Assembly (NCBI GenBank): GCA_016748015.1
Contig: JAAOMT010000009.1
Span: 1,174,954-1,238,953 of the forward strand
Direction: 5' to 3'
Length of the DNA stretch: 64,000 bases
Origin: Geosiphon pyriformis uo1
Lineage: Eukaryota > Fungi > Glomeromycota
Shown here: in pieces, positions 1-64,000 of the stretch
Position numbering within the stretch: position 1 is the stretch's first letter
Layout: each line of letters starts with the position of its first letter
Notes under the pieces: model-generated
What the model saw: the letters and a program-made list of their open reading frames with translations, nothing else
Told to the model about the DNA's origin: nothing
The model's database searches: none
Program-made: the position numbers and the translations under genes

Positions 1-27
1 AAAAAAGCTGATCAAAGAATCACCAAC

Positions 28-1090
28 CTGGTTTTCTCTTGAGCAAGTGCTCAGATTCATATGCAGTTATTTGACTCACTGTTGTAAATACATCTGAACA
101 GTGAGCCGCGGCTCTTTCAACACAATATCGGTGATATATGCCACGTTTTCCAGCTTCCTCGTCTACGGCAAAGTTAGCAATGTTATTGTAGAAATCTACA
201 GATCCAGCGCACAAATATCGTCCAAGCAAAGTTGCATGGGTAGTGAAGATTGTGGTCACGTCTATATGACGTTTCCGAATGAGCGGAATTGCAACACCAG
301 AAAGCCACTCGTGGAAATGTGCAATGACTGCTTTACTGCGCTCAAGTTTGACAAACTAATCATAAGATTTAATATTAAAAATTGCCTTCTGGTTGCTTGT
401 ACTGGTAGGTCATATGATTGCAAATTATCTGAATTTTACCTCTCCCAAAAACCAGGTGACAAGGTAACCAAATAAGATGGCTTCATTTGTTTCGGTATCA
501 TTTTGGGGAGATGGTATATGAGCGATATTCCATAGATCTCCTTTCCATTCATCAAGCTTATTGATGACAGACTGGGTATCAAATAAGAGTACTCGTGGTG
601 CACCTTCGATCAACCAACGTCCGTACACATATTTTACTCCATAGTGAGACATGCCATCAAGAACTTCTTTGACGTATGGCATTGTGGGTTCTTCGGGTTC
701 TACCTCTGCGGAAGCAGTCTTATACGCAAGAGGTCCAATCAGAGTGAATCTGTCGCCATATTCTTGACATGTAACAGGAGCTTTCGATTTGATCACAGTA
801 TAAATTCCTCCAACTGAAGAAATGAAACAAATACAATAGATTAAATTCAAATTTCTTTTCCTAACAGGAGATAGAAGTTTGAAGATCCATCGATAAAGAA
901 AATTGATTTCAATTAAATATCTAATTAAGAGGAAAAGCTAAATTATTTGAAGGATTTAATTTCTCCTTTCCCGACCCCAAGTGGAAAATAAAGCAATTAT
1001 GGTGATATGTTTGATTTTAAACATACCTTTATTTGCAACCTCCCACGCAATTTCAAACAATAAATGGTTATGAACATCACGGTGAACCAT
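28..1090 (-). CDS. GSY: Glycogen synthase (GT3), 5' part; exons 1090-1027, 813-440, 355-28; continues off the left edge
   Basis: Spliced translation [36 protein letters not shown]...[10 protein letters not shown]...[21 protein letters not shown]...[14 protein letters not shown]...[21 protein letters not shown] matches fungal/animal glycogen synthase motifs; GT-AG introns restore the frame. Confidence 0.97.
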
Positions 1091-1958
1091 TTTATTTTTT
1101 ATTTTAAAATTTTAACAATAATACCAAAGACTACAAGGTAGTAAAATGGAAGGAAGAGTGGACAAAGAATTATCATAAAATTTGAACAAATTTCCTTTTT
1201 GCTAGGACATTCACTAAAAAAAACATGGCTATTTTATATTTTAATGATGAAGACGATAAATTGATTATGAGAATCTTTGAATCGATAGTACAAATGATGG
1301 GGAAATATCTAGTTCTGTTAAGGGAAAGTGGCGACTAATTTAAATGGCCACATGTTGTTTTCAGCTAGCCGTTTTCGGAGTCTAGTTCTCAGATTGCCCA
1401 AACCCCACAAATTTATGTTTAAATGCCACCTGTAATGATGTAATGTTTATGGCATGTTCATCGATTGGGAAAGTATTTCCAGATATTTGACGACACTATG
1501 CTCAATTTAATGCATTAATTTTAAATGGTTTCTCTAATTGTGAACATGCGAAAGACCCGAAATTTTTATGGTTCAGGGTACATTATAAATTCATAATCAT
1601 CTAAATTAAATGCGCATTCCGTTGAAGTTTTTGAACTCTCTTGGTCCTGCAATCTAATGATCAAATATATGGCTGCTAAAAAAAATGGTCTCCCATAATA
1701 TTCAATATGCCGATTTGATCAAATCAAATTTTTTAAAATGCAATATTGTTATAATAATCATGATGATGATTAATAAATCTCCTCAAGCAAAATGCCTCTA
1801 AGAAATAAATCACAGAATATAAAGGAAATGATTTAATTCATTTCAAAGGATATAAATTTGTCAAATTTTTTCAGGTAGGCTAACAAACTATCAAATATTT
1901 CTTTCAATTAATTATCAATTCATCTTTTATCTATTTCAATTCCGATTACCTTTTTCCA

Positions 1959-2326
1959 ATGGCAAGATATTTTGTCTTTCGAAAGCCAGTATTCCTCACG
2001 TTACTTCTCGTATTATGCGATTGGTTCACCAACGCTGCATTAATTCGAAAACGTAATGAAATTTGTTTGAACCAATGCAATGATCCATTCAACAATCCGT
2101 GCGGCTTCCCCGTAATGCCATGTGTCGAAAGTGAATCACTTCAAACGCAATCCACCCAACAAGAGGATTGTCTCGAAGATCACCGACTCTCGGCGTGCGA
2201 CAATAATCAATATCAGCAACAATCATGTGATAAAAAAGAAAACGATTACACTGTGATTACAAAGCGAGATCAGTTACTGAGTAAAGAAAGGCTAAGGAAA
2301 CGATATACAAACTATGAAATAGTACC

Positions 2327-2358
<32 letters not shown>

Positions 2359-3683
2359 GTGGTGGTGACGATGAGAATATAATCATGATTATGAATGAAG
2401 AGGAAAATGTGCCCGTCATGATGGAAAATTATATGATACCGAGTGAATGTATTATGCCACCAATCCCAAACATTGGAAATTTCAAAACCGCCCAAGATAC
2501 GAATTATCAAGAATGTTGTTGTAATAGTCATGCCCTACAATCGTGCTCAGATAAGCAACATCAAGCCGAAGAAGCTTGTGGTGGACAAGGTTCTTGTGCC
2601 CTCGCATTAAAACGATATCTGAGTCGACGTTGTGATCCTTATATTGGAACTCCTCTTTCCTGTGGTTGTGACATTTGTCCCTTACCGATCATTCCTCCCG
2701 TAGAAACTTATAAATGTTGTAGTAACAAAGATTATCAACAATGTGGTGCCGAAAATGAATCTCTGGAATCTTGTTGCAATGATCAACATGGAATTAATTC
2801 GTGCAGCGAACAACAAGGTGCTAGCACTTACATTATGAAACGTGAATTTATCCCAACTAATGGTGATCAGTGTGGTTTTCCTTGTTGTCCAAATCAAGCA
2901 GTTGAAAGTCTGAATTCTTGCTGTCAAGATGAATATTCAGAATTCGGTTGTAACAATTCGGCTTACGAGTCATGTGATAATAAACAAAATCAACTATGTT
3001 GTTGTGATCAAAATGAGGAAGCTTATACTCGAGTTGCTCGAAAGAAGAAACGATCCCGGTCATTTATACCTTCAGGACCCTTGAAAAGAAGACACCTTAA
3101 ACGCCAATGTACATACACCATTTCAATGCTAGATGTTGGCGATTGCAAAACAGCGGGACAAAAAGAATACGCGTGTAGCAACTGTAAATCAGGTGAAACA
3201 CAAGCCTGTTGTAATCGACAAGCTGAGGAGCAAAAGACTGGTGGTTGTGGAGGTTCTTTTGATCTTGTGATGAAACGAAATCTGGGTTTCCCTTTTCAAA
3301 ATAATCATCGTATCAACAAACTCTTACGTCGACGACCCCTTCAAATAAATATGGCGATGGAAAGAGAAAGAGAAGGACAAGTAGCTGATTGCGATAATGG
3401 ATCGACTTGTGAATCGTTTGATAATCAGGATCAAGTTTGTTCGAATGATTTATATCAAGTCGAAAAGGCCGCGCTTGGTACGAATATGATGCGAAAACGG
3501 TCACCATTAAATCTGGCTATGGCGATGGAAGGACAAGAAAGACAGTGTGAAGCTTGTTGTGATGATACTCAACATGAGGAATGTTGCTGCCAGCAAAACG
3601 AGCTAGAAAGCTGCGAATGTTGTGAAGATAGCTTTGCTGCATTGGATGCCAAAAATCCTAGAATATGGATGGAAAAATGTTAG
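1959..3683 (+). CDS. Secreted Cys/Gln/Asn-rich Kex2-processed repeat protein (KEP-like precursor), 574 aa, 7 modules
   Basis: Intronless ORF; hydrophobic N-terminal signal (VFLTLLLVLCDWFTNA); >10 KR/RR sites; about 55 Cys; five ungapped 48-aa repeats ending in KR/RK plus two ~55-aa repeats; TATAAAT at ~1851. Confidence 0.85.
2328..2357 (+). repeat. (GAT)10 microsatellite encoding poly-Asp in the KEP-like protein
   Basis: Visible GAT run in frame. Confidence 0.9.
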
Positions 3684-5078
3684 TGTGTATGAGAAAGAGA
3701 TTAATGTTATTTGGAATGTGATAAATATTGTATTTTAGAATTTCATATTATAATATCAAGTCATGTAATTTATTTAATTGAACCCGAATCAGAAAAAGAA
3801 GGAATAGTGTACCTGATATTAGACTTTCCTTCATATAATTAATGCCATTGGATTAATATTTTTCATTCCCTGATGCGTATTTTATGATGGTTGGTTTACA
3901 TTGCTTGCCATAAATAACGAGAATTAAAAAACAAGGCCCTAAAAAAACACTGTAAAATGAAAAAAATTCCACTTGGTGATTGTGGTATTCACAATCCTCC
4001 AATTTTAGCAAGATTAAGTAATGTTTCTCTTTTTACAACATATAAATATGTTTTATAACTCAAAAGAAAAAAAAAATTGAAGCTATTTCTTTATTTTAAC
4101 CATACAATAATTTTTGCCTTCTTAAAACCAAAATGTTACCAATTGAAAATTAGATTTTAAAAACCATTAAAAAAATATTTTAATTAATTATTATTAGCCA
4201 ATTGTATTAAATAATTTTTTTAAATACTTAAATTTTGAAATATGTATTTTAAAAATATAACTTTTTAATTTCTCAATTATTTTTAATAAAATAATTATTT
4301 CCTCTTTTGTTTGAATATTATTATTAAATTCTAAATTTTAATAAACCCCCAAATTAATAAATAATTTTTGGTTAAAATTAATATTTAATAATTCAAAATA
4401 AATAGTTTGAGAAATTACTGTAAAAATCATAAATATTTTAAATATTGACATCTATTATTTTTAATTGTGTTGATTAGAGTTCTAAAAAATGAATCATCAA
4501 AAAAGAGGTTTTTAAAATTTTTTACAAATGAAATGAGCCAAAAAAATTCTTTTTCAAAATTTTTCAGGGCAGCAACGAAAAAGATTTAAATAACATATTG
4601 GAATTTGCAAGACCAACAAAATTTACATAAAGAATATAGGCTTACAGAAAAAAATAGCATATAAAATGAAAATATTATATTATCAAATTATAATGAATGG
4701 TCAATTTTACGTTGAAAGAATGCTAGGAGATTCCAGCAAGATAATAATCCGAAGCACAAATGTAAAATTGCTCGACCATTTATTGCTATTGAATGAGGAG
4801 TGGCCGGATCCACCCTAATTGGCTTTTGTGAGATGGTGATCGCGAATAGTTGAAATGTAATAATCATTTTTCTAAATCCGGCTTAGAATTGTACTAGCGT
4901 ACACTCACAGAAAATTATTAGCATACACAATTAAACAATTATGTCTTAATTTGGTAAATGAAATGTCGAAAATAATTAGTTCATAGATTATTTGCATATA
5001 GACACTAAATCTACATACTTGTAAAGCTGGAGCTCAAATAATAAAGTTCAGAGAATTTATTGCCAAAAAACGATTCTC

Positions 5079-5106
5079 GTTATTTACAGCGAGCGCTGTA
5101 AATAAC
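5079..5106. promoter_or_regulatory. Perfect 13-bp inverted repeat with 2-nt spacer upstream of the GT-B gene
   Basis: GTTATTTACAGCG-AG-CGCTGTAAATAAC, ~280 bp before ATG 5388; regulatory role is inferred. Confidence 0.45.
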
Positions 5107-5387
5107 TATTCAAAAGGGTGGAACCGCAAGAAAATATTTTTTATAACGGAAATTTTCATAATAAAAAATCTGGAGTTGGAAGTTTCATCAATCACCCTTG
5201 GGCAGGATATTTAATCCTTCGACTAATTCATTTTTAAATTATTCAATTTTTTAGATTTCCTCTCGAAATTTGGTTATTCTACATGCTGTCCTACCCTCCT
5301 ATTAATTGGATATGGGTATACATATTACCGGACTTCAATTATTTGTTTCGCGCCATTTGAGAAATTATTTTATAAAGATAACCTCAA

Positions 5388-6994
5388 ATGTCGCCTGTCA
5401 CACAAAACATGAAAGAAAAGCTCATTCAGAGTTATGTATTTTGCTATTATGTGTCTGGTCATGGTAAGTTCAGTTCCAATTCATTATAGTTTTTATTCTC
5501 AAATTAAGATTTTAACTGAGTGCATCCTTAGGCTTTGGACACGCAACTCGAGTTGTTCAAATTGCGACCAAGCTTTTGGCTCTTCCGCGTCATCACAAAC
5601 TTTACATAATATCCAACGCACCAAAATTTATTTTTAACAGTGCAATCAGTGTTGGAGCCATCTATAGACATGCGCTCATTGACGCTGGAGTAAACCAACC
5701 GCTAGCATATACTGTTGATAGATGCCAAACAATAAAAAATCTGCAAACATTCCTAAGCAAGAGACAGGATTTGTTGGATCAAGAAGTCAACTGGTTGCGA
5801 GAGGTCAAGGCCGATATTGTACTATCTGATGCTCCATTCTTGCCATGGTAGTTCAACTTTTTTTAAAAGAAAATTTTTTAATTAACCATGTTTTAATCGG
5901 GTATTCAATACATTTTTGATTTTAAACATAGTGCAGCTGCTGCCGAAGTCGGGATTCCATCTTCAATAGTCAGTAATTTTACTTTTGATGCAGTATATTC
6001 TGGTTTGTGTGAAGGTGACGAACTAGATATTACCATAAACCATCTTTCGGACCACGTGATTGCCGATTATAGAAAATCCGAATTGTTAATAAGACTCCCA
6101 GGTTATATTTCAATACCTTCATTTGCTGGCACACAACTATATCCGGATTCAAAAATCTTACCAGTGGAATCTGTTAGTAATGGTATTGTCTCCCTTTCAA
6201 CATCCTTCAGCAACAAATCGAAAGCATTGAAACAAATAACTCGTCGGATAATTGATGTCCCCCTTGTGGTTCGAAAATTTAAAAACCCTCGAGAGATGGT
6301 TCTCAAAAATCTTGGGATTCCACAAGAGATATTTCAGGCAAACAAAGTTTTATTGGTGTCCTTTGGGGGACAAATACTTCAAGACATTGATACTTTAAAT
6401 TCACCAATACCTGATGGATGGATTGCAATAGTCTGTGGTAGTCATACGATGAAAGGCAAAGTATTACCGCCACGGTTTTACCGATGTCCTGTAGATGCAT
6501 ATGTTCCTGATTTGACCAATGCCGCAGATGTAGTTATGGGAAAATTGGTAAGGTTAAAAAGTTTTAATTGTTACTCAATTTTTTACTTGTTTAAAAGCTT
6601 AATCATGCTTTTAAAAACTTTAAATTAACTGTCATAATAGGGTTATGGAACTTGTTCCGAATGTATCGCCCATTCCAAGCCATTTATATATGTACCACGT
6701 CCACAATTTATAGAAGAAGATGGTCTTAAACGTTTGATGGAAATTCAAGGATCATGTGTCGAGATGCCTAAAGAAGATTTTGAATTAGGTCATTGGAGTA
6801 GCTATATTCTTCATGCCTACGGGATGCTCGGAGTTTGCGAAGAATCAAATCAAAGATTGTCGCATGATGGTGGTGAAATTGTGGCCCAAACTTTAGAACA
6901 ATATTTGGATGAACGTGGCGGTAATTTTAATATCGATTTGACGAGATCTTCTCAAGCTACTCCTTTGGACTCTAGTGTTGCTGCCCTAATATAA
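5388..6994 (+). CDS. L-arabinokinase N-terminal-like GT-B (glycosyltransferase-fold) protein without a GHMP kinase domain; exons 5388-5463, 5532-5847, 5932-6547, 6641-6994
   Basis: Spliced motifs YYVSGHGFGHATRVV, DIVLSDAPFLPC, VSNFTFD, LVSFGGQ, YVPDLTNAADVVMGKLGYGTCSEC, PFIYVPRPQFIEE resemble the plant ARA1 N-terminal domain; canonical GT-AG introns. Confidence 0.88.
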
Positions 6995-8581
6995 TCATTT
7001 ATTACACGTTACTTTTCATTCATTCATTCATTCATAGAGAATTTTATTAATCTTATTTAATCAGTTCTTAATAAGTATTTAGACGCCTTCGGATAGAAAA
7101 TTCGGCTTATGGTTTAGATTTTTTTTAAAACATAGACCCAAGATTTTAGATACATTAGAGTAACTAATTTATTTAAACGAGTTTATTATTACAATTATGA
7201 TTGTTATGGTTATTATATCTTTAATTTAATGTTTATTGAACAAATATGGTAAAAAATATGTTAAAACTTAAAGTTTTGGTGATTTGAGGTTTAAATTCAT
7301 TATACGTATTAGAAAATAAATTTTAATTTGTAATAAAACTTATAATTTCACAATTAAAATTATTAAATTTTTTGTCTCATTTTATAAAGTGTGATAATTG
7401 CAATATAAAATATATTGTTTTTACATTTTTAAAAATCTCAAAAATTTTAATGATAGATAAATTAATTGCTAAAATATTTTTACCTTTAATATTTAATCTT
7501 TTACTTGGTAAGTTAACAACAAAATCACCAATTCGTAAAGATTATTTATGAACTTATTGATACAAATTGGTTTCCATTTCTAGCTCAAGATAAAAACTAT
7601 GATTTTTCAATTGTTTAGTTACAAAGTTGTAATTTGAATCATTTAAATATCTAATGTACAAGGCTTTTTATCTGAAAACAGACAAAATAAACTTTTCCAA
7701 GAGCTAACAATCATCAAAAAAGCATTCACATCTTGAACTTTTGGCCATGTAATTCATTGGTATTTTTAAATTACATGAAAGTTGTCCAACAATATGAGTT
7801 GATACTCAATGTCAGACTTATCTTCAACTGCCTAATTGTCTATAACATGTGAAGTTCTTAGATCTTTTGATTAATTCAGCTTAAAATACTATATTATGTA
7901 AATCTTTTCATTAAACATCATCTATGCTACTAGGTCAATAAACCTCATAAATTCTAACCACTAAGACACAACATGTTTCAACTTACTTTTTGAGTGTTAA
8001 TATTTTCTTACAAAAATACACTCAAGCTGTTGATGGGCCAGTTTGTTTTGTTTGTCTGTTTCTGGATTAATTGTTCAGCTTATTTTTCTTTAATTAAAAT
8101 TAACTAACTGCTGCTTGGTTTTCAAATATTTACTTTAAAAAATCTATACCAATATTTTGTAAAAGAGCATTTTTATAAGAGACTCTACAATTATATTTGA
8201 GTTTATTCTTTACATTAAGTGGATACTCTAGCAATTTTTTAAAGTATAAAATATTACTCTGTGTATACAAAACTTTTATAATAATACTATTTACTTTTTT
8301 AATGTTTTAATCTCAAGTTAAGATTTGAATTAAAACCAATTAAAACAACCAAATTATTGATTGCTGTTTCTCTTACAAAATATCAAACCAAATAGTATTG
8401 TCAAGCTATTTGCTTAGATTACAAGACTTATATGTTAAATACACAAATAAAATACCAATATTATAACTTGTTATTGTAAGTTTAACTAAAATCAATAAAT
8501 GTTTATAATAACTATTATGGTTTTACTGGATTTAATTAAAAACATCTGTAAACAAACTAACCAGCAAAATTAACAAGACAG

Positions 8582-9587
8582 TGTTACCAGTAGAATTTTA
8601 GCTATTAATTAGCATGAAATTACTCTTATAATTCCTATAATTAATTAGTATATTAATATCATTTCAAATTATCATTTATTATTTCATCAATTATCACATA
8701 TTACGATTCAATTAAATAATCCAATTAGTATAACAAAAAGTAGGATGATCAAATTACACAATACCCTGAACTTTGTAACATTCAAAAATTTGCCGAAATT
8801 TACAGAAATTCACTGAAATTTATAAGAAATTCACCGAAATTTATAGAAATTCGCCAAAATTATGAATAGTTCACCCAAATTAATCAATAGTTCAGTGAAA
8901 TAACTTGTAGTCCATCAAAATGTATCTTTAGTTCACCGAAATTTGAGCAAAGAGAAAAAGTGCAAAGACTAGTACTACAACAAGTTGTATAAAAGAAGAG
9001 CTTTTTTCTTCAAGAAAATATATCTTACTTTAGATTTATCACTTAGAACCATTCCTATACACACAAAAAGAAATAAATATTAAATAATTTAAAAACCCAA
9101 ATTCTTTAATTATTGCACTTGGAAAATTCCCAAAACCCAACTAACGTTTTGAAATTGATTAGCTACCAATTTCAGTAAACTGTTAGTGACTCCAGGTCTG
9201 GATAGAAAACATTTCCCTTGACAGAATTCAATTTCTTTTACATTTCTTTTACATTTCTTTTATTTTCTTATTATAATCATTAAGGTAGCCTACAGACAAG
9301 ATTCTTGTAGAAGAGTTGATTTTCACAGCAAAGTAACTACACATTTTTAGTGAGCTTCCAGACGAGCAATTTCTGGGAAAGAGTTGACATTTACTACAAC
9401 GTAACTACATAAAGTAACTGGCAAGAAATTGGCCATTCCACTTATAAGCCCAGCAAGTTCAAATTATATTCTATAATTTGAAGATAAATTCAGTTATTGG
9501 AAGTTCAACTACTTCTAGAAAACGTGAATTTGCAACCAACAGACATTTACAACATTCAAGAAAAGAGACCAAAAACCTTCGGTAACA
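8582..9587 (+). mobile_element. Solo LTR (family A)
   Basis: TGTTACC...GGTAACA termini, 4-bp TSD ACAG, empty site seen in the right arm at ~60250; internal ~20-bp tandem repeats at 8790-8945. Confidence 0.93.
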
Positions 9588-11559
9588 ACAGTAATTACAA
9601 CAATCAAAGATTTAAAAGTTAAAATTCGAATAATTGTAAAGAAAACTAACTGCTGTTAATATTAAAATTAGTTTTAAAGCTTAATTCTAATCATTCAAGA
9701 TTTGTATTTTTAAAGTTAGGTCTAAATTTTTTTAGAGAACTAACTATATCTTAAACATTTTAACCAGCTGCTGCTTCAGTCAATAATTACTTAATGCAAT
9801 TATACTTATATTGTTAAGTTCTAAATTAAAACACCAAAAGCCATTTAGTTAATAAACTGCATACTATTTTGATAAAATAGTATCTGGCTGCTAATTGTTT
9901 ATTTATGTTATCATAATTTGTCGAATTATTATTATACCAATTGTTTTCACAATTGTGTTAAAATTTTTTATGAAAAATTGGTAGTATCTTTAGCTTTAAG
10001 AATTTCTAACAATTTGACTCTTTTGCTTTTAAAAAATTTTGTCTATCTATTAAATGAAAATTTTAAAGTCACTAAAACAAAAATAAATACCATAAATATT
10101 ATTACTTTTCATAAACAATACTTTAATTGGGCTCCTAATTTAAAGCATCAACTCATTTGTTAAAGTGTAAATCTTGTTTAAATGACCTTATTCCCAAAAC
10201 TGGTGTTAATGATCTCTTTTCAAAAGTAAATAAATCTACTAATGATTTCAAGATGAATTGAAAAATAAGCTATTGATCAACTAAGATATTGGTTTTATTT
10301 ATGCCAACATATACTAAATAGTCTGTAATCTGCAAATTTTCTACAACTAACTATATATATTCTTGTTTTTTATACTTTAGCACTTAGAGACCTTAATCCT
10401 TAGCTAAAAAAGATTGATTTCAAAAATAAATATTTTGTTTCCTAATAGAAATAAAGAATTATTCTTTATTATATTGTTTATTAATTCTCAATATTATTAT
10501 TATGAACTAGAAAGTTTTCAAATATTATTAAAATTATTGTATATCAATTTCTATAATTGATTAATAAGTAAACATCATTAATGAGCTTTAAGTAATCAAT
10601 AAAAATCGAAGATATAAGTGTTTTTTAAACTAGAAACATTAATTGTAATTTTGATCTGATTGATTTCATTAAATAAAAAATTGTTAATTTTATTTACTCA
10701 TTGTTAGAATATTGTTAACTGTAAAATACTGTGAACTTTTATTTTTCTGGAAGAACACAATGACTGAATGAGCAAAACTGCTCTGAAAGTAGTTAAAAAT
10801 AAAAATAAAACAAAAGAAAAATGTAAAATGCTATAATTAATGAGTAATCTAATTTTAGAAACTAGACAATTAACAAAAAAAGCATGGGATTTAAGCACTA
10901 TAGAGGATTTTAGAACATTAGTATTTGCAAAAACATTGTTTTGTATAGTTAATAATAAGTTGGCAGAGTTCTTGGATGTCAGCAAAGTAAGAAGCCTGAA
11001 AAAAAAAATTGTATTAAACTTAACTTTAAAACTTTTGGAACATTATTATTATTCTGAAACAAAACATTGTATCATTGTAACAGAATTTTTAATTATCTTT
11101 TTAGAGTAAAAATCAAATGTTAAATAAATTATTAATAATTCTAATTAACCAATAAAAAAATTTTATATTAAATTATTTTTTAAAAGTTTATATTTAATAA
11201 TTATGTAATTTTGTTTTTAATGTAAATTTTATATTATGTTATTAGTTTACAATCAATAAAATTAATAATGGTTAACTATTAATTGTTTTAAAATAAATGT
11301 AACTAATTATTTAAGCCAATTAAGACCATATTACATTGAATTTAACATAAAAAACCTATTTTAAACAGTTATTTTATGTTTATATTATACTTATAAAAGC
11401 ATTATTATTTTTAATTAAATTATTTATTTAATTAATAGTTTTTTAAAAATTAAACTTAATATTAAAAGCATTAAATTTTTATAATATTATTATCTTAATA
11501 AAAGTTTTTTTATTTAAAAATAAGTTTTTAATAATATTAATTTACATATTATTTTAAGT

Positions 11560-12302
11560 ATTATTCAAGCTATATTTTATTTAAATTAGTAATAATTTTA
11601 CTAAAAACACCAATAAAACTTTTTGTTTCTTTAATTTTATAATTACAATCAAAGCAAAAAGTAAAAAGGCTGTATTTAATATTTTTTAAGATATTTAATA
11701 AAGTTTTAATCAAAAAAGTTTTTTTTGTTATAAAAACTGCTAAACAAAATATCTTAAAAGTTTTTTTCTTAAATAACAATAGTAAAAAACTGCTTTTAAT
11801 AGTCATTAAAGCATTTTTTTATTTTTAACTGGCTTTTTTAATATTTTTTTTTTTAAAATAATTAAAAAAATCAAAAGTTTAAAAAAACAGCAGCAATTAC
11901 CTACCTTTATTATTGTTACACTAAACCTATTTGTAATTTTTAATGAAATTTTAGAAAAAATTTCTGTTGTATTATTTGGTTTATTATCTAAGATAAACCA
12001 AGATTAATTATTGGTTATATTATCTAATATAATGTTTTTTGGTAAATTTTTACTAATTATAGAAGCAAAGCAACTTTTTTTTGTTGAATTATCTGTTTTT
12101 GGAAACTGAATTAATCAAATAAAAATTAAATCATTTTTTTTGTTAATTTTTGGTGCTGTTATTAGTAGTATTTAGGAAACTATTACTAGTTATCAAAGAT
12201 TTATTAAATAAATAACTTCTACTTTAGTGTTTAATACAATTTTTAAGATCAAATTGGCTTATATTAAAGCTGTTTTTCAGTCTATACATGGTTTTTTAAA
12301 TG
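11560..12302 (+). mobile_element. Degenerate LINE 5'/ORF1 fragment (inverted copy at ~57540-58340); 5' boundary approximate
   Basis: Reads FKIKLAYIKAVFQSIHGFL, similar to the ORF1 motifs KLNFIKKIFSGVNGF (31085 ORF) and KLLALKKIFYHVNGF (53002 ORF). Confidence 0.55.
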
Positions 12303-15140
12303 ACAGTATTCTAAAAATTCTGTTTTTTAAGTATTATTAAATAATTAGATTGAGTATAAAAGTAATTAAGTCTTTGTTATACTGAATTTTAGAAAATTAG
12401 TTGGTTATTAGTATTAATTTTATTGTTATTTAAGAATTAATTTTAAAGAGCAAATTAATTTTACTGTATTTTTTTAGCAAATACTTAGTATTATTAAATA
12501 AACAATAGTTGTTAATATTATTGTTGACTTGGTTGTAAAGCAAACTGATAATAATTGTTTTAATATTAAGATTTTAGTAAATAATAGGCTAATAATAATA
12601 GTTAATAGTAAGACTGTTAAACTTAGAGATAATATTAATTATTTTTTTGCTGTTAGTCTTATTATAACTTTTGGCAAGCTTATTTTTAGTGTTCTAAAAT
12701 TCTACTATAATAACAGTTTTAAAATTAATTGTTAAATAATGATAGATAATTGTTTAAAGTATACTATTAAAGTAGTTAATATCTTTGTTGTTATTGTTGT
12801 TGTCAGTTAATGAAATAGTTTTTAACTTTTTTAATTAGTTGATTAATCTTTTTTTCAACTGCTAGGCTGGTTTTTTTAATGGCTAATTTAACAAGTTTAA
12901 TATAATTGGTTTTTTTTATAGCCATTTTATAGATTTTTATATGTTAAATAACTGTGGTTAAATCTTTAAAAACATATAAACAAACTTTTTTGATTAGTTT
13001 ATCCTTAGATTCAACAATAAATTGGTTTAAAATTTAAGCATTAAAATAGTAATTATTAATTTTTAACTGGCAATTTGTTAAAAAAGTTTATTAAATATTT
13101 TAAGATAAGTTATAACAGATTTAAAAGACTTTTGTTTAATATTTCAAACCCAATTTTAAAGAGTAATAAAGATATTGTTATTGGTAAACTGTTTTAAAAA
13201 AGCATTTTTAAATACTTATTAGTTTTTAAAGAGTTTGTTTAAGTTTTTAAACCATTTTTTTGTTGTTCTTTAGAGAAAATATAGAATTGTTTTAAGCATT
13301 TTTACTGTATTTTATCTATTTATATTTTCTGTTTTTAAAACTTTATTAAGCCATTTTTGAAGACTGGTATTAGCATTTTTTTTATAAATTTTAAGATTTT
13401 TATAATATATATAGCTGTTATTTTTTTATTTTCATTTTTGTTGGTTTTTTTTTGGTAAATTCAGAAATATTTTTTTTATTATTTAAGTTTTTAAAATAAT
13501 TACTTTGGCTTTTAGCTAAGTAGTTAAAAAGATTAACACTAATAGATATAAGTTCTGGCTATTAAATAAAACTTTTGAATAAAGTAAAATTTTCTAATCT
13601 TAAAAAACAAATAAGTAGAAAATTTGGTGTTTGTAATTATGTAAGTAAAATAAAGAATGGTGTGATTAAAAGTAATAATTTAATACTTGTTTTTTATTTA
13701 AGTGTTTGTAAATATTTGACAATTATCTTTGATGTATTGTGTATAGTATGATTAATTTATAGAGTTTTTTTTTGTTGCTATTTTTTGTTTCTAATTCTAA
13801 GTTAAAAAAAATTTGAATTGTACTGAGTATTTTTCTTTACAGCACTAAATAATGTTGAAATTAAGTTTTTAAAAGTAAGTATTGAGAATCTTGTTGTTGT
13901 AATCTTTGGTATTTATACCAAAATAATATAGTAAGTTTTTGTAAAAATTGTGTTTAATTTTTAAAATATTGTAGTCTTCAAAAAAATAATTGTTAATGTA
14001 ATTTTCAATATATTAGTAGAGTGTTTTCTTAAAATTTTTAATTCCATTCTGTATATTAAAATTTTTTTTGCAATGTATATAAATTGACCAATAATATTTT
14101 AAAGTAGCTGTGTCTGCTGAAGTTATTACATTGAAATTTGTTGTTATTATGTTATTTCTGTAAGAAAACACCAAATATTATTAAAGATTTTTGGTTTCTT
14201 TTTTTAAGTGTTTTTGTTGTTATTTTGCTGTTAATTTTTAATTATTAAAAGTTAATAAATCTTTAATAACTAAATTTATTTTCAAATTATTTTTTATAAT
14301 TTAAACTACTGAGTTTATAAATAAAATAACCAATTCTATACACATTTTTTGTATAGTTATTTTGCAGTAAAAATCAACTTTTTTCTAAGAAACGCTTATT
14401 TGGAAACTTATTATAAATATGTAATTACTTTGTTATAAAAGTCAATTTTTTTATAAAAATCTCATTTGTAAACTATTTTAATAATTTATAATAAAAAAAA
14501 ATAAAAAAAATGTAAAAAAAAAGAATTTTGTTATAAAAATTGTTTTCTGTTTAAGTCTAAAGCTATTAATAAATTACTAAAATTGATAACTAATTAATTT
14601 TAAAACATTAGTTGAAATTTAGAATATTTTAAGTAAAATAATTATAAATTTTATTGTTTTTAATATGGTTTTTATTGGAATAATTTGTAAAAATACTAAG
14701 AAAGATATTTTTAATAAAGATAATTCTAACTGAGATATATTTTCTTGAAAAAAAAAAGTTTTTTTTTATACAATTTGTTGTAGTACTAATCTTTAAACTT
14801 GTATTTTTCTCTTTGCTATTATTTTAACAAACTAAAAATATATTTTTATAAACTACAAATTGTTTTTACAAAATATAAATTATTTTAATAAACTATTAAA
14901 TTAATTTATGAAATTTTACAAATTTTGGCAAATTCTTAAATGTTATAAAGTTTAAGATATTGTGTAATTTAATTATTACAATTTGTATATTGTATTAATT
15001 AAATTATTAATTAAATAGTAATTTAAACAATTTGCTAAGATAATAAGTAATAAATTGAAATAATAATATATACTAATTAATGCTAAAAATTATAAAAATA
15101 ATTTTATGCTAAATTATGTTTCAAATTTTTATTGGTAACA
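12303..15140 (-). mobile_element. Truncated degenerate Ty3/Gypsy: family A 5' LTR (15140-14176), PBS-like TTTGGTG, eroded gag
   Basis: 14176-15140 is the reverse complement of 8582-9587 and is followed by TTTGGTGTTTTCTT; the downstream sequence resembles the eroded gag region of the 35284-46099 element. Confidence 0.75.
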
Positions 15141-15242
15141 ATATGACTAGATTTTTTTTATATAAAATTTTAGAATTATTAAAAGTAATTTCTAATAGAA
15201 AATTATATTTTTGTAGTAGTTAAAATAAAAATTGAAAAATAT

Positions 15243-16155
15243 TGTTACTTATAAAAAGTAAGAGTATTATAAAATTAGAAGAATAGCCAATCAGAAATAG
15301 ACATAGTAACAGAAGAATTCCAAAATTTCTCTAAGAGAATTTTAGGATTCCAGAATCTCAGAATCCCAAGATTCTTTATAAGAAATTGTAGAATTTCAGA
15401 ATTTTTTTAAAGAAATTGCAAAATTCCAGAAATCTTGTATAATACCAACTATAGATATATAGCAGTAGTGTTGGAAGCAAGAAATTCAGAATTCAGAACC
15501 CAGTTTTAGTTAGTATCTTCTTTTTTATCTATTAATTAACTTTCACTTTACAAATAGTCAATATTCACCAAAGTGAATTCATTAACAAAATATCAAATAA
15601 AACATACTTATTATTATCCAATCTATGTTATTATCATTTGTTTAAGCCACTAACCACTCTTCTATTTATTAATACTTTATGTTGATAATATTTAATACTT
15701 AATTATACTGGAATAATAGCTCTTAATTATGGCTATTGACAGAATACTAATTCTTTTTTTTTTTTTTTTGTATTTATTTTTGTAGTTGATTTACTAATTG
15801 ATTAAAAAAATTAATATACAGAGTACTGACATCAGGATATAACACTTGTAAAAGACCCAAAAATAAGAATAAACACTTAAAATTGAAGATAGCTTACCAA
15901 AAAATACTGGCCACCAAGCTGAAAAAAAAATTAATAGAATATAAATATTTCAGAAAGTGATGAACACCAAAGCATACCAACTTGAGAGTTGAAAAGAAAT
16001 TAAAAACATTACCAAAAGATATTACTATTGAATCTCTGTTTATTATATAAAAGACTTAACTAAAACTTTTAGATATTACCAATACATATCAACTATTAAA
16101 CACCAAGTTACAGGTTTGTTATTTGTTTTTATATTCTAAATAATCACTTGTAACA
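15243..16155 (+). mobile_element. Solo LTR (family B, U3 type 2)
   Basis: TGTTAC...GTAACA termini, TSD ATAT/GTAT, homologous to 45303-46099; GAATTCCAG-like short repeats. Confidence 0.8.
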
Positions 16156-17678
16156 GTATTTATAATATTTTTAAGTATATTTTTAATAATAAAATAAATA
16201 AAATAAATTATTTTTATATATAAAAATTAAAAAATTTTTTTAATAGTTTAATAATTTTGATTTTTTTAAATATTTTTGAAATTGTTTTAATTCTTTTTTA
16301 AATATTAATAGTAATAATTAAAATATGGTTAATTAAATTAATTGTTTCTTAGATAATGTTTGATAATTACTATTAGTACTAAGTTTTGTGAAATTTTGTT
16401 AAAAAACACAATTAGTATATATATTCTTAATTTAAATATTAACAGATCAAATAATTATTATTAATAGTAAATTTTTAATTAGTTATTATGTACAACTTTC
16501 TTCAAAAATTTTTCACTTAGACATAATTTATATGTTTTATTATTTAAGATATTATGAATATAAAAGAATCTGTCTTATTTATTATTAAATTTTATACTTT
16601 ATTGTTTTTTTGTTTTTATTTAATATAATAAAACTTTGTCTTTTATTTTGTAGATAATAGATTGTTTTAAGAGTTTTTTATTGTGTCAAGCTTTCTGTTG
16701 TTTTTGGAAGTACTTAATATTATTAGTTGTATATTAATAATTGTTTTCTAGTTTTTCTAGCAGTTTGTAAGTTTATTTTTTAATAGTTTTTTCTAAGTTG
16801 CTCTTATTTATTAGTTTTATTAAGTAAATGTTTATTATTAATTTTATTAATAACATAGTATTTTTTCTGTATGCTAATTTATAATGTCTTGTTTTACTGT
16901 TTAATAAGTCAATAAAACTAAAAAGATAATTAAGTTCTATTATTTTATTGTTTATTTTTGCAAGAAATTTACATAGTATTTTATTAAAATATTTTAATAA
17001 TTCATTTGTTTATGAATGATAAAATGATAAAAAAGGTTATTTTATTTCAAAATATTGGGTAATTTTAATAAGCAAATTATTTACAAGATAAGTTTTTTGA
17101 TTTAGAAATAGCTGTTTTAGACAGTTATATTTACAAATCAAATCTTTATACACAAAATTAGCAATTAATTTAACATTTGTGGTTTTAATAGTCTTTGCTT
17201 CTGGCTATTTTGTTAAGAGTTTATTGTAATTATAATGTATTAATTCTCTTTAGTGGTAATAGTTAGTAGTTCTACTAGATTAATTTCTATTCTATTAAAT
17301 AGTTTTCTTATTTTAATAGATTTTAATAGATTTTAATAGTTCAGTTACTCTTTATTCTCTTTTTTTTAAATATATATTGTGGTTGCAAATGTATTAAATA
17401 ATATTAGTCTGTATTTTTGACCAGTAGTACAAATTAATTATCTATTAAATTGTGGTTTTTTTTGTAAAATGCTTTATATTCAAATCGAAATACATATTAT
17501 AAAGAATAATTTCTTTTTTATTTTTAGTAATTATTTTAAATAAATTTTTTTTTTATTATGTTTAACAAGTGAGGTCCAAACACTACCTAGAACTATACAT
17601 CAATAAAATGATATAAACTAGGCATGAATCATGCACTTAACCACATATGACCAGCCACTCGAGCCAGTCAGGACAACA

Positions 17679-20600
17679 CTATGCAACTATATTAACAGAA
17701 ACCATGTTACCAATACCCGAAAAAAACAAACAAGACTTATGAAAGCCAAAAAGAATGTCAAAGGCTTCAGTAACACCAAGCAATTTAATCACACTAGGTG
17801 ACAACCTCGAAACTGAACCAAAAATTGGGATGGGAATAGATCCATCTGCTGGGATCAGGCCATTCTTTTTCATAAAAGCACAATACTTGGTATGGACCAA
17901 CCAAATATCATTCCTAAAAGCAGAGCATAGAGAGCACATAAAATCAGTAATTTTAACATCAGCAATCTTGGGATCATGGAAGACAGTAACAGCCTCCTGA
18001 AGCCATCCATTGAAAACAAAACCCTTGTAAAGAGCCGAAGAGACCAGCAAATCTGAAGCACAGGTTAACATTAACTGCAACACAATTGAAGAGGAAAGAA
18101 AGAGCCCAGAAAGTAACCTCCAATAAGACATGTAGGATTCCAGAACCTGATGACAAGCTGAATCATCAATTGCACAAGAAAACACATGATCAGAAATCTC
18201 TACCTCACCACAATACAGACATATGACACTAGGGTAACATTTATTGTAAATACACTTCCGGACAGCCACAGGAAACTGATGGTGCAAAGCCTTCATAAAA
18301 TAAGTATGAGTATCAGCTGTAAGCCTACTAGTAAAACCAGTGGCCATATTCAAATCAGGATGCCAAACCCTAGAAGAGCTGAGCCAGTCAACATCTGAAC
18401 ACAAACTATTAGCCAGAAATCCAGAACCAGAATCAACCTCCCAGTGTGCATGACAAACTACATGATAAACATTTCAAACAAAGTGTCTAGAATTACCAGA
18501 AACAACACCACTATCTGCCAATAAAAAGTGTCCATCCATGCAAGAAGGAAAATACCAACCAGATAGAGATGTAGCATCAGTGATGTTATCAGCACAGTCA
18601 TTCCCTAAGATGCTGGAGTGGCCCTTAACTTTGTGCCAACTAACTCTCAAATTCTTACTGTGGATAACATTCTGAATATGCTGATACTTGACCCAACATC
18701 GATTGCAAAAGTTAGGGCACACCAGACTTAACTCAGATCTACAAGCATCTAAAACTGCTTAACTATCTGAAAACAAATCAATAGAACAAACTGTAGGCAC
18801 ACACTCCAAAGCCAATGCTATAGCCTGTAATTCTGCTAAAGTAAATAACACTAAACTCTAAACACTGACATCCAAACCCAAATCAATGTCCTTAAAAAAA
18901 ACAGCAGCCTCAGCTCTACAATCAACTGTACCCAAATTCTTCAAAGAATCATCCATATATACAGACAAACTATTGATGTCAACCTGGGAAAGACAACCAT
19001 GGGCAGTCACAAAATCATTAAACTCACAAAAGTTAAGAGGACCAGCACCAACTGAGGCTGTGGAAGACAAATAAGAAGTCATAAGAAATGCAACAGAAAG
19101 TTCAAACCATTCAAGAACTGGGCCATGAAGATCCAGTCTCTTTCACCACTTGAAAGTGCACCAGCTAAAAACAATGCCATGACAATCACGAAGCTGATCC
19201 ATGAAGGCAATGCTAAAATGCTGGAGAGAAAGTAAAAACTTAAAAAACAAAGACTTGCCAAGAACGATAAACATAGGAATCCTGTTACAAAACTGAAAAG
19301 CACTGGCCAAAAAGCCACCCAAAGACAAATTGCAATTAAGGAGAATGTGAACCATACCAGCCAAGAAATTATTAGAAACACTAACACAAATATGAACAGA
19401 AAAGATCAATGGGTAAATGGGCTGCCAACACAGAACCTGTAAGTCATGTAACTTGTGACTGAACAGATGCCCCAAGATTCTGCCAGAGTTTGCAAAACTA
19501 ATAAGCAAAGCTACTTTACTTTCAGATTGACACTGTGAAAATGATTTTAAACCATAAAAAGAGGGATGGTGAATAGTATTACTGGGAAAATTCATTGGAA
19601 GACCAGCTTTTAGCTTCAAGCTCTTGCGAATCAGAGCATTCCATTTATTGCACACACCAATAGGAATATTGCTGAACTGCATTCTGTAGCTGATTATGGG
19701 ATGGCAAACTGCTGACACCAGATATAAGAACTGCTTATCTGAAACCACCTTTCTTAGAACTAAATTAGTAAAGAAATGAATGTCTGAATGTGCTTTAGCC
19801 AAGCTAGGCCTTGAAAGACCCTTAGTTGACAAAAAAATACCGAGATACCAATGAGGTTCCTTTCTACAGACAACAGAAATAGGTGAACCACTAATAAAAA
19901 GAGACAGAACACTGACCCTGCTGTTGATTGGAATGGCCACAATTTTGTCATTATTAATTGAAATGTTATTGACTCAAAAAAATTCACTAGCAACATTGAA
20001 AATATGCTGAGTAGCAACCTAACTGCTACCAACCCAAATAGTATCATCAACAAAAGCACCAGCAGCAAAGAAAGTAAAAAATCCAGCCTGAGACTCAATG
20101 TGACCACTCCCAGAAACAAAATGAGAATTGAGCCTATAACTACACATACTCTCTTAATGCTTGACTTCACACAAAAGAGGATCATAAAATATGCACCACA
20201 GCAGAGGGGAAAAAACTTCACTTTGGTCCAATCCATCAAACACCTGGTAACTATCTGTCAAACCAAAATCTGTCATGACACAGTTGGTTCAGTTCCTATG
20301 AATACTACCAAAAAAGCAAACAAATTTACTACATATTTTGATTCTGACCAAGCTCTTCTCAAGGTGCTTCCAGCCAACTGAATCATACGCCTTCCGCATG
20401 TTCTGCAGAACAAGCCAAAGTTCCCAGTTTTTTTTCAAAATATTCTCAATTACTGAGCCAACCACAAAAATAGGAGACTGAGTTGTTGTACTCTTTAGAA
20501 CTGAAAAATTGTCACCACGCAGAACATTATATGAGCTGCAAGCCAGTGAGATCCTATCTGAAAGAATCTTGGATAAAATCTTGTAAGCTGTTTCAATCAA

Positions 20601-22298
20601 GGCAATAGAATGAGTATTTGTGAAAACACCTTCTCACTCATAAAGTTTGGGAATCATTGAAACCCAAGCTTCCTTCCAAGGACCAGACATCAACTCACAA
20701 GACAAACAAGAATTCAAAAAAACCAAAAGCAAACCCAAAACCGACTTATTACAATGTTTCTAAAGCTCATTAGAGATGCCCGAGAGACCAGCAGCTTTCC
20801 CATCTAAAAGATTGGTTATCACATAATGCAACTCATCAAAATCAATTTCACTCATCACCTCAAAAAAAGCATCATCAAAGACATAGTCCAAAGATTGATA
20901 TTGATGAGACCAAGTATCAGAGATATCATCAACCACTACATGCTTTTTGGTCCATCCTTCCATGATAGCATCCATCTTGGACTTAACCAAATCAGGTTCA
21001 AGAACCATTGTCCATGACCAGATGGTCCAAAACCACTTTGCAAAAGAGACATTCTAACACACTTCTGATTGTACAACCCTTATTCAGTTTAAAACTCTCT
21101 ATCCTATTGATAATAGCCTGCCTAATGTGAGATTTTTTAGCACGCTTGGACTCCAGCAATTTAGAAGAGCGGTATAACTTCCTTGTTTTGGCCAGAGCAG
21201 AACAAATGTCATCAAATTTAGCATTAGAAAAAAACATAGATTTTACTGTTGAAGCACCAGCAGAGTCAAGGTTGTCCCATAGACCCAAAAGCAAAGCAAA
21301 ACTGACACTAGAACTCAAATGAAAAGCCTTCACCAGCTTAGAAACTAACAGTTCTAGCTTATGAAACCTAGACGACACTTTATTGTAAACTGTATCAAAA
21401 TCTTTAAACCATCTTTTCTTGAAAGCACCACTAGCTGAAAGAATCATGATCTTATGAATAATGTCCCACATAGTGTCAAGATCAGAAAACTTTACAGCAA
21501 CACCAAACGCACCTGAAAACATAGTAGTGTTAGCAGTCATAGCATCCTTAAACTCAAGCCATTTAGTCTTACTGGTATTTTTGACATCAAATTTCCAATA
21601 ATCTTTATTCATCTGCTTGCGAAGAGAAAACAAACATGTATCTAATAAACTGTTCAGGCTCACAGACACAGACACAGCCTGGTGGTCTGTATCAAAATAT
21701 TCACTGACGTCTGAAACACTGCGATGTACTAAAGAATTAACCAGATTTGGTGAAACAAACACATAATCAATAGTTTTCATAACACCCTTAGAATTTGTTC
21801 AAGTGGGCATCTTAATGGCCAGGCTTCCAATTAAAGAGTTAACCAACCCCAACTCAAGGCACTTTTTGAAACTCACATACTTTTAAAAACCATCTTCATT
21901 AAAATCACCACCAAAGACAACAAAAAAAGACTCATTAATGGCTTTAGCAATAAGAGAGTTGATTTCACCAGCCTGAGAAAACCGAACCACTGATAAAGCA
22001 CCAGCATAGAGCCCCAAAATAGACACTGAAAGTTTATTTTTGAAAAGCAACTTGATGGATAGGAGCCAACCAGGCACCTTAGAGACCTTGCAGATATGTT
22101 TTGCTAAAGAAAAATTCATAATGATCAACACACCAGCATCCAAAAAACCAGAATCCAGACCAGAAGTAAAAACCCAAACACCATCAAATTTGTCGGTCAA
22201 CCATGGGTGAACTTTCTCTTTAAGTTTCGACTCTGTAAAAATAGAAACCAAATTGTTCATATCCTTGTGCCAATAAATGACATCATCTTGCTTCGCAG
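17679..22298 (-). pseudogene. LINE ORF2 (endonuclease/RT/RNase H) with stops and frameshifts; N-terminal codons lie at 30093-30151
   Basis: ORF fragments 21883-22332, 20998-21780, 20289-20600, 19143-19940, 18474-18722, 17679-18404. Confidence 0.9.
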
Positions 22299-23156
22299 TA
22301 TTACAGTTTAAGAATTTAGAAAAAAGAATCATAAAAATAATACAAACTATTCAATCATAATATAGCACAGTAATAATCTTAGAAAGATAATGATTAACAT
22401 AGTAGCAAACACCATCTCGCGATAGTGGCAAGCACCAGTTCACAATAGCAGCCAACACCAATTGGTAATAGCAGCAAACACCAGGTTGAAATATCAAAAA
22501 GAAAGTATTTTCTCGTAGAACTACAAACATGTATATATACAGTAGTTTTAATATTGGAAAATAAAAAAATCAAGTAATAAAAATCATAACTTATCAAGCA
22601 ATAGATCCAATTTTATCCAACAAACTCCACTTTAAATCATACTTTCAAATTAAATATCCCAAGAAACCTTTAAAAATCAAAAAGAAATATTTAAAACTGA
22701 ACTATCACAACCCAAAGTATTAAGAAACTTACTTGTATTATTTATTGAATGAAACTATTATTCATCAACTGAAACCCTTGGAAGAATAATCCTTGATCAA
22801 GATTATTCACGTTGTTACTAATTGATAAAAGCTTTATTGTGAGAATTAAAAAAGCACTAAAGACCATTAACATTCTGTGTTTCTAGATTAGAGAAACACA
22901 TCAGGCAATTGCAAGGATAGCCTCAGAAAAGACCCCAGACAGTGGGTAGATTTCAGTTTAGTCTCTGAAAAGGAGTACATAAACACACACAACAATCAAG
23001 AATTAAAGAATAACTTACATCACAACAGTAAAAAGAAAGCCTTCAGTGTAACAGTGACATTATCACACAAATAGAATTGAGGAACTCACAAAAGACTAAT
23101 TGCAATTAAAGTGGGATATCAGCAATTAAATATAACAAGAAAACCATCCCGTAACA
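22299..23156 (+). repeat. 5' LTR (858 bp)
   Basis: T(A)TTACAG...CCCGTAACA, direct repeat of 29344-30092. Confidence 0.95.
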
Positions 23157-23238
23157 TTTGGTGAACCTTACAAGGAAAGAAAATCAAAAAGGAAATAATA
23201 ATTAGCAATAATTCATTGCTAAAAAGGAAAAGACAAAA

Positions 23239-25938
23239 GTGGTGACAAAAACCCCTAATCTTACTGTTCTTGAATTCTGCCGTGCTATTTACACACAAAA
23301 TCAAAGTAATCTTGGATTACCAGAAGGGTGTTGTCCAGCAGAATCTGCTCTCACTTATTATATCAACGCCAGAATAAATTATCATATAGGAAAGGAAGAA
23401 GAACCACACGATGCAAAACTTGGATTGTATAGAGAATTATCACAATACACTACAAAAGAAGTAGCAGTAATAGCCGTAACTATTGTCAAAATCTATCGAG
23501 AAATTGAGCAATATGCCAATGAAAATTTTCCAATATCCACAGGAAACACTAGGGAACGCGCCAACAAAACCAAAAAAAATTTAGAAACTAATCAGGAAAA
23601 TAACCAGCAAAAACTAGAAACACCAGCTCAAACGCCAAAGAAAACTGTCACTCAATCAATAAAGAAACAACGTATTTATTCACTAGAAGATAAATCATAC
23701 CATTTTTCACCAGAAAATAAGATACAAATTCCATTAGGAGCTGCATCATCATCAACATCAACTCCACAAACGCCAAAAACTCCTAGTTATATTGATAAAA
23801 TTAAACAACGTAACTGGGGAGACATACCAATTACAGGAGGATATTCATCACTATTCCAAAACCCTCTTTTTCAGCCAAAATTTAGAACGGGGTTTGAAAA
23901 CCGTGAAGAGGAGTCTGAATCAGAATCCAAAAAAGAGACCAGCGAAAAAACAATCACAAGACCAGTCACTGAAACAAGCAGCCAGTCCAGAAACCAAGAA
24001 ACTCGTGATCAAGAGGAAGAACCGGATATAAGGGAAGCCACCTTTAGGAACGCTCAAGGAAATATCATCCCACCTCCTCTTAGACCAATAAACCCACCAG
24101 CAGAAAATGGCAACGAAATGACCACACCATACATTGCAAGACTAACAGATTTCTCAGGAGAGGAAGAAGAAACGGACGTGCACACATGGCTCAGAGAAGC
24201 ACAAAAAGCCATCCAGGCAAATAACTGGAACGACCAAAGAGCAATTCAAACATTACCTTTCTTCCTAAAAGGCACAGCTGACTCGTGGTATCAAAGCCTG
24301 GAAACAAAACCCATGAGCTTCGCCGAATTTAAAAATGCACTCCTGGAGTATTTTAGCGACCCAAACGCCGTAATCCAACTACAGAACAAATTCAATACTA
24401 TCAAGCAAAATACCGGTGAAACTGTCACCCAATACCTTGCTCGATTCAATCGAATTTGCCATCAGATTGAAGCGATTGAACAAGGATACTACACTGATCC
24501 TCAGGTTTTAAATCAGTTTATTAGAGGATTAAAAAGCAGCATTTTAGGAAGAGTATGCCCTGCCCACCCTAATTCCTTACCAGAAGCCATTACGCTCGCC
24601 AGAGCCCTTGAATCGGCTGAAAAAGAAGCTAACCATAGTCAAATGGTTAACATGGTAATGGAGGAAAATAAGACAGAAACATTAGAGAAAAGAGTAACGC
24701 AATTAGGGGAGGAACTCTCTAAGAAAATAGAAAGTTACCTCATCCCGGATCTGAGAAAAAATACATACCAACCACTCCAAAGACGCAGCCAGGAAGTCAG
24801 CAACAGTCGAAATAATCGCCTGTCGCGCCAGGAATTCAGAACAGAAACACGCGCCTGCCATTTTTGCAAACGCGTAGGACATTTGATTAGTCAATGTCGA
24901 ACGCGAATGATGCAGGAAGCACGTGAAAATAATTACTACACGCCACCCCAAATGCCCAGAAACCAGTACATGCCAATACCACGCCAATATCCCACCACGT
25001 ATCAAAATCAAGGAGCTTACCAGCAACAGCCCATGATAGCCAACCCGAATTGGCGTCCCGAGGCCCGAAATCAGCCCATGTGGAACCAGAACGCGTTGGT
25101 CCAGAGGAATCCAAACCGCGCTGGAACCAATCAGCAAACCAATCCAAACTACCAAAATTATCAACAAACTTACCTTAATATACCGGAAAACCTGATCATC
25201 GGAAACAATAACAGTAGAAACATAAACAGAACCAAGAATTCCTCCAAATTGAGCCAGACAATACCACCAGCAGTTGCCACCGAAGATAGCAGTCTCACAG
25301 CTATTTTTCCTTTTGAATTAGAGGAAAACGAGGCTATGTTCAGTGGAGTAGCATTGGACAAAAAATGCCCAATCACTGCTATGTATACGGAAGCCACTAT
25401 AAACAATACCCCAATCAAACTTATCTTAGACAGTGGATCCACTGGAAGCATCGTAACGCTTCAACTAGTAAACCAACTGGGTTTCAAAGTTGATCGTGCT
25501 GCGACGTCCCAAATCATAACAGCTGATGGAAGTACAAAGCTGCCTTATGGCGAAATCAACTCATTCCCTTTCAAAATTAACGGCATAGTAATACCTACAA
25601 AAGTATTAGTAATGGACGCTACACAATATCAAGCATTAGTAGGGAATGACTGGCTAACAAAAGCCAACGCCACCCTAGACTGGACCACCCAAGAGCTTCT
25701 GATCAATTATAATGGCCACCAGGCCAAAATTCCAGCCACCTGTGGCCACTTCCAAAAACCCAGCGCCAACCAAAGACCTACCTTCGAATTTGAGGAAAAT
25801 CCAGCACTACCAGCCATCAAAACCTATCAGCTCTCTTGGGCTGATGACCAAAGAACAGGACTACCAGCCGTACCAATGTGGACCAGCGAAGAAAGATCTG
25901 AATGGAACCAGGTAAGTTCACAAAGAAACCACCAGTGA
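23239..25938 (+). CDS. gag: Gypsy Gag (capsid, CCHC knuckle) plus aspartic protease; the stop at the end is probably a mutated sense codon
   Basis: FSGEEE..WL, LKGTADSWY, QFIRGL, CHFCKRVGHLISQC, LILDSGS, ALVGNDWL. Confidence 0.92.
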   Translation: MVTKTPNLTVLEFCRAIYTQNQSNLGLPEGCCPAESALTYYINARINYHIGKEEEPHDAKLGLYRELSQYTTKEVAVIAVTIVKIYREIEQYANENFPISTGNTRERANKTKKNLETNQENNQQKLETPAQTPKKTVTQSIKKQRIYSLEDKSYHFSPENKIQIPLGAASSSTSTPQTPKTPSYIDKIKQRNWGDIPITGGYSSLFQNPLFQPKFRTGFENREEESESESKKETSEKTITRPVTETSSQSRNQETRDQEEEPDIREATFRNAQGNIIPPPLRPINPPAENGNEMTTPYIARLTDFSGEEEETDVHTWLREAQKAIQANNWNDQRAIQTLPFFLKGTADSWYQSLETKPMSFAEFKNALLEYFSDPNAVIQLQNKFNTIKQNTGETVTQYLARFNRICHQIEAIEQGYYTDPQVLNQFIRGLKSSILGRVCPAHPNSLPEAITLARALESAEKEANHSQMVNMVMEENKTETLEKRVTQLGEELSKKIESYLIPDLRKNTYQPLQRRSQEVSNSRNNRLSRQEFRTETRACHFCKRVGHLISQCRTRMMQEARENNYYTPPQMPRNQYMPIPRQYPTTYQNQGAYQQQPMIANPNWRPEARNQPMWNQNALVQRNPNRAGTNQQTNPNYQNYQQTYLNIPENLIIGNNNSRNINRTKNSSKLSQTIPPAVATEDSSLTAIFPFELEENEAMFSGVALDKKCPITAMYTEATINNTPIKLILDSGSTGSIVTLQLVNQLGFKVDRAATSQIITADGSTKLPYGEINSFPFKINGIVIPTKVLVMDATQYQALVGNDWLTKANATLDWTTQELLINYNGHQAKIPATCGHFQKPSANQRPTFEFEENPALPAIKTYQLSWADDQRTGLPAVPMWTSEERSEWNQVSSQRNHQ

Positions 25939-26685
25939 CGCAGACCAAAGCTAGAATGCTTGGTTTGCAAGAAGAAACTCTCGTCTATGACTGCGTGCAG
26001 CACACCGGACGAAGACCCAAAAAACCCCACCCACTACTATTGTAACCGTTGTAACAAAGAAAAATACAGTTACCCAGAAAGACACGGAAAATGGGACGAG
26101 GAACCGTGCCTCGTTTGTGGAGAACCGTTACCAAGAGGGTGCGACTGGAACGACTTACCAGGCAGAGGAGGAACGTGTGATGCAACTTGCCAATACACAA
26201 TCCTCATCTGTGACTGGGTAAGAGGAGGAATGCCGTTCAAAGCAGCGTTCAACAGAGCGTTAAAAAGACTACAGCACTACCCACACGACAAGGACGAGTT
26301 GTACAACACCGCACAAGCCAAAGTAAGAGGAAGAACCGCCGAAGAAATATGACATTGGAAAGAGTCAGCTGAAGTAGCCAACGAAGTCGCCAGCTACAAC
26401 ATGTTCGACCCAGTAGACGAATTTCAGGACTACTACCAACAACTATGCCCCACTCGACAAGAGCAAGAACAATACCTCGCCCAAATCAACACTTACCTCT
26501 GCGAAAACTGTCTCATCTCATGCCAAAGTCAGTGCTGTGAAGAGTGTCAAGACGAAAGGGACTTAGAAAGAAAAATGGAAATTGAGAATCAGCAGTCTCA
26601 AAATCAATCAATAAATCAACAAGACTCACCTGACGGTCCCAAGTCAGAAAAATTTGTAGCCTATACCGACCTAGAACAGGTGACT

Positions 26686-27114
26686 GACATCCGATACTTC
26701 GACAATGGGCACTTAGGAATAATACCCGAAAGAGCCCATCCAACCGATGCCAGATTTGATCTACGTTATCCGAAAGACCAATCCACAACGTTACCATCCA
26801 GGAGCATCACCAAAATCGACCTAAAAATAGCGGTTGAAATTCCGCCAGGAATAATGGTTTAAATGGCGTCGCGATCAAGCCTCGCGAAAAAAGGAATAAG
26901 CGTTCAAGGAGGAGTAATTGACTCCGGATACACTGGAAATTTGATGGTTTTGCTACAGAACAATTCAGAAAAGTCTTATACCATTGAATCTAAGGAAAAG
27001 ATTGCACAAGCAATTTTCCTACCATTGGTAAAAATTGGAAAATTCGTGTCAGTAGAAAATCGTGAGAAATTGTCACAAACAACGAGAGGAACTTTTGGTT
27101 TCGGATTGACAGGA
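26686..27114 (+). pseudogene. dUTPase domain of the Gypsy polyprotein (internal TAA at 26860)
   Basis: Five dUTPase motifs: DA(R)FDL, SRSSLA, GVIDSGYTG, KIAQ, RGTFGFG(L)TG. Confidence 0.92.
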
Positions 27115-27648
27115 AAAGGAATTGAAGCAAATTTCGCTGAAACAATAGGGGAAAAAGGCGAAGTAATTAAAAATGAGCAGTTCATCACGCTCCTACCATA
27201 TGGAAAATCAGAAATAAGAATAAAAAGGACAATTAAAGAAAAAGACCTAATATTTGAGCCCTACCCAGAAACTTGCCAACAGTTTCTCATAGGACTTACT
27301 AACCTTTTTATTCCAGCTGATAAAGCTCAATGGATAAAAATTCCTATTGCAAACACCACAGAAGAACCCGTCTACATTCCGAAAGATACCATCATTGGAT
27401 ACCTCGGAACGGAGCTAGAAAACGTGTCAACACCACAAGAAATTCTAAATTTCCCAGAAATTGCCCTCTACTGTAAACTCACTTCAATAAATTAGCAACA
27501 ACCAGTAGAATGCTATCAATTTAAGCCAGAAAAATTGGCCAAATTAAACATTGGAACAATGGATCCCAACCAATAGTGACAATTAAAAGCATTAATTTTA
27601 AAATACTCTGATATATTTTCAAGAAATGGCGAATTTGGAAGAACCAAC

Positions 27649-28946
27649 TTGGTTCAACACCAAATCCCCACTGGAGATGCCAGACCTGAAAAACAACGCG
27701 CTTACCGTGTCCCACCAATGGAGCATAATTTTATCAGAAAAAAAGTCCAAAGCATGTTGGAAAAAGGAATAATACAACCATCAATGAGCCCATGGTTCTC
27801 ACCAGTTGTTTTAGTAAGAAAAAAGAACGGAAAAATTAGATTTTGTGTCGACTATTGCAAACTAAACAGCAAAACAACCAAAAACTTATATCCAATACCA
27901 TTAATTGACAAAATCTTCGACGTTTTTGGAGGAGCAAAATGGTTTTCTACACTGGACTTGACCAGTGAGTACTGGCAAGTGGAAATGAACCCAAAGAACA
28001 GGCATAAAACAGCATTCACAACACAAAATGGCAATTATGAGTTCAATGTAATGCCATTTGGATTAACAAACGCTTCCGCGACATTCCAAAGACTAATGGA
28101 TGTAATTTACTCCGGAATCCTGTGGCAATCCGTTGTTGTCTACTTGGATGATACAAATGTTTTCTCGTCAAAATTTATGGATCATCTCCAACATTTACAA
28201 CAAGTTTTTGAGAGATTGAGACACGCTAGACTTAAACTAAATCTAGAAAAATGTTTTTTGGGAAAAATGAGCTAGCATTTTTAGGACACGTAGTTGGAAA
28301 AAATGGAATAAAACCAGATTCATCAAAAATAGACAAAGTGAAAAATTTTCCAGTACCTCGAAATGTTTCAGAAGTTAGAAGCTTTTTAGGACTCGCATCT
28401 TACTACTGCCACTTTGTAGAAAACTTTTCAAACATTGCCAAACCTCTTAATTACCTACTATCTAAAAATGTGAAGTTTGAATGGACTGAAGCACAACAAA
28501 AAGCTTTTGAGTACCTTAGACAAAAGCTCATTGAATCACCAATAATAATCTATCCAAATTTCAACAAGAAATTCATTTTGGCCACAGATGCCTCTGGAAC
28601 TGGACTTGGAGCTATTCTGTCACAAAAAGATGATAATGGAAGAGAACGTGTAATCACTTATGCCAACAGAAGTCTCAGTACGGCAGAACAAAACTATGCA
28701 GCATATGAACTTGAATGCTTAGCAGTAGTCTGAAGTTGTGTTCACTTTGACACATATTTACAGTACCAACCCTTTGAGATTACGACAGATCATAGAGGTC
28801 TGGTCTGGTTAAATAACAAGAAAGCGCTAAAAGGAAAATACGCCAGATGGTCACAAATGTTAGCACCATACGATTATATTATCAAATACAAAGAAGGTAC
28901 CAAAAATGCTAATGCTGACTGTTTGTCAAGAATGAGACACACATAA
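27649..28946 (+). pseudogene. pol: Gypsy reverse transcriptase plus RNase H (frameshift ~28260, internal stop)
   Basis: SPWFSPVVLV, RFCVDY, KTAF, MPFGL, YLDD, FLGH, TDASG, ECLAVV, TDH, NADCLSR. Confidence 0.95.
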
Positions 28947-28975
28947 AAATCACCAATCCACCCGCCACAACAACA

Positions 28976-29302
28976 ATGAACAACCATCTTTACAAAAACC
29001 TCAGCCAATACTTGGAAACACTACAAATAGATGAAGAAATGCCAGTAAAAGAGCTAATTAAGCTCCAAAAATTAACAAAACACTATTTCATCCAAAATCA
29101 CATACTTTATTACCGGAATCGACAAAATCCAGATAATCCATTAAGAGTTATAACCACGAATGAAAAAGAAACTATCTTATTTAACATGCACTCAGATATT
29201 TATTCAGGCCACTTTGGAAAAACAGTAACCATCCAACGTGCAACTAGCCATTACTATTGGCTAAAAATGAGCTCAGACATAATCCAATACATAAGAAATT
29301 AA
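28976..29302 (+). pseudogene. Integrase N-terminal zinc-binding part only, in a separate ORF
   Basis: ILFNMHSDIYSGHFG...YYW..M..DIIQYIRN, then the sequence jumps to the PPT. Confidence 0.8.
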
Positions 29303-29343
29303 CTTTGATTTCGACGGAGCTCAATCTTAAAAGGAGGGGATAA

Positions 29344-30092
29344 TGTTACAGTTTAAGAATTTAGAAAAAAGAATCATAAAAATAATACAAACTATTCAAT
29401 CATAATATAGCACAGTAATAATCTTAGAAAGATAATGATTAACATAGTAGCAAACACCATCTCGCGATAGTGGCAAGCACCAGTTCACAATAGCAGCCAA
29501 CACCAACTGGTGATAGCAGCAAACACCAGGTTGAAATATCAAAAAGAAAGTATTNNNNNNNNNNNNNNNNNNNNNNNNNNNNNNNNNNNNNNNNNNNNNN
29601 NNNNNNNNNNNNNNNNNNNNNNNNNNNNNNNNNNNNNNNNNNNNNNNNNNNNNNNNNNNNNNNNNNNNNNNNNNNNNNNNNNNNNNNNNNNNNNNNNNNN
29701 NNNNNNNNNNNNNNNNNNNNNNNNNNNNNNNNNNNNNNNNNNNNNNNNNNNNNNNAATTGATAAAAACTTTATTGTGAGAATTAGAAAAGTGCTAAAGAC
29801 CATTAACATTCTGTGTTTCTAGATTAGAGAAACACATCAGGCAATTGCAAGAATAGCCTCAGAGAAGACCCCAGACAGTGGGTAGATTTCAGTTCAGCCT
29901 CTGAGAAGGAGTACATAAACACACACAACAATCAAGAATTAAAGAATAACTTACATCGCAACAGTAAAAAGAAAGCCTTCAGTGTAACAGTGACATTATC
30001 ACATAAATAAAATTGAGGAACTCACGAAAGACTGATTGCAATTAAAGCGGGATATCAGCAATTAAATATAACAAGAAAACCATCCCGTAACA
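29344..30092 (+). repeat. 3' LTR containing an assembly gap (N 29555-29755)
   Basis: TGTTACAG...CCCGTAACA followed by TSD GCAG. Confidence 0.95.
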
Positions 30093-30147
30093 GCAGGATT
30101 GTTCAATCCACGAACATTACACGTGACAATTTTCTATATCAGACTAC

Positions 30148-31981
30148 TCATTGAGAAAGAGGTAGAGAAGGAGCACCACCTGCCAAAGCCAAACCATCTA
30201 AATGTGCTGATAGGCTCATGACCAAAGCAGAGAGACCTTCCAACATGTTTTCCAATTTCACAATCTCAGATGAGGCAGTTGAATCCAAAACGACAGCAGT
30301 CTTGTCACTAGTGGCATCACCTGAACTCACTTCCATCACTATATCTTTCCCTTGATTCTGTAATAGGGGGGTCACTGGCAGCTGACATCCAGGGCTAGGC
30401 TGGGAAACTGCTGGCATGAATGATTTCAACCTCTTAGCCAACTCACTAATTTGTCCCACAAGGCTGACAAGACTGTTTTCAATGCTAACCAAACATTTTT
30501 CCAAATCATTCATCATTGGAGGGAGAGATTTACCATTTTTAATGGAACCAAGCTGAGAGTTATATCCAAGAGAAGTGCCCAAAAGAATAAAGCCAACCAC
30601 TGACATCCAAGTCTTCCCACCAAAAGCCAAAGAACAAGAAACAGAAGCAGACTTTCTTTTATAAATCTTCACCAATCTAAACCAATCCTGAGCTGAAAGA
30701 GGAGCCCTCTTGCTCTTTGGACTCGAAGACACACCAGCTGATTTACAATTCCTAAATGTATGACCAAAAAAATTGCAAGAGGAACACAAGACAGCAAACA
30801 GGCACAACCAATGGAGTCTGACACCATTTATCACTGAAGTGTTGGCCAGAACCTGATTTAGATTGCTCTCAGACTCAAAACACACTGTAGTACAACATGC
30901 CCAAGTGTAGTTAACTGAATTGCACTCAATGACACATGTTTTTTCACCCACTGAACCAATAAAATCCCAAAGATCATGTGTATTGGTTCTCACAGGAAAA
31001 GTGTAAAACAATGCCTTAAACTCATCTCTGAAATCCCATGTCTGTTTATTCACATCAGCTCTGGCCACTCAGACTGCATCTTTTTCAATAAAGATATGAA
31101 AAGTAGACATGTAAATAAAAAAAGGACCACTTGGATGCCAACAAATCAGCCTGATCAGAATCTCCCAAAGTGACAATTGCTTTTTGCCACAGCCCTACCA
31201 ACTGCATTTTGATTGACACAACAACTCCAAATTCAAAAACAGCTGTGCACACCACCTCAATTGATGTACCAACAGGAATCTCCTTAATTACAATATCCTG
31301 ATTTGTACAATTGTTTACCAGATGCTTAAGATTGGTGTTTACCACAACACCATGATCATAAGCCAATTTTCTTGCAGCCATCATTGCCATTTTAGAAGTA
31401 AAAGTCACATGAATTATCCCACCAAATTTTGAGAGGGTAGAGACCCCCCCAAAACCATTCACACCTGAAAAAATTTTCTTGATAAAATTCAATTTTTCCT
31501 GAGAGGATTTCCCAGCAATAGCCACCAAATCAATATTCAAAGCAAAGGATTTGTGAACAGAAACATGAACTGAAGGTTTAAGTAGAAGAGAAGATAAAAG
31601 GAGGGCAAACTCATCCAAAAAATCACCATTATCAAAGCCATCCTTAAAGTTGATTTTGCCCAGTGGTTTGTCCAATACTTTCTTGGTCTTAATTTTGATA
31701 CCTGAGCTCTTTGGTGTTTGGTTGGGGTCCCTACCATCAAATACATCTCTTTTACCATAATTGATACTGGTCTCCTTAATAAGGCACTCTTCCTTCATGT
31801 CAACACTCTCAAACTCGGTAGTATCACCAGTCTCAGAATTTTGTGAGTGATTTCCAGTTGTTTCAATAACACCCCCTTCTACCAAAACACTCTCAGCCAA
31901 AACACCACTCTTTCTTTTCTTTCTTGATAGGACAGGTTCAAAACCACTACCAGTACCAGAATCTTTTGCAATCTTCTTCAT
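30148..31981 (-). pseudogene. LINE ORF1 (disrupted near 31070-31120; degenerate CCHC knuckle)
   Basis: ORFs 31085-31981 and 30148-31068; CSSCNFFGHTFRNC; the stop overlaps the ORF2 ATG. Confidence 0.85.
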
Positions 31982-33830
31982 GACAGCAATAGTAGGGCCA
32001 ATGGTAGTCTTGAAATCAAAAAACAGTTTGAATTTGCCATACTAAATGGCTAAAAACTTCTTTCACTAAAACTTTTGACTCTTTTTTGGGAATTTGGGAC
32101 AAAGAAAAGAAAGAAGTTTTTACTATTATATTAATAAATTGAATTAATGGTATTGGTATAATATATTATTTTTAATCAAGTAGTATTTAACTTGTTTTTA
32201 AATTTTTGTTTGTTTTTTTAATGTTAATTTTATTAATAATTAAAAAGTTGTAAGATAATATATTAGATATTAGTATGTTTTAATATTTATTTTAATTAAA
32301 TTATTAATAATTTTTGGTGTTTATGTGTGTTTTATTTGAGATAAACAGTTTGTGTTAATGTTTTTAATTTTTTTTTTATAAATAATATTGTATATGTAAA
32401 TTTATAATAAAATAACTCATTTGGTATAATATTTTTCTAATGAGTTTTTATTTATTAGCTAAGTAAAACCTTTGTAATTTGTAATAATATCAAAAAAAAT
32501 TACATAGTAAATATTATCAAAAATATTTTACAGCTTATACAATTACAAAATATTTAATTTTATAAACAATATAGTTTTTTTTGATTATGCTTAAGTCTTT
32601 ACTAATATATATAACTATTTGTTCTTTTTTTTTATCTTATTGTAACAGAATAGCATTTAAACTTGTTCCAAAAACATTAATTGTAAGTTCAAATTTTTTG
32701 GTAAAGTTAAGATATATCAAGATTAAAGCTTTAATGAATTTTTGCTTTAAGTAGTTAAATACTTATTCTTGTTTTTTACTTTATTTTTATCTTGTATTTT
32801 TAATTAATAATTGATTTAAAAGTTGGACTACTGTTGAAAAGTTTTTTTACAAATTTTTAATAGTATAATACAAGTTCTAAAAATTCTTAAAGTTCAGTTA
32901 GATTTTGAAGATAAGAAAAATTTTTAATCTTCTTAATTTTTGCAAAGTCAGATTTTATTTTATTTTTTTCAATTATGTGTTCTAAAAAAACAAATTGTGA
33001 TTTTCTGAAAAAACATTTTTTAAAGTTAAATTTCAGTCCAATAATTTAAAAATTTTTTAAAAACTTGTTGCAGATATTTAAGATAGTTTTCAAATATTGA
33101 AAAGAATATGTTTGTGTTATTTAAGTAGATTATAACTAATTTCTATAAGATTTTGGAATAAACAATATTCATTAATTTTTGAAATATTGTAAAAACATTG
33201 GTTAATTTAAATATCATTATATTAAATTTATAATTGCTATTTTAAATTGTAAAAATAGTTTTTTTTAGTCATTAAGATTCATAACTATTTGCTAATATCT
33301 ACTAATAAGATCTAAAATTAAAAACTATTTGAATTTATCTAAAATATCTAAGATTAAAAACCATTTGAATTTATTTAAAGTATTTAAGATTTTATTAATT
33401 TAAAGTAAGAGATAAATATTTTTTTGTAATATTATTAAGTTTTTTATAGTTAATACAGAATTTGATTTTTCTATTCTTTTTTTATATTAGTATAGTAAAT
33501 AAAAATCATGATTTTATAAAGAATTATATAAGTCTGTTTTTTAATATTTGATCAACTTTTTTTTTTATAAAATTATGTTCAGATAGTAGTACTTAATAGA
33601 CATATTGCTTAATAAATAATATATCTTTTATATAAATCTAATAATAAACTAAGTTAGTTCAATTAAACTTATTTTTTTTGGCAAAAATATCTCAGTATTT
33701 TAAAATAAGTGTTTTTAATTATGTTTGTAAGCAGAGATCTAAAATTAAGCTTAATTAACTTTTTACTAGTTATTTAGTAGTATTTAGTATTTGGTTTTAA
33801 CAAAATTAATTCAGTTTTGTAATATAACAC

Positions 33831-34784
33831 TGTTATTAATAGAATTTTAATTATAAATTAACATAAAATTACTCTTATAATTCCTATTATCAATTAACAT
33901 ATATTAATATTGTTTTAATTATTATTTATTACTTAATTAAATTATTAAATATTACTATTTAATTAATAAATTAATTTGTATAATAGAAATTAGAATGATC
34001 AAATAACACAATATCCCAAACTATATAATATTTAAAAATTTGCTGAAATTTGTATAAAATTTGCCAAAATAATGAATAATTTATTGAAATAGTTAATAGT
34101 TTGATAAAATAACTTGTAGTTCGACAAAATATATCTTTAGTTTATTAAAATTATAGCAAAAAAAAAGTTAAAGTTTATAGACTAGTACTATAACAAGTTA
34201 TATAAAAAAAAGCTTCTTTTTTTAAGAAAATATATCTTATTTTTTTTTAAATTATTTTACAGTACAAATTTAAAATAAAAATATATTTTGAAAACCAATT
34301 TTTAAAATAATTATATTTAAAATTCTTCGAAACCCAACTAATATTTTGAAATTGATTAGCTACCAATTTCAGTAAATCATTAATAATTTCAGGCCTAAAC
34401 CAGAAAACAATTTTCTTAACAAAATTTTATTTCTTTTATATTTTTTTTTTATTTTTTTATTTTTTTTATTATAATCATTAAAGTAATTTACAAACAAAAT
34501 TTCTGTAAAAGAATTAATTTTTACAGCAAAATAACTACACATTTTTAGTAAGCTTCCAGATGAGCAATTTTTGAAAAAGATTTAACATTTACTACAACAT
34601 AACTATATAAAATAACTGGCATAAAATTGGCTATTTTACTTATAAATCTAATAGTTTAAATTATAAGAGATAATTTGAAGATAAATTCAGTTATCAAAAG
34701 CTTAACTACTTTCAAAAAACATCAATTTACAACAAATAAACATTAATAGTATTTAAGAAAGAAGACCAAAAATTTTTAGTAACA
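33831..34784 (+). mobile_element. Solo LTR (family A, more eroded)
   Basis: Direct homolog of 8582-9587; TGTTA...GTAACA; TSD ACAC/ATAC. Confidence 0.85.
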
Positions 34785-35283
34785 ATACCAATTAAAAGAA
34801 GTCATCAATTTTTTGGAATTTATATTAATTAATAATATCTGTATTTAAGTATTTTAAAACCCTATTTTCAAATAAGTATATAGTTTTTTCAAATAAATTG
34901 TAAATGAATATTTTTATTTGCAAATAACTATGACATGATATATACAAATTAATAAAGCCAATTAGAAATTATTTACAAAAGAAAATATAAGACTTAAATA
35001 AAAAAAATTTTTTTATTGCTTTCTTATATGTGTTGAATAAATATGTTTTAAAAAATAGAATTGTAATTATTTTATTAATTCAAATTATTTTTAAGTTTTT
35101 CTGTATTGTTTATATATAATTAATAAATAGAATGACTGTTTTTGTAAAACCAAAATTTTAAGTTTTACATTTGGTTTTTTTAGTTCTTTTTAGGTCTTAA
35201 TAATAATTAATCTGTTAATTTAAAGTAAAAATAAGAAAATTGCTTAGGCAATTTTTTCTTTTGGTTCAATTAAATATGATTAA

Positions 35284-38200
35284 TATTACTTATAAAAAAA
35301 AAATACAAGAAAAAAATAAAAAAAACAGATTATAAAAATAAGCCAATAGAAAAATAATACTTAATATATAAGCTATTTTTAAGAATATGCACATTTATAA
35401 AAAATAAGCATATCATCAGAAAATTATAACATATTTTCAAAAATGTACATATTCACAAAGAATGAGAACATTTTCAAAAAATCATAGCACATTGTTTAAA
35501 AATAAGCACAATTCTAAAAAGTAGCATAAAAAAATAAAAATATATTAAATTTTATATAACAAAAATTATATATATATAATAGTAATATCAAAAGTAAGAA
35601 AAGTATTTAAACAGATTTATTTAAACAAATTCTTAATTAGTTAACAATAAATATTTATAACTTATTTTTTTTTTAAAAGATAGTTTTTTATATCTTGAAA
35701 TAAAATTATTTAAATATCAAATAAAATTATTATTTTATTATCTAATTTATATTTTTTTTTATTGAATTAATATTTTTATTTACCAATTTTATTAACAATT
35801 CATGTTAATAACATTTGCTACTTAATTATATTAAACTAATAGTTCTTAATTATAGCTATTAACAGAATATTAACTTTTTATTTTATTTTTTTTATTTTTT
35901 TTTGTTTCTTTGTTGTTTACTAATTAATTAAAAATTAAGCATTAAAATATTAATATTAAGAATAGCTTAATAAAAAACCTATAAAACAAAAGTAAAAACT
36001 TAAGAATAGCTTATCAAAAAAGCACAACTGTCAAATTAAACTGGACTTTATGCTAAAAAAAAAATTCAGAAAACATTATCAATTAAATTTCTGTTTATTA
36101 TACAAAAAATTTAACTAAAACTTTCAGATCCAAAAACCTTTAGAAATTACCAACAATATTAATTATTGAGCACCAAATTATAAGTTTGTTATTTATTTTA
36201 ATATCTCAAATAATCACCTATAATATTTGGTGTTTCTTGTAAATATAGTCTAACAGAGAACTAGCACCAATAGCAACTATTTAAAAAAGTGGCAGACTTA
36301 GAAGTTATAGAAGCATCATTTAAAATTTACAAAATTCTTATTTTAAAAATATTAATAACAGTTAAGGTTAACCAGTAATTATTTTTTACCTGAATTAGTC
36401 TTTAATTTTTATATCAATAAAAAAATTATACATTTTTTAGAAAGACAAGCAAATTCCAAATTAGTGAAAAAAAATTTTTACAATAAATTATTTTAACATA
36501 CTAGCTTATTACAAAATTATAATTTTGCTCCAATTATTACTAAAATAAATCATGAAATTAAAAAGTACATTTAACAAAAGTTTTCAATTACAGTTATAGA
36601 CAAAAGCAAAAACAGAATATAAACATTAACAAATACATCTAAACTAATACAACCACCTAACTAGAAAAAACCCAGAATTGTTTTTTCATTATATTTATTA
36701 TATTATTATATACTAAAAAGTATTATTAACAGTAAAACCAATTATCTTAAAAGTTCTATTTTAAAACAATTAAAAGAAATTCAAACTGCTAAAAATCTAT
36801 AATAATTACTATAAAGAATTTAAGTTACAACCAACAATATCATTAAAACTTTAATTACTGTCATCTTAACTAAATTTCAAATTCACTAATAATTAAGCAA
36901 ATACTGAATCAAAAAAAAAAACAGTAATAAAAAAAATAATAAACAAAATTTAATCTTAAATAAACTAGAAATTCAAACTTAAACAAACCCAAATAATCTA
37001 AACTTTACTATTATTATTAATAACAACTTATTTCCAATCATTTAAATTAATTTTTTAGTTGTACTAATAGTTACTTTTCAATAATCATAATAATAATTAC
37101 TAGTATTAATGGCCTATGTTCCAATTGCAAAACTAAAAAAATTTACTAATAAAGAAGACAATATTTAAACATGACTAAACAATATATTCAAAGTTATCAT
37201 ATTAATAGCTAGAATAATATCAGAGAATTTTAAGCTATTTTATACTTCTTTTAGAATATTATTAATTCATAATATTAGAACTTAATCAATAAATCTCAAA
37301 TTTTTAATGCATTTAAACAAATTTTTTTGCAGTATTTTAGCAATTATAACAGTATTAACTGCTTGTTAACAGAATTCACTACCATTAAGCAAAGTGATAC
37401 TAAAGCAGTTATTATATATTTGGAATGCTTTCATTAAAATTTGTGTCAAATCTGAGCAATTAATGCTAATTACTTTACAATACTACAGATTTTGAATCAA
37501 TTTATTAGTAAATTATTTAATAACTTGTTATAATAAATACACTTACTATATTTAGCTACTCTCTAAAATGCAGTTACTCATATCAAAGATTTTGAATTAG
37601 TCAAGCTCAAACCAATTATGTTCAAATTATAAATCTGATAATAAATAAATTATCTGATTTAAATTTAAAATTAAAACAATTTAGTAAATTAATTAATTAG
37701 AAATTAGAAGAATACTTAATTAACAATACAGCCATTTATTAACTTTTTTAATGCTGCACTTATTAAAAAAACTCAAATTAGTTTACAAATTAATCATATC
37801 TATTATTATTATTATTATTATTAGCAAATTGATTATAACAACCAAAAATATATATTTGCCACTATTATGAAAAACAAAAACATTTGAAATTAAACTGTTA
37901 TATAAGATTAAATAACTTACAATCGAAAAATCAATATTAAAACCTTAATTACTAGTTTTTAACTTTAAATAATATGCAGAATTAGATACTATATTAATAC
38001 TAATTTTATTATTTTCAAATAATACAGTCAATATACATATTTTTAATGTTCCAAGTCTTAGCTTTAGTAGTTTATTAAGCACTCCAATTTTAGATAATAT
38101 ATTAATTTTAATCAGTTTAAATGTCACTTCAAAATATTGTGTTAATATTAATTAGAAACCAAAAACTGAGAATTATATACACTTAACAAAACTAAAGATC

Positions 38201-41200
38201 AGTAATAGTTATATATTAATTAATTTCCAGTGTATTAAATCAACACTCAAGATCATATTAGTAAAATTTAAAAAGTGAATACATCTAAAACCCGAATTTT
38301 TAAAGCTATTTAAGTTTCTTGGCAACTCCAGAAAACAATCCAACTAACAACTTGAAAAATTCCAAAATATTATTTACTAATAATATTTTATCAGCAATTA
38401 TTACAAAAAATAAATTACTTATTACTATATTTCTTTTTAAGCTAAAAAACCCAATAAAAACATTATTATTTAGTAGAATTATTTTTAATACTAAACTAAT
38501 CACTATTATATATATTAATATTAAAGTTAATAACTATTAATTAAGTTAATTTTTGATAGTAAGTTAATAAATAATATTATTACATGACAATTTATAAACC
38601 AATTAGGTTGCTAAGTTGATTGTGCTATCAGCACCAGAATTATTACAGCTAATAGAGTAATAAAAACTTCTATTAGTAAAATCAACAACTTTTTTTTTAA
38701 AGTTAATGGTATCATTGCACTAATCAAAGTTCTAATTATGAAAGCCACACAATATCAAGCTTTTATTGGTAATAATTGGCTATCTAAAACCAATATTGTG
38801 CTTGACTAAAATACACAAAAGTTATAGTTCAATCAAAATAGTCAACATACTTGAGTACTAGCTATTTGTAGCCACTTTAATACAACTTAATTACAATTAA
38901 TAATAAAATTTAAGAAAAAAACAAACAAATCTGTTTGAAAAGCTTATCAAGTCTTGTAAGCTAATAATAATTACAACAAGCTATTATTAATACTTAACTA
39001 AAAACAAAAAAAAACAAAAAAAAAACAAATCAACCACAAGCCACTATTATCACAAAAAAATCAGCCAATAGCTAGCATATATTTTATTTATTAGAACCAA
39101 AGAAAAAACCATCTTATATTTTACTTAGATATATTGACTATAAGAAAAAGCTTTTATTTATAAAAGCTTAAATTTTGTTAAAAAAGAACTACTGAACACA
39201 TACCTATTATTATTGCAAACTATGTTACAAAAAATGTTTTGAATATCTAAAATAACAGAAAAAATAAGACAACAAATTATGTTTTGTTTGTAAGAAAACA
39301 TTATTTAACAAAGAAATATGGAATAACATTTCTGGTTAAAGAAAAATATATAATATATTATACTAATACATAATTCTTATTAATAACTAGATAAGCAGAG
39401 GAACACTATTTAATATTACTGTTACTTATAGAAAAAATACAAAAAAAATAGTAGAAAAAACAGATAAAGAAAATAGACCAATAAGAAAATAATATTTAGC
39501 ATGTGAGCACATTGCTTAGTAATATAAAACATTGTTAGAAAATTACAGCACATTGCTTAGCAATAAACACATTGTCAGAAATTACAAACATATTGCTTAG
39601 TAATATAAGCATTATTTAAAAAATTATGGCACATTACTTATAAATATGCAAAATTTCATAGAACATCAATTATATATATATAGCAGTAATATTAAAAGTT
39701 AAAAAATTAAAGAAAATTAGACTCTTAAAAGTCAATTAGACTCTTAAAGTTAATTAGACTTACAAGTCATAATTATTAAATACTTTTTCTTTTAAAGATA
39801 ATTGCTATCAACCAACATAAAATTATATTAATAAAATATTTTTTTAATTCTTCAAATTCATATTATTATTTATTATTTAACCTGCTGACACAATAGTTTT
39901 TGATTATGACTATTAACAGAATATTTATTTTTTATTTTATTTTCTTTATTTTTTTATTTTTTTTTATTTTTTTTATTTTATTTTCTTTTATGATTTACTA
40001 AATTAATTAAAAGAATTAAGCACTAAATAATTGACATCAAAGATAGTCTGATAAAAGATCCAGAAATAAGAGTATAAAATTTATAAATTAATGAATAGCT
40101 TATCAGAAAAACATGACTGTTAAAATAAACTGGCCACATGCTAAAAAAAGAAATTTTATAGAATTAATATTCCAAAAGGCTACTAAAAACAACTATTAAA
40201 TCTCTGTTCATTATACAAAGAATTTCAACCCAAAATCTTCAGATATTAACAACTTTAAATATGAAAATCTTTAAAGATTACCAACATAATTCAGCTATTG
40301 AACACCAAGTTATAAGTTTGTTATTTGTATCAACATCCCAAATAATTATCTGTAATACTACATAAAACCAAGTACTTTTATGCTTAAATAATTATCTATA
40401 TAACAAGAACAAAATTTGGTAAATAGCAAGTACTAAAGTCGAAAGCATTTCACTCAATAAAATACTTGTCATCAAAAATAACTTACCAAAATCTGTTAAA
40501 ACCATTCTTATCCCAAATTTAGATATTTTTGTTAACATTTTAAGTAATTTAAAACAATTTCACAAATACTACCAAGATCTAATATTCATTCAAAAAAAGC
40601 AAGAGTAGTGTTTAGAACAATTAAACACAAAACTTTGTAAATATTGCTTAATTTTCAATAACTTTAAATATTGTGACAATTGTGACTTTATCTACAATCT
40701 ACTACTATACATAATTTATTTAATCTCTAAAGAAAAAGAACCAATTAGCAGTTGTGTTTTAGAATCAAAATTGAAATTCAATTGTAATTCAGACTTCAAT
40801 AATAACAACAACAACAGTTCTAATACTATTTACTATAACAACAATAACAATAATGCTTCAAATTCTAATTACAACTTCAAAGAATATATTGTGCTCCCAA
40901 ATTTCTCAAAAGAACAGGAACTCAAATGGTTCAATAATAATAATAAGAGTATTATGCCAGAATGCACACATGATACCAATACAAAATTTGATCTCAAATA
41001 TTTTAGAAAAACTACTATCAAATTAAAACCTCATTTATACATCAGCATAGATTTAAAATTAGCACTAATAATTCTAGTAATGACAATAGTTCAATTAATT
41101 TCTAGATTTAGTTTAGTGAAAAAAAAGATTAATATCAAAGAAGAAATAATTGATGCAAAATATATAGGAAATATTATTACAATACTATAAAACAACTCAA

Positions 41201-44200
41201 AAAAAAGATATACTATTGAATCAAATAAAAAAATAGCACAGGCAATATTTTTGTTTCTGATTAAAATAGCTTAGTTAGTGTTAATGAGAATGAAAAAAAG
41301 TCAAAGATTATGGCAAGAGAAATAAATAAATTCGGATTTATAGATAGCATAAAAATACTAATTAATATGACAAAAAAAAAACAATTAATAAAAAAAAAAT
41401 TATTTTTACCAATTAATTCATTTCTATTCTATAATATAATCAGCATATATTAATTATAAAAAAAAAAGTAAAAGATCAATCCCAAATTTTTGAAGTAGAA
41501 TTAAACATTTGTGAATTAAGAGAAATTAATATTACCAATCTCTACATATTAGCCAAAAACCACAAAAACATTAAAATTCTAATATACAATACAACTAAAA
41601 ACATTATAAAAATACCAAGTGGAATTATTATTAGATACTTAAACACTAAAGTTAAAAACCAATCACCAATTACTATTCCAAACTTTTCATAACTGTGCAA
41701 ATATGTGAATATCATATTACAAACAATCTATAAACAAAAAAAGTGTTATTTGTTACAACCAAAATAGTTTTAGCAAATGAACTTGAAGAATTTAGATCTA
41801 CTTTAACATATACAACTCAAAATGCTACTCAACAATTTTACTGACATTTTTGCCAGTAAAAATAAATTTGGCAGAACTAATATTATCTAGCATTAAATTA
41901 AAACTGGAAATATAATATCAATTAAACAAAAAACATACAGAGTACTACTTATTAACCATAAGATTATTTGACAAGAAATTAACTAAATATTAAACAACAA
42001 ATTAATTCAATTATTAATAAGTTCATAGTTATTATCAGTGGTATTTGTCTAAAAAAATGAAAAGATTTACTTTTGTGTAAACTACTAAAAATTCAATAGT
42101 ATTACTCATAGAGATAACTACTCAATTCCATGAATTTGGAAGTTATTTAATACTTTTAAAAAGAAAAAATGGTACTTAACATTGAATTTAAATAGTAGTT
42201 ATTAACAAGTAGTTATGAATTTAGCCGACAAAGAGAAAACAACATTTATAATTAAAGAAAAAAACTTGGAATTCAACATTATGTTTTTTGGCTTAACTAA
42301 TACTTTAGTTATCTTCTAATAACTTATGAAAATTGTCTATACTAGACTATTATGAAAATCAGTAGTAGTCTACTTAAATAACACCAATGTGTTTTTTAAA
42401 ACATTTAATAATCATTTCTATTATCTTTAACAAATATTTAAAAGATTAAAAAGAGCTAAACTAAAATTAAATACTATCAAATGCTTTTTTGAAAAAACTA
42501 AACTCAAGTTTTTGGAACATGTTATGAGCAAAAATAGTATCAAAACAGATCTTAATAAAATTGAAATAGTTAAAAACTTTCTAGTACTAATAAGCTTAAC
42601 AAAACTAAGAGTATTTTTGGAATTTATTAAATACTATTGTTATTTCATCCAAAATTTCTTCAAACTGGCTCAATTATTTTATCAGCTTCAAGCAAAAAAC
42701 ATTAAATATAAATAAACTAAAACTTAACAAAAAGCTTTTGACATCTTAAAAAGAAAGCTTATTTAAGCTTTAGTATTAATTTATTCAGATTATAGCAAGT
42801 ATTTATTATTACTACTAATGTATTTAACCAAGTATTAAGAGTTGTATTGTCACAAAAAAAAACTAACAAATAAAAATATTCAATGATATATGTTAACAAA
42901 AATTTAAGTCCAGCCAAAAAAAATTATGGAACTTTAGTATTAGAATACTTAGTTATCTATTAGGCTGTCATTAAATAAAAAAATATTTAAGTTAAAAGTT
43001 TGATGTGTATACTAATTACAAAGAATTAATATTAATTCAAAAGCAAAAAATTTGAAGACAATTGTCATACAAGATGGAAAATAAAACTATCATTATTTAA
43101 TTATATTATACATTATAAAAAGAGAAAAAAAATAAAAATGCTGACAGTTTGTTGTAAATGAGACAAATCTAAAACATTTTAATCCAAAAATATAACAAAA
43201 AATGAATACACAAAAATATCAACAACTTTAATATTATATTAATATTCAATAGTTCAAAAAAAAATTATTTCAAAAAGAACAAAACAACATAAAACAACAA
43301 TTAAAATACTTTATCATTTACTAAAATATATTATATTAGAAAACAAAAAATATTCAAACTAATTACTCAAAGTAATTACAGAATTAAAAAAAGAAACAAT
43401 ACTATTTAACATATACTTAGATTTAACAGCAAAACATTTTCATAAAAAAGCAACTATAAAAAAAATTGGAAAAAGATACTACTGGTTATTTATGTATTCA
43501 AATATTATTCAATATGTTTAAAATTGTGATATTTATTAAAAAAAAAAAACAAGACCTAATAAATTACTAAAACCAATTAAAATAAGACAATTATTTAATT
43601 AAATTAAAATTAACTTAGTTAAACCATTAACTATAACTAGTAAAAACAATTAATTTATAGCAGTAGCCATAGACTATCTTATAAAATAGCCAAAAACAAA
43701 AGCAATTCAAAGAGCAAATACAAAATTTGTAGCCAAATTCATACACCAAAATTTAATTTGTTAACATAGATGTTCAAAAAAATTGTTATTAAACCAAAAA
43801 ATCTACTTTGTAAACAGAATATTAACAGAATTAAATCAGAAATTTGGAATTAAGAGACTATTATTATTATTATATTATCTACAAACAAATGGCTTAGTTA
43901 AAAAGTTCAATAAAACATTGTGTAAAGCAATAGCCAAGATTAACCAAAAAAACCAAGACAAATAAAATTTGTTTATACTATTAGTATTATTTGCTTATTG
44001 AATAATAAAGCAAAATATTATATAAGCAACACTATTTAAACTAATTTATGATAGAACAGCAATATTACCAGTTGAAATAGATATTAATATATATTTAATA
44101 AAGCCAATAACAAAAGCTAACTTCCAAAAAACATTGCTAAAAAGAATATACAACTTAATAGAAACTTTAAAAAACAAAAGACAAAAAGCAGCTAATAATA

Positions 44201-46099
44201 TACAAAAATTACAAGTAAAACAAAAAAATAACATGATAATCAGTTACCAGATAAACCAGTTGAATTCAAAATTGGAGACAAAGTACTTTTATATTATACC
44301 AAAGTAGAAAAACAATAAAGTGGAAAATTTGATTCTAAATAGAACAGATCATATTATATTAAAGAAATTCTAGAAAATAGAGCTTATAAATTAAGATAGG
44401 ACAACAAAATTTTAGCTAAAACAGCACATGAGAATTGACTAAAACTATATTACAATATAGCATTATTATCTACCAGTAATATTTTACAATTAAGAGTACA
44501 ACAAATACTAATCCAACCAGATTAAATTTTATAAGATTTAAAACCAATTATAATTATTAACATAAACACATCAAATTGATTTATAAGAACAGTATATAAA
44601 GAACCAATACACATAACAAAAGCAAACAGAAAAATAAAAATTACTAATAACATTCACTTATTTACATAACAATTATTACAACTTATTTAACATTAAAAAT
44701 TAAGTCTAAAAATTACTATTAACAAACAAACAATCCAATATAAAGACAAAAAAATAAATCAAAAATCTTAAAGAAAAGAATAATATCTCAGATATCATAT
44801 TTTTGAAAATTCAATAGACAAAATAATGAGAAAAATAGAAAAAACACTGGAAATTTTAAGAATAGTAATATCAAATAAAAAAGTAATACTAAAAAATTGA
44901 AACCAATAAACACAACAAATTCACAAGAACTTTTGTTACTATTAGTTAGAACAAAAACTAAATATTTAAAACTTATATATAGATAAAACCAAAAGAATGT
45001 TTAATATGATTATATTACAACAAATTAAACAAGTTGTGAGAAAAAAAATTTACTTACATATACAAAAGTCATTTATTAATTACAAATGAGATTTTAAAAC
45101 TGATCAAAAATATTACTATACTTAGCAATAAGTATAATAATTATTAATTAACTAGAAAAATTAACCAATACCTAATTTAACAAATTACAGACCAAAATTA
45201 TAAAAGCAATTTTCAAGAAAAAAATTATAGAGCTAATCCAAAAAAAAAATTTAGAAGATTTAGAAAATCTTAATAGAGCTTAATATTAAAAAAAGAGAAT
45301 AATGTTATTTATAAAAATTAAGAATTATAATAATAAATAAAATAGCCAATTAAAAATAGGCATAATAAAAAGAGGAATTCCAGAATTTTTCTTGAGAAAT
45401 TGCAGAATTTCAGAATTTCAGGATTCCAGCATTCCTGTCAAAAGAATTGAAAAATTTCAAGGAATTTTATATAACATGAATTATATATATATAGCAAAAA
45501 TATTAAAAACAAGAAAAAACAGACTTAAATAGAATAGTAGTTAGCAATAACTACTTATCTTATACTTTTTCTTCAAAAAACTGTTTTTTATGACTTAAAA
45601 TAAAATCATATTAATATTAATAAAATATTTAATTATTATCTAATCTGTATTATTATTGCTTAATTAAAAATATTAATTACTTTTTTTATTATTAACCACT
45701 TATATTAATAAATTTCAATATTTAATCATACTAAAACAATAGTCTTTGATTATGACTATTGACAAGATACTAATTTTTTGTTTTTTTTTGTTTTATTTTT
45801 TTGTTGTTTACTAATTAATTAAAAAAATTAAGCACTAAGTATTTAATATTAAGAATAGTCTAATAAAAAACTTAAAAATAACTTACTAAAAAGACATAAC
45901 TGTCAGAATAAATTGGCCACCATGCTGAAAAAAAAATTTACAGAAAAAACCATTAATTAAATCTCTGTTTATTATACAAAAAACTCAACCAAAACCTTTA
46001 AACTCCAAAATCTTCAGAAATTACCAATATTTTTAGCTATTGAGCACTAATTTATAAGTTTGTTATTTGTTTTAATATTCTAAATAATTATTTATAACA
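35284..46099 (+). mobile_element. Highly degenerate full-length dUTPase Gypsy (family B LTRs 35284-36225 and 45303-46099)
   Basis: PBS-like TTTGGTG at 36226; eroded gag, PR, dUTPase (40771 ORF), RT, RH, complete IN (43202-44500), PPT before 45303; no clear matching TSD. Confidence 0.88.
39420..40357 (+). mobile_element. Solo LTR (family B, U3 type 1) nested in the Gypsy polyprotein
   Basis: TGTTACTT...TGTAATA, TSD TTAC/CTAC; removal restores frame ISRGTLFNIT*NQVL, matching VRGGMPFKAAFNRAL of the younger copy. Confidence 0.85.
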
Positions 46100-47040
46100 T
46101 ATGTAAGAGTTGGAAAATAAAACTGTTTAAATAAATTAATAATTTACAATTTTTTTGTTTTATTAATATTGTTATCCAAAAATTTTTTTTTTGTAAAATA
46201 ATAGAATTTTTTTCTTGAATTCAATACAGTACAGAGTATTATAATTGTATTTATTTTAGAGTAATATTCAACCAACTTTTTTTTTGCTGCTCTAACTATT
46301 ATAACAAATAATAAATCTAATATTAAATATGTTAAATAAATAACTAAATAAATACAATTAAGATTATAATACTTTATCAGATTTATTATTATTAACTGTG
46401 TCTTTAACATAATTAAAAATAATATTAAAGAGAAAAATAATTGAGAAGGCAGTATTATTTAAACTGGCTAATATTTTAACTGTAATATCTTTAAATAGTT
46501 TAAAAAATTTAGCAATTTTATCAAAAACAAGCCACTAATTGTGTAAAATAACATATTAATAGAGATTAATATAAGTGCTAGTAAAGATGTTTAATGCTTA
46601 TAAATTTACAGTTAGAATTTTTGTATTCAAAATATATAGAATCAAAAATAAATGACTTATTGATTTAAAAGATAACTTATTTTTAACTATATTATAAATA
46701 GAATTCTATTGAGTGAGACAATTCAAAATAAGTTTATAGTATTTAATTTAACATGTATTACAAATACATTCAAGAAGCTTAAAACATTGAGGCAAAGTAT
46801 GAATTGCAAAGTTAAGTTCCTTAATTTTTAATTTATATAAAGTTTATATTAAAAGATAAATATATTCGATTTGAGTTTTTAATAAATGTCTTGAAAACAT
46901 TATTTTTTATTTTATTTAAAGCTATCTGCACTGTTAAATTTAAAATATAATTAAAGCATTAAAATTAAAAATCTTCCAAGTTTTATTAAATGTTTTTTTT
47001 TTAAATTTTTTTGCTAATTTTTTTATAAAAGTACTATTAT
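46100..47040 (-). mobile_element. Degenerate hAT-family DNA transposase fragment
   Basis: Reads LPQC...LILNCLTQ*NSIYNI (cf. hAT D..TRWNSTY.M), LFKDITVKIL, AAKKKLVEYYSK...LCTVLNSRKK (cf. LDPR). Confidence 0.7.
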
Positions 47041-47050
47041 TTGTGGTATT

Positions 47051-50000
47051 TTTATTATTATTATTATTATTATTAAGTAAAGTTTAACTATTATCTAGTA
47101 CATAGAACCAAACTAAGTGGCTCAAACTAAACATAACTCACACACTTATTATATGTGACTAGCCATTTAGGCCAGACAAGACAACACTACATACTTATAC
47201 TAATATTTATGTTACAATCTAAAACAAAAAAAAGGCATGGCTTATAATGGCCAAAACTAATAGCAAAAGACTCAATAATACCAAGCATTTTGATCACTCC
47301 ATTTGACAGCATTGATGCTAAACTACATAACAAGCCTGATATCATACTGCCATCTCTAATCAAACTAGTTTTTTCTATCTTAATCTTAAATTTAGACCTT
47401 ACCAGCCAGACCTTAGAATAATGCAGCTCTATTAAATACCTCACAAAATCAACAACAGTAGAGATGGCTTCCTTCCTACTATCAAAAATTTTAATAGTCT
47501 CTATGCACTAATTTTTTAATACAAAACTCTTGCACATAATTGCATAAATTCTAGCATCTGACAAACAATGAAAAAGCACCTGTAAAACAGCAGAAAAAAA
47601 CAAACCACAAGCACCTGTTAAAGCAATTCAATGCATGGAGGCCTTAACTAAAATTTTTTTCTGAACACTAACACTTTGAACACAAATAAAAACATGATTT
47701 AACAATTCTATCTTATCATACAGCAAATACAGCATGCCAGGATATCCTCTATCATACAACTTTTTCCAAATGGTCACCAGTAATCACCTGTGCACAGCTT
47801 TTATCAAGTACATATGAAAGTTGAATAACTTCTAACTAGTAAAACCAGTGAGCATATGTGAGTCAAAATGCCAGACTTTTGCAGTAACATCCCAATTTAT
47901 ATTCTTGATCAATGTATTAAGAACCATATTATGGTCAAGACCAGCTTCCCAACAAACATAACAAACAGACCTAAAAATATTCTTAACAAAATGGTGGGTA
48001 TTGTTAGATACAACAGTGTTTTCAGCAACCAAAAAACGTTTTTACATTTTTACTGGCAAAAAAAATAGAGAGCCAATAGCCAAGCCTGTAGTAGCATCTA
48101 TTTTTATATTACTATAGATTTCAGAATAATCTTTAATCTTGACCTAACTTACCATGAGATCCTTATTCCTAATCAAATTAACAATATGTTTTCTCTTAAT
48201 CCAACATTGATTACAAAAATCTGGTACAGCAAATAACATCTCTAATATACATATATCAATAGCAGCTTGGCTATTAAGATGCAAAACCAAAGAGCAAAAA
48301 AATAGAACACACTCTAAAAACAAAGCAACAGCCTGCAATTCAGCCATAGTAAAAGATACCAGACTGCAAACACTAATCCCAATACTCATATTCAAAACTG
48401 GAAAATATACAACAGTACTACTAATAACACCAGTAGAGCCAGTATTCTTCAACAAACTATCTGTGTAAATCTTAAAAGAACCAGACCAAATTTCATGTAA
48501 ACTATCTTGCACTTTAACAAACTCTCTAAAATCTAAAATATTTAAGCTAACTGACCAAATAAACATGAGTAAATTAAGTAATAAAAAACTCTTACTATGT
48601 AAAAATTTTGACATAATCTTAAACCCATAAAGAACAAAACCTTTAGAATTTAATCTTTTTTACCAATAGAATGTTATCCAATCCATTACACTGCTTTTCC
48701 TATCAAAAAGCCTATTACTAAAAGCGACTCCAAAACACTTTAAAAAACAAACAGAACTAAGATACAAAGTCTTTCTAAAAATCAATAACATAGAAAAAAC
48801 ACCAGAACTATGAAAAGCATTAGACAAATTGTTTGTCAAAAATAACTCATTACTCAAAAAAATCTTAACTACACCAGCCAAAAAATTGTTTACAGAACTA
48901 ACAAGCAATTTAACAAAAAACTACAAAAGATTCAAAGAAGCTTATCTTAAAACCTGCAAATCCAAAAATTTATGATAAAATAAATAACCAAAAATGCCTA
49001 AAGCATTGAAAAATAAGACCACAACAGTCAGTTTACCTTCTAATTGCGCTTGTTTGAAAGATTTTAGACTATATAATAACAGATAATTTAAAGCTTCATT
49101 AGAGAAATTATGTAACAAACACACTTTATTCTTAAGATCTTTTTTGATTATAATATTTCACTTGTGACACATACTTGATAAGACAAAACTAAACTGGGTT
49201 TTGTAACTAACAATGGGCTGTAAAACAGCCAACACCAAATAAAAAAACTGCTTATTTATAATAGCCTTTCTGAGCACCACATTGACAAAAAACTAAACAT
49301 TAGAATAAGTCTTAGCCACACTTAGCTTGGACAATCTCTTGGTTGATAAAAAAATTCCCAGATATCTGTGCATTTTGTTTTTTTGGCAATCAAAATTGGC
49401 TGATCATTGATACTTAAAAAAGCAGCCTTAATACTTTAATTAATAAGAATAGCCACAGTTTTTTCAGTATTAATTGAAATATTATTGATTGAGAAAAATT
49501 TATTAACAATATTAAGAGCACACTGCAAAGAAGCCTAACAATTTCCAATTCAAATTGTATCATTCACAAATATGCCAGCTGTAAAGAAAAAAGACAAACC
49601 ACTACTATTCTTAATTCTGCCAGTTTTTGCCACAAATTTAGTATTAATCTAATATTCACATAAATGTTTATGTCTTTTAACTTTGCATAAGAGCAGATTA
49701 TAAAAGATTCTCTAAAAAAAGAGGAAAAAAACTTCACCTTAATCCAAACCATTATGCATTTTATAGCTTTCTAAGAGGCCAAAATCTATCATTATCCTAT
49801 TAATTTTATTATTATGTATGTTGCCAAAAAATTTGATAAACCTATTACATATCTTGATCTACTTTAATCTCCAAGTGATGCCGACCAACTGAATTGTATG
49901 TTTTATGCATATTCTGTAAGACTAACCAAAGTTCCCAATTCTTTTCCAGTGCATTTTCAACCACCAAACCAACTGCAAACACAGGAAATTAAGTAGATGT

Positions 50001-53000
50001 ATCTTTTAAAACAGAAAAGTTATCACCACAAAGGACACTAAACTTGCTGTATACAGATGAAATTCTGTTTAAAAGAATTTTGGAAAGAATTTTCTTGGCA
50101 GTTTTGATCAATGCAATAGATTAAGTGTTTATAAAAACTCCATCTCAATTATAAAGTTTAAAGATTATTGAGACCAAGCCTTTTTTTACAAGACAAAAAC
50201 ACCATTAATTGCTAAGCATGCATTTAACAGTCTTAAAAAGTATTCTATTATCTCATCACTATTATACTTCTATAATTTATTAAAAATATTAGACAAGCCA
50301 GCAGCTTTGCCATCAGACAGACCATTAACAACTAAAAACAACTCATTCATACTGATTGCATATATTATATCAAAAAAAGTATCATCTCTTATATAATTCA
50401 ATAGTACATATTGACAAGCCCAGAAATTAGACACTACTAAAGACATATTCTGCTTCCTTATCCAAGTTTTCATAATTTTATTAACACTGAGCTTTACTTT
50501 TTCTGGTTTTAAAACCAATTCATCATTTACTACTAAGTAATCCAAAACCACTTTGCAAAAAGACTGATTCAAAATACTTCTAATTATACTACTTTTATCA
50601 GAACAAAAATTTTTTATGTGTTTCTTGACTGTCTTTCTAATAGATGCCTTCTTAGTTAACTTCAACTCATACATCTTGGATCTTTTATATTCTTTCCTAA
50701 CCAGTGACAAATGTTTGAAAATATCTATTAATTTCTCACTATTTTAAACCATGTCCACTATTATAAGAGCTTTATCAGCACCCAAAGTTGACTATTTCCT
50801 TATAAGATAATCAAAACCAAAGATGTTACCCAAGCTCAACCTCTTAACAATTTTGGCAACTAACAATTCCAGTTTCAAAAACTTAAAAGACTGCTTATTT
50901 TTTAAACACTGAAAATTACTGAACCACTGTTTAGAAAATATCTTATCAGCCAAATTCATTATCACTTTCTCTAACAACAACTACATAGTATTCAAATTAT
51001 AATGAGCATTAGCATCCAGAAACTTATTTTTTATTCCCAAAAGCTTGGCAAAAAAGCAATCCCTAAAATGAATCTACTTGGCACTATTTACATTCTTGAA
51101 TTTAAACTTCCAACAATTCTTATTAGCTTAATTGTGCAAGCTATTTAAACAAACATCTAAGAATTTACTTAAGCCAACAGACATCATAACAGTTTTGTAA
51201 TCAGTGTCAAAGAAAGCAGACACAGAACCAATATTATGATTAACAACTATTAACAATAAGCTTTTACTTACAAAAAATATAATCTAAAACTTTTTTAATA
51301 TTTTTCAAGTTGCTCCAAATTGGAACTTTAATCAAAGAATGCTTATTGAATAAATTAACTAAACTTAGACCTAAACAAAACTTAAAACTTATACTCTTCT
51401 TAGATCTACTTTCATTGAAATTTTTACTCAAAACTACAAAAGTGCTGAAGTTAATAGTTTTTGCAATGAAAAAATTGACTTTCGAGATTTGTCCAAATCA
51501 AATATCAAAAGAAATGCCAGCATACAAACCAAGAACCATAATTAAAAGCTTGTTTTTAAACAAAAAATACACTAAAACAATCTGACCAAAAATTTCTTCT
51601 ACTTTAAAAATATGACAAGCCAAGAAACTGTTCATAATAACAGTAATATTAACATCAAGAAAACCAATATGCAAATCAGAAATAAAAATCCAAATTCTAT
51701 CAAACTTATTCTTAATCTATGGCCTAATAGTAGACCTTAATTTTGTTTTAGTAATAAAAGAAATCATATTATCCAAATTAATATGCCAATAAACTAAGTC
51801 ATTCTGTTTTGCAGAAACATTAATACCACAAACATTACACATAGTAAATTTCCAAACCAAACCACTTATTGAGATAAAGGGAGAGCTAACAAACCCAAAT
51901 TAGAGCACAAATAATCCAGTCTCTTCAAAACTAAACCAACCAATACTTTCAAAGCCACCATTTTTGACTCCAATTCACCCATCTTTGTGGTCAGAACCTT
52001 AAAATTATTTCAGCTGAAGTCAGCAACCACATTATTAACAACTGAGAAAAAAGAAATGAATGACAACAACACACTATTCAAAGCTATATTTGAACCAAAC
52101 AGAATACATAAAAAGCAGACAGCAAAGGCACCAATTTCATAAAGCTCAATTTCTTCACAATAATAGACACCTAATTCACTAAAAGCTCTAAAAAGCATTC
52201 CAAAGAAGCCAGACAATCAGCCAAATAAGAATTGTTAAGAGGAGTAAAAACCATTAAAAGAGGTTTTACATTTGAAAACAAACTAACACCAGAAGAAACT
52301 AATGAAACCACCCAAAAAAAAGAGTTACCAGCAATTTGGGCCCAAGTCCTACTACTAAAAAAACCAGATAAGCAATAGATGCCTGTCTTTTCTTATAAAT
52401 ATTGGCCAGACAAACCTAATCTTGAGAAGTTATTATCTATTTACCATAACCACTAGAATTTCTACTCACTGAATAATTATTTGAAATATAACCAAATTGT
52501 TTACACCACACACAGTAAGCCAAAAAAAGACCAGCCCAGTGTAAATTTACATCCTTAAAAACTAGAATAGAGCCAATAGCAGCCAATTTAGATGTTTTAT
52601 TATTAAAACAAACCACTATACACCTATTATAAACATATAAACTAGAATTATGACCAATGAAACAAGTTCTTCTATTATATAATTCTAACAAATCTAATAA
52701 ATTATAAGCAATAGTATCTATTAGCAAAGTATACAACAAAGTCTGGTGCTGATTTCTTGTTACTTATGATTTTTTGTCATTGATAACCAAAGTTATATGT
52801 ACTGAATTTTTTTCTATGAAAACTGATTATTTGGAAGCAACTAAGCTAGCCACATCTACTAATTCAAACTTGATTAAAGCTTTTTGCTAAAGCCTAATCA
52901 ATTGTATCTTGATTAAAATTATCTTACCAAATTTAGAAAACACTGATTGTTAATCTGGAAAAATCTATTGGGATCTTTTTGATGATCACTTCTTGATCTA

Positions 53001-53931
53001 ATTAGCTGTTTGGTTTTCTAACATTATTATTAACCAAGATTTTGGCAATAATAGTCAACTCTCTAGTCTTTTGCAAACTTGACTTTGAAGTAAAAGAGAA
53101 TTTGATTAGCTCAGGAAACTTTGAAGAAATGAATGCCCTCCTAAAACCATTCACATGATAAAAAATTTTTTTTAAAGCCAACAATTTATTACCAAAAAAC
53201 TTGCCAAGCACAGCCAATAAATCAATATCTAATACAAAGACTTCTTTGAGCCAAAATTTTTTATTTCCTTGTTTTGCAACTTATTTAATAGCAACTTTTT
53301 GAAACCAGCAAATTTGGGTGCTAAAAGCACCAATACAAATTTATTCCCATTCAAGTCATTAAAGAACAGCACTTTTGATAACTGTCTTAAAACATATGTT
53401 TTTGTTCACATTTTTCTCAGAATTGTGTCATTCATTATATTGTCAGTCTTAGAAGTATTGGAATCCATATAACTTATTTCCTTAGCAATGGTATTTTTTA
53501 TGTTCTTAATATTAGACACTTTACTAATACTCACTTTTTTGCTCTTAATTTTACTACTTCAAGATACTTTGTATTCTTTATTGTCAACTTGCAAACTATT
53601 AATAGATATAAGACCAGTTAACAAATTTACTATACCACTAACAACTTCAGGATTCTTAAGCTTCTTGTATAAAGAGTCATAAGAATAAGCACTCTTAATA
53701 TGTACTTTTTTTTTAGTGCTAAACCAAGTCTCCAACCCAGCCAAAATGAAATCAAAACCACCAACTGAAAAGCCTATCAGATCTATAATAACAGATAGGG
53801 GTTTATTAAAAAAAACAACTATAAAAACAAAGAGGAAAAAAGAGAAAAGAAAAGTGTATTTCTTCAATTACTCAATGTTCTTGCTGTGACCAGGAAATCA
53901 ATAAAAGAAAAAGTTTTTTGAATAATATATT
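47051..53931 (-). mobile_element. Second full-length, heavily eroded LINE (ORF1 + ORF2 with RNase H)
   Basis: Colinear with the first LINE; IYTDSLL, AELQAVA; (TAA)n tail at 47053-47075; possible TSD TGTGGTATT/TGTAGTATT. Confidence 0.88.
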
Positions 53932-53965
53932 TCTGTAGTATTATTAAAAATAATAGCAAAAAGTT

Positions 53966-55856
53966 TTTTTTTATTATTATTATTAAAATTTAACAAGTGA
54001 AGTCCAAACACCATCTAGTGCTATACATTATACAAATGATTTAAACTAGACGTGAATCATGCCTTTGCTACACGTGACCAGATACTCAGACTAATCAGAA
54101 CAACACTACGCACTTATATAAACAGAAGCCATGTCACCAACACCTGCATAAAACAAATAATGCTTACAATACCCAAAACTGATGCCAAGTGCATCAGCAA
54201 CACCCAACAACCTAATCATCCCAGCCAAAAGCTGCATAGAAAAACCAGAAACAGTGATAGAAATGGAACCATCACGTGGAATCAGCTTATTCTTCTCCAT
54301 AATGGCCTGGTGTTTCGCATAAACCAGCCAGATACTATCACAAAATGCAAAACAAAACTCACGTACAAAATTCACAACATTAACTACTGCCACCTTAGGA
54401 TCCTTGTAAATAGAAACAGACTCATGATACCAATCGCCAAAAACAAAGCCCTTACACAGAGCTGTACTAACAGTCACATCTGAAATGCAAGTCAACAACA
54501 ACTGTGATATGCATGAAGAAGAGTGAGACAAACCAGAATGCACCTCCCAGGCAGCTGCATAAGTGTTCAACAAACCAGCATAATTATCAGCGTCAGAAGA
54601 GTAAGAAAAGACATGGTTTGAGACTTTAACCTCACCACAGAACAAACAAACTACACTGAGATAACCCCTATCATATAGATGCTTTTGCACAGCAACAGGA
54701 AGGCAATGATGAAAGGCTTTCATAAAATATGTATGAAAGCCAGCTGTCCAAATACTAGTAAAACCAGTTGCCATGTGAGAATCCAGGTGTCACACCAAAG
54801 AAAACCTCAACCAGTCAATATCAGCATGCAAACAATCTGGAACCACCCAGAAACCAGAACCAACCTCTCAATGCGCACGATAGATTGACCTAAATATGTC
54901 ACAAACAAAATACCTCAAATTACCAGAAACCGTATCAACACCAGCCTTCAAAAACCTCTCACTGACCAAGTAGGGCAGATGCCAGGCAGAAAGGGCAGTA
55001 TTCTTTGCAAGTGCATCAGTCTGCTTGCTGCCTGAAACGCCCGAATGGCCCTTAACTTTAATCCAATTAACATCCAAATTTTTGTGATGAATGACATTGG
55101 CGATGTGACGATGCTTAATCCAACAACAATTTCTGAAATTAGGGCCAACTGATAAAAATTCCAACCTGCAAGCATCTAAAGCCGCTTGGCTGTCCAAGAA
55201 CAAGTCAACTGAATAAAAAGAAGGAACACATTCAAGAACTAAAACAATGGCCTGCAACTCTGCCAAAGTAGAAAAAACCAAACCAGAAACTCTCACACCC
55301 AAACCCGAATCAATGTCCTCAAAGAAAACTGCAGCACCAGCCAACATGTCAACAGTGCCCAAGTTACTTAGAAATCCATCTGTGTACACAAAGAGATAGG
55401 CGGCACCAACATTTAACAGATCATTACAAATAACACCAAAACCAAAAGACTGATGAATGTCAGAAGAGCCACAAACACTCTCATGAGGAGAACGACCAAA
55501 AGAAAAAGCAATACTACCAAGAAAACGAACAGAGAGATCAAACCAAAAGGGGACTGGGCCATAGGGGTCCAGTCTTTTCCAATGCTTGAAAGTCTTCCAA
55601 TCAAAAACAACACTATTATGGTCACAAAGCTGTTCTACAAAAGCAATACCATAATGCCTAAGGGTAAAGACACATTTGAAGAAAATTGCCTCACTGAGAA
55701 CTAGAGACATAGGAGTACCACTCCGAAAACAAAAAGCACTGGCCAGAGAGCCACTCAAAGATAAATCACACCCAGAAAAAATACAAACCACAACTGCCAA
55801 AAAGTTGTTTGAAAAACTGACTCTAACACAAACAGAAAACAACAAAAAGTGATAAG
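53966..55856 (-). mobile_element. 5'-truncated younger LINE (RNase H plus C-terminal Zn finger)
   Basis: VYTDG, AELQAI, LDSQAA, KVKGHSG, CLFCGEV; (TAA)n/polyA tail; 10-bp TSD GCAAAAAGTT at 53956-53965 and 55857-55866. Confidence 0.92.
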
Positions 55857-55991
55857 GCAAAAAGTTATTAAAAAAAATTAGATTATAACTAATAAAATTT
55901 ATGATAAATTTGTGTAAATTTGTATAAAAAAAGAATAAATATAACTTTTTTTTTAACTTTTTTTTTAATTTTTTTGGCTGAAAATTTGGCT

Positions 55992-56210
55992 TAAAACAAC
56001 AATAAAAATTACTTAAGTTAATATTAAAAAAACACAGTTTTTGATGATATAAATACTATAATAAATCTGAGCTTTAAATGATACTAATACTGAAAATTCA
56101 GTTTTAAGACAATAATAAAAACCAATTTAAGCCAATATTAAAAAAACATAATTTTCAATAATATAAGCACTATAATAACTTTGAGTTTCAAATAATACTA
56201 ATATACTATA
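55992..56210. repeat. Two diverged tandem copies of a ~113-bp unit
   Basis: Units start ~55992 and ~56105; both contain AATATTAAAAAAACA...ACTATAATAA...ATACTAATA. Confidence 0.7.
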
Positions 56211-57309
56211 TAGTATGCTAATTTCATTATTGGCCATCAACTAACCCAAATTTATATAAAAATATATGTATATACTTTTAATATAATTCTATAATCTTTT
56301 AATATTTTAAAAAATTTATTTACAATGTTTATTTTATTATGTTATCTACTTATTAATCTAAAATTAATTATTGTTTATTAAAAATTCCAATTGTTATTAA
56401 TATAATGAGTAGTAATAAAGACAAAAGCTTTATTATTAGGAGATATCTAAAAATCTGATATAATAAAAATTTTAAACTTAATAATACCTAAGTATACTTA
56501 TTATATTATAAGTATGAATAAAAAAAACATTTTATAATAAAAGTAATGTTTACTTTTAATTTTTGTTTACTCAAAACATAGAATTTTGTGACTTTATTCT
56601 TAATTGTATTAGCACAAACAGATTAAAAAATAGGATTCAAATATTAGAATATTTTAATTAATTTAGAGTCTTCTACTATAAAAAGTAATTGTTGACAATT
56701 GATAAGCCAAATAGTAATTATGTTATAAAGTTTTTTATTATTAATGTTAATAGTAGTTATTACAGAAAACTAGAGCAGTTTTTTAGTTAAATTGGCCAAA
56801 AATCATAAAAAAAAATAACAATCTTACCTATTGAAATATTTCTTTAATAGATTCACAATTTTTTTGGACATTTTACTTTTTTTTATAATATTTTTCTGTT
56901 GTAACATATACTGTTTAATAGAAAATCTTTAAATAGTACTATAAGGATTTAATAGTATTCATAATTCTACAAGAAAATGGTTTATGTACATATTTTAAAA
57001 CCATATATTTAACTGTTTTTTTCTTTTGTTTACTCAAACTTATTAAAATAGTTTTATATTTTACTCTAAAAACTACATTTACCAAATATATTAATATTTA
57101 AACTATTTAAGTTATTAAATTTCATTATTTCAAATTTTAAATCTTTGATAATATTGGATAATATTAACAATAAATTTATTTTAGTAAATTGAAGAATAAA
57201 ATTATTATATATACATAGTTTTGTATACTTTTTTAACTAATTATAGTAATTAAACAAAATAATGATTAATAAACAAGTAGTACAAATTATATTTTTTTTT
57301 AATTTCAAT

Positions 57310-57496
57310 TAAACTTGAACTAGTTTATGAACTTTAAACCAGACTTAAACTGAACTTAAACTTGTTAAAAAAATTTAATGCCAAATTTAAACTAAATCTA
57401 CTTTAAAAAATTGATTTGATTCAAGTTTGGTTTATAATTTAAACCAAGCTTAAACAACACTTAATTTTTGTTTAGTTTGGTTTAATTAGAAACCTA
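57310..57496. mobile_element. Possible DNA-transposon end with degenerate short AAACC/GGTTT subterminal repeats ending in AACCTA
   Basis: Clustered AAACT/AAACC/GTTTGG motifs in both orientations; partner end not found. Confidence 0.3.
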
Positions 57497-57606
57497 AATT
57501 AAATAAACAAAGCTTATAAACTTAATTAGAAAAGCAGTTTTTATAAACTTTTAAAAAGCAAACTCTATACAAAAAGGTTTTATATTGTTTTTAAATACTA
57601 ATTTTG

Positions 57607-60600
57607 CATTCAAAAAACCATGTACAGACTGAAAATCAGTTTTAATATAAGTTAATTTGATCTTAAAAATTGCACCAAACACTAAAATAAAAGCTATTTA
57701 CTTAACAAATCTTTGATAACTAGTAATAGTTTCTTAAATATTATTAATAACAGCACTAAAAATTAACAAGAAAATAATTTAGTTTTTATTTGATTAATTC
57801 AGTTTTCAAAAACAGATAATTCAACAAAAAAAAGTTGCTTTGCTTTTATAATTAGTAAAAATTTGCCAAAAAACATTATATTAGGTAGCATAATCAATAA
57901 TTTATTTTGGTTTACCTTAGATAATAAGCCAAATAATACAACAAAAAATTTTTCTAAAATTTATTAAGAATCACAAATAGGTTTAATGTAACAATAATAA
58001 AAATAGACAACTATTGCTGTTTTTTTAAACTTTTGGTTTTTCTAATTATTTTAAAAAAAATAGTATTAAAAGAGCCAGTTAAAAATAAAAAAATGTTTTA
58101 ATGACTATTAAAAACAGTCTTTTACTATTATTATTTAAAAGAAAAACTTTTAAAATATTTTGTTTAGCAATTTTTATAACAAAAAAAACTTTTTTGATTA
58201 AAACTTTATTAAATATTTTAAAAAAATATTAAATACAGCTTTTTTACTCTTTGCTTTGATTATCATTATAAAATTAAGGAAACAAAAAAGTTTTATTGGT
58301 GTTTTTGGTAAAATTATTACTAATTTAAATAAAATATAGCTTAAATAATACTTAAAATAATATGTAAATTAATATTATTAAAAACTTATTTTTAAATAAA
58401 AAAACTTTTACTAAAATAATAATATTATAAAAATTTAATGCTTTTAATATCAAGTTTAATTTTTAAAAAACTACTGATTAAATAAATAAATAATTAAAAA
58501 TAATAATGCTTTTATAAATATAATATATACATAAAATAACTGTTTAAAATAGGTTTTTTATGTTAAATTTAATTTAATATGATCTTAATTGGCTTGAATA
58601 ATTAGTTATATTTATTTTAAAACAATTAATAGCTAATTATTATTAATTTTATTGATTATAAACTAATAACATAATATAAAATTTGCATTAAAAACAAAAT
58701 TACATAATTATTAAATATAGACTTTTAAAAAATAATTTAGTATAAAATTTTTTTATTGATTGATTAGAATTATTAATAATCTATTTAACATTTAATTTTT
58801 ACTCTAAAAAAATGATTAAAAGTTTTGTTATAATAATACAATGTTTTAAAATAATAATAATGTCTCAAAAATTTTAAAGTCAAGTTTAATACAATCTTTT
58901 TTTTTAAGCTTTTTACTTTATTAGTATTTAAGAATCTTGCCAACTTATTATTAATTAAACAGAACAATATTTTTGTAAATGCTAATATTTTAAAATTCTC
59001 TATAGTGCCCAAATCTTATGTTTTTTTTGTCAATTATTAGTTTAAAAATATTGGCATCTATCTAGTTTTTAAAATTAGATTACTTATTAATCATAGTATT
59101 TTATATTTTTTTGTTTTACTTTTATTTTTGACTACTTTCAAAGCAGTTTTGCTTATTCATTTATTGTGTTTTTTTAAAAGAGTGAAAGTTCACAATATTT
59201 TACAGTTAGCAATATTTTAACAATGAGTAAATGAAATTAACAATTTTTTATTTAATGAAATTAATTAGATCAAAATCATAATTAATGTTTTTAGTTTGGA
59301 AAATGCTTATATCTTTAATTTTTATTGCTTACTTAAAGCTTATTAATAATGTTTACTTATTAATCAATAATAAAAATTGACATACAATAATTTCAATAAT
59401 ATTTGGAAACTTTCTAGTTTACAATAACAATATTAATAATTAATAGACAATAGAATAAAGAATAATTTTTTATTTTTATTAGAAAACAAAATATTTATTT
59501 TTGAAATCAATTTTTTTAACTAAAAATTAAGATCCCTAAGTATTAAAATATAAAAAACAAAAATATACATAGTTAATTGTGTAAAACTTGTAAGTTATAG
59601 ACCACTTAATATATATTAACATAAATAAAACTATCAGCTTAATTAATTAATAGTTTATTTTTTAATTTATCTTAAAATTATTAGTAGATTTGTTTATTTC
59701 TGAAAAAAAGTTATTAATACCAATCTTGAAAATAAAGTTATTTAAACAAGATTTACACTTCAACAAATGAGTTAATGCTTTAAATTAGAAGTTCAATTAA
59801 AGTATTGCTTATAAAGAGTAGTAATATTTATGCTATTCACTTTTAAAGCTAAAAATACTACTAATTTTATATAAAAAACTTTAGGATAATTATAAAAGCA
59901 ATTGATATAATAATAATTTAACAAATTATAATAACATAAATAGGCAATTAATTCTCAGATACTATTTTATTAAGATAGTATACAATTTATTAACTAAATA
60001 GCTTTTGGTATTTTAATTTAGAACTTAACAATATGAACATAATTGTATTAAGTAATTATTGACTAAAGCAACAGCCAGTTAAAATATTTAAAATATAGTC
60101 AATTTTTAAAAAAAATTCAGATTTAGCCTTAAGAATACAGATTTTAAATGATTAAAATTAAGCTTTAAAACTAATTTTAATATTAGCAGCAGCCAGTTTT
60201 CTTTGCAATTATTCGGATCTTAACTTCTAAATCTTTGATTGTTGTAATTACTGTCTTGTTAGTTTTGCTAATTAGTTTGTTTACAAATATTCTTAATTAA
60301 ATCTAGTAAAACCATAATAGTTATCATAGAAATTCATTGATTTTAGTTAAACTTATAATAGCAAGTTATAATATTAGTATTTTACTTGTGTATTTAATAT
60401 GTAAGTCTTGTAATCTAAGCAAATAACTTGACAATACTATTTGGTTTAATGTTTTGTAAGAGAAACAACAGCCAGTAATTTGGTTGTTTTAATTGGTTTT
60501 AATTCAAATTTTGACTTGGGACTAAAACATTAAAAAAGTAAATAGTATTGTTATAAAAGCTTTGTATATGTAGAGTAATATTTCATACTTTAAAAAATTG

Positions 60601-62144
60601 CTAAAGCATTCACTTAATGTAAAAAATAAACTCAAATGTAATTGTAAAGCCTCTTATGAAAATGCTTTTTTACAAGATATTGGTATAGATTTTTTAAAAT
60701 AAATATTTAAAAACCAAACAGTAATCAGTCAATTTTAATTAAAAAAAAATAGGCTAAACAATTGATCCAGAGGCAGACAAACAGAACAAACTGGCCCATT
60801 AACAGGTTGAGTGCATTTTTGTGAGAAAATATTAACACTTGGAAAGTAAGTTGAAACATGTTGTGTTTCAGTGGTTAGAATTTCTGGAGTGCATTAATCC
60901 AATAGCATAGAGGATGAGGAGATTTACATAGTATGATGTTTTAAGTTAAATTGATCGAGAGATCTAGGAACTCCACATGTTATAGACAATCAGGCAGCTG
61001 AAAGTAAGTTTGGTATTGGGTATCAACCCATATTGTTGGACAACTTTTATGTAATTTAGAAATTCTGATGAATTACATGGCCAAAAGTCCAAGATGTGGA
61101 TGCTTTTCTAATGATTGTTAGCTCTTGAAAAAGTTCACCTTGTCTGTTTTCAGATGAAAAGCCTTGCACATTAGATATTTAAATGATTTAAATTGCAACT
61201 TTGGAACTAAACAATTAAAAAATCATAGTCTTTATCTTGAGCTTGAAATGGAAACCAATCTGTATCAATATAATCTTTATGAATTGGTGATTTTGTTGTT
61301 AACTTACCAAGCAAAAGATTAAAATATTAAAGATAAAAATATTTTAGCAATTAATTTACCTATCATTAAAATTTTTGAGATTTTTAAAAATGTAAAAACA
61401 ATATATTTTATATTGCAATTATCACACTTTATAAAATGAGACAAAAAATTTAATAATTTTAATTGTGAAATTATAAGTTTTATTACAAATTAAAATTTAT
61501 TTTCTAATACGTATAATGAATTTAAACCTCAAATCACCAAAACTTTAGTTTTAACATATTTTTTACCACATTTGTTCAATAAACATTAAATTAAAGATAT
61601 AATAACCATAACAATCATAATTGTAATAATAAACTCGTTTAAATAAATTAGTTACTCTAATGTATCTAAAATCTTGGGTCTATGTTTTAAAAAAAATCTA
61701 AACCATAAGCCGATTTTTCTATCCGAAGGCGTCTAAATACTTATTAAGAACTGATTAAATAATATTAATAAAATTCTCTATGAGTGAATGAATGAATGAA
61801 TGAAAAGTAACGTGTAATGAATGATTATATTAGGGCAGCAACACTAGAGTCCAAAAGAGTAGCTTGAGAAGATCTCGTCAAATCGATATTAAAATTACCG
61901 CCACGTTCATCCAAATATTGTTCTAAAGTTTGGGCTACAATTTCACCACCATCATGCGACAATCTTTGATTTGATTCTTCGCAAACTCCGAGCATCCCGT
62001 AGGCATGAAGAATATAGCTACTCCAATGACCTAATTCAAAATCTTCTTTAGGCATCTCGACACATGATCCTTGAATTTCCATCAAACGTTTAAGACCATC
62101 TTCTATAAATTATGGACGTGGTACATATATAAATGGCTTGGAAT
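57607..62144 (-). repeat. Right arm of the large inverted duplication
   Basis: Reverse complement of 6672-12302 minus the 8582-9587 LTR. Confidence 0.95.
61825..62144 (-). pseudogene. Inverted duplicate of most of the last exon of the GT-B gene
   Basis: Identical to 6672-6994 except 3 transitions and one GAA deletion (manual comparison). Confidence 0.93.
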
Positions 62145-62844
62145 CCTCTGCTTACTCGAGTTCTTTAGCGACTTCCGTTATTAATGTGGTGGTGGAACAA
62201 AGTGGTATGTATTTTCATTTTGATCCCTTTTACTTTTGATCCCTTTTACCTTTTCAATTCTGAACTGAAAAAACTAATTTTCCTTTTTTTTTTTTAAATT
62301 TTTTTCAATAGGAACTTTGAACCATACATTTACATTCGATTTTACCTCATATGACAATAAAACAAGAATAGCAACTTATCAGCCCACAAAATCAACAAAC
62401 TCATTCCTTTCATATCCCAGTAAATTAGATCCACCAAAATTATCCAGTGTCACACTACGACCATCACAAATTTCTTCTTCTTCTTCTTCTTCTTCTCTTT
62501 CACGCAAGAATATTACTTTACCATCAATCTCTCTTTTACACGAACCAAAAGAATTCGATAGTCGTGAGGAGACAACATGTTTCTTGACACCTCCAAATAA
62601 CAAATGGAAATTCAAGATTAGAGTGACTAAAAATTGTGGATTGGATTCAACAGACTACTTTCGTTGGGTGATTCCAATGAAATTCGAGTTGCAAGTTGAT
62701 GAAAAATTAGCTGCAAGCTATCAAGAGTTATCATTCATATTGAAACAAAAGCAAAATCGACAAAATTCTCAATGGTCTTGGTTATTAAAACCATTTGGGA
62801 AATGTTTCTGTTTTCATGGCCGAAAAATAAGACAGGATTCATAG
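62145..62844 (+). CDS. 3' part of an unknown gene (exon to 62204, intron 62205-62311, last exon 62312-62844), apparently 5'-truncated by the inversion junction
   Basis: GTATGT donor and polypyrimidine-AG acceptor join SAYSSSLATSVINVVVEQS/GTLNHTF in frame with the 175-aa ORF; no in-frame ATG back to the TGA at 62072. Confidence 0.55.
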
Positions 62845-63410
62845 GAAAAAAAAACAAAAAACATTTTTGATACGATATTTTATTTTAAGGGTGAAATGAT
62901 TTTTTGAATTTCTTTAGCTAATTTTTTTTTTTTTTTTGAACTTTTATTTTGTAAAATATTACATATTTTTTTAATAATTTGAACTTGATATTTTAATCGG
63001 TTAAATGCTTAATATCCTAGAATAAATTTAGTAGTATAGAATTAAAAAATTCAGAATGACAAGAAATCTTTCAAACTCACGAAAAAGACAAAAATAAAAA
63101 AATGTTCAAAATATTTGAAACCTAAACAAATATGATATGACAATTTTATTTAAATCTTGATGAAATCGAAAATAAAAGAAAACAACCGATTACCAAAATG
63201 CAAATATTAATATAAAATCAAAAGATTTTGCATTTTTTTTTTAGCATAATAATTAATACTTCATTTTCAGTCAAAACCAATCATCTTTTTTCACTTGGAA
63301 ATCAAAAATCCCCCCCCCCTCCCCCATTTGAAACATTCCAAATGATACATGTGTACTCAATTTAACGAAATTTAGAATTTTCAACATGAATTTGATAAAA
63401 ATTGCTTATT

Positions 63411-63453
63411 AAACAAACAAACAAACAAACAAACAAACAAATAAATAAATAAA
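63411..63453. repeat. (AAAC)n(AAAT)n microsatellite
   Basis: Visible. Confidence 0.85.
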
Positions 63454-63874
63454 TATTTTTGCTCACTCAATAATAATTGAAAAAGAAAAAGAAATAATAA
63501 AAATCATATTCAAAGGTTAAAATTTCCCATGTTTATTTTTATTTTACGATCGTGAATAGGACCGATTTACGTTCGTCTTTTTCTTTTTTCTTTTTTTTCT
63601 TTTTTTCTTTTTTCTTTTTTCTTTTTTAATCATTCTTTCATTTTGATGAAAAGATAAACAAGGAAAATTTGAGGTTTTAAAAACATATTAATCAGCATTG
63701 GGAAAATATATTTTTTTCAATATAAAAAAATTTATAAAGTTTCTCCGATTAATTTCATTTCACGGATACATTATTTCCGAGGGAAAAATTATTATTATAA
63801 TTATTATTATTTTATTTCACAGAAATCAAAATTTATAATTAGATATCAAGATTGATTTTGAGAGAGTTTTTTTT

Positions 63875-63906
63875 AATAATAATAAATAATAATACAATAA
63901 TAATAC

Positions 63907-64000
<94 letters not shown>
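63875..64000. repeat. (AAT)n microsatellite running off the window edge
   Basis: Visible, >30 units. Confidence 0.95.

Follow-up and report, generated by a model that had tools for sequence, protein, structure and literature searches.

Kex2-cut precursors are among the main sources of pheromones, toxins, wall peptides and RiPPs in fungi. The Glomeromycotina are not transformable, and few of their secreted molecules are understood. From Ece1 of Candida albicans, the candidalysin precursor, a set of non-identical peptides is released at KR sites; these peptides are short, contain little Cys and include a helical membrane toxin. The KP6 preprotoxin of Ustilago maydis and animal progranulin give rise to distinct Cys-rich peptides of approximately 55-80 aa from one precursor, with the linkers removed; KP6 consists of two chains with fixed disulfides, and granulin has a strict 12-Cys pattern. 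The peptides of U. maydis Rep1 are mutually similar, are not Cys-rich and form amyloid-like fibrils.

Rep1 is a secreted precursor from which, according to two articles, Kex2 releases about eleven wall-retained peptides of tens of residues (PMC8528282, PMC5293756). In K2PP effectors, which carry a Kex2-processed pro-domain, one N-terminal pro-domain is lost and one mature domain is kept (Outram 2021, PMC8528282). Kex2 was described as preferring Arg at P1, a basic residue (Lys or Arg) at P2 and an aliphatic residue such as Leu at P4 (PMC8528282). For the fungal Kex2-processed repeat proteins (KEPs), definition and detection both depend on short motifs that are identical or nearly so (Le Marquer 2019, PMC6339444; Umemura 2020, PMC7329392). 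Repeats were grouped at >65% identity by Umemura (PMC7329392), and the pipeline of Le Marquer required repeats to make up at least 15% of the protein (PMC6339444). Kex2-type precursors were found to be numerous in Glomeromycotina, with [KR]R repeat proteins in Rhizophagus and Gigaspora (PMC6339444, PMC5293756). Both KEP surveys (PMC6339444, PMC7329392) are older than the Geosiphon genome.

The gene studied here belongs to Geosiphon pyriformis, whose assembly comprises 128 Mb in 792 contigs. It lies in a stretch of 64,000 nucleotides, called the window below, which corresponds to positions 1174954-1238953 of contig C701 (JAAOMT010000009.1); coordinates without a contig name are those of the window, on the + strand unless marked otherwise. 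The gene is a single intronless ORF at 1959-3683 (+), encoding 574 aa plus a stop codon and starting at the first ATG of the open frame. The ORF call and its translation were matched by a predicted protein in a public collection, the 574-aa product of which is identical and is encoded on a contig of 2.36 Mb. The GC content of the ORF is 38-41% versus 15-33% in its flanks. A divergent gene approximately 1.1 kb away begins with the first exon of a glycogen synthase (428-850, - strand; PF05693, E 2e-48), and no neighbour pointing to a biosynthetic cluster around the precursor gene was found. In the single listed sequencing run of the species, next to none of the words of the locus were present and zero reads could be placed, which bears on expression neither way. 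Farther along the window, an ORF of a Ty3-type retrotransposon (gag, capsid and aspartyl protease domains) occupies 23239-25938 (+), a separate RNase H ORF occupies 54868-55860 (-), and transposon remains are plentiful. The intergenic stretches 4000-4750 and 7000-7750 have a GC content of just 15-21% versus 28-41% around them.

The protein begins with a signal-peptide-like segment (aa 1-27, 1959-2039) composed of a basic n-region, the core VFLTLLLVL and T-N-A ahead of the likely cut. This segment contains the best 11-residue hydropathy window of the whole protein, and it is overlapped by a helix predicted by AF2 at aa 9-40 with pLDDT 75-84. The signal peptide call is a heuristic one, based on hydrophobicity, the -3/-1 rule and the AF2 helix; by the hydropathy heuristic, a signal-like N-terminal segment was present in six of the six family members described below, as the preliminary description had proposed for this protein. 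The segment is followed by a putative mini pro-peptide, LIRKR (aa 28-32, 2040-2054), which was recognised from its site context, a dibasic end with Ile at P4. The remainder consists of seven Cys-rich acidic modules, 55-104 aa in length with 3-10 Cys and a net charge of -2 to -22, and five Cys-free basic spacers of 5-19 aa.

Modules M0, M1, M2 and M4 were delimited by the repeat HMM and composition. M0 (aa 33-103, 2055-2267) has 7 Cys, a net charge of -9 and the end ITKR, and it contains the first repeat core, aa 56-103. A spacer of aa 104-115 (2268-2303), delimited by composition and site context and ending LRKR, leads to M1 (aa 116-219, 2304-2615), in which an acidic poly-Asp leader precedes a Cys-rich core; M1 has 7 Cys, a net charge of -22 and the end ALKR. 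The poly-Asp run is encoded by a (GAT)n microsatellite of 16 copies (2327-2374), detected by a DNA repeat search. The spacer YLSRR (aa 220-224, 2616-2630; composition) separates M1 from M2 (aa 225-295, 2631-2843), which consists of a Pro/Cys-rich leader and a core, has 10 Cys and ends IMKR; modules of this 'long' type are common to the Geosiphon paralogue, Ambispora and Acaulospora. M3 (aa 296-365, 2844-3053) also has 10 Cys and ends VARKKKR, and in a comparison of modules its best match was the last module of the Geosiphon paralogue. Between M3 and M4 lies a double spacer (aa 366-382, 3054-3104; composition, site context) with two dibasic sites, LKRR and HLKR. M4 (aa 383-440, 3105-3278) has 7 Cys and ends VMKR, and it is followed by a spacer of aa 441-459 (3279-3335; composition) ending LLRRR. 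M5 (aa 460-514, 3336-3500) is degenerate, with 3 Cys, the end MMRKR and a weak match (independent E 0.03). The C-terminal module, M6 (aa 515-574, 3501-3680; HMM, hydropathy), has 10 Cys and the SPL start seen in the 'short' modules of the relatives; it does not have a hydrophobic tail and therefore carries no GPI signal.

It had been proposed that five cores (aa 56-103, 172-219, 248-295, 315-362 and 393-440) align without gaps as 48-mers of low overall identity. This alignment was reproduced: all five begin with V or I, four have Y12, [S/A]-C-x-[N/D]-x-Q occupies positions 24-29 in every one, and their ends are, in order, ITKR, ALKR, IMKR, VARK and VMKR. Pairwise identity is low, at 9-16 of 48 residues (19-33%). 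The sum-of-pairs BLOSUM62 score of the five was 530, compared with -301 +/- 48 for within-segment shuffles, -412 +/- 68 for random windows from the same protein, and -77 +/- 29 (maximum -14) for the five highest-scoring windows chosen greedily in shuffled proteins. HMM matches of the repeat units ranged from 5e-27 to 2e-30. The 48-mers were therefore real, but neither the size nor the number of units given earlier was complete. According to both the greedy search and the HMM, the unit reaches 8 aa further upstream into the Pro-rich leader, giving 56 aa; with a sixth copy at aa 515-574 and the degenerate module at aa 460-514, there are seven modules in all. At the DNA level, repetition of the modules is limited to scraps of 17-20 nt, and the sole true tandem repeat in the gene is the (GAT)16 tract. 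Because the modules are unrecognisable as repeats in the DNA, their duplications must be old.

A profile built from eight repeat units, akin to the search suggested in the preliminary description, was run against 1.84 billion representative proteins and matched five of them at E<=0.001: the query, a Geosiphon paralogue, a protein of Ambispora gerdemannii with 311 aa and four units (4e-25), and two proteins of Acaulospora morrowiae (E about 3e-4). A 355-aa protein of Ambispora leptoticha was picked up in addition when the family alignment was used for a word search. The same search with the query alone returned only the query itself, and with the paralogue it returned only the NCBI entry of the paralogue. 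When two profiles were run over the whole Geosiphon genome, just two loci were found; the other fungi were searched as annotated proteins. Three weak genome matches in which only the poly-Asp region aligned were dropped as compositional. A metagenome scan with the main protein gave 32 pattern matches and no relatives.

No described family accounted for these proteins. Pfam was searched with the main protein (E up to 10), four relatives (E up to 1) and the paralogue (E up to 0.01) and gave no match; no PDB chain was matched by the module profile at E up to 10, and neither the main protein nor the Ambispora relative had a hit in the ESM Atlas feature search. On this sequence evidence, the proteins form a small undescribed family, so far limited to three genera of Glomeromycotina (Geosiphon, Ambispora and Acaulospora); as known to date, this distribution is patchy, covering Archaeosporales plus Acaulospora. 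The earlier suggestion of an undescribed system therefore stands insofar as no described family matches; it does not stand as a lone system, since there is one paralogue and there are relatives in Ambispora and Acaulospora.

The paralogue lies on the same contig, 1.1 Mb from the precursor gene (C701:58871-59878, +), and is annotated at NCBI as a 'hypothetical protein'. The deposited model, G9A89_016887 (223 aa), begins at Met113 of a 335-aa ORF, the start of which is signal-like and aligns with the N-termini of the Ambispora orthologues; because of this signal-like start, the model is probably 5'-truncated. Each of the three Ambispora modules finds its best match in the module at the corresponding position of the paralogue, and a flanking gene is weakly collinear. 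From this module-by-module match and the weak collinearity, the ancestral copy appears to be the paralogue, and the gene in the window, with seven modules versus two to four in the relatives, seems to be an expansion on the Geosiphon side. By the hydropathy heuristic, all six proteins have one N-terminal hydrophobic segment, no second one and no hydrophobic C-terminal tail.

The two Ambispora genes (L015:5001-5936 and L018:5001-6068) encode proteins with 82% identity over aligned columns (72% by BLASTP), which differ mainly in a 14-aa Pro/Cys-rich tandem repeat, present in 2 versus 5 copies, within the leader that precedes the third module. The dN/dS of the pair was 0.18 (NG86, LWL85) to 0.28 (YN00); judged by these rates, the Ambispora orthologues are working genes under purifying selection. 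A comparable tandem repeat, of the APCGSP type, was observed near the C-terminus of the Acaulospora protein P0005. Retrotransposon ORFs are abundant in the wider window, as might be expected if the ORF in the window were a chance ORF, a pseudogene or derived from a transposon. This is scarcely credible, however: 574 codons are open in AT-rich DNA and have raised GC, Pfam found no transposon domain in the ORF, the same architecture is found in homologues of three other species, and the Ambispora pair is under purifying selection.

In the preliminary description, the modules were bounded by KR or RR. The mature part contains 12 [KR]R runs versus 2.9 +/- 1.5 expected, a number reached in none of 5000 shuffles, and all 12 are located at module or spacer borders, with none within a module. 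Among the 58 Lys and Arg residues, 34 sit in runs versus 11.4 +/- 4.1 expected, a threefold clustering. One of I, L, V, M or F was found within two residues before each of the 12 runs. P4 is I, L, V, A or M at 10 of the 12 sites, the exceptions being KKKR and HLKR, so that the site context matches the published Kex2 preference (PMC8528282) at those 10 sites. Across the six proteins of the family, every [KR]R is at a module or spacer end and none is inside a Cys-rich module; a hydrophobic residue precedes 26 of 27 dibasic runs (binomial 2.6e-12, the sites being non-independent through shared descent). The spacers, with a dibasic site on either side, comprise 58 residues without any Cys (P 0.002) in a protein with about 9.6-9.9% Cys.

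The genome also encodes a kexin. Adjoining exons with Peptidase_S8 and P_proprotein domain profile matches were found at C608:603788-605677 (-), at approximately 604.5 kb, and this was the only P-domain locus found in the Geosiphon genome. The Peptidase_S8 and P-domain open segments are presumably apart owing to introns.

Conservation of the sites can be read in two ways. In the Ambispora pair, three of three dibasic sites are kept, together with the hydrophobic residue before them, as expected from the earlier reading as a Kex2-type precursor. Sites can also be lost, since the Geosiphon paralogue lacks one Ambispora site and Acaulospora 178 has EER in place of one site of Acaulospora 328. Because the terminal hydrophobic-x-K-R is conserved together with the module, conservation cannot separate a cut site from a structural part. 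It is conceivable that the protein is an uncleaved, beads-on-a-string secreted Cys-rich repeat protein of the wall or matrix, in which hydrophobic-x-K-R belongs to the folded unit or serves as a charge feature. The distance from the conserved Cys to KR is strictly fixed in 18 modules of three genera, as for part of a domain, and relatives lose sites yet keep the module. However, six of the 12 sites lie beyond the repeat unit, at spacer ends, where five of the six have an aliphatic P4, and they are therefore not mere copies inherited along with the module. The threefold clustering of Lys and Arg, the five-residue LIRKR directly after the signal peptide, and Cys-free basic spacers with a site at either end, an arrangement known from polyproteins, also argue against an uncleaved protein, which is considered unlikely.

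Judged by site context and conservation, processing of the precursor is plausible, and the earlier reading as a Kex2-type peptide precursor is partly supported. On every point at which that reading could have failed by computation (signal, site conservation and family match), the precursor held up. The gene rather probably encodes a secretory polyprotein, with predicted cleavage by kexin into seven non-identical acidic Cys-rich peptides. In such a pathway, the signal peptide would be removed and the chain oxidised in the ER, and kexin would cut behind every dibasic site in the late Golgi. The basic tails would be trimmed off by a carboxypeptidase, and some of the new [S/A/T]-P-L N-termini may shed an X-Pro dipeptide through a Ste13-type peptidase. 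A fixed set of seven peptides would then be secreted and the spacers discarded.

The Cys residues of the predicted peptides do not form a constant pattern. In 18 aligned modules from three genera, only about four Cys columns recur, one of them nearly invariant. Odd Cys counts per predicted peptide are frequent (7, 7, 7 and 3 in the precursor of the window). Between the two Ambispora species, 5 of 36 Cys columns were changed, and Cys conservation was 86% versus a non-Cys identity of 82%. Cys is therefore conserved about as well as other residues, so most Cys are not under special constraint. In knotted toxins and hormones, Cys are the most conserved residues. The fluid and often odd Cys counts are easier to reconcile with cross-linking or cation binding than with a fixed knot, as far as sequence can tell. 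The idea that an even total masks the odd counts per peptide, with inter-peptide disulfides restoring parity, was rejected as a rule: the mature totals of the six proteins are 54, 40, 32, 39, 13 and 30, and those of 39 and 13 belong to two relatives. Hydrophobin-like and granulin-like Cys patterns were also rejected because there were no profile matches and the composition is hydrophilic. In Pfam searches with the six members, no family profile of known Cys-rich domains (hydrophobin, granulin, CFEM, metallothionein and others) was matched. AF2 yielded no confident fold for the protein (pLDDT 39) or for a module; for M2 with a 7-row alignment, pLDDT was 45 and just two short helices appeared, around the conserved Y...C and A-L-x-x-C.

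Such a composition could also belong to a secreted, metallothionein-like precursor that sequesters metal, its Cys clusters (CC, CCC, CxC) and Asp/Glu runs chelating Cu, Zn, Cd or Ca extracellularly. The high Cys content, ten CC/CCC clusters, the odd and variable Cys numbers, the CGC, CEC and PCG motifs in the leaders and the poly-Asp run would agree with this. However, Pfam returned no metallothionein match at the thresholds given above, the fungal metallothioneins known are cytosolic proteins that have no signal peptide, and thiols are normally oxidised on passage through the ER; metal sequestration is thus distinctly improbable as the main explanation. For the predicted peptides of the kexin-cleaved polyprotein, an extracellular role in the wall or matrix, through thiol or disulfide cross-links and cation binding rather than as knotted toxins or hormones, is the most likely of the roles considered, but may be put forward only tentatively and with some doubt. 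It is suggested by composition, because the peptides are acidic, the Pro/Cys-rich leaders variable, the copy number low and the Cys fluid, and by the purifying selection. Its low copy number and its conservation set the family apart from fast-evolving effectors.

No fungus other than Geosiphon is known to have cyanobacteria inside its cells. By analogy with the NCR peptides of legumes and KP6 of Ustilago, the precursor might supply a processed battery of symbiont-directed or antimicrobial peptides to the compartment holding Nostoc or to the soil. The predicted peptides would be secreted, Cys-rich, 50-70 aa long and all derived from one precursor, the family is lineage-restricted, and there are seven modules here versus two to four in the relatives from plant-symbiotic genera. 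However, those relatives occur in plant symbionts without cyanobacteria, the predicted peptides are without exception acidic (net -2 to -22), in contrast to the mostly cationic membrane-active peptides, and the Cys positions are fluid. The Ambispora dN/dS, near 0.2, is also not that of diversifying effector or defence peptides, and such a battery appears very unlikely. A narrower form of the idea would be that Geosiphon, by expanding a Glomeromycotina-specific Cys-rich precursor from two to four modules to seven, sends peptides via the secretory pathway into the Nostoc compartment and thereby controls its endosymbiont; this is a long shot, to be given still less credence. If it were true, the peptides of the Nostoc compartment would be a fungal, polyprotein-encoded counterpart of the legume NCR peptides that tame symbionts.

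If the predicted cleavage is correct, precursors can bear old, strongly diverged and individually conserved Cys-rich modules. Since published surveys seek near-identical repeats, precursors with diverged modules are missed by them. For the biology of the Glomeromycotina, the family would provide a small set of candidate extracellular peptides that is conserved and lineage-restricted and has exact predicted ends.

When compared with KEPs, the Geosiphon precursor has a signal-like N-terminus and no membrane anchor, both by heuristic, and repeated units each ending with KR or RR. KEP repeats are separated by KR, RR or KK, and here all modules end in [KR]R; the five 48-mers alone, 240 of 574 aa, make up 42% of the protein, in excess of the 15% minimum of the Le Marquer pipeline. 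X-Pro follows some of the sites, which recalls the Ste13 signatures reported for Rhizophagus KEPs. The repeats are not near-identical, however: identity between the units is 19-33%, they measure 48-56 aa and are rich in Cys, each is conserved individually across genera, and no described KEP shows sequence homology to them. Because the published operational definition demands identical or near-identical repeats, the precursor is not a KEP under that definition.

The ustiloxin-type RiPP precursors have short cores, unlike the Geosiphon modules of 55-104 aa. A search of the Geosiphon genome for UstYa (DUF3328, PF11807) found nothing, and the control genomes were silent as well. The precursor has no known sequence similarity to Rep1, with which it shares the plan of one secreted precursor with many Kex2-type peptide units. 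Ece1 is likewise a single precursor with KR sites and non-identical peptides; the Geosiphon modules are longer and Cys-rich and are not known to be homologous to it. With KP6 and progranulin, the likeness is in biogenesis only, and there was no Granulin Pfam match at E up to 10. A short pro-segment with a Kex2 motif right after the signal peptide, LIRKR in Geosiphon, recalls the K2PP effectors, from which the precursor differs in having twelve sites and seven modules. In its architecture, the precursor resembles the fungal Kex2-processed precursors, namely, KEPs, Rep1, Ece1 and KP6.
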